A DNA stretch of 64,000 bases from Podarcis muralis (lineage: Eukaryota), in contig NC_135667.1 of the NCBI RefSeq assembly GCF_964188315.1, positions 25,110,001 to 25,174,000 on the forward strand. The letters run 5' to 3'. Positions 1 to 64,000 of this stretch are shown one piece after another. Position 1 is the stretch's first letter; each line of letters begins with the position of its first letter. A model generated the notes under the pieces. It had not been told where the DNA came from and ran no database searches. It worked only from the letters and a program-made list of their open reading frames with translations. The translations under genes and the position numbers were made by a program.

Positions 1-846
1 TTGAGGAAATGATAGTGATTTTACTAATTATAGAGTTCGTGAACAGTTCCTGGTGTGAGAACTGTATGTCTATGTAATAAAAAAAAGCCATGTTGGTAAC
101 ACCTGCTCCCTACTATGAAAAGTTATATCCTTTGAAACATCTGTGTATTACAAGTGCGTAGAACTAGCGAACCTTTAAAGGCTGCTGGACTCCAGCCCAC
201 ATCTGTTCTAGCCAGGTATTGGCTAGATGTAGTCTAATCGGTTGGAAGTAGGACACACATTTTGGAGGTTCCACTCCTACCAGCTGGACTGCTACCAATG
301 AATAGGCATTCAAGACTTTTATTTGGACTCTTGTGTTTATGCAGTGATGTCAAGCAAACATTCAATTTTATTTCCCATGCTACTTTAATCTATTCTATAT
401 GAAACCCGGGCATCATCTGGAGACTTAGTGTGAAGTATTCCTAATGTGTGGGTGACACCGAATTCTATCTTTTCATATTATATGATTCAGGAGGCCTTGC
501 AAGTGCAAGAATAGTGTCTGGAGGCCCTGATGGGCTGCCTGAGGGCCAATAAATTGAAGCTGAATACTGATAGATCACAAGCTTTGTGGATAAGTGGTTT
601 TAGGTCCAAAAACAAGACTGACACCATTCCCCACCCCAGAGCCCAGGAATTTAAGAATCTATTAGTCTTCCTTAATTTACCATGTCCTTCATTATATTGA
701 CATTATTGCTGGCCATGGATCATTTTATGGCAGTACGCAAGATGCTTTATAATGAAATTCTTATCTGGTTTATTAGCAATTTAATGCATAGTTTAAAATA
801 CAGTACCATTGATGAACACTCTTCCATTGTTAACAATACATTTCTA

Positions 847-1785
847 TTAGGTCTTGTTCAATACATTCCTTCCCAAAGCTCTCATTAATGCCTCTTTGAC
901 TTCCTTGTTCCTGAAACTATATATAATGGGATTTAGCATAGGATTGATTACTGCATAAAATATAGAAATCATTTTATCATTCTCAGGGGAGTAAAATGAT
1001 TTTGGCCTCATGTACATGAACATTCCTGTGCCATAATAGATGGTCACTACTGTTAGATGGGAAGAGCATGTGGAAAAAGCTTTGTGTCTGCCACTAGTGG
1101 TACGGATTCTGATGATAGCAGCAATGATGTAGCCGTAGGACACCAGAACCAGGATAAAGGGCAGCATTAAAGTGCCTGCACCCCCTATCAACATCAGAAG
1201 TTCATTTAAGGTGGTATCAGTACAGATCATGTGCAGCAGAATGGGAGCCTCACAGAAAACGTGATTAATAACATAGGGTCCACAAAGAGGGGGCAAAGAT
1301 AAGTAGAGTGGAACCACAGAGAGTAGAAAACTGATGGTCCAAGATGCTGCTGCAGTCTTCACACAAACACGGTAGCTCATTATTGTGGTGTAACGCAAGG
1401 GATGGCACACTGCTACATAGCGGTCAAATGCCATCACTGCTAGAAGGAGACATTCTGCTGCTCCCATAAAGAGGGAGATATAGGTTTGCAGCATGCACAG
1501 ATGATATGATATAGTTTTCTTGGTGGATATCAGGTTGGCCAACATTTTGGGGACCACAGCAGTGGTGTAGCAAAGGTTCAGAAATGCCAAGTGTTGAAGG
1601 AAAAAATACATGGGAGTATGCAGATGGGGATCTGCTGTGGCCAAGCAAATTATACTAATGTTCCCAAGAAGGGTTGCAGCATATAGAAAGAAGAAGATTG
1701 CAAAGAGTAAAGGTTCCATTTCTGGATGATTAGAAAAACCCAAAAGCATGAATTCCCAAACTTCTGTTTCATTTGTTGGTCTCAT
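847..1785 (-). CDS. Olfactory receptor, class II, OR2/OR13-like (312 aa), copy 1 of tandem duplicate
   Basis: Intact ORF with OR motifs GN, LHTPMYFFL, MAFDRYVAVCHPLRY, KAFSTCSSHL, PMLNPIIYSFRN. Start set at MRPTNETE (ATG 1785, N-glycosylation site), ~38 nt downstream of splice acceptor tcttctcccag at ~1823. Confidence 0.95.
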   Translation of the reverse strand: MRPTNETEVWEFMLLGFSNHPEMEPLLFAIFFFLYAATLLGNISIICLATADPHLHTPMYFFLQHLAFLNLCYTTAVVPKMLANLISTKKTISYHLCMLQTYISLFMGAAECLLLAVMAFDRYVAVCHPLRYTTIMSYRVCVKTAAASWTISFLLSVVPLYLSLPPLCGPYVINHVFCEAPILLHMICTDTTLNELLMLIGGAGTLMLPFILVLVSYGYIIAAIIRIRTTSGRHKAFSTCSSHLTVVTIYYGTGMFMYMRPKSFYSPENDKMISIFYAVINPMLNPIIYSFRNKEVKEALMRALGRNVLNKT

Positions 1786-4097
1786 AATGCCCCATCGATT
1801 CCAACTATTGGGAAGGGGGAACCTGGGAGAAGAGCAGACAAAACTACCTTTTAGAATGTGAGAATATAGATATATCATCATATATCCTAAACCTAAATCC
1901 TACATCTAAAGTATCATTCATCAAACACAAAATACAATTAATGCAATGTTGTTCTATAACTTCCATCAGTTTGTCAAGTCAAGTTTTAGTTTTCAGTTTT
2001 ATGCTCTTTTGCATATGCTAAGTCTGGACAAGATCAGTAAGATTGTTTTCCTCCTGATGTAACTTATTGTTTATGATAAAATTATAAATTTGTGATCTAT
2101 GGAACAATAACTATAAAATTGTGAACTATGCAACAATATAGGAAAGAAAAAAGAGTTCTTTGATCATACAGGCACTAGAAATTTCATAGATGTAAAAGCA
2201 GAGCAGAGTTATGAAGAAATAGAGACAAATGTAAAAAGTTACATGAAAAAAGTTATTTTGAGCAATGATAGTACAGGTTGGCTTTCAGGTATTGTTGGAT
2301 TAAACTTCCCACCAGCAAATAGTCAGGATTGGTGGGCACTGTAGCCCAACAATATCTGGAAGGCAACTCATTTATGATTTAGAAATTTTATTTTAATAGT
2401 TTTTTTCCAATCTTATTTATTGTTTTTTGTTATATGCCTTAAAAATAATTTTAAATATTGTTCTATTCCTTACTTGCATGCATCCTAATCATAACAATAG
2501 AAATAATATCTCATTATGTTCACTTTTCCCCATCTGAGTATAAATAGGATTCCTTCTTCCCTTCCTTCCTTCCTTCCTGCTTGATTAACAGAAGTTAACA
2601 GAGGTCAACAGAAGCAGGGGTTTCTTCCCATGGAGGTAGATATCGGATTATATCGTTAAACTAGTTTTCTTTGTATATACTCAATGCAGACTAGGTTAGG
2701 TGGGCAGACAGGCTAGGAGCTGTAAAATAAAAAGATAAAACATGAGCATATAACTAACGCAATGAAGTCCAATAAAACTATAAAAAGCTGCAGTATTATC
2801 ACAATTCAACATGACTGGTAATAGCAGCATCAAGCTGGCCAGTCTATACTTATGTTTGCCCACCACACTCATCTTAAAGGTTACATATTTCTCTTGCCTA
2901 GTGAAGCTTACCATATTTGTTTAATACTACAAGCTCCCCTCCAACACAGACAAAAAGCACATTTGAAGAGATGTGCTTATACAAATATATTAATATTTCT
3001 TTCTTTCTATAATACATTCCATTATCTCCATAACACTTTTGCTCCATGCACCTCAATTATTTTTATTTGAATTCTAAGCGTTTTATTGAGAAGAAATCCC
3101 ATGGATTTCAATTTAATTTCCGGGGGGAGAGAGGGAGGGAGATAAAAGTCTAATTGATACCCTCTCCTTATAGTACCTTAACCTACCTTAATCGTAATAT
3201 GTACATTCATTGCTCTTTGGCCTTGATGTTACATTGACAATAATGCTGGTGTTTAAATTCACTGACAAATGGAAGCATTAGTGACCCATACTCAGAAGGT
3301 ACATAAATGACACTCTTACTGCCATGCAGATTTTCTGTTGAGATGTGATGTTAATAATAAAGAATGGAGATGAAATATAGGAGTAGGGTGTAGGAAATGA
3401 ACCAGAATTGAGTTCTCAAAGAAGTAAAGTCTTTTAAGAGCATAAAAACAGAAAGAGCCCTGCTGGATCTGGTCCAGCATTCTATTCACACATTGGTCTA
3501 TCTGATATCTGGACTATTTTGGAAAGGAAGGTGAAGTGTAATTTTAATAATAATAACTAAATAAAAATAGGAAGCAGGCCCAGAGACAGAATCTAAATAC
3601 AAGAGCATTTACTCCATTTTACCAGTACAGTAAATGTTATTCAGAGAGCCACTGCCTTCAATTGTGAAAGCAGAGTCTAGTTATCATTCTCAGTTCACAC
3701 TAAGAGCAATATCAGAATATGTTTCATTCCTTTCATTTTTTTGTTTTCTTTAAAATCAAGGATTGTACCTAGTTTTGTCTTGTTCACCTAAGTCTCTGAT
3801 CAAGCTGAAATTTATAGTAAGGGTGAAAGCAATTGTCACTGGCACTCTTTTCCCTCTGCAGCCCCTGTTCCATTCAACCTCTACTCCAAAGGGCTCAGAA
3901 TCTCCACAGAATATCATGGCAGGTTGCCAGAGAAAGGATGGATTTGCAGAGTTCCCTTCCCTCTGCCCATCTTCACAAAAACCTCTGCCGAATCAAAGAA
4001 CATTGTGTGAGTTGAAGGACAGAATTAGAGACAATCCAATATGTTTATTTGTTCCTGGGGGGAAAAACCCAAGATAACAGCATGAGACGCTACATTG

Positions 4098-4462
4098 CAT
4101 GCCCTCCAACATTTCTCCAATGAAAATAGGAGAATGGAATTATCATTCCATAATGATAATTTTACTATTTATACCCCGCACATCTTAGTGGGTTGCCCCA
4201 GCCATTCTGGTCAGCTTTCAACATATATAAAAATGTAATAAAACATTAAACATTTTTTTTAAAGAAACCACACTTCTCTATACAGAATTGCCTTTAGATG
4301 GCTTGGGAATCAAATAACTCCATACCCCCCCTCCCACTATTTCTCCAATGAAAATATGGAAGTCCTAAGGAAAAGTGGGACATTCCGGGATCAAATCAGA
4401 AAACTGAGCGGCTTCTTTAAATCAGGGATGTCCCTGGAAAACAGGGACACTTGGAGGGTCTG
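4098..4462. mobile_element. Non-autonomous DNA transposon (MITE-like) carrying an internal L2 3'-tail fragment
   Basis: Imperfect TIRs catgccctccaa (4098) / ttggagggtctg (4462), flanked by acattg on both sides. Internal 4150-4310 resembles the L2 tail at 19719-19960. Confidence 0.6.
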
Positions 4463-4976
4463 ACATTGACATTCCCAGGGTATAGTACCCCTCTCTTCTG
4501 GAGATTCAATAATTGTAAAAAATGGGAACCAGCCAAGAAGATCCCTTCAACTCCACCTTCATCCAAGCACAGTACAGGTAGTCTCATTGAAATAAATTAG
4601 ACTTAAGTTGTCCCACTGATTCCATAACTACCTTCTTCTGGATCCAACCCATAGTGTGTTTAATTCCTATTGTGTTTGGTCTTAAGCAGATAAGCTGAAA
4701 AGTACTGAATAATATGACCTACTTGTATACCGTTCATACCACATGAATGCAGAAGATAATGATAAAAGAAAACTTCTATATTTACTCCTACCTTCTATAT
4801 GATGGCTTTATTAGTTGTTAGAAAATCCCCAGGCTCCAATTAACTTTGCACGTCTTACTATGAAATGGACTCAGCAGAAATTACCACTCCCTTAAAAAAA
4901 ACAACAAAAAAACTTACAGGATAATGGAAGGTTAAAATGGACAACATTTAAAGAGATTTTTAGGGCCATACAGATC

Positions 4977-5367
4977 GCCGAAGAATTGATGCTTTTGAAT
5001 TATGGTGCTGGAGAAGACTCTTGAGAGTCCCATGGACTGCAAGAAGATCAAACGCATGCATTCTTAAGGAAATCAGCCCTGAGTGCTCACTGGAAGGACA
5101 GATCGTGAAGCTGAGGCTCCAGTACTTTGGCCACCTCATGAGAAGAGAAGACTCCCTGGAGAAGACACTGATGCTGGGAAAGATGGAGGGCACAAGGAGA
5201 AGGGGGCGACAGAGGACGAGATGGTTGGATAGTGATTTTGAAGTTACCAGCATGAGTTTGACCAAACTGCGGGAGGTAGTGGAGGACAGAGGTGCCTGGC
5301 GTGCTCTGGTCCATGGGGTCACGAAGAGTCGGACACGACTAAATGACTAAACAACAACAACAACATA
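4977..5367 (+). mobile_element. RTE-BovB LINE, 5'-truncated 3' end with (CAA)n tail
   Basis: Encodes RT C-terminus RRIDAFELWCWRRLLRVPWTARRSN...LMRREDSLEKTLMLGK. (caa)n tail; 9-bp TSD atacagatc at 4968-4976 and 5368-5376; absent from duplicate unit 2. Confidence 0.92.
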
Positions 5368-5423
5368 ATACAGATCTGGAGAAACAGAGTTGGGTGGGCA
5401 AAGGCACCCATAACTGCTAGGAG

Positions 5424-5690
5424 CAGGGGTCAACAAGGTTTATCTTGCCTGGGCCTAATCGGTCCCGCGGAGATCCCTCCATGGGCTGGATCTCGAGCAT
5501 GTGTGCGCCTGTGATTTTTGGTGTCTGCATGTGCGCAGACGCAATTTCCGGCACCACGGAAGTGAGTTCTCGCACCGCGCTGCACTGATTTAGCGCAGCA
5601 CGAGAACAGGCGGATCGGTTCAGGGGTGGCTCATGGGCCGGTCAAACGACCTCTATGGGCTGCTTCTGGCCCATGGGTTTTAGGTTTCTG
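5424..5690. mobile_element. CpG-rich hAT-like MITE, unit-1 specific
   Basis: Begins caggggtc (hAT-type TIR start); absent at the homologous site in unit 2 (actgctag|agttagg, ~12670). Right TIR degenerate, no clear TSD. Confidence 0.55.
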
Positions 5691-8077
5691 AGTTAGGAAA
5701 TGTTAGAAATTATTACATGGCAGAATTTAGATTCTGTTTGGAGTATGAAAGGGAAGGTGCCAGACTAAACCAAAAAATTGCCTGGGAAGAAGGGCCATCA
5801 AGGTGTAATTACTGGAGAATGGCCAGCCATTGACCTTCTGCCTGAGCTCAGGGTAAATAGCAGAATTGGGAGGGGACAGTTACAGGAGGCATGATGTCAC
5901 ACAGGAAAAATGTGCCCTTTTGGAAAAATAAAAGAGGTCTAGATAAGTGGGGTGAGTAAATAGAGGTTGGAGAAGAAGAGGGAGGACTCGACAAGCTGTT
6001 TTGAAGACTGAACCGTCTTGGTGAACTGGCTGAAGGCAGGTTGGGAGAGAGGCATGGAGATGCCTGGGAATCCAATTCTGGGCTACAGTGAAGGAAAGCC
6101 TCCTCCTGAGATGTAATGTTGTAAATTCTCCCCAAGCCCATGTGTAAATATTTGTAAAATAAACCATATTTCTTAAAGACCTTCGTCTCTACTATGTCTT
6201 GATTTCACAGACACAACCCTGGGTGAGCACATGGAACCCCCTAGAATCTTGCTACCATTTAGCAGAGATTGGGGGTGGGGTGGCACACAAACTTTAACAC
6301 ACACATACACACACAATCTAGATGTGAGTGTCACAGGCAGGCTTATGGGGTTGACACAAGGATCAGATATCTCCCAATGAGCCAAACTCAAACAGGCTCA
6401 TGACTAAGTCTATCAATCAGTAGTCGCTCAATTCTTCTTCTTTTTTTTAAAAAAATGCAGTATTTATTTGAAAATTCACATATTTGCAGGGGGAAGAACT
6501 TTGAATAGAAAATACTTCTTATGCAAAGGGAAGAAAATGCACCTTTTAAAAACAGGGAATGCTTTTCTTTCCAAAGGAGGCTTGCAAAGCTTCTTGTGCA
6601 GTACTTCCTAAGCACCAATAGTCAGCTGGGTGTCAGTTATGTGGGAAGCACAGTGCAAGAGGCCTTAGTAGACACCACAAATCAACTAGGATTGCCATAT
6701 TTCAAAAAGTAAAAACCAAGACACCCCGAAAGACAGCCCTACAACCAACCGATCAGCAGTGCCTGCAAAGCCTTTTTGTCAAAGTCCCACCTATAGCTGC
6801 CCCTCAGCTGATGTCACATATGATTTCACATGCAAGACAGCTGGGTGTGGCTTGAATGAATAGGATGAATGAAATGGACTTACAAATAGGAAGCCCTAGC
6901 CTTCCAGATTAGGTCCTCAGGCTGATAGTTCTCCTTTTCTGCTGTAGAGAGTTGCTGGAATTGGAAGTGGGGCCTAGGTCTGCATCTGTTCTGGAAAAGC
7001 TAGGTGCCAAACTGCAGCAGGTGTGGTCATGTTGAGTTAGTAACCACAGAAGGCCATGCTCCTATTACTGACATTAGCCAGGGCCACCCCAGAGGCAACA
7101 TTCAGTTTTATAGTCTCAAAGATCAATGCTGAATGTTGGAAGAATTTGAACTTTGTGAATTTCAATATGAGAAGACTCCATTCACCCTTCCCAAATTAAT
7201 GAATCAGGTGGATTTTGTACTTCTCCCAACTTTGTGACAGTGTTCTCAGTTCATGTAAAATGTGTAAGTGCATTATCAAATGTTCATTTTAAATTATATT
7301 TAGAAAAATACACTTTGTGAGAAAAATACATTTTTGAATGCTAAACTTAACATTTTGACATGGATGTATGCATCATCACACTTTAATGCAGAATTAAATT
7401 TGCAATGGTGATACAGACTAGAAATATACTGATCCAACCACCCCTCGTTACACATCCCTACTGTGTCTGAACAAAGCTCTGAAACCAGAGCATAGAGTTC
7501 CAGGTAATTAATATAGTCATAGTCGATTTATTTATAAACCACATATTCTACAAATACATCTGTACTTGAAGCAGTTTACGAAAATATCTAAATATCGGAA
7601 CACATTTTGTTGCTGGCATCCTTCTGTCTCAGGAGACAATGAAAAAATACATACGCTGTAGAGACTAATATGGGAGAGACATGTTTTGTTGTACCTGGGG
7701 TAGAGGAAGGAGCACATTTACAAAACATAATAATACCTCATGACACAAAATAATAATGATGGTGATAATTAATATTAAATAAAAATAACAGTTCATTTAA
7801 CATACATGAAAATTTAAGAGTGCAAAGTTCAACAAGTCAAGTAGTTTCACATCCAAATGCACCATCAAAACTGATGGCATCAGTGCCGAGTAACCTCCTA
7901 CCTTTTATTTACACCTGATCCTCAAAGTTCAGAAAGTAACTTCAGACTTCATCTGGAAATGGATCCTTTATAAAGACTCTTATGGCTAGAGTATGGGAAA
8001 AAGCAAGCAGAAACAGCCATTCACTGATGAAAAACACAGTTTCTTTTCCCTCACATGGTTCTAGATTAAGGTAGGTA

Positions 8078-8420
8078 GAGAGAGAGAGCCAAGCAGTAGA
8101 AGCAAAGACCTAATGAAATCCATGAACTCGATAAAGCTGATGTCAATGCAGGTGAGGTGTAGCAAAGGGGCACTGTCACAGAAGTAGTGATTAATGACAT
8201 TAGTTCCACAGTAAGGCAACCTCACTTTCAGCACTGTTGACAAGAACAAAGACAAGAACCCACCGATCCAAGAGCCAATCAGCATACTGACACAAACTTT
8301 CCCAGTCATGAGAGTGGGGTACCTAAGTGGGTAGCAGATGGTCATGTAGCGGTCAAAGACATCGCAGCAAAAAGGATGAACTCTGTAGAACCCATGAAGA
8401 AGTAGAAGTATGACTGATCA
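8078..8420 (-). pseudogene. Olfactory receptor remnant (internal TM3-TM5 fragment of the OR6-like gene at 15492-16439)
   Basis: Near-identical to ~15800-16145. 1-bp deletion in the MSFDRY codons (gtcaaagacatc vs gtcaaaggacatt); both ends missing. Confidence 0.9.
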
Positions 8421-8574
8421 AAACACAAAATATAGTCATGGGTTTGGGGGGAAAGGAATAAGAAATAACTTAATATTCCCCACTGTTTTGTTGGCAATTG
8501 ATCTGAATATAACATGCATTAGACAGGTGGGGTGTGTGTGTTTCTTTGCTTTTTTATCATTCTGAATAATTTGA

Positions 8575-8860
8575 TGTCATCAGAAAACATGACCACCTCA
8601 GTGTTCATTCCTCCTTCCAGGTTATTAATGAACAAGTTTAAAAGCATATGTCCCAGTATAGATCCTTGGAAAATCACACTTCATACATCCTTTCAAGATA
8701 GCCTCTCTTTATCCCATGACTGCTAAGTATTCTCAGGAGGCTTGGTCAAAGACTGTATCAAAAGGTTTTTGAATGTTCAGCTATGCAATGCGGACTATAT
8801 CACTCCTGTCCACATTTTATTGATGCTCTCAATTACCTCTAAATTGTCGCTTAGACAAAT
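8575..8860 (-). mobile_element. Degenerate CR1 LINE RT fragment at the junction between duplication units
   Basis: Reverse complement reads like the CR1 RT core (MFSDD for KFADD; GICFxTCSLITW-like for GPVLFNLFINDL); ttatcccatgactgctaag is typical of squamate CR1. Confidence 0.7.
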
Positions 8861-9228
8861 ATGCATAAAAGTTCAACTTATTAAAAGACTTCTCATAAAA
8901 GTCTTCTCATAAAAGTCTTCTCCTGTATGCATGCATACAATTTTCAGAAGCCAATGGTGTCTAAAGTAACATTTTAGCCATAATAATTGAACCATATAAT
9001 TAATATTAGTGTTCATTGAACCATCCTCTACCTCAGAGCACAGGAATTTAGGAATCCACTAGCCTTGATTAATTTAGCATATCCTTCATTGTTTCTACAT
9101 TATTGCAGGCCCTGGACATTATAAAGCACGAGATGCTTTATAATGAAATTCTTGTTTGGACTATAAGCAATTTAATGCATATTTTAAAATACAGTACCAT
9201 TGATGAACACTGTTCCAATACATTTCTA

Positions 9229-10167
9229 TTATGTCTTGGTCAATACATTCCTTCCCAAAGCTCTCATTAATGCCTCTTTGACTTCCTTGTTCCTGAAACT
9301 ATATATAATGGGATTTAGCATAGGATTGATTACTGCATAAAATACCGAAATCATTTTATCATTCTCAGGGGAGTAAAATGATTTTGGCCTCATGTACATG
9401 AAAATTCCTGTGCCATAATAAATGGTCACTACTGTTAGATGGGAAGAGCATGTGGAAAAAGCTTTGTGTCTACCACTAGTAGTACGGATTCTGATGATAG
9501 CAGCAATGATGTAGCCGTAGGACACCAGAACCAGGATAAAGGGCAGCATTAATGTGCCTGTACCCCCTATCAACATCAGAAGTTCCACTAAAGAGGTATC
9601 AGTGCAGATCATGTGCAGCAGAACGGGGAGCTCACAGAAAATATGATTAATAACATAGGGTCCACAAAGAGGGGGCAAGAATATGGAGAGGGAAACCACA
9701 GAGACTAGAAAGCTGATGGTCCAAGATGCTGCTGCAGTCTTCACACAAACATGGTAGCTCATTATTGTGGTGTAACGTAAGGGATGACACACTGCTGCAT
9801 AGCGGTCAAATGCCATCACTGCTAGAAGGAGACATTCCGCGGCTCCCATAAGGAGGGAAATATGGGTTTGCAGCATGCACAAGTGATACGATATAGTTTT
9901 CTTGGTGGATATCAGGTTGGCTAACATTTTGGGGACTACAGCAGTGGTGTAGCAAAGGTTTAGAAATGCCAAGTGTTGAAGGAAAAAATACATGGGAGTA
10001 TGCAGATGGGGATCTGCTGTGGCCAAGCAAATTATACTAATGTTCCCAAGAAGGGTTGCAGCATATAGAAAGAAGAAGATTGCAAAGAGTAAAGGTTCCA
10101 TTTTTGGATGATTTGAAAAACCCAAAAGTATGATTTCCCAACCTTCTGTATCATTTGTTGGTCTCAT
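9229..10167 (-). CDS. Olfactory receptor, class II, OR2/OR13-like (312 aa), copy 2
   Basis: Intact ORF; 23 aa differences from 847-1785 (counted by eye). Start MRPTNDTEG at ATG 10167. Confidence 0.95.
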   Translation of the reverse strand: MRPTNDTEGWEIILLGFSNHPKMEPLLFAIFFFLYAATLLGNISIICLATADPHLHTPMYFFLQHLAFLNLCYTTAVVPKMLANLISTKKTISYHLCMLQTHISLLMGAAECLLLAVMAFDRYAAVCHPLRYTTIMSYHVCVKTAAASWTISFLVSVVSLSIFLPPLCGPYVINHIFCELPVLLHMICTDTSLVELLMLIGGTGTLMLPFILVLVSYGYIIAAIIRIRTTSGRHKAFSTCSSHLTVVTIYYGTGIFMYMRPKSFYSPENDKMISVFYAVINPMLNPIIYSFRNKEVKEALMRALGRNVLTKT

Positions 10168-12504
10168 AATGCCCCATCGATTCCAACTATTGGGAAGGGG
10201 GAACCTGGGAGAAGAGCAGACAAAACTACCTTTTAGAATGTGAGAATATAGATGTATCATGATATATCCTAAACCTAAATCCTGCATCTAAAGTATCATT
10301 CATTAAATGCAATATAAACGTTATGCAATATTGTTCCATAACTTCTTTAGGCATATCTCCATCAGTTTGTCAAGTCAAGTTTTAGTTTTCAGTTTTATGC
10401 TGTTTTGTATATTCTATGTCTGGAAAAGATCAGTAGGGTTGTTTTCCTCCTGATGTAACTTCTTGTTTATGAAAAAATTATAAAATTGTGATCTATGCAA
10501 CAGTTACTATATAATATAGGGGGGGCAGTTCTTTGATCAAACAGGTACTAGAAATTTAGCAGATATAAAAGCAGAGCAGAGCTGGGAAGAAATAGAGACA
10601 AATTTTAATAGTTACATTTTTAAAAACCAAGTTATTTTGAGCAACGATAGTACAGGTTGGCTTTCAGATATTGTTGGGTTAAACTTCTCACCAGCAAATA
10701 GTCAGTATTGGTGGGCACTGTAGCCCAACAATATCTGGAAGGCAACTAATTTATGATTTAGAAATTTTATATTAATAGTTTTTCTAATCTTATTTATTGT
10801 TTTTTGTTATACGCCTTAATAATAATTTTAAATATTGTTCTATTCCTTACTTGCATGCATCCTAATCATAACAATAGAAATAATATCTCATTATGTTCAC
10901 TTTTCCCCATCTGCGTATAAATAGGATTCCTTCTTTTCTTCCTCCCTCCTTGATTAAGAGAAGTTAACAGAGGTCAACAGAAGCAGGGGTTTCTTCCCAT
11001 GGAGGTAGATATCCTTAAACTAGTTTTCTTTGCATATACTCAATGCAGACTAGGTTAGGTGGGTGACTGGGCAGACAGGCTGGGAGCTGTAAAATAAAAT
11101 GATAAAATATGAACATATAACTAACCCAATGAAGTCCAAGAAATCTACAAAAATCTGCAGTATTATCACAATTCAACATGACTGGTAAAAGCAGCATCAA
11201 GCTGGCCAATCGATGCTTATGTTTGCCCACCACACTCGTCTTACAGTTTACATGTTTCTCTTGCCTAGCAAAGCTTACCATATTTGTTTAAAACTACAAG
11301 CTCCTCTCCAACACAGACAAAAAGCACATTTGAAGAGATGTGCTTATACCAATATATTAATATTCCTTTCTTTCTAGTATAAATTCCATTATCTCCATTC
11401 CACTTTTGCTCCATTCACTTGTAACCTCAATTTTTATTATTATTTTTAATTCTAAGAGTTTTATTGAGAAGAAATCCCATGGATTTCAATGTAATTTCCA
11501 GGAGTTAGGGGAGGGGACAGGAGAGAGAAAAGGCTAATTGAAACACTCTCCTTATAATACCTTAACCTACCTTAATCCTAATATGTACATCGATTGCTCA
11601 TTACCCATGTTACATTGACAATAATGCTGGTGTTTAAATTCACTGACAAATGGAAGCATTGTGACCCGTACTTGGAAGGTGTATAAATGACACTCTTACT
11701 GCCATGCAAATTTTCTATTGAGATGTAATGTTAATAATAAAGAATGGAGATGAAATATAGGAGTAGGGTGTAGGAAATGAACCAGAACTGAGTTCTCAAA
11801 CAAGCAAAGTCTTTTAAGAGCATAAAAAAAATGAAAGAGCCCTCCTGAATCAGACTTTAAAACATAATAAAACATTTAAAAAACACTTGTCTATAAAGGA
11901 TTACCTTCAGATGGATTGGGAGTTGAATAACTCCATACCCTGCAACATTTCGCCAATGAAAATAGATACATCCTAAGGAAAAGTGGGACATTCCGGGATT
12001 GAATCAGAAACCGAAGCGGCTTCTCTAAATCAAGGATGTCCCTGGAAAATAGGGACACTTGGAGGGTCTGACATTTACATTCCCAGAGTACAGTTCCCCT
12101 CTCTTCTGGAGATTCAATAGTTGTAAAAAATGGAAACCAGCCAGGAAGATTCCTTCAGTTCCACCTACCTCCAAGCACAGTACAGGTAGTCTCATTGAAA
12201 TACATTAGACATACTGGTAAGTTGTCCCATTGATTCCATAAGTACCTTCTTCTGGAACCAACTCATAGTGTGTTTAATTCCTATTGTGTTTGGTCTTGAG
12301 GAGATAAGCTGAATAGTATTATTAAGTATGAATAAGTAAAAACTTGTATACAGTTCATGCTACATGAATGCAGAAGAGGATAATTGAAAAAAACCTTACA
12401 TATTTACTTTTATCTTCTATATGATGGCTTTATTAGCAATTAGAAAATCTCAAGGCTCCAATTAACTTTGCACGTCTTACTTTCTACTATGAACCCCCCC
12501 CCAA

Positions 12505-12553
<49 letters not shown>
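12505..12553. repeat. (AAT)n microsatellite
   Basis: Directly visible perfect trinucleotide run. Confidence 0.95.
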
Positions 12554-13867
12554 TTTTTACAGGATTATGGGACATTAAAATGGTCAACCTTTAAAGAGAT
12601 TTCTAGGGCCATATTATATTGTTACAGATCTGGAGAAGCAGACTTGGGGAGCAAAGGATCCCATAACTGCTAGAGTTAGGGAATGTTAGAAATTAGTATA
12701 TGGCAGAATTTAGTTAATGTCTGGAGTATGAAAGGGAAGGTGCCAGACTAAACAAAAATAAATAAATCACATGGGAATAAGTGCCATTAAGGTATAATTA
12801 CTGGACAATGACCATCCATTGACCTTCTGCCTGAGCTCTGGCTAAATAGAAGAGTTGGGAGGGGACGGTTACAGGAGGCATGATGTCACACAGGAAAAAT
12901 GTGCCCTTTTGGAAAAATAAAAGAGGTCTAGATAAGTGGGGTGAGTAAATAGAGGTTGGAGAAAAAGAGGGAGAACCCCACAAGCTGCTGGGAAGACAAG
13001 AACTGTCTTGGTGGGATGGCTGAAGGCAGGTTGGGAGAGAGGCATGGAGATGCCTGGGAATCCAGTGCTGGGCTACAGTGAAGGAAAGGCTCCACCTGAA
13101 ATGTAAATGTTGTAAATTCTCTCCAAACCCAGGTGTAAGTATTTCTACAATAAACCATATTTCTTAAAGATATTAGTCTCCACTATGCCTTGATTTCCCA
13201 GATACAACCCTGTTTGAGCACATGGAACTCCCTGGAATCTTGCTACCACTTGGCAGAGATTAGAGCAGGGGTTGGCACACAGACTTTTTAAAAAAAAAAT
13301 CATTTCTAGATGTGAGGGTCACAGCCATGCTTATGGGGTTGACACAAGGATAATATATCCCCCAATGAGCCAAACTCAAACAGGCTCATGACTAAGTCTA
13401 TCAATCAGTAGTACCTCAAGTCTTTTTTTTTATATTAAAAAAAAAAATCATTATTTGAAAATCCACATAATTGCCTGGGGGAAGAAATTTGAATATAAAC
13501 TACTTCCGTTGCAAAGGGGGGAAACTGCTCCTTTTAAAAACAGGGAATGATTTTATTTCCAAAGGAGGCTTGCAAAGCTCACTGTGCAGTACTTCCTAAG
13601 CACCAATCGCCAGCTGGGTGTCAGTTGTTGAGCTTTTTTGACTTTTGGAAATTCCCCCCGGACAATTTCAATTCCACTTTTCAAATCCGGGAATGTCTGG
13701 GAAAATCAGGACATATGGCAGCCCCACAACCAAATGATCAGCAGTGCCTGCAAAGCCTTTTTCTCCAAGTCCCACCTATAGCTGCCCCTCAGCTGTTGTC
13801 ACATATGACTTCACATGCAGGACAGCTGGGTGTGGCTTGAATGAATAGGATGATGAATGAATAGGAT

Positions 13868-14150
13868 AGCTTAATGGGCAATAAAAGGCCACAACTTTAT
13901 TGATTACAGCATGTGAGAAGGTATTGGCTTAGGCATTGGAACTTGAAGCAAAAAGTGAGAGCAATGGCGTGAGATGGCTGGCGTGGCCGCATTTGAGTGG
14001 CAAACCACACCCCATCTGCGCATCCCGATTGGGTGCTCAACCGGGGGGCATAGCGCGCCAGAGGATGGCGCAGGGGGCGGAATGCATGGCGATGATGGGA
14101 ATCGTCTCCCGCTCACAACACCTCCCGTCCGGAAGGAGGAGAGGCCCTGT
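13868..14150 (-). mobile_element. LTR-like fragment (3' part), unit-2 specific
   Basis: CpG-rich. Reverse complement has cctaagcc...tgtaatcaataaagttgtggcc, shared with the elements at 20679 and 62640. Replaces ~440 bp present in unit 1. Confidence 0.6.
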
Positions 14151-15491
14151 GAGAGAAATACATTTGTTAAACACTAAACTTAACATTTTGACATGGATTT
14201 ATTTATATATGTAAGCATCATTACACTTTAATGCAGAATTGAATTAATATATGCAATGGTGATACAGACTAGAAATATACTGATTCAACCACCCCTCGTT
14301 ACACATCCCTACTGTGTCTGAACAAAGCTCTGAAACCAGAGCATAGAGTTCCATGTAAGTAATATAGACATAGTCAATTTATTTGTAACCGCATATTCTA
14401 CAAATACATCTGTGCTTGAAGCTGTTCACAAAAATATCTAAATATTGGAACATATTTTGTTGCTGGCGTCCTTTCTCAGGATATGATGAAAAAATACATA
14501 TGCTGTAGAGACTAATGTGGGAGAGACATGTTTTGTTGTAGCTGGGGCAGATGAAGGAGCAAATTTACAAAACACAACAATACTTCATGACACAAAAGAA
14601 TAATGATGATGATAATTAATATTCAACAAAAATAACAGTTCATATAACATACATGAAAATTCAAGAGTGCAAAGTTCAACAAGTCAAGTAGTTTCACATC
14701 CTAATGCACCATCAAAACTGATGGCATCAGTGCCTAGTAACCTCCTACCTTTCATTTACGCCTGATCCACAAAGTCCAGAAAGTAACTTCAGACTTCATC
14801 TGGAAATGGATCCCTTATAAAGACTCTTATGGCTAGAGTATGGGAAAAAGCAAGCAGAAACAGCCATTCACTGATGAAAAACACAATTTATTTTCCCTCA
14901 CAGCTCTTCTAGAAGAAGTTACATTATGAAGGCTCTTGGAGTGTGGGGCAAAACATGTGAAACCAAAGTCTCTCCCTTCCCCTCATATTCACACCATACA
15001 TTTAAAGTGAATTGCTTTCCCTCAAAGAATCCTGGGAATGCTAAGTCACTCCTCACAGAACTACGATTCCCAGCACCTTTAACAAACAACACTTTGCCTG
15101 TTTTGCTCTATTACCAAAGGGACACTTAGGGGGAAGGATCTAATTAAGAAGGGGAAGGATCCAGCTGCAAGGAACAGAGGAACAGGAACAGGAGGATCTG
15201 GCAGTATATTAGTCTCCTCTGGACCATAGCTGGTTGAAGAGCTTGGTCATGGACAAGGGTGTAGTGCTACAACTGAAAAGACTCTCACTCTCTGTTCATA
15301 ACCCGCATAACCTCAGATGGTGGGGGACATCTTTAGAGAAGAAGTTTCTCTGTAGATTAGTGTAGGAGAAGGCAATTCTCCACAGTCATAAAACCCAGTC
15401 AATATGCATGATGGACAACACAATCTGTGCTGTTATATTGAAAATGTGAACTCTCATGTAAGGTATATATTCTGAAGGTGTATATAGTACC

Positions 15492-16439
15492 TTAGTTATG
15501 TTTTATTCTGGAGGTTAGCTTCTTTAGGACATCTTTTAACACCTCTTTCATTTGTTCATTCCTTAGACTAAAGATGAAAGGGTTCAATAAAGGTGTCAAG
15601 ATGCCAGAGAAAATGGCTAATGCTTTGTTCATGCTCATGGTGTCACTCTGAGATGGCCTGACATAAACAAAGATAGAGATTCCATAGCCCATGGAGACAA
15701 CAGTGAAGTGGGATGCACAGGTGGCAAAGGCCTTCTCCCTTCCCTTTGCAGAAGGGATTTTGAGGATGGTACTGATTATGTAGACGTAAGAGACAGCAGT
15801 GAATGAGAGAGAGCCAAGCAGTAGAAGCAAAGACCCAATGAAATCTATGAACTCGATAAAGCTGATGTCAATGCAGGCGAGGTGTAGCAAAGGGGCACTG
15901 TCACAGAAGTAGTGATTAATGACATTAGGTCCACAGTAAGGCAACCTCACTTTCAGCACTGTTGACAAGAACACAGACAAGAACCCACCGATCCAAGAGC
16001 CAATCAGCATATTGACACAAACTTTCCCAGTCATGAGAGTGGGGTACCTAAGCGGGTAGCAGATGGCCATGTAGCGGTCAAAGGACATTGCAGCAAAAAG
16101 GATGAACTCTGTAGAACCCATGAAGAAGTAGAAGTATGACTGAGCAAAGCAACCACCAAACGAAATAGTTTTTCTTTCAGCCAGGAGATTGGCTAACATT
16201 TTAGGCACGACACACGTTGTCATGAGTATCTCGATTAAGGACAAGTTGCTGAGGAAGAAATACATAGGGGAGTGAAGGCGATGATCCGTGCAGATGAGTA
16301 CAATGATGAGTGCATTCCCCAGCACTGTCACCAGGTAAATGAGAAGGAAAACTATGAAGAGGATGATCTCCACATTTGGTTCATACATAAATCCAAGCAG
16401 AAGAAATTCACTGACATTTGTCACATTCTCTATTTCCAT
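15492..16439 (-). CDS. Olfactory receptor, OR6-like (315 aa)
   Basis: Intact ORF: LHSPMYFFLSNLS, MSFDRYMAICYPLRY, HYFCD, KAFATCASHFTVV, PLLNPFIFSLRN. Start MEIENVT (ATG 16439) just after acceptor ccttcattcag. Confidence 0.95.
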   Translation of the reverse strand: MEIENVTNVSEFLLLGFMYEPNVEIILFIVFLLIYLVTVLGNALIIVLICTDHRLHSPMYFFLSNLSLIEILMTTCVVPKMLANLLAERKTISFGGCFAQSYFYFFMGSTEFILFAAMSFDRYMAICYPLRYPTLMTGKVCVNMLIGSWIGGFLSVFLSTVLKVRLPYCGPNVINHYFCDSAPLLHLACIDISFIEFIDFIGSLLLLLGSLSFTAVSYVYIISTILKIPSAKGREKAFATCASHFTVVSMGYGISIFVYVRPSQSDTMSMNKALAIFSGILTPLLNPFIFSLRNEQMKEVLKDVLKKLTSRIKHN

Positions 16440-16724
16440 GTTATGGCATCCTGAATGAAGGAAGGAGGGGAAGGGATGATCATCAGTACTAGCATTGTAA
16501 ACTTCATTGCAAAGAATAAATAGAAGACCCATATTCCACACAGAGTTATATTACATAAACAAGTACCATAGTGAAAAGCAAATGATAGTTGTATTGTATG
16601 TATTACTTGATCTTGCTTTGTAAGGATGGGATCATGTTTTCTGTTTCTGCGAAGCATGTAAATGTAAAGACTGAAGTGATGAAACATATTTTGCCATCCT
16701 TATTACCCGATGATCAGGTAACAA

Positions 16725-16726
<2 letters not shown>

Positions 16727-16761
<35 letters not shown>
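16727..16761. repeat. (GT)n microsatellite
   Basis: Directly visible. Confidence 0.95.
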
Positions 16762-16762
<1 letters not shown>

Positions 16763-18089
16763 AACGTATCATATATGTAGAAGATTTTAACAAGCTACAA
16801 TATAAATACTATTAAAGGATTGAAATATGTCTAAAATACTGGGCTGCAAGGGAATGTAAATTTCCTTATGAGTAAGCATCACAATAGGTTATACTACAAG
16901 TAATCATAGATAAAGTTGTTCTGCATATGACATTAAGTTTTCTATCCCAGACTATAGTGCAATAGCTTTTATTGCAAAATATTTTAGTAATAAGTAGAGA
17001 GAGAGAGAGAGAAGTATCAGTTTGGCAACAGGTAAGTTTCCTTGAGAATCAATTTAGTTTATATCCAATTTATTTATTTCATAAAATTTATACATCACTT
17101 GATTGTAAAAACAAACAAACATCAAGGTGATTTACAAAATTTATTGCTATCATACAAAAATTCTTGTTTCAAAATGTTGAGCTCCTCAAGCTTCATTTTA
17201 CTCCCATCTACAAAATCAATCTTAACTGGATTGTGAAATTAGCTATGAAAAAGTAGTTGATTCTATGAAACCATCAAATGAATGGTTTCATGCATCAATG
17301 AATAAATATCAATGCAATAGTTTAAAGCATATTGGAGCTATATTGGAGCCTATATTCTGCAAAGGTGACTTAGACATATGTGAAATGAATAATAAATAAA
17401 ATCTATATTATCATCTGCATTTTCTAGAAAACAATATCCCAGTTTAGAATGTCTGTAAGCATTCAGTTGATAAATGGTTGGTACATGTGTATATTGTGAG
17501 AGTGAGCAAAGCGAGGTATCACAATTATCTTACCTTGCAAATGCTCAAGTGTTCTTCTGTATGCATAGGAAAGATCACTGGTAAGATTTCTAGGTGTATG
17601 TCGACGTCAGATAATGTGTCCAGAATAATGCCTCTCATCTGCAAAGTTGTTGGTTTTTATTACTGCAAACTGCATGTGGTTTCTGAATGTAACTACACTT
17701 CCACATTTATCAAATATAAGGTCAACATCAAAATAATAACAAAGTTTTCCCGCTGCAGATTTTAAAGAATGAAAGCAAATGCAAATTGTTAATAATAAAA
17801 CCCCAAAACAATTGACCCCTACACAAAGTAGAGAGAATAACACAGCCCTTCTGAAGATGAAATAGTTTTCCTGCCCCAGTCTATTAAGGATGGTTGGATT
17901 CTGTTGTTTCAAACTTTATGCTGTTTCACCTTTTCCTTAGGGAATGTTGCTTGCTACCCCTGACAACATCCCCAGGGAAAAAGGGAATGGAAGAATATTT
18001 GTGTATATATGCACCCAGGACACGTATAAATTTTAGGAGAAGATGCCCACAACATTTCATCACATGACTAAAAAGAAACTTTTTGGTTT

Positions 18090-18672
18090 TCTTTAAAGAA
18101 GTGAACAAACATTGCAGAATCACTTTAACCAGAGTGTGGGACTTCACAGCTGGCAATGCAAATTTGGCTGTGAGCTGTGAGGAAATAGGCCTGGAGAACG
18201 GTTCATGAAGTATGGCTATGAGGTGAAGAACTTCATCAGCCTGGACAAGAAGACCCTGACCTGGACAGTAGTCGAGGTGCCAGCCCAGGTGCCCAAGGGG
18301 GGGGGGGAGTGTGAACGCAATGCCACGCTGACCTGGAAAGGCTACTTAGAGGAGGAATGTATGGAGTAATTTAAGAAACTCATGGACTATAGCAAGACAG
18401 CCAGAGGTGAAGGTGACCAGGAAGGCTATGAAGGTTTGAAGACCTTCCTTTGCCAAGCCCACAGCTTCTACACCAAGGGGATTGATGCCAACTGGGTGGA
18501 GGATGGGGAGATCTGACAGGAGGGCACCTTCTGTGGAGTGGTCACACCCAACTCAGAAAGGACCTACTATGCTTTGTTTGGCATCAAGACAGACCCCAAG
18601 GAGAGGGACCACTACTTGTGCCATGTGGAGCATGACAGCCTAAAGGAGCCTCAGGACATGGCTCAGGATCTC
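18090..18672 (+). pseudogene. Processed (intronless) MHC class I alpha-chain pseudogene: end of alpha1, alpha2 and alpha3
   Basis: Translates LQNHFNQS|VGLHSWQCKFGCEL*...MKYGYEVKNFISLDKKTLTW...WKGYLEEECME*FKKLMDYSK, then PEVKVTRK..LCQAHSFYTKGIDANW..TPNSERTYY..YLCHVEHDSLKEP. No introns at the domain junctions; several stops and frameshifts. May extend weakly to ~17840. Confidence 0.88.
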
Positions 18673-18689
18673 CAACCCAGCTGCGGAGC

Positions 18690-19040
18690 AAACCGTTTGG
18701 GTGCCCTGTGCCCAGGGGTGGGGCCAACCGCCCATGGGAGCAGGGCCAGCTGCCCGCGGGGTGGGGCGAGTTGGGGTAGAATGCTCTGCGGGGCCTCTGA
18801 GGAGTCTGCCTGCCTCCTCCCACTCAGCCGCCCTACAGCTGAGGGGGAGACAGCAGGTGCACCCTTTGGGGCATCGTTGAGCCTGCGGGTGCCCAAGCCA
18901 CCACGTCACTTCCAGGAGAGACGTGTGGCTGCAGGCCCTGTGGTGAGTGCTGCCCAGCATTTTGTCACCCCTTCAGTGGTGACACCCAGGGTGGACTGCC
19001 CCCCCACCCCTGCTCCCACCACCACCCTCACAAAAATGAT
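18690..19040. mobile_element. GC-rich interspersed repeat, probably non-autonomous DNA transposon
   Basis: Sharp GC/CpG-rich block in AT-rich background, abutting the MHC pseudogene; ttttgtcacccc...gtggtgacaccc motif. Family not resolved. Confidence 0.35.
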
Positions 19041-19718
19041 TCACCTCTTGTGTTAATAGAAAATATCACAGTAGGCATGAACGTAAGAATTTCGGCAGAA
19101 CTTAATTATCAGGAGACTAATTAATACGACCCACATTTTAAATAAGAATTCAGTTGTGTGTTTCCACAGGGAACTAATGAGTCAGGGAATGTGGGTTAAG
19201 CATTTCTTGGAATTTATTTAAAAGTTTTTTTGGGGGGGATACAATTCTTTGCCTTTCATTATTTTGAAATTAGGTAGAAAATATATCTTGGGAATAATGA
19301 AAGCATTGACACTCCTGGGTAAGATGGCAAAGAAAGAAATACAGTTTTGCAGCTAATTAGTTCTTAGAAGTTGTTAGAAATGTTTATCTATGGAATTAAA
19401 CAGTATTAATCTACAATAGATGGCATTTGGCATTAATACTTACACATGTAAACTTGTACTAATCAACAACATATATTTTTCTGGTTGACATTTCTGATTA
19501 GCCAAAGCAGGCATTTAGTATTTTGTTCAATCTACATAAATCCACTTGGAAGGTACTTTGACACAATGCTTCCTGCATAAACTTATAGTGGGTGGGAGAA
19601 TTCTAAAATAATTTCAACATAGAGAAAAGTACATTTCTAAATATAATATTGAACAGTTTAATCTCTTAATTGCTGATTTCATTCTATAAAAATATAGCAC
19701 AGTAAAGCATTAAGGTGA

Positions 19719-19719
19719 C

Positions 19720-19768
<49 letters not shown>

Positions 19769-19960
19769 TTATACCCCACCCATCTGGCTGAGTTTCCCCA
19801 GCCACTCTGGTTGGCTCCCAACAGAATATCAAGCATTAAAAATGCCTCTAAACAGGGTTGTCTTCAGATGTCTTCTAAAAGTCAGATAACTGTTTATTTC
19901 CTTGACATCTGATGGGAGGGCGTTCCACAGGGCGGGCACCACTATTGAGAAGGCCCTCTG
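19719..19960 (-). mobile_element. L2 LINE 3' end with (TAA)n tail
   Basis: (att)n followed by ttataccccacccatctggctg...gggagggcgttccacagggcgggcaccactattgagaaggccct, a squamate L2 3' signature. Confidence 0.8.
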
Positions 19961-20433
19961 TACTCAGTAGTGCAGCAATATTTGCTAAACTTCTTTATTT
20001 ACATATAATACACTCGGAGCATTCTGACTTAGCTCCTTCCTCTTTCTCATCAGGCAGCAAAGAGAAAGAGACAAAGGACAATAGTCCTACATTCTGGAAC
20101 ACAGTAATATAAACATCCTGTCTCTGTCACTTCCCACTATGTGGAATGAAAACATACACTGTCATATGATAAAAAACCAATCCCATGACTGCAACACGAG
20201 GCAAGAATCCTAACAGTAACTAGGGACTACATGCAAGCAGAAAGATTGTGTGTTGGGACAGGGAAACAAATGGGTGCTGCATGCTAGAGCTGTGCACAAA
20301 AATTTCAATCTGCCCTGAAGCCCTTGTCTATGCCCTTCCTACTCCAAGATTGGGCTGATTTGCCTTGGTCTAGTCTGGAGTCCACCCACCTCACCCCAAA
20401 TCCATCCCCAAAGCCATTTGGGTTACGTTAAAG

Positions 20434-20439
20434 GTTTGT

Positions 20440-20473
<34 letters not shown>

Positions 20474-20515
20474 TTTTGTGTTTTGTTTTGTTTTGTTTTG
20501 TTTTGTTTTGTTTTG
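20434..20515. repeat. (GTTTT)n microsatellite
   Basis: Directly visible. Confidence 0.95.
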
Positions 20516-20678
20516 ACAACCATATAAAAAAGCCAGGAGGAAATCCACCAACACTCTGCAGGATCTGATTCTATTACTTAGCAGCTGTCCAATTCTAAAT
20601 GGTGCTGCTCCTTCATGAGGAGCTTCCTTGTATGCAAAAGAATCTGCTTGCAAAGAGCTAAAACTCCTTCATGAGGTT

Positions 20679-21519
20679 TGTGTAACTCAGATGAAATGAA
20701 CATTCACATTTTATAATGTGGGAGCCCTTTACAGGATCGCACGCGGTGCTACAGTTCCCAGGGAACTATCTAGTAGAGAGGTGGCTGGCCTGCCTCTCAG
20801 TGTTATTATTTGGAGGTTCATGCCCAGCCTCAGTAATCAAGTTTCTTGCTGGGAGGTGGGGCCAGCCCATTTATAATTAGGGGGTGGAGCCGACAGTATC
20901 CAGGCAGTCGGCTTAGGAGATTCACCCTCCCTACCCTCCCTTTGATTAATGTTTTCTTGTTTGCGAGTTAACTTTTTCTTCCTGTTTAGCAGGCGCTGCT
21001 ACGGTCTTTGACTGGTAGCTGTTGAAGGACCGGGAAGAAATTTTCCTGCATTGGCAGGTTTTGTCTTCACCGTAGCAATTCATCACAACTTTGGCGGTTA
21101 TGGCCTTGGGTGGAATTCTTTAGTCTTTTCTTCCCTATAATGGGGGGGGGGAGGTTTGAAGTGGTAATTCACCCCCCTGCAGCGGTGATTCCAGGGACCG
21201 CTCTTAAAGGGGTTATATATAATGGGTGTCACTGGTCATACACTGAAAGGTCGTCAGTGAACTACCCTGAGTGCGGGGATATGGGCTGGGCTGCCTGCTA
21301 CACTTACATCTCACAGAGCACCCCCATATCCCATTTACCCTGACGAGCCCCAGTTCCCCCCAGCTGGGAGGCTGGGAGGGATACACGCACAAGGCCTAAG
21401 CCAAGGTCTTCCTACATTCGGAAGTTTAATAATGCTGTGGCCTAATTTTTAATTCCATAATGTCAAGAGTCTTTATTCCTTTCTTATGATCCCTGGGGGC
21501 TGCAGCACCTGGTCACACA
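20679..21519 (+). mobile_element. Solo-LTR-like element
   Basis: tgtgtaac...gtcacaca imperfect inverted termini, TATA-like cccatttataatt, 3' cctaagcc...aataatgctgtggcc. Internal motifs shared with 62640-63667. No TSD found. Confidence 0.6.
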
Positions 21520-23454
21520 ATGATACCTTCTGAATGCTGATGATGCCTTAGACTCAGGAGACCACATTCTTGCCACTAGCTCCCTATCTTGGTCACTTGG
21601 ACAGCATTGATGGCCTTGCTATGCTTCCCACTTCATAACTCTAGTCTAGAATATTTTGAAGTATGCATTGTACCCCCCCCCCAGCATCGCCCCAAGAGTA
21701 ATATCCATACTAACTGGGCCTCCAAGGACTTTTTTTATTAATTAGTTTGTTTATTTATTCAGGTTGTGTGGGGATTGAATAGACATCTTTTATGCATATA
21801 GAGAGACAGAAAGAAGGGCTGAGGTTGCCATTTTTCCTGCCATTGCAGGAACTAATTTTAAAATCAAATAGGTAAGTTTTTCAAAACACTTGGTGTTGGA
21901 ACCAGTCTTTTTAGCAAGGTGCTCTAGTGCTTTATGGAGGTCAGAAGAGACTTTACTCTTAGCAGGATTCATCGCTAGACACATGGGGTTTTAGATTGCT
22001 AGTGGATAAAAAAATATGTTAAATCTAGAACTTTAGTGCTCCTTTCCACAGAGAACTCATGGATTTATGCCACTTAACTGTCCATGTTTTAACAAGAAAT
22101 GCAGACATGCTAAATTCTAGACTTATTTTATTGTCCTTTTTATTGTGTGCTTAACTTGTTCATATACTGTACCTGTTATTACAGAACCTATAGGAAACAC
22201 TTAACACGTATGATTTTCCTTACAAGAACAAGTCCATAATGGTCTGGCAGTAGCCATCATACTGCAAACAATTTTATTTTTCTTCTTTGATGGACATGTA
22301 AGCATGGATAACTCAGTCAACAAGAAAGTGAGTAATTACAAAAATCTATCATCTATCTCTATCTCTCTATCTCTCTATCTGATGTTCATACCAGCATATG
22401 AGGTGATATAGCTCAATGGCAGACCACATTTCCATGTAATGATTTCCATGTAAATATTCTAAGATTCAATCTCTGGCAGACTGCCATCATGAAGACAAGT
22501 AGTTGGAGGTAAAGCCCATCAAAATTACTGGGCTTCCCTGTCTCCCAACTAAGTAAATGTAAGAGGCACTAGCATCCTGAGGTGTGTGGTTGATGTCTTA
22601 ATGTAGATATCAGAAGGAAAGGTTTGGTTGATCGAAATGGTAGCTGCCCATCCTTCTTCATGTAACTCACATGTTACTACTGCTTGTTTATTTGAGGTTA
22701 GGGAGATATCTGGATTGGAAGAACACACTGCAAAAGTAAAGAGGTTTCCAAAGGAAGTTAATGCTTTTCTCAAATTTTGGGAACCTCTGCAGTGTGTGTC
22801 CTAGTGTGTCCTGTGTCCTAGTGTGTAATTTTATACCCACTTAACAGCAAGCAAACTCTGATATTAAAAACTTATAGCACAAATATATGAAATTTGCCCT
22901 CTCTAGCCTTATATGTACAAATGCTGCTAGTGCATATACACATACATTAGGACATTATGTTACACTGTTTCATATGCAGCAGGTAAGTTAGTGTTGGAGC
23001 AACATTATAAACTGGAACTGTGTGTGCCTTAAGCACTTGTTGTCCAGACACTTTCATTATCTATATCACAATAAATAGAGAAATAATAGTACACAGGATC
23101 AAATGCACAAACAGAGAAATTTGATGACTTGTTTACAAATTAAGCTTGATTTAATGTGCATGTGTACATTTATACAAGTAATGTACAATTGGGGCCAGCT
23201 AGCACCCATATAAACTCCTCACCCAATATTCACATCTCTAATGAGTGACTTTCATGTTTAAACATATTGCCACAGGAAAAAAAAATTGTATGCCCTAGCA
23301 TCACCCCAGTGCAATATTTTCCAAATGACATTTCCAGCTACTAGTCATCAATTAAGCAGCAATTAAATGTAGATCAATGAAGCAATGTGTATGTTTGTAT
23401 GAACAAGGTATTTATGACTATTAACTGAATGTATACACTAACTATAATATCTAG

Positions 23455-23650
23455 AAGTTTGGTGATTAGTATTGGACTTAGACAAGGGAGATCTGCATTT
23501 AAATTCCTGTTCAGCCACAAAGCTTATTGGGTGGCATTGAGGCAAGTAACCATTTTACAGCCTAATCTATGTCTAAAGGTGACAGTGAAGATAAAAGGGG
23601 GGGGGGGGTTCATCACCTTGAGCTCTTTGGAGATAAGTCAAAATATACAT
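23455..23650 (+). mobile_element. Old tRNA-derived (Squam3/CORE-like) SINE remnant
   Basis: Degenerate match in layout to the young SINE at 62807; a similar reverse copy lies at ~25090-25265. Confidence 0.45.
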
Positions 23651-24094
23651 TTAATAATAGGATCATTCTGTGACACTATGTCTCTTATGAGTGACTCAAG
23701 AAATTCCTAAATGTTATAAGCAACTGAGGAATATACTTCTGGGAACCAAGCATAAGATAAGGTAGGGATGGGGAACAACTGACACCCCCCCCCCATTGTT
23801 GTTGGACTACAGTTCCCATTATCCCTGACTATTGGTTATGATGGGCATGGCTACTGGATGTTGGAGTGAAACTTCTGGAAAGCCAGAGGTTCTCTATCCT
23901 TAAGCTATTTATTTTCTCTCATACAGCAAAGCAGGAAAAAGCCAGTAAAAGTCAGGTCCAGGAAATCAGTCAGCTAGCTGTCCTGGAAAATGGTGGCAGT
24001 CTGGAGGCATCTGAGATGTAGCACTGTGGTTCCGATACCATTTGTAACAAGATGCTTTCTCGTTATCTAGGTGGAGAGATAAATATGATGAAAC

Positions 24095-25045
24095 ATGGAA
24101 AGGAAGAATGCAACACATGTAACTGAGTTCATCCTAACTGGTTTTCCAAATCCTTGGGAGATAGAGATCCTCCTCTTTCTGATATTCTTCATCATTCTGA
24201 TGGCAACAATGATTGGGAACACCATAATCATAACTCTTATAATAATTGATTACCGCCTACATTCCCCCATGTATTTCTTCCTCTGCAACTTGTCTGTCAT
24301 TGAAATTTTTGCAACTCTGACAGTGGTGCCCAAAATGATGCAGAACTTCCTACTGGAAAAGAAATCCATCTCTTTCTATGGGTGCCTGGGTCAGTCATAT
24401 TTCTATTTCTTGTTTGGCACCTCTGAATATGTTCTACTGGCTATGATGTCCTATGATCGATATGCAGCTATATGCTACCCACTTCGCTACAGCACAATCA
24501 TGAGTGGGAAGGTTTGTGTCAATCTTGTTGTAGGTTCCTGGATGAGTGGATTCTTCTCCATACTTGTTCCCACGGTGATGAAGTTAGGCTTGCCTTACTG
24601 TGGCCCTAATGTGATCGATCACTTTTTCTGTGACAGTGCCCCTTTGCTCCACTTAGCCTGTACTGACATCAGCCTTGTGGAGCTTATTGACTTCCTCGTC
24701 TCACTTCCCATTCTTCTGGGTTCTCTTTTACTGACACTCATCTCTTACTTTTATATTATAAACACCATTCTCAGGATTCCTTCTGCCACAGGAAGGCAGA
24801 AGGCATTCTCAACTTGTGCCTCCCATTTCACCGTGGTTACAATTGGCTATGGCACCTCTGTCTTCATTTATGTTAGGCCTTCCCAAGCCAATTCTATGAG
24901 CTTCAACAAAATTGCCTCTCTGGTCACAACTGCAGTGACACCCTTGCTCAACCCCATTATCTTTACATTTAGAAACCAGAAAGTCCAGGAAGTTTTTAGG
25001 GACTCAGTTAACAAGTACATAAAGAAAAGAAAAGAGGGAGATTGA
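24095..25045 (+). CDS. Olfactory receptor, OR6-like (316 aa)
   Basis: Intact ORF: LHSPMYFFLCNLS, MSYDRYAAICYPLRY, KAFSTCASHFTVV, PLLNPIIFTFRN. Acceptor ttctcgttatctag just upstream. Confidence 0.96.
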   Translation: MERKNATHVTEFILTGFPNPWEIEILLFLIFFIILMATMIGNTIIITLIIIDYRLHSPMYFFLCNLSVIEIFATLTVVPKMMQNFLLEKKSISFYGCLGQSYFYFLFGTSEYVLLAMMSYDRYAAICYPLRYSTIMSGKVCVNLVVGSWMSGFFSILVPTVMKLGLPYCGPNVIDHFFCDSAPLLHLACTDISLVELIDFLVSLPILLGSLLLTLISYFYIINTILRIPSATGRQKAFSTCASHFTVVTIGYGTSVFIYVRPSQANSMSFNKIASLVTTAVTPLLNPIIFTFRNQKVQEVFRDSVNKYIKKRKEGD

Positions 25046-37244: not shown

Positions 37245-40200
37245 TCCAAACACTTTCATTGGATTTTAATAATGACAGGCAGATATAAAAGGAATAAGTG
37301 AAATAAAGAAAGGTTTCAAAAAGATTAGCTGACACAATTGTCGCATAATGCAGCTATGTGATCTACTGAGTCAATAACTAATCATACCGAGTGGCAAAGA
37401 ATGTGTGGCCCATAATTACAAAGGGTTCCATGGTCTAAGTGAAAACATTTTATTATTATTATCATTTCAAAAAAGAATGTAAAAAGTAATCTTGAACTGT
37501 AGCCAATGCTGACACTTACATAGACCTGTAGTACCCCATGCTTCTGAGCCACTGCATTTGTGTATAAAATAAAATTAGGCCGAGTGGCAAAGAAGCGATC
37601 TCTGAGCTTCCATTTGCTGGGGGAAGTAAGTCTCTAGTCCTCCTTGAAAGCAAAATGTTCAAGTATCCCTCTAGACAATTTTTGTGAGGCAGCCAGGCTG
37701 CTCCTACCTCTTAGGATTTTAGCCAATAATGAAGTCAGAAATGAGCTAGGCAAAATGAATCAACTGGTTCCTAAATAATTGCTGTCTCACCTTCCCAGTT
37801 ACTGCACTTTTCCTGCTTCTACTTTTCTAATGCCTACCTTACTCTCAAAGCACTTCAGGGACATCTATGGATTGCTTCTGTGAGTCATTAACATTACCAA
37901 TAATCAGTTGGCTTCTATCTAACTGAAGAGGAAATCACATTTAATTTTGCAAGAGCCCCCCCCCCCCCAAGCCATGAACACATGGTAGACTAGGATACAT
38001 GTCCTAAAGCCCATTCTACTATGGTAAAGCACAAGACAAATATTCAGATCGCAGGACATGTCTTTCTGGGCGCTTCCCAGTTACTGCAGCTTTCCTGCTT
38101 CTACTTTTTTAATGCCCTCTCCCGCCATACTTTTAAAGATGCTCTTCACACACAATAGAAAACCTATATATTTTCATAAATGCTAACAGCAACTTTTAAA
38201 CCCTCATTCCGCTAATACAGATCTTGAGCACCTCATCCAGTTTTGCCTTACAGTTATTTGGATGGGAAATACTGTTTATGGAAGGACTGCAGATAAAGAA
38301 TTTTAAATCAACACCTTACATGTGGCCTGTGTTCTCCTCCAGCTCAGTTATGGTTCATTTGATCCAGTGCTAAGTGATAAAACCCGATTCCCTTTCTTCT
38401 ATCGGATGGTACCAAATGAAGTCATGCAGATTAAGGGGGTAATCCAGTTACTCCTGCATTTCTCATGGAAATGGGTTGGTCTCATTGCCCCAGATGATCA
38501 CAGTGGAGAAACCTTTGTTCAGACTCTGAAGGGATTGCTCACTCAGCATAATCTTTGTGTGGCTTTCACTCATAGTATCTTGGCAATAACCTCTGCCAGT
38601 GACACAGATATAGAAAAGGAAGCGGCAAAAATGTATCACACATTCTCTCAAACCAAAGCCAATGTGGTTGTTGTATGTGGGGATTCCCAATCCCTAATCC
38701 TATTTACTTTCTGGATAGATGTGAATTATCAAGGTGCTCAAATGGCTCTCATAGGGAAAGTTTGGATCATGAATGCCCAGTGGGACTTTACTGCAGTGGA
38801 CTCTCAGAGTTTCTGGTCTCTAAAACATTTCCATGGTGCTCTGGCTTTCACAATTCACACAGCGGTTGTGCCAGGTTTCCAAGATTTTCTTAAGGCCTTT
38901 AATCCTCAGCGATATCATCCAAAAGACGTGTTCATGAAAGAATTCTACAAGAAAGTATTTCACTGTGGAGTTATCTACTCTGATAGGACCAGTGAGATAA
39001 GATGTTCAACAGAGGAACACCTGGAGTCTCTGCCAGGAGCTGTGTTTGAAATGAGCATGTCTGGTCAGAGCTATAGTGCCTACAATGCTGTTCATGTCAT
39101 AGCCCATGTTTTACATGAAATGCACTTATCCACCTCCAAGCACATAAAGTTGGGGAAAAGAAGCAGATTCAGACTGAGGAATGTGCAGCAGCAGGTAACA
39201 TGTTTCAATATTTATTATTCTTTTATTGATAGATGATGCTGATCCTGATGGTGATGATGTGACCAAAGTCAATTTGCCCAACTTGATGCCCTCCCTAATT
39301 TGAACTGAAAATCCCATCATCCTTGATCATTCTCCAGGCTCTAAGATTTCTCCAACAATCCCTACCATATGATGTGATTGTTTTGTTTTGTTTTAAAAAA
39401 GCTACACCATATGTTAAGAAACATCAGGTTTAACAATAGTGCTGGGGAAGAGATATTTTTTAATGAGCACCAGGAGTCTACAACTGGATATGATATTGTG
39501 AATTGCTATGTGTTCCCTAATGGATCCCTCATTCGAGCTAAAATTGGTATAATGGACGCCCATACATCAGTACACAGGAAGTTTATCATTAAAGATAATG
39601 CAATAACTTGGAACAGTTGGTTCAACAAGGTGGGTTATTTTAGTCATTAATATTATATGCACAAATAACAAAGTCATTGTGTCATGCTTCATAAGCCATA
39701 AGTTCTGCACCACCCACATGCAAGAGGAGACATCAGCAGTGTAAGAAGTTCCCCAGATATCTAGAAAAGTTGGGGAGCCTCTAACCCCCTGCAACTGGCA
39801 CTTGGGACTCTCACTAAGCCACACTCCTATTTCCTCTGCTTTGTACCCTCCTTTAGAGTTTTTGCCTCACTAGAATGTGCCCTTGAATGCCCACCATCTA
39901 TTATACAATGGTGTGAGGGAATCACATTTGAGCATATTTTCTATAGACATCAATTTCACTTGAATACGTACTTCGACATCTAGAGGGTTTATATGAATTC
40001 ATACTTTTAACTTAAGATGCATGTTCTGATGGTTACTATGCCCACAAAATAACCTATAGTGTTTTGTTGTTGTTGTCTTTTTATTAGTATTTTTAAATTT
40101 TTCTTTCGTTCTTCACTTTCAGTGATTTCCCCCCTTCCTTTTCTTACTTAAATATGAAAATAATAGAAGGAAGGAAGGATAGCATGGATAAATTTGCCCC

Positions 40201-42109
40201 CAACAGAATGGTGATGTGTCATTCCTTAGTCATAGGCCAGTAAATAGTGTGACCTTTATTTGAGTCAGGGGTAAGAATGTAATACAACTAGTGCAATAAT
40301 CTCTGCTGTTCCCTATGTCACTATTCACAGGATTACACCTATCTACCCCAAGTGAAGGATTAGCATCCTCCACCAGCAATACTTTAATCACCTTATTTTT
40401 CGGTTTAGGCCCTGCCCCGCTCTGTGTGTTCTGAAAGCTGCCATCCTGGATACAGCCAGAGAGTTCAGGAGGGTAAACAAGTCTGCTGCTATGATTGCAC
40501 TCCATGCCCAGAAGGGATGATTTCTAACCAGACAGGTAGGAAAGTCCTGGAGTCCCATAGTTCTTTCAGTACTAAGTATGGGGCTAGGTGAAATTTCTTT
40601 CTCCACTTCACAACCCAATTTGTATGAAGTGAAGGTGTGTGGACAAGTGGGCAAGAATTAGAGTGATGGAAAGAAAATGCCCAGGCTCTGTAACATTTGG
40701 CTGGGATGCCCCTGAGAATGAGACTGCATGATGATGTATTGCCATTCCCAGCACTGTAAATCTGACTTTAAAAAGAGAAATCTTCATACAAACTACCATA
40801 AGTTATAGCCTGAAGAAGGGAAGAACATGCATGCCAACTAATTCCTCCAGGTAAGCAACAAAGTTAAAATTCAGGAAGCCTAGCAGCAGTGAAGCTGAAA
40901 GCCCCTCCCCACAAAAAGAAAACAACTAAATATAAACAACTAGCTATTAAAAACTGGAACCTCTGTATCAGGGCTACTTAATGTGGTGTAGTCAAGATAT
41001 ACTTGAACTCCAGCTCCCATCATCCCTGACCATTGGTCATGCTGGCTGGGAATGACGGGAACTGTATTCTAACAATATCTAGAATATTGGCTACCCCTGC
41101 TCTACATACATTTCTGATGGGCTTTGCCCACAAAATCCTCGTTCCCCGATTCTACCTTGATTTCACCTGTTATCTTACATCACTAACAGTTTCTACTCTT
41201 TTAAAAGATGCAGATCATTGTGACAGATGTCTAAATGAGCAGCACTCCAACCAAGAACGGAATCAATGCATTCCAAAAGTAATTCACTTCCTCTCATATG
41301 AAGAACCTTTGGGAATGGCTTCAGCTACCTGTTCCCTCATGTTGTCTTTAGTCACTGCTCTGATACTTCAAATATTCATTAAGCATCAACACACTCCAAT
41401 TGTCAAAGCCAACAACCGAGATATCACCTACATTCTGCTTGTCTCTCTCCTGTTTTGTTTCCTCTGCCCCTTGCTCTTTATTGGTAGGCCAAGGAAAGTG
41501 ACCTGCCTTCTCCGACAAACAGCATTTGGGCTCATCTTCTCTGCTGCTGTTTCTTCTTTGCTGGCCAAAACCATCACTGTGGTCCTGGCTTTCAAAGCCA
41601 CACAGCCAAGTAGCAATATGAGGAAATGGATGAGGAAAAGAGTAGCCAACTCCATTGTCCTGTTCTGTTTCCTTGGCCAATTTGTAATATGCACTGTATG
41701 GTTAGGAGCAAACCCTCCCTTCCCGAGCTTAGACATGCACTCTGAAAGTGGACAGATCATAGTTCAGTGTGATGAAGGATCAGTCACTATGTTTTATTGT
41801 GTCCTCAGCTACATGGGCCTTTTAGCCATTATCAGTTTTCTGGTAGCTTTCCTTGCAAGGAACCTGCCAGATAGTTTTAATGAAGCTAAATTTATCACTT
41901 TCAGCATGTTGGTGTTTTGCAGTGTTTGGGTCTGCTTTGTTCCAACTTACCTCAGCACCAAAGGGAAATACATGGTAGCTGTGGAGATCTTCTCCATCTT
42001 AACTTCTGCTGCAGGTTTACTTGGCTGTATCTTTTTTCCAAAATGTTATATTGTCATTTTGAAACCTAGTCTTAACACTAAAGGGCATCTCATAAGGAAA
42101 TCCGACTAG
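34461..42109 (+). CDS. Vomeronasal type-2 receptor (V2R, class C GPCR), 6 exons, 869 aa: join(34461-34669,35496-35787,38343-39194,39402-39629,40409-40535,41208-42109)
   Basis: Signal peptide, Venus flytrap ([19 protein letters not shown]; SYGSFDP; WKWVGLI), Cys-rich ([21 protein letters not shown]) and 7TM ([11 protein letters not shown]; [16 protein letters not shown]). All introns GT-AG, phases consistent, 2610 nt in frame; exon sizes 292/228/127 typical of V2R. Confidence 0.93.
35496..35787 (+). CDS. V2R exon 2
   Basis: Acceptor ttgtag|g, [16 protein letters not shown]...YKMAQ, donor cag|gtatgg; 292 nt. Confidence 0.92.
36451..36486. repeat. (GA)n microsatellite in V2R intron 2
   Basis: Directly visible; a (TTTC)n run also lies at ~37195-37245. 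Confidence 0.95.
37791..38116 (+). repeat. 44-bp direct repeats (37791-37834, 38073-38116) flanking a templated copy of 33523-33745
   Basis: cttcccagttactgca..ttcctgcttctactttt.taatgcc occurs twice, 41/44 identical. Confidence 0.85.
38343..39194 (+). CDS. V2R exon 3
   Basis: ctccag|LSYGSFDP...NVQQQ|gtaaca. Confidence 0.92.
39402..39629 (+). CDS. V2R exon 4
   Basis: aag|[17 protein letters not shown]...WFNK|gtgggt; 228 nt. Confidence 0.9.
40409..40535 (+). CDS. V2R exon 5 (Cys-rich domain)
   Basis: tttag|[15 protein letters not shown]...SNQT|gtagg; missed by the ORF track. Confidence 0.92.
41208..42109 (+). CDS. V2R exon 6 (7TM)
   Basis: aag|DADHCDRC...[12 protein letters not shown]...stop. 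Confidence 0.95.
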
Positions 42110-42172
42110 TATCATCTTTGTGGCATCTTCTTCATTTTCTCATCAGAAATCAACCTCTGTTTTGACCCTAAA

Positions 42173-42222
42173 CTCATCTTCCAGAATAAAGCATATCTGC
42201 TCATCTTCCAGAATAAAGCATA
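42173..42222 (+). terminator. Candidate V2R polyadenylation signals: tandem 27-bp-period duplication, each unit with AATAAA
   Basis: ctcatcttccagaataaagcata twice; AATAAA at 42185 and 42212, ~75-100 nt after the stop. Confidence 0.45.
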
Positions 42223-44110
42223 AAGCAAAAATGGGGGGGGGGGGGGTAATCATGAAAAAGGCAAGTTCTAGAAATGTATTTATGTGTTTTCAGATTAGGT
42301 TTGTGTTAATTTGAAAATATATTTTGAGAATAAGGAAAGAAAATACAGTGAAGTTACTCACTTTCCCCTCCCATGCATACACATCAACATGAATCAGTCA
42401 AAACTGATAAACATGGCAACTAAATTGTACATACGTCAATCTATCACCCATTTATTCTGGTCTTTACTCTGACCCTAAAAGTCATGAGGTTCATCAACAT
42501 TTCTCCAGTCTACATGTTATTTCCAGATACCTGATCATGTTTATTTATTCTATCTCACTGTCACTAAACACTGAGAATGATATGCTGTCATTTCTGATGT
42601 GAGGCATGTCAATTGTGAGGGGATAATTGAAATAAGTTATTTCCAATGTACCAGCACCAAGTTCTTATAACAACAATTTCAAGGAAAGGAAATCATTATG
42701 AGATTGGTATCTCATAAATTGGGTCCCAGGGGCCAAAGGGGAATCTCTATGGGAAGTGAAAACATTAACCAGTCCTACTGAGAAATAACAGGCCATACAT
42801 TAATAGGAAAACAACATCAATGGTGTTGCTGACCCTGTTGCATTAGAATCAGTGTATAAATAGTTACCTCACAATGTTGCTTTAGAATTCAAGAAGATCA
42901 CCAAGCAATACTAATGGATGATCTAACTATAGACAACCTGGATTTCTGCCATCTTTCTTTAGCTTGAGAATAGTTGTATTTTTAATGCTTCACAGTGGTA
43001 CATGGTGTAATCATTTTTGGAATAAAACTTCTTACTTGTCTTCCATGCTAAGTTTTCTATTCTTGAGAGAAATTAAATGCACCTTCAGATATCTGCAGTG
43101 CTTATGAGGTGTGTGTGCATTCAGATAATCTAGGAGACAGCTGAGGAAGGTGTATAGGTGAACCTCCCATGGTTCTTTTAGAAATTAAGGCAGGAAGAAT
43201 TGTTCTGGGTATTTGTTTAAAAAAATCATATTGAGAGGGAGACAATGACTAACTTGGGCAAGAAAATCCCTTTGGCACACTGACAAAAAAGGTAAGTTGT
43301 TTTTTTTGGGGGGGAGCATATAGTGATGGGCCATCTTGCCCATTGCCCTAAGGACCCTTAATCGATTATCTCAAAACAGATGTGTGCGAAAGCTATGGAG
43401 TGTAAATGGCCCACACTGGAATAGAGTACTTGCAAATCTTTCTGCTTCAATAGAAGAATATAAAAAGGTCACATTCTCAGAGTCTTCAGCACATGGGCAT
43501 TTAAACACTGCTTGTTGTTTCTAGTTGAATTCTGTTTTGAAATGGTCACTTGAAATGTCTTTTTGAAAGCCTCTTGGTGTTTTGCTCAAGTAAAAAACTG
43601 ATAAGGAGAGGTCTGAATCATAGCACAGTCCCAGAGCACATGTTTTGCATGCAGAAGACGCCAGGTAAAAAATATGATGTAGCAAGAATTGGAATGGGGA
43701 ATAAATTTGGTAGCGTGTTAATAACTTTGAGCATCATCAGAAAACAGCTCTCAGTCATTCATTTGTTTTCCTAAAAACAGGTTTCCCCACTGAGACTGCA
43801 ATCCTATACACATTTAATTGGGAGGAGGCCCCAGTGAACTCAATGGGACTTATTTCTGCAAAGATGTGCATAGTATTGTGCTGTAAATCAGCAGCTTTTT
43901 CTGTATTCTATGGTGAGCTGTGGTCCTTCTGCATTTTGCTTACTATGCATGAAAGGAGCAGGAGTGCAGCCCATATCAATTAAAATCAGTACTAATGGAC
44001 CTACAGTCCAATTACATATCAAGAAGTACTGACATTCACATCAAACCTAATTAGAATTAAATCAGAGGAGAGACTTGTCTGAGATCTTTATGTCTGGGGT
44101 ATGAAGAATT

Positions 44111-45076
44111 TATTTTTCGGGATGCTTAAAACGAATAGGGACTGCAAAGAGCTCTAACTTATCCAAACTGAGTAAATACGCAGTAAGATGGCAAATGCAA
44201 TTCACCATAAACAAGAGTAAAGTGATATATGTCAGGGAAGGGAGGAATTTTAATTTCACTTATGCATTCATGGGGCCTGAAATGGCAGTGACTCACCAGG
44301 AATGAGACCTTGTAGTGAAATTGAATAACTTAATGAAGTTGACAACCCAGTGTATGGAAGATATAAAAAAGTCAAATTCCATGCTAGGGACCATTATTTT
44401 TAAAAATGAAAATAAAACTGCTGTTCTACAAATAAATGGTTTGATTGGTTCTGGTCATCACCTCTAAATGATACAGTATAGTAGGGATAGGTTCTGGAAA
44501 TGGAAGCCAAATAAAATAAGGTGATGGAGTGACTAAACCATGAGAAAAGGTTACAGCATTTGGGAGTTTTTAATTTAGAGAAAAGGTAAATAAGACCCAA
44601 CAACATAAAAGTTTATAAAATTATGGATGCCATGGAGAAAGTGGGTAGAGACATTTTTCTCCCTCTATCATAAGGCTGTAATTTATGGAAATCCAGTGAA
44701 GATGAATGTTGGAAGATTCATGACAGATAAAAGGAAGCACTTCTTCATGCAACACATATTCAAACTATGGAACTCATTCCCATGGGAGGCAGTGATGTCT
44801 ACCAACTTGGACGGATTTAAAAAAGGATTGGACAACTTCAATGTGGATAAGGCTATCAATAGCTACTAACCGTGATGGCTATGTTCCACCTCTACAAGTA
44901 GGAGGCAGTATGCTCCTGGATACCAGTTCCTGGCAAGCTCAGAAAGGTAGAGTGCATTTGTGCTTGAACCCTGCTTGCAAGTTTCCCACAGGTATCTGTG
45001 TGGCCACTGTGAGAATAGGAAGCTGAAGTGGTTCGACGACTGGCTTGATCCAGCAGGTTCTTCTTATGTTTTCATG
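44111..45076 (+). mobile_element. Degenerate CR1 LINE 3' part (RT C-terminus and 3' UTR)
   Basis: RWQMQF..KSKV, RKHFFMQHIFKLWNSFP, FKKGLDNF; 3' UTR tggccactgtgagaatagg...tgatccagcaggttcttcttatgtt. Ends ~280 bp upstream of the OR ATG. Confidence 0.85.
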
Positions 45077-45355
45077 CTATGTTCACACTCTTTGTGTGAA
45101 TGTTGCCCAAGTGGAAGTGCAGCCCTTGGCCTGAAATATATTTGCTACCCCTGCTCTAGGGTGTGACACAAGAATGGTAACCTGAATAGATGAAAAAGAA
45201 CTTACTGTTACATTACAAATGTAATCCACAGCTGCCCTGTGAGTGTAAACGCCATAACATGTATTATTAATATCTGTCTGAAGCTAGGTTTTTGCTATTT
45301 GTTATTAAGAATATATTATATTACTTTTATTTTGAAGGTCATTAACAGATACAAT

Positions 45356-46294
45356 ATGGTCTCAGAAAACCAAACTTCTGTGAATGAATTCATCCTCCTT
45401 GGTTTCTCTAATCCTCAAAGGCTTCAGACTTTTCTCCTGGCACTCTTCCTATTGGCATACATCTTGGCCATATGTGGGAACATCACAATTATCACCATTG
45501 TTCAGTTACATCAGAAGCTCCAAACTCCCATGTATTTATTCCTAAGCCATTTGTCTTTGATAGAAATTGGACACATGACAAACACTATCCCCAAAATGTT
45601 GTTCGACTTCTTAAAAGACAGGAAAGTGATCAGCATGACTGGTTGCTTCACACAGCTTTACTTCAACCTCTTCCTGGGCCTGACAGAGAACTTCCTGCTG
45701 GTGCTTATGGCTTATGACCGCTTCTTAGCCATCTGTAACCCTATGAACTATACCACAGTGATGAACAATAGAGTCTGTAAATCGCTGATTCTTGGGTGTT
45801 GGGTGGGAGCTTTCCTTGCTCCCTTGCCCCCAACCATTTTTCTCGCTACGCTGGATTTCTGTGGGCCCAATATAATCAACCATTTCTTCTGTGATCTCGC
45901 CCCAGTGCTGACTCTTCCGTGTAGGGGGAAATCATTCATTGAATTTTTCTTTTTCATGTCCATTTCTTCAATGGTTTTGGGTTGCTTTTGCTTGATTACG
46001 GTGTCTTATATCAACATCATTGTGACTATACTGAGGATGCCATCCAGTGGGGGAAGGCGTAAAGCCTTCTCCACTTGCACTGCCCATCTTAGTGTAGTAT
46101 TAATATATTATGGCTCAGTCATCTATATGTATGTGAGGCCTTCAGCAAGGGATATCCATAATACAGACAAAGTAGTGTCTGTCTTCTATTGTGTGGTGAC
46201 ACCATTTCTGAACCCTTTCATCTACACCTTGAGGAATACTCAGGTCCATGAAGCATTTAAAAGCATAATAGTAAAGAAGAGAGTATTCTATTAA
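45356..46294 (+). CDS. Olfactory receptor, OR11/OR6-like (312 aa)
   Basis: Intact ORF: LQTPMYLFL, MAYDRFLAICNP, FFCDLAP, KAFSTCTAHL, PFLNPFIYTLRN. Start MVSENQT (ATG 45356) after acceptor attaacag. Confidence 0.95.
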   Translation: MVSENQTSVNEFILLGFSNPQRLQTFLLALFLLAYILAICGNITIITIVQLHQKLQTPMYLFLSHLSLIEIGHMTNTIPKMLFDFLKDRKVISMTGCFTQLYFNLFLGLTENFLLVLMAYDRFLAICNPMNYTTVMNNRVCKSLILGCWVGAFLAPLPPTIFLATLDFCGPNIINHFFCDLAPVLTLPCRGKSFIEFFFFMSISSMVLGCFCLITVSYINIIVTILRMPSSGGRRKAFSTCTAHLSVVLIYYGSVIYMYVRPSARDIHNTDKVVSVFYCVVTPFLNPFIYTLRNTQVHEAFKSIIVKKRVFY

Positions 46295-46740
46295 GGTATG
46301 CTCAATTTTTAAAAACTTCTTTATTTAATGCCAGAAATACAAATTCTAATGCAGATATTATGTGTGACTGAAATGCCATCATTTCTTATTGCGACAAATA
46401 CTTGAATATCATATAGAAATATATGATATAGATTGTTGAAAAATTATGTTGTTTGTTTGAATATATTTTATTATTTTACAAGAATGAATAAAACATAACC
46501 ATTTTATTCCATCCCGGGAATCCTTCTTTTGTTTTAACAAAGTGTGCTAATTCCACCAAAAGAACATGAGACATTTCTAAATTCCAGAAATAATGAATCA
46601 CAATAAAAGGATACTTCATTTATGTAAGCTAAAATAAATCAACATTATATTGATATTATAGCTACATCAACTAGGCAAAGTACACAACTTAGTGAAATCC
46701 AAAATGCAATGGGGAAAATTGCATTCTATGTAAAAAAGAG

Positions 46741-47037
46741 TGTTGTTGTTGTTGTTTAGTCGTTTAGTTGTATCCAACTCTTTGTGACCCCATGGACCAG
46801 AGCATGTCAGGCTTCCACTGCCTCCTGCAGTTTGTTCAAACTCATGTTCGTAGCTTCGAGAACACTGTCCAACCATCTCGTCCTCTGCCGTCCCCTTCTC
46901 CTTGTGCCCTCAATCTTTCCCAACAACAGGGTCTTTTCAAGGGAGTCTTCTCTTCTCATGAAGTGGCGAAAGTATTGGAGCCTCAGCTTCAGGATCTGTC
47001 CTTCCAGTCAGCACTCAGGGCTGATTTCCTTCAGAAA
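46741..47037 (-). mobile_element. RTE-BovB 3' fragment with (CAA)n tail
   Basis: Reverse complement closely matches 5060-5365; (ttg)n tail at 46741. Confidence 0.9.
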
Positions 47038-48033
47038 TAGTGTATAAGGCTCAGAAAAATGAGTACAATTTAAATACATACTTTTTGTGCATTCTTTCAA
47101 AAATACCCAAGCAAAATGGGTTGGGATAGAACTATGATTGGGCACTGAGATTGGACAGAATTAAGGTTCTCAGTATTTCCTTAATAAGAATAACAAGCCA
47201 AGAGAGACAAAGAAAAATCCATTATGTGAATCACAATGGGTGGATGTTTCATAAATTGGCTCCCATGAGCCAATTGTGGCTCTGCATGGAAATATAAAGC
47301 TTTTTTTAAAAAAAAAATACTACCGGGAGAAAGCACAACATACATTCCAGTAGGAAAACACCATCTACAAAGTAAGGACATTATAAAACAATCACCTTAT
47401 TCATTTTTAAAGACTGCTTTAAGTAGATTGCCAAACAATGCTGATGGACTTTAGACTATATATACTCCTTCCACCTTTCTTCAAAAGGGAAATAGTTGTT
47501 TTCATTTTATACTTAACAATATTTAGCAGTTTATTGAGTTCAGCTTCTATTTTTCTTTGTATGCAGTATTTTCTGGCCTTGAAAGGAATTAAATGCACCG
47601 TCAGATATCTGCCATAGTTACAAGGTTTGTGTGTGCTCAGATCATTCATCTGGTATCTGAGAAACATGTAAAGATGACCCTCCTGCAGTTTTAGTTTTAG
47701 GGGGATCCAGTAGATAGGATTGATTTCAACATCTCTTAAGTATTCTTTTAGTTCAAAGTGAGAAGAAAATAAGGGTCAGATTGGGCAAGAAAATCAGGTA
47801 AGAGTTGAAAATATGTAGCAAGAGGCCACTTTCTATAATTTCTCATAATATCAATGACCTTAAAAGGAATGAATGAATGAATGAATGAATGAATGAATGA
47901 ATGAATGAATAAATTTATTACGGTCATAGACCAGAAGAAAAGAAAAAAAAAACATAAAAGGCAACAGTAGTTTACGAGGGAATGATGGTGTCAATTAAAA
48001 GTTGTAAAATTATACATAAAAACAATACACATA

Positions 48034-48067
<34 letters not shown>

Positions 48068-48137
48068 CTCATATATGCACTACAGTATATGTATAGACTT
48101 AAAAAAAGGGGGGGGGCTTGTCCAGGGGTCAGATCTT

Positions 48138-51100
48138 TTACTTTTTTACAACTAATGCCCTCCGCTTGATCGCGGCCGCAGAAAACTTGGCCACTTTCAG
48201 TGTTACTTCTGGGTTTTTATCTCCTAGTAGGATTTTCAGCTGCTGAGATTCAGATCGACCTGGAAATTTCTGAACGATAGGGGAGATAAACAGTGACCTG
48301 ATATCCCCGTAAAGGTCGCAGTGTAACAACACATGTGAAGCCGTTTCCACCTCCTTCAGACCACATGGGCAAACTCGTTCAGCATAGGGTGTGCCCTCGT
48401 ATCTGCCCTTTAATAAGGCAGATGGCAGTACATCAAATCTGGTAAGGGTAAACGCCCGCCTATATTTTGCGATTTGTAGATCCAGCAAATATGGGGTTAG
48501 ATTAAACCCTTTTCCATAATCTTGGATAGCTGGATATTTATCTATCTTGCTCATATGGTCCTGAAGCTCTACATCTCCTATTCGCTGGCTCACCATCATT
48601 TTAGCCTTTTCAAAACCTGAGGCTATAAGTTCTTGTGGGGAAAGCCCCAGGCCCTTCAATTTTTCATAAAGCGACAATCTCCATTTAGACTGGAACGGGT
48701 CTAGTAGAGTCAATGGAGCCACTCCCACTGGGAAAAATATGAGTTTTAGCCAGAAGTGAATCTTCAGGATCCATATCCTGGCATTAATAGGGAGTTGACC
48801 TACCTCCAGCCTAATGGCAGTGTTGGAGACACAGGTAGGTAACCCTAGTAGGGAGCGGTAAAATTTAGTTTGTACAGATTCCAGGGACTTGAGTTTTTGA
48901 GAATTAAATATCTGGGTGCCATACATCAATTGTGGAAGTATTTTTGCAACAAAGACCTGGGAGGCAGCAGGAACATATTGACCTCCTTTTCTGTAAAAGA
49001 ATCTTATGATAGCTCTGAAAGATCTTTGCGCATTTACAATGGAATTCTTAATCTGATGGCACCAAGATCCCTTCTCATCAAAAATTATTCCAAGATATCT
49101 AAAAGATGTTACTTGCTCAATAGGTTGGTTATTAATTTTCCATTTATGTCGGAGTTTTCTCTTGGAGAACACCATAATTTTTGATTTAGTGTAATTTATT
49201 ATTAGGTGTTCAGCTTCGCAATACTCTGTAAGAGCTCGTAAAAGTTTTCTTAGACCCACACAAGAGAAGGAAATAAGTGCCGCATCATCTGCGTACAAAA
49301 GGACTGGGATTGGTATGTTGTTTAAGTTTGGGGAATGAGTACTTGCTTCCTCCATCTTTCCGACTAAGGAGTTTATATAGAAGTTAAATAGAATAGGGGC
49401 AAGAACACAGCCTTGCTTGACACCATGGAAACTTTGGATTTCCTTTGATAGGTTCCCATAACGGTCGCATCTAACACGGATCCGAGTATTTTCATGTAGT
49501 CTACGGATAAGAAGCAAAAGACGTCTATCGATGTTTGTGGCATTTAATTTTTCCCAAAGTCTGTGCCGGGGTATCAAATCGAAAGCTGATTTGAAATCTA
49601 TAAAGGCTACATAGAGAGAGCCTCCTTTCTTTGAGGTGTATTTCTCCACTAGATGTTGCAATACCAGTCCTTGGTCTAGAGTTGATCTATGTGCCCTGAA
49701 ACCAGCCTGGGCTTCCTTTAGGATGTGCTCCTGTTCCAGCCAGTCCGCAAACTTTTCACGTAAGTGAGTTGCATAAAGTTTGCTAATGATGCTTAAGAGA
49801 CTGATTGGTCTGTAATTGGCTGGATCAAGTTTACAGCCTTTCTTGAATATGGGAACGATGATTGCCAATCCCCAGTCCTCTGGTATTATTGCTGTTTGAT
49901 CTATGCTGGTGAAAAGGGTGGCAAGGACTGGGGCCCACCAGTCAATATTGGCTTTGAGAAGCTCAGGAGAGATATTATCTGCTCCCGGGGCTTTTCTGTG
50001 TTTGAGTGCCTGAATAAGCCTCCTAATCTCCGCAACCGACACCGGAGGCCACTCACCACCTGCCGCACACTGTATTAGTGGCTGTGTCAAAGGCAGAGCT
50101 GAATATGAAGATTGGAAAAATGCCTCCCAAGTCCCTGCAGGTATAGTATACTCCACTTCTGAGGAAGTAGATCGCACTCCATTTGCTACCAGTCTCCAGA
50201 AGGTGGCCGAATCTCTCTCTCTGGATGCATCTATTAGGCATTTCCATTCTCTTTTCTGTGCCAGGAGTTTTTTGTTTTTGATCAAAATTTTATAATTTCG
50301 TTTATCTTCAAACCAGCCCGTGGGGAGTTGGGGTAAATTGGCAGATCTATAATTCTTGTATTTTTTCAGTAAGTTTAGCTTCATGTCCTGACATTCTTGA
50401 TCAAACCAGGGTTTGGAGTTTTTATATACTGAGGATTGCCTACTTGGCCTGTTCCTTTTTTCCTTCAGGGAATCTTGAAGGAGTGAAATTAACTCCTGAA
50501 ATAAATTTATCTTTAATTCATGGCTTGAGGAAGTTATAAGGTTTTCTCTCTTAGTGAGGAATTCCTTTGAGCATAGCCTACTTGAAATTTCCTTATGCAG
50601 TTCATCTGTCCATCTGATACGCGAATATCTGAGCTCCAAAGCTGTAGGGCTCGAATGCTCGATTTTCTCAGCGCAGGATAAATCCTTTCCCGCAGCTACG
50701 AGTGCACTTAATGGCAGATGGTCACTGTCTAAGCGCTCCTCCACTTTGCATTCCAGAACTTTGTTTTGAAGATCATACGACACGATTATATAGTCAATTG
50801 TGGAGGCGCCATTGTTAGATATAAATGTGAATTCTCCGACCTTCTCCCCCTCTGTACGGCCATTTAGTATAACCAAGTCCAACTTGTTGACCAAGTGTAA
50901 TAGGCATAAGCCGGCATAATTGCAGCCTTTATCCTTTGAGATTCTAGCTGGTATTGGGTGGGTTTCCTCTATAATGGGGACTGTTTCGTGGAAATGGGCA
51001 TACAAAGCCTCATCAGATTGTCCAGTTCTGGCATTTAGGTCGCCTGCCACCACTACAGAGGCATCAGGAAATTGATTTGATAGTTTGTCAAGATACTGTT

Positions 51101-51464
51101 CTAACTGAGCCCAAGTATTTCTTATCAATCTTTTCTCTCTTTGTGGGGGTAGGTATACGTTAATCAGCAGCAAGCTGTGGGTTCTCCACTGTACTTGCAC
51201 AGCTGTGGCCAGATGGTCTAGTGGGTCTAGTTTTTTAAATATGGCCCTTAGCCTTGTTGAGATTAAAGTAACTAACCCACCTTTAACTCGCCCCCCTCTA
51301 GTACTTAAAAGACCTGGGAGGGAGAACGCAGAAAAACCATTTAACTCCACTTCACTTGTGCTCCAGGTCTCCTGGAGAAACACAATGTCATGTCTCTGGA
51401 TATATTTAGCAAAGGATTGGTCAGAAACCCTCTTTTGCCAACCTGCAATATTCCAAGTTAGCAA
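48138..51464 (-). CDS. ORF2: APE endonuclease, RT and CCHC zinc knuckle (>=1108 aa, no AUG start)
   Basis: LTWNIAG, LQETW, VAGDLNAR, TIDY, SDH; RT KAPGAD, YRPISLL, FIDFKSAFD, KQGCVLAP, LYADD, FRYLG. The track start is TTG; first in-frame ATG is at 50384. Confidence 0.93.
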   Translation of the reverse strand: MLTWNIAGWQKRVSDQSFAKYIQRHDIVFLQETWSTSEVELNGFSAFSLPGLLSTRGGRVKGGLVTLISTRLRAIFKKLDPLDHLATAVQVQWRTHSLLLINVYLPPQREKRLIRNTWAQLEQYLDKLSNQFPDASVVVAGDLNARTGQSDEALYAHFHETVPIIEETHPIPARISKDKGCNYAGLCLLHLVNKLDLVILNGRTEGEKVGEFTFISNNGASTIDYIIVSYDLQNKVLECKVEERLDSDHLPLSALVAAGKDLSCAEKIEHSSPTALELRYSRIRWTDELHKEISSRLCSKEFLTKRENLITSSSHELKINLFQELISLLQDSLKEKRNRPSRQSSVYKNSKPWFDQECQDMKLNLLKKYKNYRSANLPQLPTGWFEDKRNYKILIKNKKLLAQKREWKCLIDASRERDSATFWRLVANGVRSTSSEVEYTIPAGTWEAFFQSSYSALPLTQPLIQCAAGGEWPPVSVAEIRRLIQALKHRKAPGADNISPELLKANIDWWAPVLATLFTSIDQTAIIPEDWGLAIIVPIFKKGCKLDPANYRPISLLSIISKLYATHLREKFADWLEQEHILKEAQAGFRAHRSTLDQGLVLQHLVEKYTSKKGGSLYVAFIDFKSAFDLIPRHRLWEKLNATNIDRRLLLLIRRLHENTRIRVRCDRYGNLSKEIQSFHGVKQGCVLAPILFNFYINSLVGKMEEASTHSPNLNNIPIPVLLYADDAALISFSCVGLRKLLRALTEYCEAEHLIINYTKSKIMVFSKRKLRHKWKINNQPIEQVTSFRYLGIIFDEKGSWCHQIKNSIVNAQRSFRAIIRFFYRKGGQYVPAASQVFVAKILPQLMYGTQIFNSQKLKSLESVQTKFYRSLLGLPTCVSNTAIRLEVGQLPINARIWILKIHFWLKLIFFPVGVAPLTLLDPFQSKWRLSLYEKLKGLGLSPQELIASGFEKAKMMVSQRIGDVELQDHMSKIDKYPAIQDYGKGFNLTPYLLDLQIAKYRRAFTLTRFDVLPSALLKGRYEGTPYAERVCPCGLKEVETASHVLLHCDLYGDIRSLFISPIVQKFPGRSESQQLKILLGDKNPEVTLKVAKFSAAAIKRRALVVKK

Positions 51465-51503
51465 GGCAAGGTTGCACGTTGTCTTGCCAAAAATTGATCT
51501 TAG

Positions 51504-53759
51504 TCAATTTGCCTTTGAAAGATTTTTTGGGCCTATCTTTTTATCTGTTGGTTGGATTTCATTCATTTTGGCAATGTCCATAGATGTATTATCGCCCAGG
51601 TACTCAATGGAATCAGTTGAAGGGTGCAGCGTGCTAACATTAGTGATCAGTACTCCTTTTTTTGGCGAATCTACCTTGAGGTGTTCTATTTGACTGATAC
51701 CAAGTTCATCCTCATCCAGGTATCTCATGCTGGTCCAAGAGCGCGTTGTGGTTGTCATAGGGATGGTTTCCTTCTTAGATGGTAGATTGTTGCTGTCCCT
51801 TACGCACTGTGTTAGATCTGTTGCTGTCAGGTTTATCTCTGCAGCTGCAGAGGTATTATAAAGGTAGTCTTTCATGGTTGCCATAAGGATGGTTTCCTTC
51901 TTAGATGGTAGTTTATCCCTTGCGCACTGTGTTAGATCTGTTGTTAACAGGTTTATCTCTGCAATTGCAGAGGTATTATAAGAGTAATCTTTCATGGGGT
52001 CTGTCTTGGCTTTTTCAGAGAGGTTCTCTTTCTTTAATTGGTCCGTTGCCGGTTCTTTCTCTCTTACTTTTTCCTGAGCATTCATCTCTGTTAGCTTATT
52101 TCTAAGGGTCTCCAATCTTCTCAAGATCTCAGATTGGGCAAGGAAAGGCAACAATCCAAACTGATTTATTAATGCCTTTTCTTCTGGATAGAAGTTATCC
52201 GTCCCCTCATTAGGCAGTCTCATCTCCTGTCTTAGTTTCAAGGACCCTTGCTCAGTATGTTCCAGTTTGTCTTTTGAGTGTCCTCTCTCCTCCTTTGGTT
52301 TACAAGTAAATCTTACCTCAGCTGTCGTAAACTCATCAGGAAACAATTTCAAACATGTGCTGTTTTCAAAAAATCTTGTTACCGTTATCCTTTTCTTTAA
52401 CAGCAAATGTCTTGATCTATATATATATTTAGCCAAGTTTTGATCTTTGAAGGAGGCAATCACTCGCAGAGAGTATCCATTGTAGAATATGAAATCTACT
52501 GAGGTAATGTCATTTAATTTTATTTTCCCTGGCAGCATATCATCTAAAGTATTCACAAAATGCACCGAGCGTTCTTCCTGTGTAAGGAAGCCCTTTGGCT
52601 TCGGGTAGTTAAGAAAAGCTAACTTCCTATCTGCCAACATCAGTTTCCATCCTTTATCCTGGGGCAAGTCTTGCCCTGCTACTGGCTCATCTTGAGATCT
52701 GCCATAATCAATGGTATGGGGTGAGTCTTCTTTAATATTTATGGATCCTTGGGGTTTCAGCATAGAGCACCCGGGTAGTGATTCCGTTTCCTCACTTGTT
52801 TTGTTAGGCAGCAATGATGTTTCTTTCAAAGACTTCAGCTGGATCTTTTTTCCTGGATCCACACTGTTGTTCTCTCTGCTGCCATGTATAGCAGGTTTGT
52901 TAGAGTTTGTTTTTGATTTTGTTGGAATCAGCTTATATAGTCTTTTCCAGCATACTTTACATGCACGTCGGTTTGTAACAGATTTCCTTGCAGTTTTTAT
53001 GTTCTTACTTTTCTTTTTAGTTTCAGCTTTCTTCTTATGGGATCTCTTACTGATGCCTCGCTTCTTTTGGTTTACTTCGATAGGAAATTCAGTTTTAGGG
53101 ACAGATACATACAACCCTATGTCCTTTCCTTGGTGTAAATGATTTTCCGCTGCTGATCCTTGTGTGCACTTGCTGGTTGCTGGTTGCTTTGTATATTCTG
53201 GCTCTTGAGGGGTGGTTGGTGGATCAACACCATGAAATTCTGAGCCTTTAGCTTGGAGGGGATAATTTTCCACTAATGTCAGGAGCAGCCCATTTGTTAT
53301 TGTTAGGTATTTTTTCATAGCTGCCAGATCCAGATTTATAGAGAGCAGCCAGTCCTGAGGATAGCAGTCATTGTTTTCCGTCTGGGAGCCCATAGATGAA
53401 GTCTGGGATTTCTGGGAGTTTCGGGTTTCTTCCTGTAACTCTGAAGATAATATCTCAGCCAAGACTATTTCATGGGCCAGGCTCATTGTATTTCTATTTT
53501 GGTTGTTATTCTCCGTGTCCTGTATTCCTCTAGAGAAGGTTGAGTGATCTTGAGCAGCAGAGGGAAAAAGAAGAGCCTCATCCTGCTTCAACTCAACCAT
53601 CTCAGCCATCTTTTGCTCATTTCCATTTCCATTTCCATTCTCGTTGTCCCTTGTATGTAAAAAGTATTGCGTGATTTTACTCTGTTTCTCATAACACTCC
53701 TGGAACAATGGGCTTGTCACTATCCCCAGGTCCCTACGTTTCTTTCTAGTAAGTACCAT
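51504..53759 (-). CDS. ORF1 (751 aa), probable nucleic-acid chaperone with RRM-like core and internal tandem repeat
   Basis: ATG at 53759, open to TGA 51504-51506. Basic Lys-rich region; RKLAFLNYP...RVIASFKD...ITVTRFF resembles the LINE ORF1 RRM/CTD pattern (inference). Confidence 0.8.
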   Translation of the reverse strand: MVLTRKKRRDLGIVTSPLFQECYEKQSKITQYFLHTRDNENGNGNGNEQKMAEMVELKQDEALLFPSAAQDHSTFSRGIQDTENNNQNRNTMSLAHEIVLAEILSSELQEETRNSQKSQTSSMGSQTENNDCYPQDWLLSINLDLAAMKKYLTITNGLLLTLVENYPLQAKGSEFHGVDPPTTPQEPEYTKQPATSKCTQGSAAENHLHQGKDIGLYVSVPKTEFPIEVNQKKRGISKRSHKKKAETKKKSKNIKTARKSVTNRRACKVCWKRLYKLIPTKSKTNSNKPAIHGSRENNSVDPGKKIQLKSLKETSLLPNKTSEETESLPGCSMLKPQGSINIKEDSPHTIDYGRSQDEPVAGQDLPQDKGWKLMLADRKLAFLNYPKPKGFLTQEERSVHFVNTLDDMLPGKIKLNDITSVDFIFYNGYSLRVIASFKDQNLAKYIYRSRHLLLKKRITVTRFFENSTCLKLFPDEFTTAEVRFTCKPKEERGHSKDKLEHTEQGSLKLRQEMRLPNEGTDNFYPEEKALINQFGLLPFLAQSEILRRLETLRNKLTEMNAQEKVREKEPATDQLKKENLSEKAKTDPMKDYSYNTSAIAEINLLTTDLTQCARDKLPSKKETILMATMKDYLYNTSAAAEINLTATDLTQCVRDSNNLPSKKETIPMTTTTRSWTSMRYLDEDELGISQIEHLKVDSPKKGVLITNVSTLHPSTDSIEYLGDNTSMDIAKMNEIQPTDKKIGPKNLSKAN
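51751..51997 (-). repeat. In-frame tandem duplication (126 and 120 bp) within ORF1
   Basis: MKDYSYNTSAIAEINLLTTDLTQCARDKLPSKKETI / MKDYLYNTSAAAEINLTATDLTQCVRDSNNLPSKKETI. Confidence 0.92.
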
Positions 53760-54211
53760 TTGTAAATCTTTGTTACCAATCAGGGTTATTCTTCCTATTT
53801 CAAAAACTATGTCTCTTAGGAAGTCGGAAGCTCCACCCAGCTATAGGCTAAGGTCCAAATTGAGGCAAGATTTGGGATAGCTGTTTGTAGTTTGTAATTT
53901 GATAGCTTATAGTTCAGAGCGTAACACGGAGTTGGCAATAAATCAGCTGTCACCCGTTTTCCTTATTGTCGGTCAGACTTGAGGAGCGTGGCAGCGCGGG
54001 GAGCAAACCCTCCGGACATCAAGATAACAAGGTAACAAAAGAGCTCTTTAGCAACAAGCTAAAAGGACTATTAAACTACTTAAAAAACTCTGGAGGAGTT
54101 AAAATATATTATAAAAGGGGTTTCAAAGGTTGGCTCGGTGTCGAGCCTGTTTAAAAAGCAGATTTAAGAACTTGCCTCAGATAACCTCCAGAACTCTGCA
54201 GCTAGTTCGGC

Positions 54212-54220
54212 GGCCATCTT
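54212..54220 (-). promoter_or_regulatory. YY1-type motif AAGATGGCC at +13 to +21 of the LINE 5' UTR
   Basis: Element starts GGAGGTGAGGGG AAGATGGCCG, with position 1 fixed by the TSD. Confidence 0.6.
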
Positions 54221-54642
54221 CCCCTCACCTCCGACCTTAAAAGGATATGTGCAATGATATGTATGGTCTGTGAATGGTCTGGACCAGTAGAGGGTACCTG
54301 CAGATCTTTCTGTTTGAGTGGAGAACTATAGGAAAGTTACACTCTTGGGGTCATCAGCACCATGACTAAGCAATGCTTGATGTCTCCAGCTGATTGCTCC
54401 AAAATTGATTTTAAGCTTTTTGAGCTGTTTCTGCTGCTTTTTCCATTATGTTGCCATACATTACCCCTGATGCTATTTTTACACCTGAAAACCAGGACAT
54501 GTCGGGAATTTTCCTGATGTATGGCAACCCTACATGAAAGTCTTTTGATGTTCTGCTCAAATAGGCAAAGGCAAAGATAGGCAAGGACCATTCTAGAGTG
54601 GTAGAGTATATGCTTTGGATGCAGGGATCCTTGGGTTCAATG

Positions 54643-54765
54643 TGGCTCATCTAGTCCAGCATCCTGTTCTCACAGTGGAAGAAGACCTGAGCACAACAAC
54701 ACTCTCCCCTCCTATGGTTTCCAGCAACTGGTACTGAGAAGCGTACTGCTTCTGACATAAAAGCT
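54643..54765 (-). mobile_element. CR1 3' UTR fragment
   Basis: tggctcatctagtccagcatcctgttctcacagtgg is the reverse complement of the CR1 3' UTR motif seen at ~45000. Confidence 0.65.
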
Positions 54766-55836
54766 TCATGTTCCCAAACCCTTTATGTTGAAAATAGGTT
54801 CCAGAGTTGAATGTTGGTTATTACTCAAAGAATCTCCAAGGTTATGGCCATAATCAAAAGGCATAGAATAATGCACCATTAGTTCTTCTATGTCTCAGTA
54901 GAGTGTGGCTTCTGGCTTAGGTGATAGAGGGCAATGTTAACAGACAGCAAATTGTCAGTTACTTAATTCCGTATTTCATTACCTTCCTTATTATATTATT
55001 TTCACTATTTCAGATTTCAGGCTCAGGTACCAAAATGTGTTAGTCTGGACAGTGGTGATTTCAAGGGGAGTGTGTGTAGATGTCTAGATGAAGTAATCCA
55101 CCCTACTGCTTGTAGGGTGGATTACTTCATAGAGGGCTAACTGGAACAAAACAATCATACTACCTAGTGTTGTAATGTAAAACTTGGGTCACTCATACTT
55201 GCACCTGCCAAGGAGCTGCTTTTTGTTTATATGATTCCACAAGCCTATAAGCTCTTACAGTCACCATCATGCTGTGAGGTCACTGATTCAGCAATGTAAC
55301 CCCACATAACCTGCCCTGCTCCATATATGTAGCTGCATATTCCTCAAGTAGCTTTGAACCATTTGTAATTGTACCATCCAGCTATGGGGGAACTCTATGT
55401 TGAAATCCAAGTTTATAAAGTGTGATTGTGGGATATGAACCATATTATTTTAGCATATCTCACTTACTTGTTTTTGCAGGTTGATGTGCAGCAATTAGCA
55501 GATTAAACTCTTCACAGCTTGGATACAATACCCTTTAGCATTCAATAACAGTCAAACTGCTGAATCAAACTGCTGTTAAAAGTTTGGGTGCTGGATTTTT
55601 TTTTTTGGGGGGGTGGTGGTTATCAGGAGGGTATCAATTTTAAGTGAGTGCTTTTCTTCCATCACAGAGTGAGACAGACCTTCCAAAAAAGGGTAGAAAC
55701 ACTGGGTGAACACTCTTGGAAGTGTTAACACTGCCAAGAGAAAAAAACTGTAAATGCTTAAGTGATCAAACTTATATCTTATACACACCTAATTTTTTCT
55801 TTCTTTTTTCTTTTTAATGTCTTAACAGATAGAGGT

Positions 55837-56769
55837 ATGATCTCAGAAAACCAAACTTCTGTCAATGAATTCATTCTCCTTGGTTTCTCTAATCCTCAAA
55901 TGCTCCAGAAATTTCTCCTGTCACTCTTCCTTTTGGCATATGTTTTAACCATAAGTGGGAATGTCACAATTATGACCATAGTCCAGCTTCATCAGCAACT
56001 CCAAACTCCCATGTATTTGTTCCTAAGCCATTTGTCTTTGATAGAAATTGGACACATGACAAACACTATCCCCAAAATGTTGTTCGACTTCTTAAAAGAC
56101 AGGAAAGTGATCAGCATGGTTGGTTGCTTCACACAGCTTTACTTCAACCTCTTCCTGGGCCTGACAGAGAACTTCCTGCTGGTGCTTATGGCTTATGACC
56201 GCTTCTTAGCCATCTGTAACCCTATGAACTATACCACAGTGATGAACAATAGAGTCTGTAAATCACTGATTCTTGGGTGTTGGGTGGGAGCTTTCCTTGC
56301 TCCCTTGCCCCCAACCATTGTTCTTGCCAGGCTGAATTTCTGTGGGCCCAATATAATTAACCATTTCTTCTGTGATCTTGCCCCAGTGCTGACTCTTCCT
56401 TGTGGGAAAAAGTCATTCATTGAATTTTTCTTCTTTGTGTTCACTTCTTCAATGGTTTTGGGTTGCTTTTTCTTAATAATAGTATCTTATGTCAACATCA
56501 TTGTGGCTATATTGAAGATGCCATCCAGTGGAGGAAGGCACAAAGCCTTCTCCACTTGCACTGCCCATCTTAGTGTAGTATTAATATATTATGGCTCAGT
56601 CATCTATATGTATGTGAGGCCTTCAGTGAAGGACATTCGTGATTCGGACAAAGTAGTGTCTGTCTTCTATTGTGTGGTGACACCATTTCTGAACCCTTTC
56701 ATCTACAGCCTGAGGAACACCAAGGTCCACGAAGCATTCAAAAGCTTAATAGCAAGGAGGAGAATTTGA
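55837..56769 (+). CDS. Olfactory receptor, OR11/OR6-like (310 aa), paralog of 45356-46294
   Basis: Intact ORF with the same motifs. Start MISENQT (ATG 55837) after acceptor cttaacag. Confidence 0.95.
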   Translation: MISENQTSVNEFILLGFSNPQMLQKFLLSLFLLAYVLTISGNVTIMTIVQLHQQLQTPMYLFLSHLSLIEIGHMTNTIPKMLFDFLKDRKVISMVGCFTQLYFNLFLGLTENFLLVLMAYDRFLAICNPMNYTTVMNNRVCKSLILGCWVGAFLAPLPPTIVLARLNFCGPNIINHFFCDLAPVLTLPCGKKSFIEFFFFVFTSSMVLGCFFLIIVSYVNIIVAILKMPSSGGRHKAFSTCTAHLSVVLIYYGSVIYMYVRPSVKDIRDSDKVVSVFYCVVTPFLNPFIYSLRNTKVHEAFKSLIARRRI

Positions 56770-58699
56770 TATTAGACGCCAAACTCAAGGTACAATGGAA
56801 TAAAATACAGAGCTTACTCTTTCTATGCCTACCTCCCTAAATGGTATCCTTTGTTCAGTCATAAACCCAAGAATTCAGTTTTATTTTGGGCCCAAACCTG
56901 AAGCTTGCCATCCATTCACTTTCTACATATCCTCTACCAAATAGTGTTACCCTACATGTTGCTTACCAATGTTCCTAACTGCAGAAAAGAAAGTAACTTG
57001 TGGAATGTTGAAAAACATGTTGCCTTCCAGATGCTGCAGGACTAGCACATCTGTCATCCTTGACCATTAGTTATGCTGGTTGGGGCCAATGGAGGCTAGT
57101 GTTCAACAATATTTGGACAACCACAGGTTTCCTGTCTCTGAACCAAGTCACAACTAAATGTTGTTGTTATTATTGTTGTTGTTGTTGTTTTCAAATAGAC
57201 CTTAATCTAGACGGCAATCTTCTACACATTTACTAGGGAGTAAGCCCCACAGAACAGCATTAAACATATTTGTAGACTGTTTTATTATTATTTTTTTAAA
57301 AAAACCTTATTTATAGATAAGTGTTCTAAGAAAACCTGTAAATGTTTTAGTGTTGCATCTGTATATGAGTTGAAGACTGAATAAATGTTCACGAAGCAGT
57401 AGATTTCCCTTTGATTATTAAATTACAGTAATTAACATTGGTTATCTTACACATTATTAGAAATTTGCTCTTCATATATAGGCACATGCACTTAATGTTA
57501 AGAGTTACTGCTAAATTTCAAGTTCCAGAAACTCAACCCACCCACCCCTCAAAAAAATTTCAAAGCAAAATTGAGGTTTTGTCTTCAAAGCAAAACTTTC
57601 AAAAGATTTCAAGGGAACCCCAATTTGTTAAAATTACTTATAAATTGTGTGTCATTCTACAAACCTATACATCGTGGCAAAAATTCATAAAAAAAAACAC
57701 ACAGAGAGAGAGAGACACAATTCAGAGCAAAGATGATGGTACCTTTCCCTTTGAAATATCAAACATATTTCACAATAAGGTATAACAGCCAGAGCTATTT
57801 CTCAAGGGTGTTTAGTACACTCTTCCTTTATACAGCACTATAGCAGAATACAACATGTTCTCTATGTGACTCACATTGCAAAATACCTAAGAAAAAATAA
57901 GGATCTCCTTAGAAACCTTTACCCAGTTCCCATAATGCATTTTTTATTGAACAAGGTGATGGGTTCCTCTGCCTTCATAATGGGGTTGCACCCAATTAAA
58001 CTCTACTCAAAGTTGACATATTGAAATGACCTAACATTGTCATTTTCATTCATTTCAATGGGCCTACTCTGAATCCTTAAGCTTTAAAGTATTTTTAGAG
58101 GTACCTCTCTTAAGGTGTAACATGTGCTTTTGCTGCTTGAGAGTCTTGCTGTACTGATTGATTTTATTATCTGGTGCTGTATTTGTATTCCATACAGTTT
58201 TAGATTGTAGTATAGCATTTTTATTGCAAGCATGGGTCTGTCCTGAGAGGCAATGGAGTGCACCTCCCAGGTTGATGTCAAACTGCTGTGTTAGCAGCAG
58301 CAAAGTGTCCTCCCTGGGGCACAGCCTGGGTAGTGTGTATGGAGGTCCTGGGCTGCGCAGATTACAAGACAGCCCTCCCTCCACATCTCACTGATATTGT
58401 CCAAAGGAAAGAAGAGCAATATTTTTGGCACCAGTAGTTGCCAGAAAGAGCACCATCCAACCGTCTTAAGGACTCCTTTCTGGATTTGTGTAGGGACAGC
58501 TTCAACTGCTGTTAATAAATCAATAATAAAATCAGCACCAGTATGCATTTCTAAATACCCATAAACACATGAACATGGTGTTAGAAATTTACTCTATAAG
58601 GCTATGCAATTCCTGGCTTTTCTCACAGATAATTTGCAGAAATTCTAAATGTAAATGCAAGGTAAAATATAACAACAAAACAAGTACATGAGATCATCC

Positions 58700-59674
58700 T
58701 TAACAACAACCAAAGCCAGTGGACTTCCTTTCTCTACTTGGCAAGCTATGTAAACATTTCCTATTGACTAGTTTCTGCAAGGCATCCTTGAAATCTTTGT
58801 TCCTCAGACTGTAGATGACAGGGTTGAGAAGTGGTGTTAGCACAGTGTAGAAGATGGAGACCACCTTATTCAGCTCTGATGAAAGACTAGCACTGGGTCG
58901 AACATACATGGAGATCATGGTGCCATAATATATCACCACCACAGCCAAGTGTGAGCCACAGGTGGAGAAAGTCTTTTTTCTTCCAGAAACAGAAGGGATT
59001 TTCAGGATAGTCTTGATGATAAATGCATAGGACACCAAGGTAAGCAAGAAACATGTGAAAAGTACCAATATAGACAGCACAAAAATGCTCATTTCGGTGG
59101 TGGAAGTGTCAGAACAGGAGAGCTTCAGCAGAGGTGGGATGTCACAGAAGAAATGATTGATTTGGTTAGATCTACAGAAATGCAGCCTAGAAATCAGCAA
59201 TGAAGGTAGCAACCCTGTGAAGAGACCAATCACCCAAGACCCTATTGCCAAGCGGGTGCAGAACTGTGTGTTCATGGCTTCTGCATAATGCAATGGGTCA
59301 CAGATTGCAAGGTACCGATCATATGCCATCACAGATAATAGGAAGCACTCCGTTGCACCAAAGAAGACAAAAAAGTAGAGCTGTGCCATGCATCCAATGA
59401 AGGATATGCTCTTGTTCTCCATGAGGAGGCTACTGAGCATCTTGGGCACAATGGTAGTGGTGTACCAGATCTCTAGGAAGGAGAGGTTTTGGAGGAAAGA
59501 GTACATAGGGGAATGAAGATACGACTCCAGCTTGACGACTGAAATAATAACCACATTGCCTGTGATGGTTAGGAGGTAGATAAGTAAGAACATGGTGAAG
59601 AGTAGGGTCTGCCACCCTGGAAGACTCTGGAACCCCAGAAGCCGAAATTCAGACACAGAGCTGCCATTCTTCAT
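58700..59674 (-). CDS. OR11L1: Olfactory receptor, OR11L1-like (324 aa)
   Basis: Intact ORF. Shares diagnostic strings with mammalian OR11L1 as recalled: LLGFQ.L..WQ.LLF, AQLYFFVF.GATECFLL, NQINHFFCD.PPL, KTFSTCGSHLAVV, GTMISMYV, LRNKDFK. Orthology not computed. Confidence 0.8.
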   Translation of the reverse strand: MKNGSSVSEFRLLGFQSLPGWQTLLFTMFLLIYLLTITGNVVIISVVKLESYLHSPMYSFLQNLSFLEIWYTTTIVPKMLSSLLMENKSISFIGCMAQLYFFVFFGATECFLLSVMAYDRYLAICDPLHYAEAMNTQFCTRLAIGSWVIGLFTGLLPSLLISRLHFCRSNQINHFFCDIPPLLKLSCSDTSTTEMSIFVLSILVLFTCFLLTLVSYAFIIKTILKIPSVSGRKKTFSTCGSHLAVVVIYYGTMISMYVRPSASLSSELNKVVSIFYTVLTPLLNPVIYSLRNKDFKDALQKLVNRKCLHSLPSRERKSTGFGCC

Positions 59675-61284
59675 TTGCTTCGCTGACCTTGAGCTCCCCT
59701 GCAGGTATGCCTCAGTCACAAAATGCACCATGAATAAGAATTTAGGTTACTCAATCACCTTCCTAGAAAGACCACAGAATAACATGAGTGATAGCAGTAA
59801 TAGCAGCAGCAGTGGTAAATAAAGATATTATGTTGCACCCTAGGTCAGTACAAGTATACTAAGAACACAGATTTAAACAAGTAGACCAGCTCTCTCATCA
59901 ATGATTCTGTTTCCAACAGTAGTCAATCAGATTCCTCTAAAAAATTTTCGAGTCATGGCATGTCCCCAACACCTGCTGCTCAGGATGCTCCATTCAGCCA
60001 GGGGTGGGGGACTTGTGACCCTCCATATATCATTGGAATACAACTCTCATGACCCCTGTCCACTGGCCATACTATTCATGACTGTTGAGAGGTGGAGTCC
60101 AATCCAGGTGGACAGCCTCCTCACCTCCTCATTTAGTTATCATGGATAATATCAATCTAAAAAACTTATTTCCTTGAATTCGACTAATTCTTTTCTGAAG
60201 CTACCTAAGGTAATGATCATTAACACAGCTTGTAGTAGTTAATATCATGTTATTTGTTTCAAGTGAAATAGTCCTTTCTTTTGTCTCCACTTAATATGAA
60301 AAAAGGAACATAACATTGTTTAATGCTATTTAAGAAAGACTCAGGAAGGGGAGAGTTATCCCATACAAATCAATTATTATGGTTCTCCGAGGTTATGGTT
60401 ATGAAGCTAGCAAACAGTGATTGGCCATAGTGATGTTAACATTCAAGGAGTGCATAATCAATCTACATGTACACAATAGTTCAGCTGTTCAAATCAACAA
60501 ATGCACCTTTCTTCAGAGTAATGTGTCAACAGGTGTCATATCACCTTCTTATGGGAAGTCATCTGTATAAAATCTGTGACAACTGTGTGACATGAGCAAC
60601 AGGTACAATCAAAAGCCATATTTTGCATGAATTTGTAAAATCACATTTCCCCCTATATATTTGCTGTTTTCACAGATATAATGTCTTCCTACCATAATGT
60701 CTGAATAATGATAATGATAATGAAAATATTTAATCATGGGTTTTCCCAAGGCAGTGTACCTAATGGTATACTTTTTATGCATTGCACACTAAACCAAAGC
60801 ATGCATTAACTCACAGCAGCATGGCAGCAGAAGGACTCTTAAAGAAGCATTGAAATTGAGACACACACACACACCCCAGTAACCCATATATTTGTCCATT
60901 TGTTCTAACAGGCAATGCAGTACATTTAATCAGTCCCACCCAACATGGCCAATGTTCAGGGATGATGGGAACTGTAAGGCAATATATGGAGAGCACTATA
61001 TTGACTATCCTTGTGTTAAGCCATTGTTTGACTCAGCTTTGAACTGGACTATTGTGTAATTCAGGCAATCACAAGACAAAGAGTTCTTGAACTTGAGCAA
61101 GATCATTGCTTCGAGTGCCCTCAGATAATTTCCTGTGACCCAAATAAGCCCCATTACATTACATTACTGGAGAAAAACGGTAGAGGCCTCCCTCTCTAAT
61201 CCGCTCTCAATCCAAAATAAGGTCACACCAAAAAAGGTGTGTGAAGAGTTCAAGAATTCAGCTCAGGCATGTCTAAAGTTTGTC

Positions 61285-61396
61285 AGTAGACTTTGAGACT
61301 CTTCGTCTCAAGGTTGTGGGTTCAAGCCCATTCCTGCATTGCAGGAGGTTGGACTAGATGACCCCTGTGGTGCCTTCCAACTCTATGATGCTATGA
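61285..61396 (+). mobile_element. tRNA(Lys)-derived SINE with CR1-like tail (Squam2-like), partial
   Basis: gagactct..tctcaaggttgtgggttcaagccc (box B), then cctgcattgcaggaggttggactagatgacc...ccttccaactctatgatgctatga. Confidence 0.7.
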
Positions 61397-62639
61397 ATCC
61401 ATTATATGAATCTATGAATATTATAGGATCCTTACTGAAATGATCAGAATGACATATGTCTCATATGTCAACTCAGTAGGGTGGAACACTGCATCTTTTC
61501 AGGCTTGGTTGTACAGAAGAAAGGGGAGCAGGGAAAAGTTGTTTATGTACTGCTTTATCCATTGTTTATAGGCAAGCATATACAATACAAATATCCAATA
61601 CAAATAGTCAAGAATTTACATAAGTAACCAAATAACTATATTAATATTTCAGTCCAAAACCACTAACAAAATCAGGTCCCTAATGACGAAAACATCCATT
61701 ATTAAAAACAAAAATGGGTCTTCTGAAGGCTGATGCACATCTAATGAAGCATAAAATTTATTTTAATTTAACTAGAGGCTTCAATTTATGGTTGGAGTTC
61801 TTAGAGGGACCTTGTGTAATGCCATATAGTTGCCAAGTTGCCTTCATTACCACTATTATACTAAAAGTATACCTATCTGAAGTAGAAGCATAGGTCCAAA
61901 TATTCATTGTCAAGTTCAGATAACTCACCAAATTAAATACCTCAGTTGTCTTGCAAAATAAGCAGGGGAAACAGGCTGGTGATCAAAATGGTTTCATCTC
62001 ATTTCAAAGAGTGAGCAGAATTTGCACCTCATTTGGAATTGCAGCTCTTAGTTAAGTTGCCAAAGCTACAGAGAAAAATGGTGGAGTTATTTGGCCTTAC
62101 TGCTCTCCAGCATCATGTGTTTCTGGAAACAGTGGCACAGTGACTTTAAAGCTCTGGAGAACACCTTGGGGATCTTTTCTACACAGCATCAGAAGAATTC
62201 TCCAGGTGCCCACAGTGAAAATAAGACCCCATCTGTTGTGCATTAATGAAGAAGTCCTGCCCAAAGCATCTAACAAGGGAAAACCACAAAGCAAAATATC
62301 AACCCAATTGCTATTTGTATATTATGAACAGAGATTAGCCAAGAACAGAGATGGGAATTTCAGGCCCAAGGATCACTTGTCTAGGCCTGCCAGGTTCTCA
62401 GTATTCTGTCCAGGCTAAACCCTCTACCAAGCCACACCTCTCACCAACCTTAATTTTAATCCTTTTTAGCATTTGTATCCTGCTGGGATGTGTCCTTGAA
62501 TGTGTCCTTAAAATTATGAACAGTCGGTTCGTTTTTGTTTTACTTCAGATAAATATTTTTAATAAATAAATAATCTATGGTAGCTGTTCAGAAGCATGTT
62601 AGATGTAGAGTGATTTCTTTATTCCTGGAGTATAAGAGA

Positions 62640-63667
62640 AATCGGGTCCTCCCTTAAAGAGGGCATGTATTGCGGTGAGACCTGGAGAACCGACACCCTG
62701 TGTTGTGGGTGGGTACGATTGGTCAGCCACAACACCCGATTGGTAGGTCTCTCGAAGCTGGGTGCAATCTGGCCAATGGGACACAAAGGGACCTATTTAT
62801 GCCCATGGGAGCCAGTGTGGTATAGTGGTTAAGAGCGGTAGTCTCGTAATCTGGGGAACCGGGTTCGCTTCTCTGCTCCTCCTCATGCAGGTGCTGGGTG
62901 ACCTTGGGCTAGTCACACTTCTTTGAAGTCTCTCAGCCCCACTCACCTCACAGAGTGTTTGTTGTGGGGGAGGAAGGGAAAGGAGAATGTTAGCTGCTTT
63001 GAGACTCCTTCGGGTAGTGATAAAGCGGGATATCAAATCCAAACTCTTCTTCTCCTTCTCCCATGCAAGTGACCCAGAGTTTCCTCTTTCGGCACGTGCA
63101 TTCAGAACACCTGCCCACCTCTCCCTATATTTTGGGCTTGCATGCTTGACCTTGCTATGCCCTCGTGTGTTGTCTGTCATTAGGACAGGGGCACGGCAGG
63201 AATTTTCCCCACTTGGCTGATTAGCTGTTGCCATTTGGGTTTCGCCTGCCGCATAGCAAATCGTTACAACTTGTAAGGTTGCGGATAGGCTCTGGTTCAG
63301 GTGATAGGGATGGGAGAATGCTCTTGCCATCCCTATGTGAAGATCATTAAAGGAATCCAGGGACTCAATAGTTTGGTCAACCCCTGAGAGGGGGTTGTGC
63401 CCGTGCCTGAGTCCAGGGGGGCATTTGGGTGGTGGAGTTAGCCCGTTCCTGGCTTTCCGCGTATCCAGGTGTTCACCCTTGGCTGACCTATGCTGGAACC
63501 CTGGGTCAGCGCTACCTGCATGGCAGGGAGCTAGTCGAACCAGAGCCTATGCAACCAGTCACTTTCTGTAATCAATAAAGATGTGGCCAAAATTCTGCCA
63601 AAAACCAAAACCAAATTTGAGTCAAGTGTGAATTTATTTAAGGGGGCAGTTTCTGGGTCTGAACACA
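62640..63667 (+). mobile_element. 5'-truncated solo-LTR-like element with nested SINE
   Basis: TATA-like cctatttatgccc, tgtaatcaataaagatgtggcc, ends ...tgaacaca. Shares motifs with the 20679 and 13868 elements. Confidence 0.65.
62807..63059 (+). mobile_element. Young tRNA-derived SINE (Squam3/POM-like) with (CTT)n tail
   Basis: gggagccagtgtggtatagtggttaagagc (box A)...gggttcg (box B)...aaactcttcttctccttct; TSD cccat on both sides; many intact CpGs. Confidence 0.85.
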
Positions 63668-64000
63668 TAAATAAATAATCTGTGGTAGCTGTTCAGAAGC
63701 ATGTTAGAGTGCTTTCTTTATTCCTGGAGTATATAAGAGATATGTCATGAAATCATTCAACACACAAACACAAAGCATTATCAATTTATAAAGAGACTTG
63801 TGAAATAGCATAACCTGAATAGACAGAAGAGGGCAGCAAACAATAAATAAATAAGTTGTTTCATGTGACTCATTATATTTGGTCTGGTGGGGTTAGTTTC
63901 CTGGCTTTCTCTCTTTCATACTCTCCTATGATTTCCCCTCCAACACACACAAACGCCTCTGCAGTGGCGGGGGGGGGGGGGGCAGCTGACTTGCCTACAA

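What the first reader, a model, noticed from the sequence alone, without database searches (positions are those of the whole stretch)
51436..51512. LINE ORF1-ORF2 junction looks like a programmed stop-codon readthrough cassette (UGA-CUA plus pseudoknot, AUG-less ORF2)
Seen: on the minus strand ORF1 ends ...GCA AAT TGA CTA AGA TCA ATT TTT GGC AAG ACA ACG TGC AAC CTT GCC TTG CTA ACT TGG AAT. ORF2 continues in the SAME frame directly after this single TGA (13 codons to LTWNIAG). The first in-frame ATG of ORF2 is at 50384, after the entire endonuclease domain. 15 nt after the stop an H-type pseudoknot can be drawn: S1 GGCAAG/CTTGCC (51488-83/51470-65), S2 TGCAAC/GTTG(G)CA (51476-71/51442-36), loops 6/0/22 nt. 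Known: UGA-CUA is the leaky context of alphavirus nsP3-nsP4 and mammalian readthrough genes, and MuLV gag-pol readthrough uses a downstream pseudoknot. LINEs such as L1 and SART1 are instead described as using termination-reinitiation or coupling. Inference: this clade may make an 1873-aa ORF1-EN-RT fusion at a fixed low ratio, a gag-pol-like strategy in a non-LTR element. Novelty versus the literature was not checked.
Basis: partly seen in the sequence, partly recalled or inferred. Interest (0 to 1): 0.85.

Follow-up and report, generated by a model that had tools for sequence, protein, structure and literature searches.

The report
LINE with in-frame leaky ORF1 stop
A young, intact lizard LINE retrotransposon has its two genes in one reading frame separated only by a leaky-type stop codon (UGA-CUA), and relatives keep this layout, so it probably makes its enzyme as a low-level fusion to ORF1 protein, as retroviruses make Gag-Pol; the proposed pseudoknot is not supported.

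Summary
The sequence facts hold. On the minus strand a full-length LINE (54232-47868, 12-bp target-site duplication) has a 751-aa ORF1 ending in TGA (51506-51504). CTA follows, and a 1121-aa endonuclease/RT ORF2 runs on in the same frame, with no ATG for 373 codons.

This is not a private nonsense mutation. Eight copies from two subfamilies keep TGA-CTA, and so do two further lizard-associated families (36% ORF2 identity to this one, 67% to each other), always in frame. Six distant metagenomic lineages (about 27% identity) have one in-frame TAG followed by GA. Their spacers of 10-153 codons are stop-free.

One sister family instead has ORF2 in the -1 frame, with a U UUU UUA heptamer in phase. 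Selection on frame favours programmed recoding that yields an ORF1-ORF2 fusion, and for this window that means readthrough (confidence about 0.65, not shown by experiment).

The H-type pseudoknot is not supported. A comparable one appears in 33% of shuffles. S2 (-0.6 kcal/mol) competes with an 11-bp hairpin (-14.6). S1 carries an uncompensated mismatch in an intact subfamily.

Read-through of a LINE ORF1 stop was already suggested for Paramecium elements, so this is a new variant of a known kind. The scan also noted the same layout at two other loci of this genome.

The parts
47868..54232 (-). Full-length non-LTR (LINE) element, about 6.36 kb, with both ORFs intact
   Evidence: Flanked by 12-bp direct repeats CCTTTTAAGGTC at 54244-54233 and 47867-47856. 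Only one copy lies in the window.
51504..53759 (-). ORF1, 751 aa plus TGA stop; no Pfam domain
   Evidence: 100% and 91% identical 751-aa proteins occur in other samples.
51501..51506 (-). Recoding site: TGA stop (51506-51504) followed by CTA (51503-51501)
   Evidence: Identical in 8 copies of family 1, 2 of family 2 and 8 of family 3. No variant letters in DNA contigs of two runs across the site.
48138..51503 (-). ORF2, 1121 codons plus TAA, same frame as ORF1; EN, RT and a C-terminal CCHC motif
   Evidence: Best solved-structure matches are L1 ORF2p and R2 reverse transcriptases.
50700..51464 (-). AP-endonuclease domain (ORF2 residues 14-268), entirely upstream of the first ATG
50382..50384 (-). 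First in-frame ATG of ORF2 (codon 373 after the stop)
49083..49844 (-). Reverse-transcriptase domain (ORF2 residues 554-807)
   Evidence: RVT_1 E = 6.7e-33.
51465..51488 (-).
   Evidence: -7.8 kcal/mol. The central pair is a C.A mismatch in subfamily B (L001, L086, L087) and a U.G wobble in L092.
51435..51464 (-).
   Evidence: -14.6 kcal/mol. Equivalent pairs are kept in families 2, 3 and 4, with both-sided changes at three pairs.
47868..47910 (-). 3' tail of (ATTC)n repeats

Best explanation
The locus is a recently inserted, apparently functional LINE. ORF2 (endonuclease plus reverse transcriptase) has no start codon of its own. It is most likely translated only when a ribosome that has made ORF1 protein misreads the single UGA, in the leaky UGA-CUA context, with a near-cognate tRNA and carries on in frame. 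That would give a small fixed fraction of an 1873-residue ORF1-ORF2 fusion alongside abundant ORF1 protein, which is the Gag/Gag-Pol logic.

Shown: the layout itself; its conservation across families and across a deep clade; and the absence of an in-frame AUG or near-cognate start in the spacer of family 2.

Inferred: that readthrough actually occurs, its rate, and that the fusion is the active form. The signal is probably the stop context itself. No downstream pseudoknot is needed or supported. Two tandem hairpins (HP1, HP2) are predicted, and their role is open.
For: (1) Both ORFs are intact and the target-site duplication is perfect, so the copy is young.
(2) TGA-CTA is in frame in 8 copies and 2 subfamilies of family 1, in family 2 (36% ORF2 identity, no detectable ORF1 similarity) and in family 3 (8 contigs from 8 samples).
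(3) Six metagenomic lineages at about 27% identity have exactly one in-frame stop in a 1100-1970-codon frame. It is always TAG followed by GA. Their spacers of 10-153 codons are stop-free, and the first ATG is 14-311 codons downstream. Their ORF2 terminators have other contexts, and in L007 and L011 the terminator is TAG, so TAG is not reassigned in those hosts.
(4) None of the nine in-frame lineages uses TAA.
(5) Family 4, sister to the family 1 group, has ORF2 in the -1 frame with U UUU UUA in ORF1 phase and again no ATG. This is a second recoding route to the same fusion.
(6) In HEK-293T cells UGA-CUA alone gives about 1.5% readthrough, and more in favourable contexts (PMC4132726). Sindbis virus uses UGA CUA A, the same seven letters (PMC13517186).
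(7) Family 2's spacer has no AUG or one-letter variant of AUG in frame (read).
(8) There is no SECIS or other Rfam match.
Against: There is no direct evidence of translation. Only about 6 RNA reads were laid, at depth 1-2 across the junction. Human L1 ORF2 is reported to be translated by an AUG-independent termination/reinitiation route, so lack of an AUG alone does not prove readthrough (reviewed in PMC5972666). Family 3 has an ATG five codons before the EN domain, and three further related proteins begin with M just before WNIAGW; their start codons and junctions were not read. Some relatives (L005, L016, L043) have conventional out-of-frame or AUG-started ORF2. Readthrough efficiency of UGA-CUA-A in lizard cells is unknown.
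Confidence: 0.65

Rival explanations
1. ORF2 is made as a separate protein by AUG-independent termination-reinitiation or internal entry just after the ORF1 stop, as proposed for mammalian L1. The shared frame would be incidental.
For: L1 ORF2 translation is described as unconventional and independent of its AUG. Hairpins downstream of the stop recall the structure needed for SART1 stop-start coupling. Family 3 has an ATG close to the EN start.
Against: Reinitiation places no constraint on frame. Yet nine lineages with spacers of 10-153 codons are all in frame and stop-free right up to the ORF1 stop. The stop is never TAA, and its 3' context is conserved (CTA or GA). Family 2 has no near-cognate start in its spacer.
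Confidence: 0.2
2. The stop is removed at the RNA level, for example by A-to-I editing of UGA or UAG to a Trp codon as at the hepatitis delta amber/W site. This would give a fraction of transcripts with one long ORF.
For: Only TGA and TAG occur, and both become UGG with a single A-to-I change. The stop lies in a predicted 7-bp local stem. That editing would read as Trp is my own knowledge.
Against: In UGA the edited A would follow a G, which is a disfavoured ADAR context (my knowledge). There is no long duplex around the stop. No A>G was seen at 51504 in the few RNA reads (very low depth). The conserved +4 to +6 letters are explained better by termination context.
Confidence: 0.04
3. The MuLV-like H-type pseudoknot (S1/S2) drawn by the first reader is the stimulator of readthrough.
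For: The stems can be drawn at the stated coordinates. The 70 nt after the stop fold better than shuffles (z = -3.3).
Against: The minimum-energy fold is two tandem hairpins, not a pseudoknot. S2 is -0.6 kcal/mol and overlaps HP2 at -14.6. 33% of shuffles give an equal pseudoknot. S1 has an uncompensated C.A mismatch in the intact subfamily B. Families 2 and 3 have unrelated sequence at the position of S1 and of the S2 5' arm. The spacer is 15 nt against 8 nt in MuLV.
Confidence: 0.04
4. The TGA is a disabling mutation or has no consequence, and the element is dead.
For: None beyond the bare presence of a stop.
Against: The stop is conserved in 18 contigs of three families and in deep relatives. 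Both ORFs are intact with a perfect TSD. DNA contigs in other individuals are identical across the site.
Confidence: 0.02

Closest known systems
Type II readthrough context UGA-CUA (alphavirus nsP3/nsP4; vertebrate OPRL1, OPRK1, AQP4, MAPK10)
   Same: UGA is followed directly by CUA, the downstream frame is open and coding, and the motif is conserved across relatives. Sindbis has UGA CUA A as here.
   Different: The +7 letter is A or C, not the G of the strongest CUAG motif. The host is a retrotransposon, and the extension is a whole 1121-residue enzyme. No extended stem-loop starting at +12 to +16 is established.
Retroviral Gag-Pol by readthrough (MoMLV UAG-G plus pseudoknot; WDSV GCA UAG GAU)
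   Same: A structural RNA-binding protein is followed in frame by the polymerase after one stop, presumably giving a fixed low ratio. The distant relatives' TAG-GA matches the WDSV context.
   Different: There is no LTR, no protease and no supported pseudoknot. The window element uses UGA-C, not UAG-G.
Paramecium germline non-LTR elements, Group 3
   Same: [quoted passage not shown]
   Different: These are ciliate elements in a host with a variant genetic code and form a separate RT clade. No context motif or comparative test was reported there. It is also only an inference.
SART1 UAAUG coupling and mammalian L1 termination-reinitiation
   Same: Bicistronic LINE RNA; a downstream structure matters for SART1.
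   Different: There is no overlapping stop-start here and no AUG for 373 codons. Frame conservation is unexplained by reinitiation.
HIV-1-type -1 ribosomal frameshift (U UUU UUA)
   Same: Sister family L101 has this heptamer in ORF1 phase inside a 118-nt ORF1/ORF2 overlap, and its ORF2 has no AUG.
   Different: This applies to a relative, not to the window element. No significant downstream structure was found. By my estimate, such a heptamer would arise by chance in the overlap about 5% of the time.

Membership tests
Programmed stop-codon readthrough, UGA-CUA (Beier-Grimm type II) context | UGA followed immediately by CUA | tested here: met
   Window 51506-51501. The same six letters occur in families 2 and 3.
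Programmed stop-codon readthrough, UGA-CUA (Beier-Grimm type II) context | Downstream frame open, coding and conserved in phase across relatives | tested here: met
   ORF2 EN/RT is in frame. Phase is kept in 9 lineages with spacers of 10-153 codons.
Programmed stop-codon readthrough, UGA-CUA (Beier-Grimm type II) context | Measured readthrough above background, dependent on the context | not testable with these tools
   Needs a reporter assay, ribosome profiling or mass spectrometry.
MuLV-type readthrough (type III: UAG-G plus H-type pseudoknot about 8 nt downstream) | UAG-G stop context | tested here: not met
   The window has UGA-C. Distant relatives have UAG-GA.
MuLV-type readthrough (type III: UAG-G plus H-type pseudoknot about 8 nt downstream) | Conserved H-type pseudoknot at the right spacing | tested here: not met
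   33% of shuffles match it. S2 is -0.6 kcal/mol and competes with HP2. S1 is broken in subfamily B. The spacer is 15 nt.
APE-type non-LTR retrotransposon (LINE) | AP endonuclease plus reverse transcriptase in one ORF, an upstream ORF1, target-site duplication and a simple-repeat 3' tail | tested here: met
   No reference LINE library was available. The named hits in the database carry only generic names. The long ORF1 and the C-terminal CCHC are not what I recall for RTE; that is memory only.
Termination-reinitiation (SART1-like) | Stop and start codons overlapping or adjacent | tested here: not met
   The first ATG is 373 codons downstream. Family 2's spacer has no near-cognate start.
Selenocysteine recoding of UGA | SECIS element in the transcript | tested here: not met
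   No SECIS or other relevant Rfam match in 47800-54300 at E <= 1. Relatives use TAG.

The most novel reading that the evidence does not exclude
A deep, animal-associated LINE lineage makes its endonuclease/RT only as an ORF1-ORF2 fusion through translational recoding. The routes are UGA-CUA readthrough in lizard families, UAG-GA readthrough in relatives known only from metagenome and assembly contigs (hosts not identified), and a switch to -1 frameshifting (U UUU UUA) in one family. On this reading the retroviral Gag/Gag-Pol stoichiometry device exists, and has been maintained by selection, in non-LTR retrotransposons.
Probability: 0.45. Interest if true: 0.8.

Novelty: new variant of a known kind. 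Interest (0 to 1): 0.62.

Why it matters
How LINEs translate ORF2 from a bicistronic RNA, and how they hold ORF2 protein far below ORF1 protein while keeping cis-preference, is a long-standing open question. Reviews list reinitiation, IRES and 2A routes but not readthrough.

A clade with a conserved in-frame leaky stop, and a sister family with a frameshift layout, would give that question a simple testable answer. A covalent ORF1-ORF2 fusion made at a context-set ratio would tie the enzyme to the RNP that encodes it. The clade also offers natural variants (UGA-CUA, UAG-GA, U UUU UUA) for comparison, and it adds cellular examples of the UGA-CUA motif.

Tried and rejected
- Pseudoknot: rejected.
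- Shared downstream structure in the TAG-GA lineages: 70-110 nt folds give z from -1.9 to +2.4, with no common hairpin.
- HP2-like hairpin as a readthrough signal: it recurs in all four lizard families, including the frameshift family, so it is not specific to readthrough.
- Clade assignment: PDB matches, Pfam and the Atlas search (scores below 0.8) do not name a clade.
- ORF1 homology: an ORF1 profile of the TAG group matches L1 ORF1p (E = 2.8e-10). It does not match the window's ORF1 (hhalign probability 0.6%).
- Literature: nine searches found no report of readthrough in animal LINEs. Zorro3, which I had remembered as in-frame, needs its first ORF2 ATG and has several stops between its ORFs. 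I recall that Arabidopsis Ta11-1 (PMID 8852854) has an in-frame stop, but the paper is not held, so this is unverified.
- Papers not held: the Vingi and RT-classification papers.
- Podarcis proteins P0002 and P0004 have no DNA on record.
- RNA evidence: only about 6 reads, too few to judge expression or editing.
- Copy number cannot be read from contig depth.
Full report
**What is there**

On the minus strand the window holds one full-length non-LTR retrotransposon, 54232-47868. It is flanked by a perfect 12-bp target-site duplication (CCTTTTAAGGTC at 54244-54233 and 47867-47856) and ends in an (ATTC)n tail. No second copy lies in the window.

ORF1 (53759-51504) encodes 751 aa with no Pfam match. 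ORF2 (51503-48138) encodes 1121 codons with an AP-endonuclease domain (residues 14-268), an RT domain (554-807) and a C-terminal CCHC motif. The nearest solved structures by sequence are L1 ORF2p and the R2 proteins.

ORF1 ends ...GCA AAT TGA. The next codon is CTA, and ORF2 continues in the same frame. The first in-frame ATG is 373 codons further on, at 50384, after the whole endonuclease domain.

**Is the stop a private mutation?**

No. Protein searches and contig look-ups recovered seven further copies of the same family from other samples (L001, L086, L087, L089-L092). They fall into two subfamilies, 91% identical in ORF1, and all have TGA CTA at the same place and in frame. DNA contigs of two other runs cross the junction at high word depth without any variant letter. 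The UniRef members of the protein cluster are from Podarcis muralis, so the host is probably a lacertid lizard.

A second family (L002, L088) shares only 36% ORF2 identity and has no detectable ORF1 similarity. It reads ...CCA TTG TGA CTA CCC..., in frame, with 15 codons to the W of WNIAGW. A third family (L093-L100, eight contigs from eight samples, 67% identical to family 2) reads ...ATG ATC TGA CTA CCT..., again in frame. Families 2 and 3 have diverged through the spacer and the ORF1 tail without any change in length.

**Deeper relatives**

A metagenome scan with an ORF2 alignment returned 80 loci. For every locus I located the EN and RT domains with profiles built from that alignment. I then read the frame upstream of the EN domain.

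- Six lineages at about 27% identity (L003, L004, L006, L007, L008, L011) have a long ORF1 and ORF2 in one frame, separated by one stop.
- That stop is always TAG followed by GA (GAA, GAC, GAA, GAT, GAC, GAC).
- The spacers from the stop to the EN domain run from 10 to 153 codons and are stop-free. The first ATG lies 14-311 codons downstream.
- In L003, L004, L006, L007 and L011 this is the only stop in a 1100-1970-codon frame.
- The ORF2 terminators have different contexts. In L007 and L011 the terminator is itself TAG, so TAG is a genuine stop in those hosts.
- No in-frame lineage uses TAA.

Other relatives (L005, L016, L043, L051, L056) have ORF1 in another frame, or several stops and an ATG near the EN domain. 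These are conventional layouts.

On RT and ORF2 trees, the TAG-GA lineages and a conventional subclade form one group. The lizard-associated families form the other, with 100% SH-aLRT support.

**A sister family with a frameshift layout**

In L101 (35% identity to family 2; on the tree it groups with family 1, 98% support) ORF1 ends at TAG 2282-2284. ORF2 lies in the -1 frame, is open from 2167 and has no ATG until 2800. The heptamer T TTT TTA sits at 2242-2248, exactly in ORF1 phase. This is the classic -1 slippery sequence.

I estimate that a canonical heptamer in phase would arise by chance in that overlap about 5% of the time, so on its own this is only suggestive. Taken with the in-frame families, it points to selection for an ORF1-ORF2 fusion rather than for any one mechanism.

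**Mechanism**

The frame is kept through many changes of spacer length. The spacers stay open right up to the ORF1 stop. TAA is avoided, and the letters after the stop are conserved. Readthrough predicts all four features; termination-reinitiation predicts none of them.

- UGA-CUA alone supports about 1.5% readthrough in HEK-293T cells, and much more in good contexts (PMC4132726).
- Sindbis virus uses UGA CUA A, the same seven letters as here. The epsilonretrovirus WDSV has UAG GAU at its gag-pol boundary, like the distant relatives (PMC13517186).
- Family 2's spacer holds no AUG and no one-letter variant of AUG in frame (read).
- No SECIS or other Rfam element is present.

I therefore favour programmed readthrough that gives an 1873-residue ORF1-ORF2 fusion at a low, context-set ratio (confidence 0.65). 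This is inferred, not shown. RNA evidence is a handful of reads. Family 3 has an ATG five codons before the EN domain. L1 ORF2 translation is reported to be independent of its AUG, so reinitiation keeps about 0.2.

**The pseudoknot**

It is not supported.

- S2 uses the 3' arm of HP2 and scores -0.6 kcal/mol, against -14.6 for HP2.
- 334 of 1000 dinucleotide shuffles contain an equivalent H-type pair of stems.
- Subfamily B, with intact ORFs in three samples, has an uncompensated C.A mismatch in the middle of S1.
- Families 2 and 3 have unrelated sequence at the position of S1 and of the S2 5' arm.

HP2 is kept in families 2, 3 and 4, with both-sided changes at three pairs. It spans the conserved L-x-W-N-I-A-G-W codons, and it also occurs in the frameshift family 80 nt past the shift site. 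It is therefore not a specific readthrough stimulator. It starts 39 nt after the stop, too far to touch a terminating ribosome (channel length). The TAG-GA lineages share no downstream structure.

**What is known**

Reviews of LINE translation list reinitiation, IRES and 2A routes but not readthrough. [quoted passage not shown] The idea therefore has a precedent, though an untested one.

I also recall an in-frame amber stop in Arabidopsis Ta11-1 but could not read that paper. I found nothing for animal LINEs in nine searches of the held library, which does not cover most subscription journals.

The clade could not be named. The RTE-X label is untested. The ORF1 of the TAG group is L1-ORF1p-like, whereas the lizard ORF1 is not detectably so.

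Two other first-stage notes record the same UGA-CUA layout elsewhere in this genome. I did not examine those loci.

**Verdict**

The readthrough interpretation has good comparative support but no experimental proof. This is a new variant of a known kind, of moderate to high interest. I compared copies one by one and built no consensus.

Noticed in passing
L101:2167-2284 (Logan contig, family 4): ORF1 and an AUG-less ORF2 overlap by 118 nt in the -1 arrangement. The slippery heptamer T TTT TTA sits at 2242-2248 in ORF1 phase, a candidate -1 programmed frameshift in a LINE closely related to the window element.
   Followed up: partly
L004:~660-700 (ORF1 frame, residue ~157): A canonical 2A 'StopGo' motif (...SNDVEVNPGP) lies near the N-terminus of ORF1, in an element that also has the in-frame TAG before ORF2. 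L036 has NVQPNPGP about 20 residues before its EN domain.
   Followed up: no
window 51435-51464 (-), and the equivalent sites in L002, L093 and L101: An 11-bp hairpin encloses the W-N-I codons at the start of the endonuclease. It is kept in four families, with both-sided base changes at three pairs. Its function is unknown and it may partly reflect codon conservation.
   Followed up: partly
window 51491-51512 (-): The stop codon lies in a predicted 7-bp local stem (AAAUUGA with UCAAUUU), with CUAAGA as the loop.
   Followed up: no
L003, L004, L006, L007, L008 ORF1 regions: The ORF1 of the TAG-GA lineages has a coiled coil plus a domain whose profile matches human and mouse L1 ORF1p (E = 2.8e-10). 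The lizard ORF1 shows no detectable similarity to it.
   Followed up: partly
L005:138-2147: The ORF1 of a conventional-junction relative has weak GDSL/SGNH esterase matches, below Pfam cut-offs.
   Followed up: no
window 30062-31054 (-): A second, unrelated RT fragment (about 26% identity to this ORF2): another LINE remnant.
   Followed up: no
L088:722-2412: This family 2 copy has its ORF1 region split into two overlapping frames (722-1684 and 1453-2412). This is probably a frameshifted copy.
   Followed up: no
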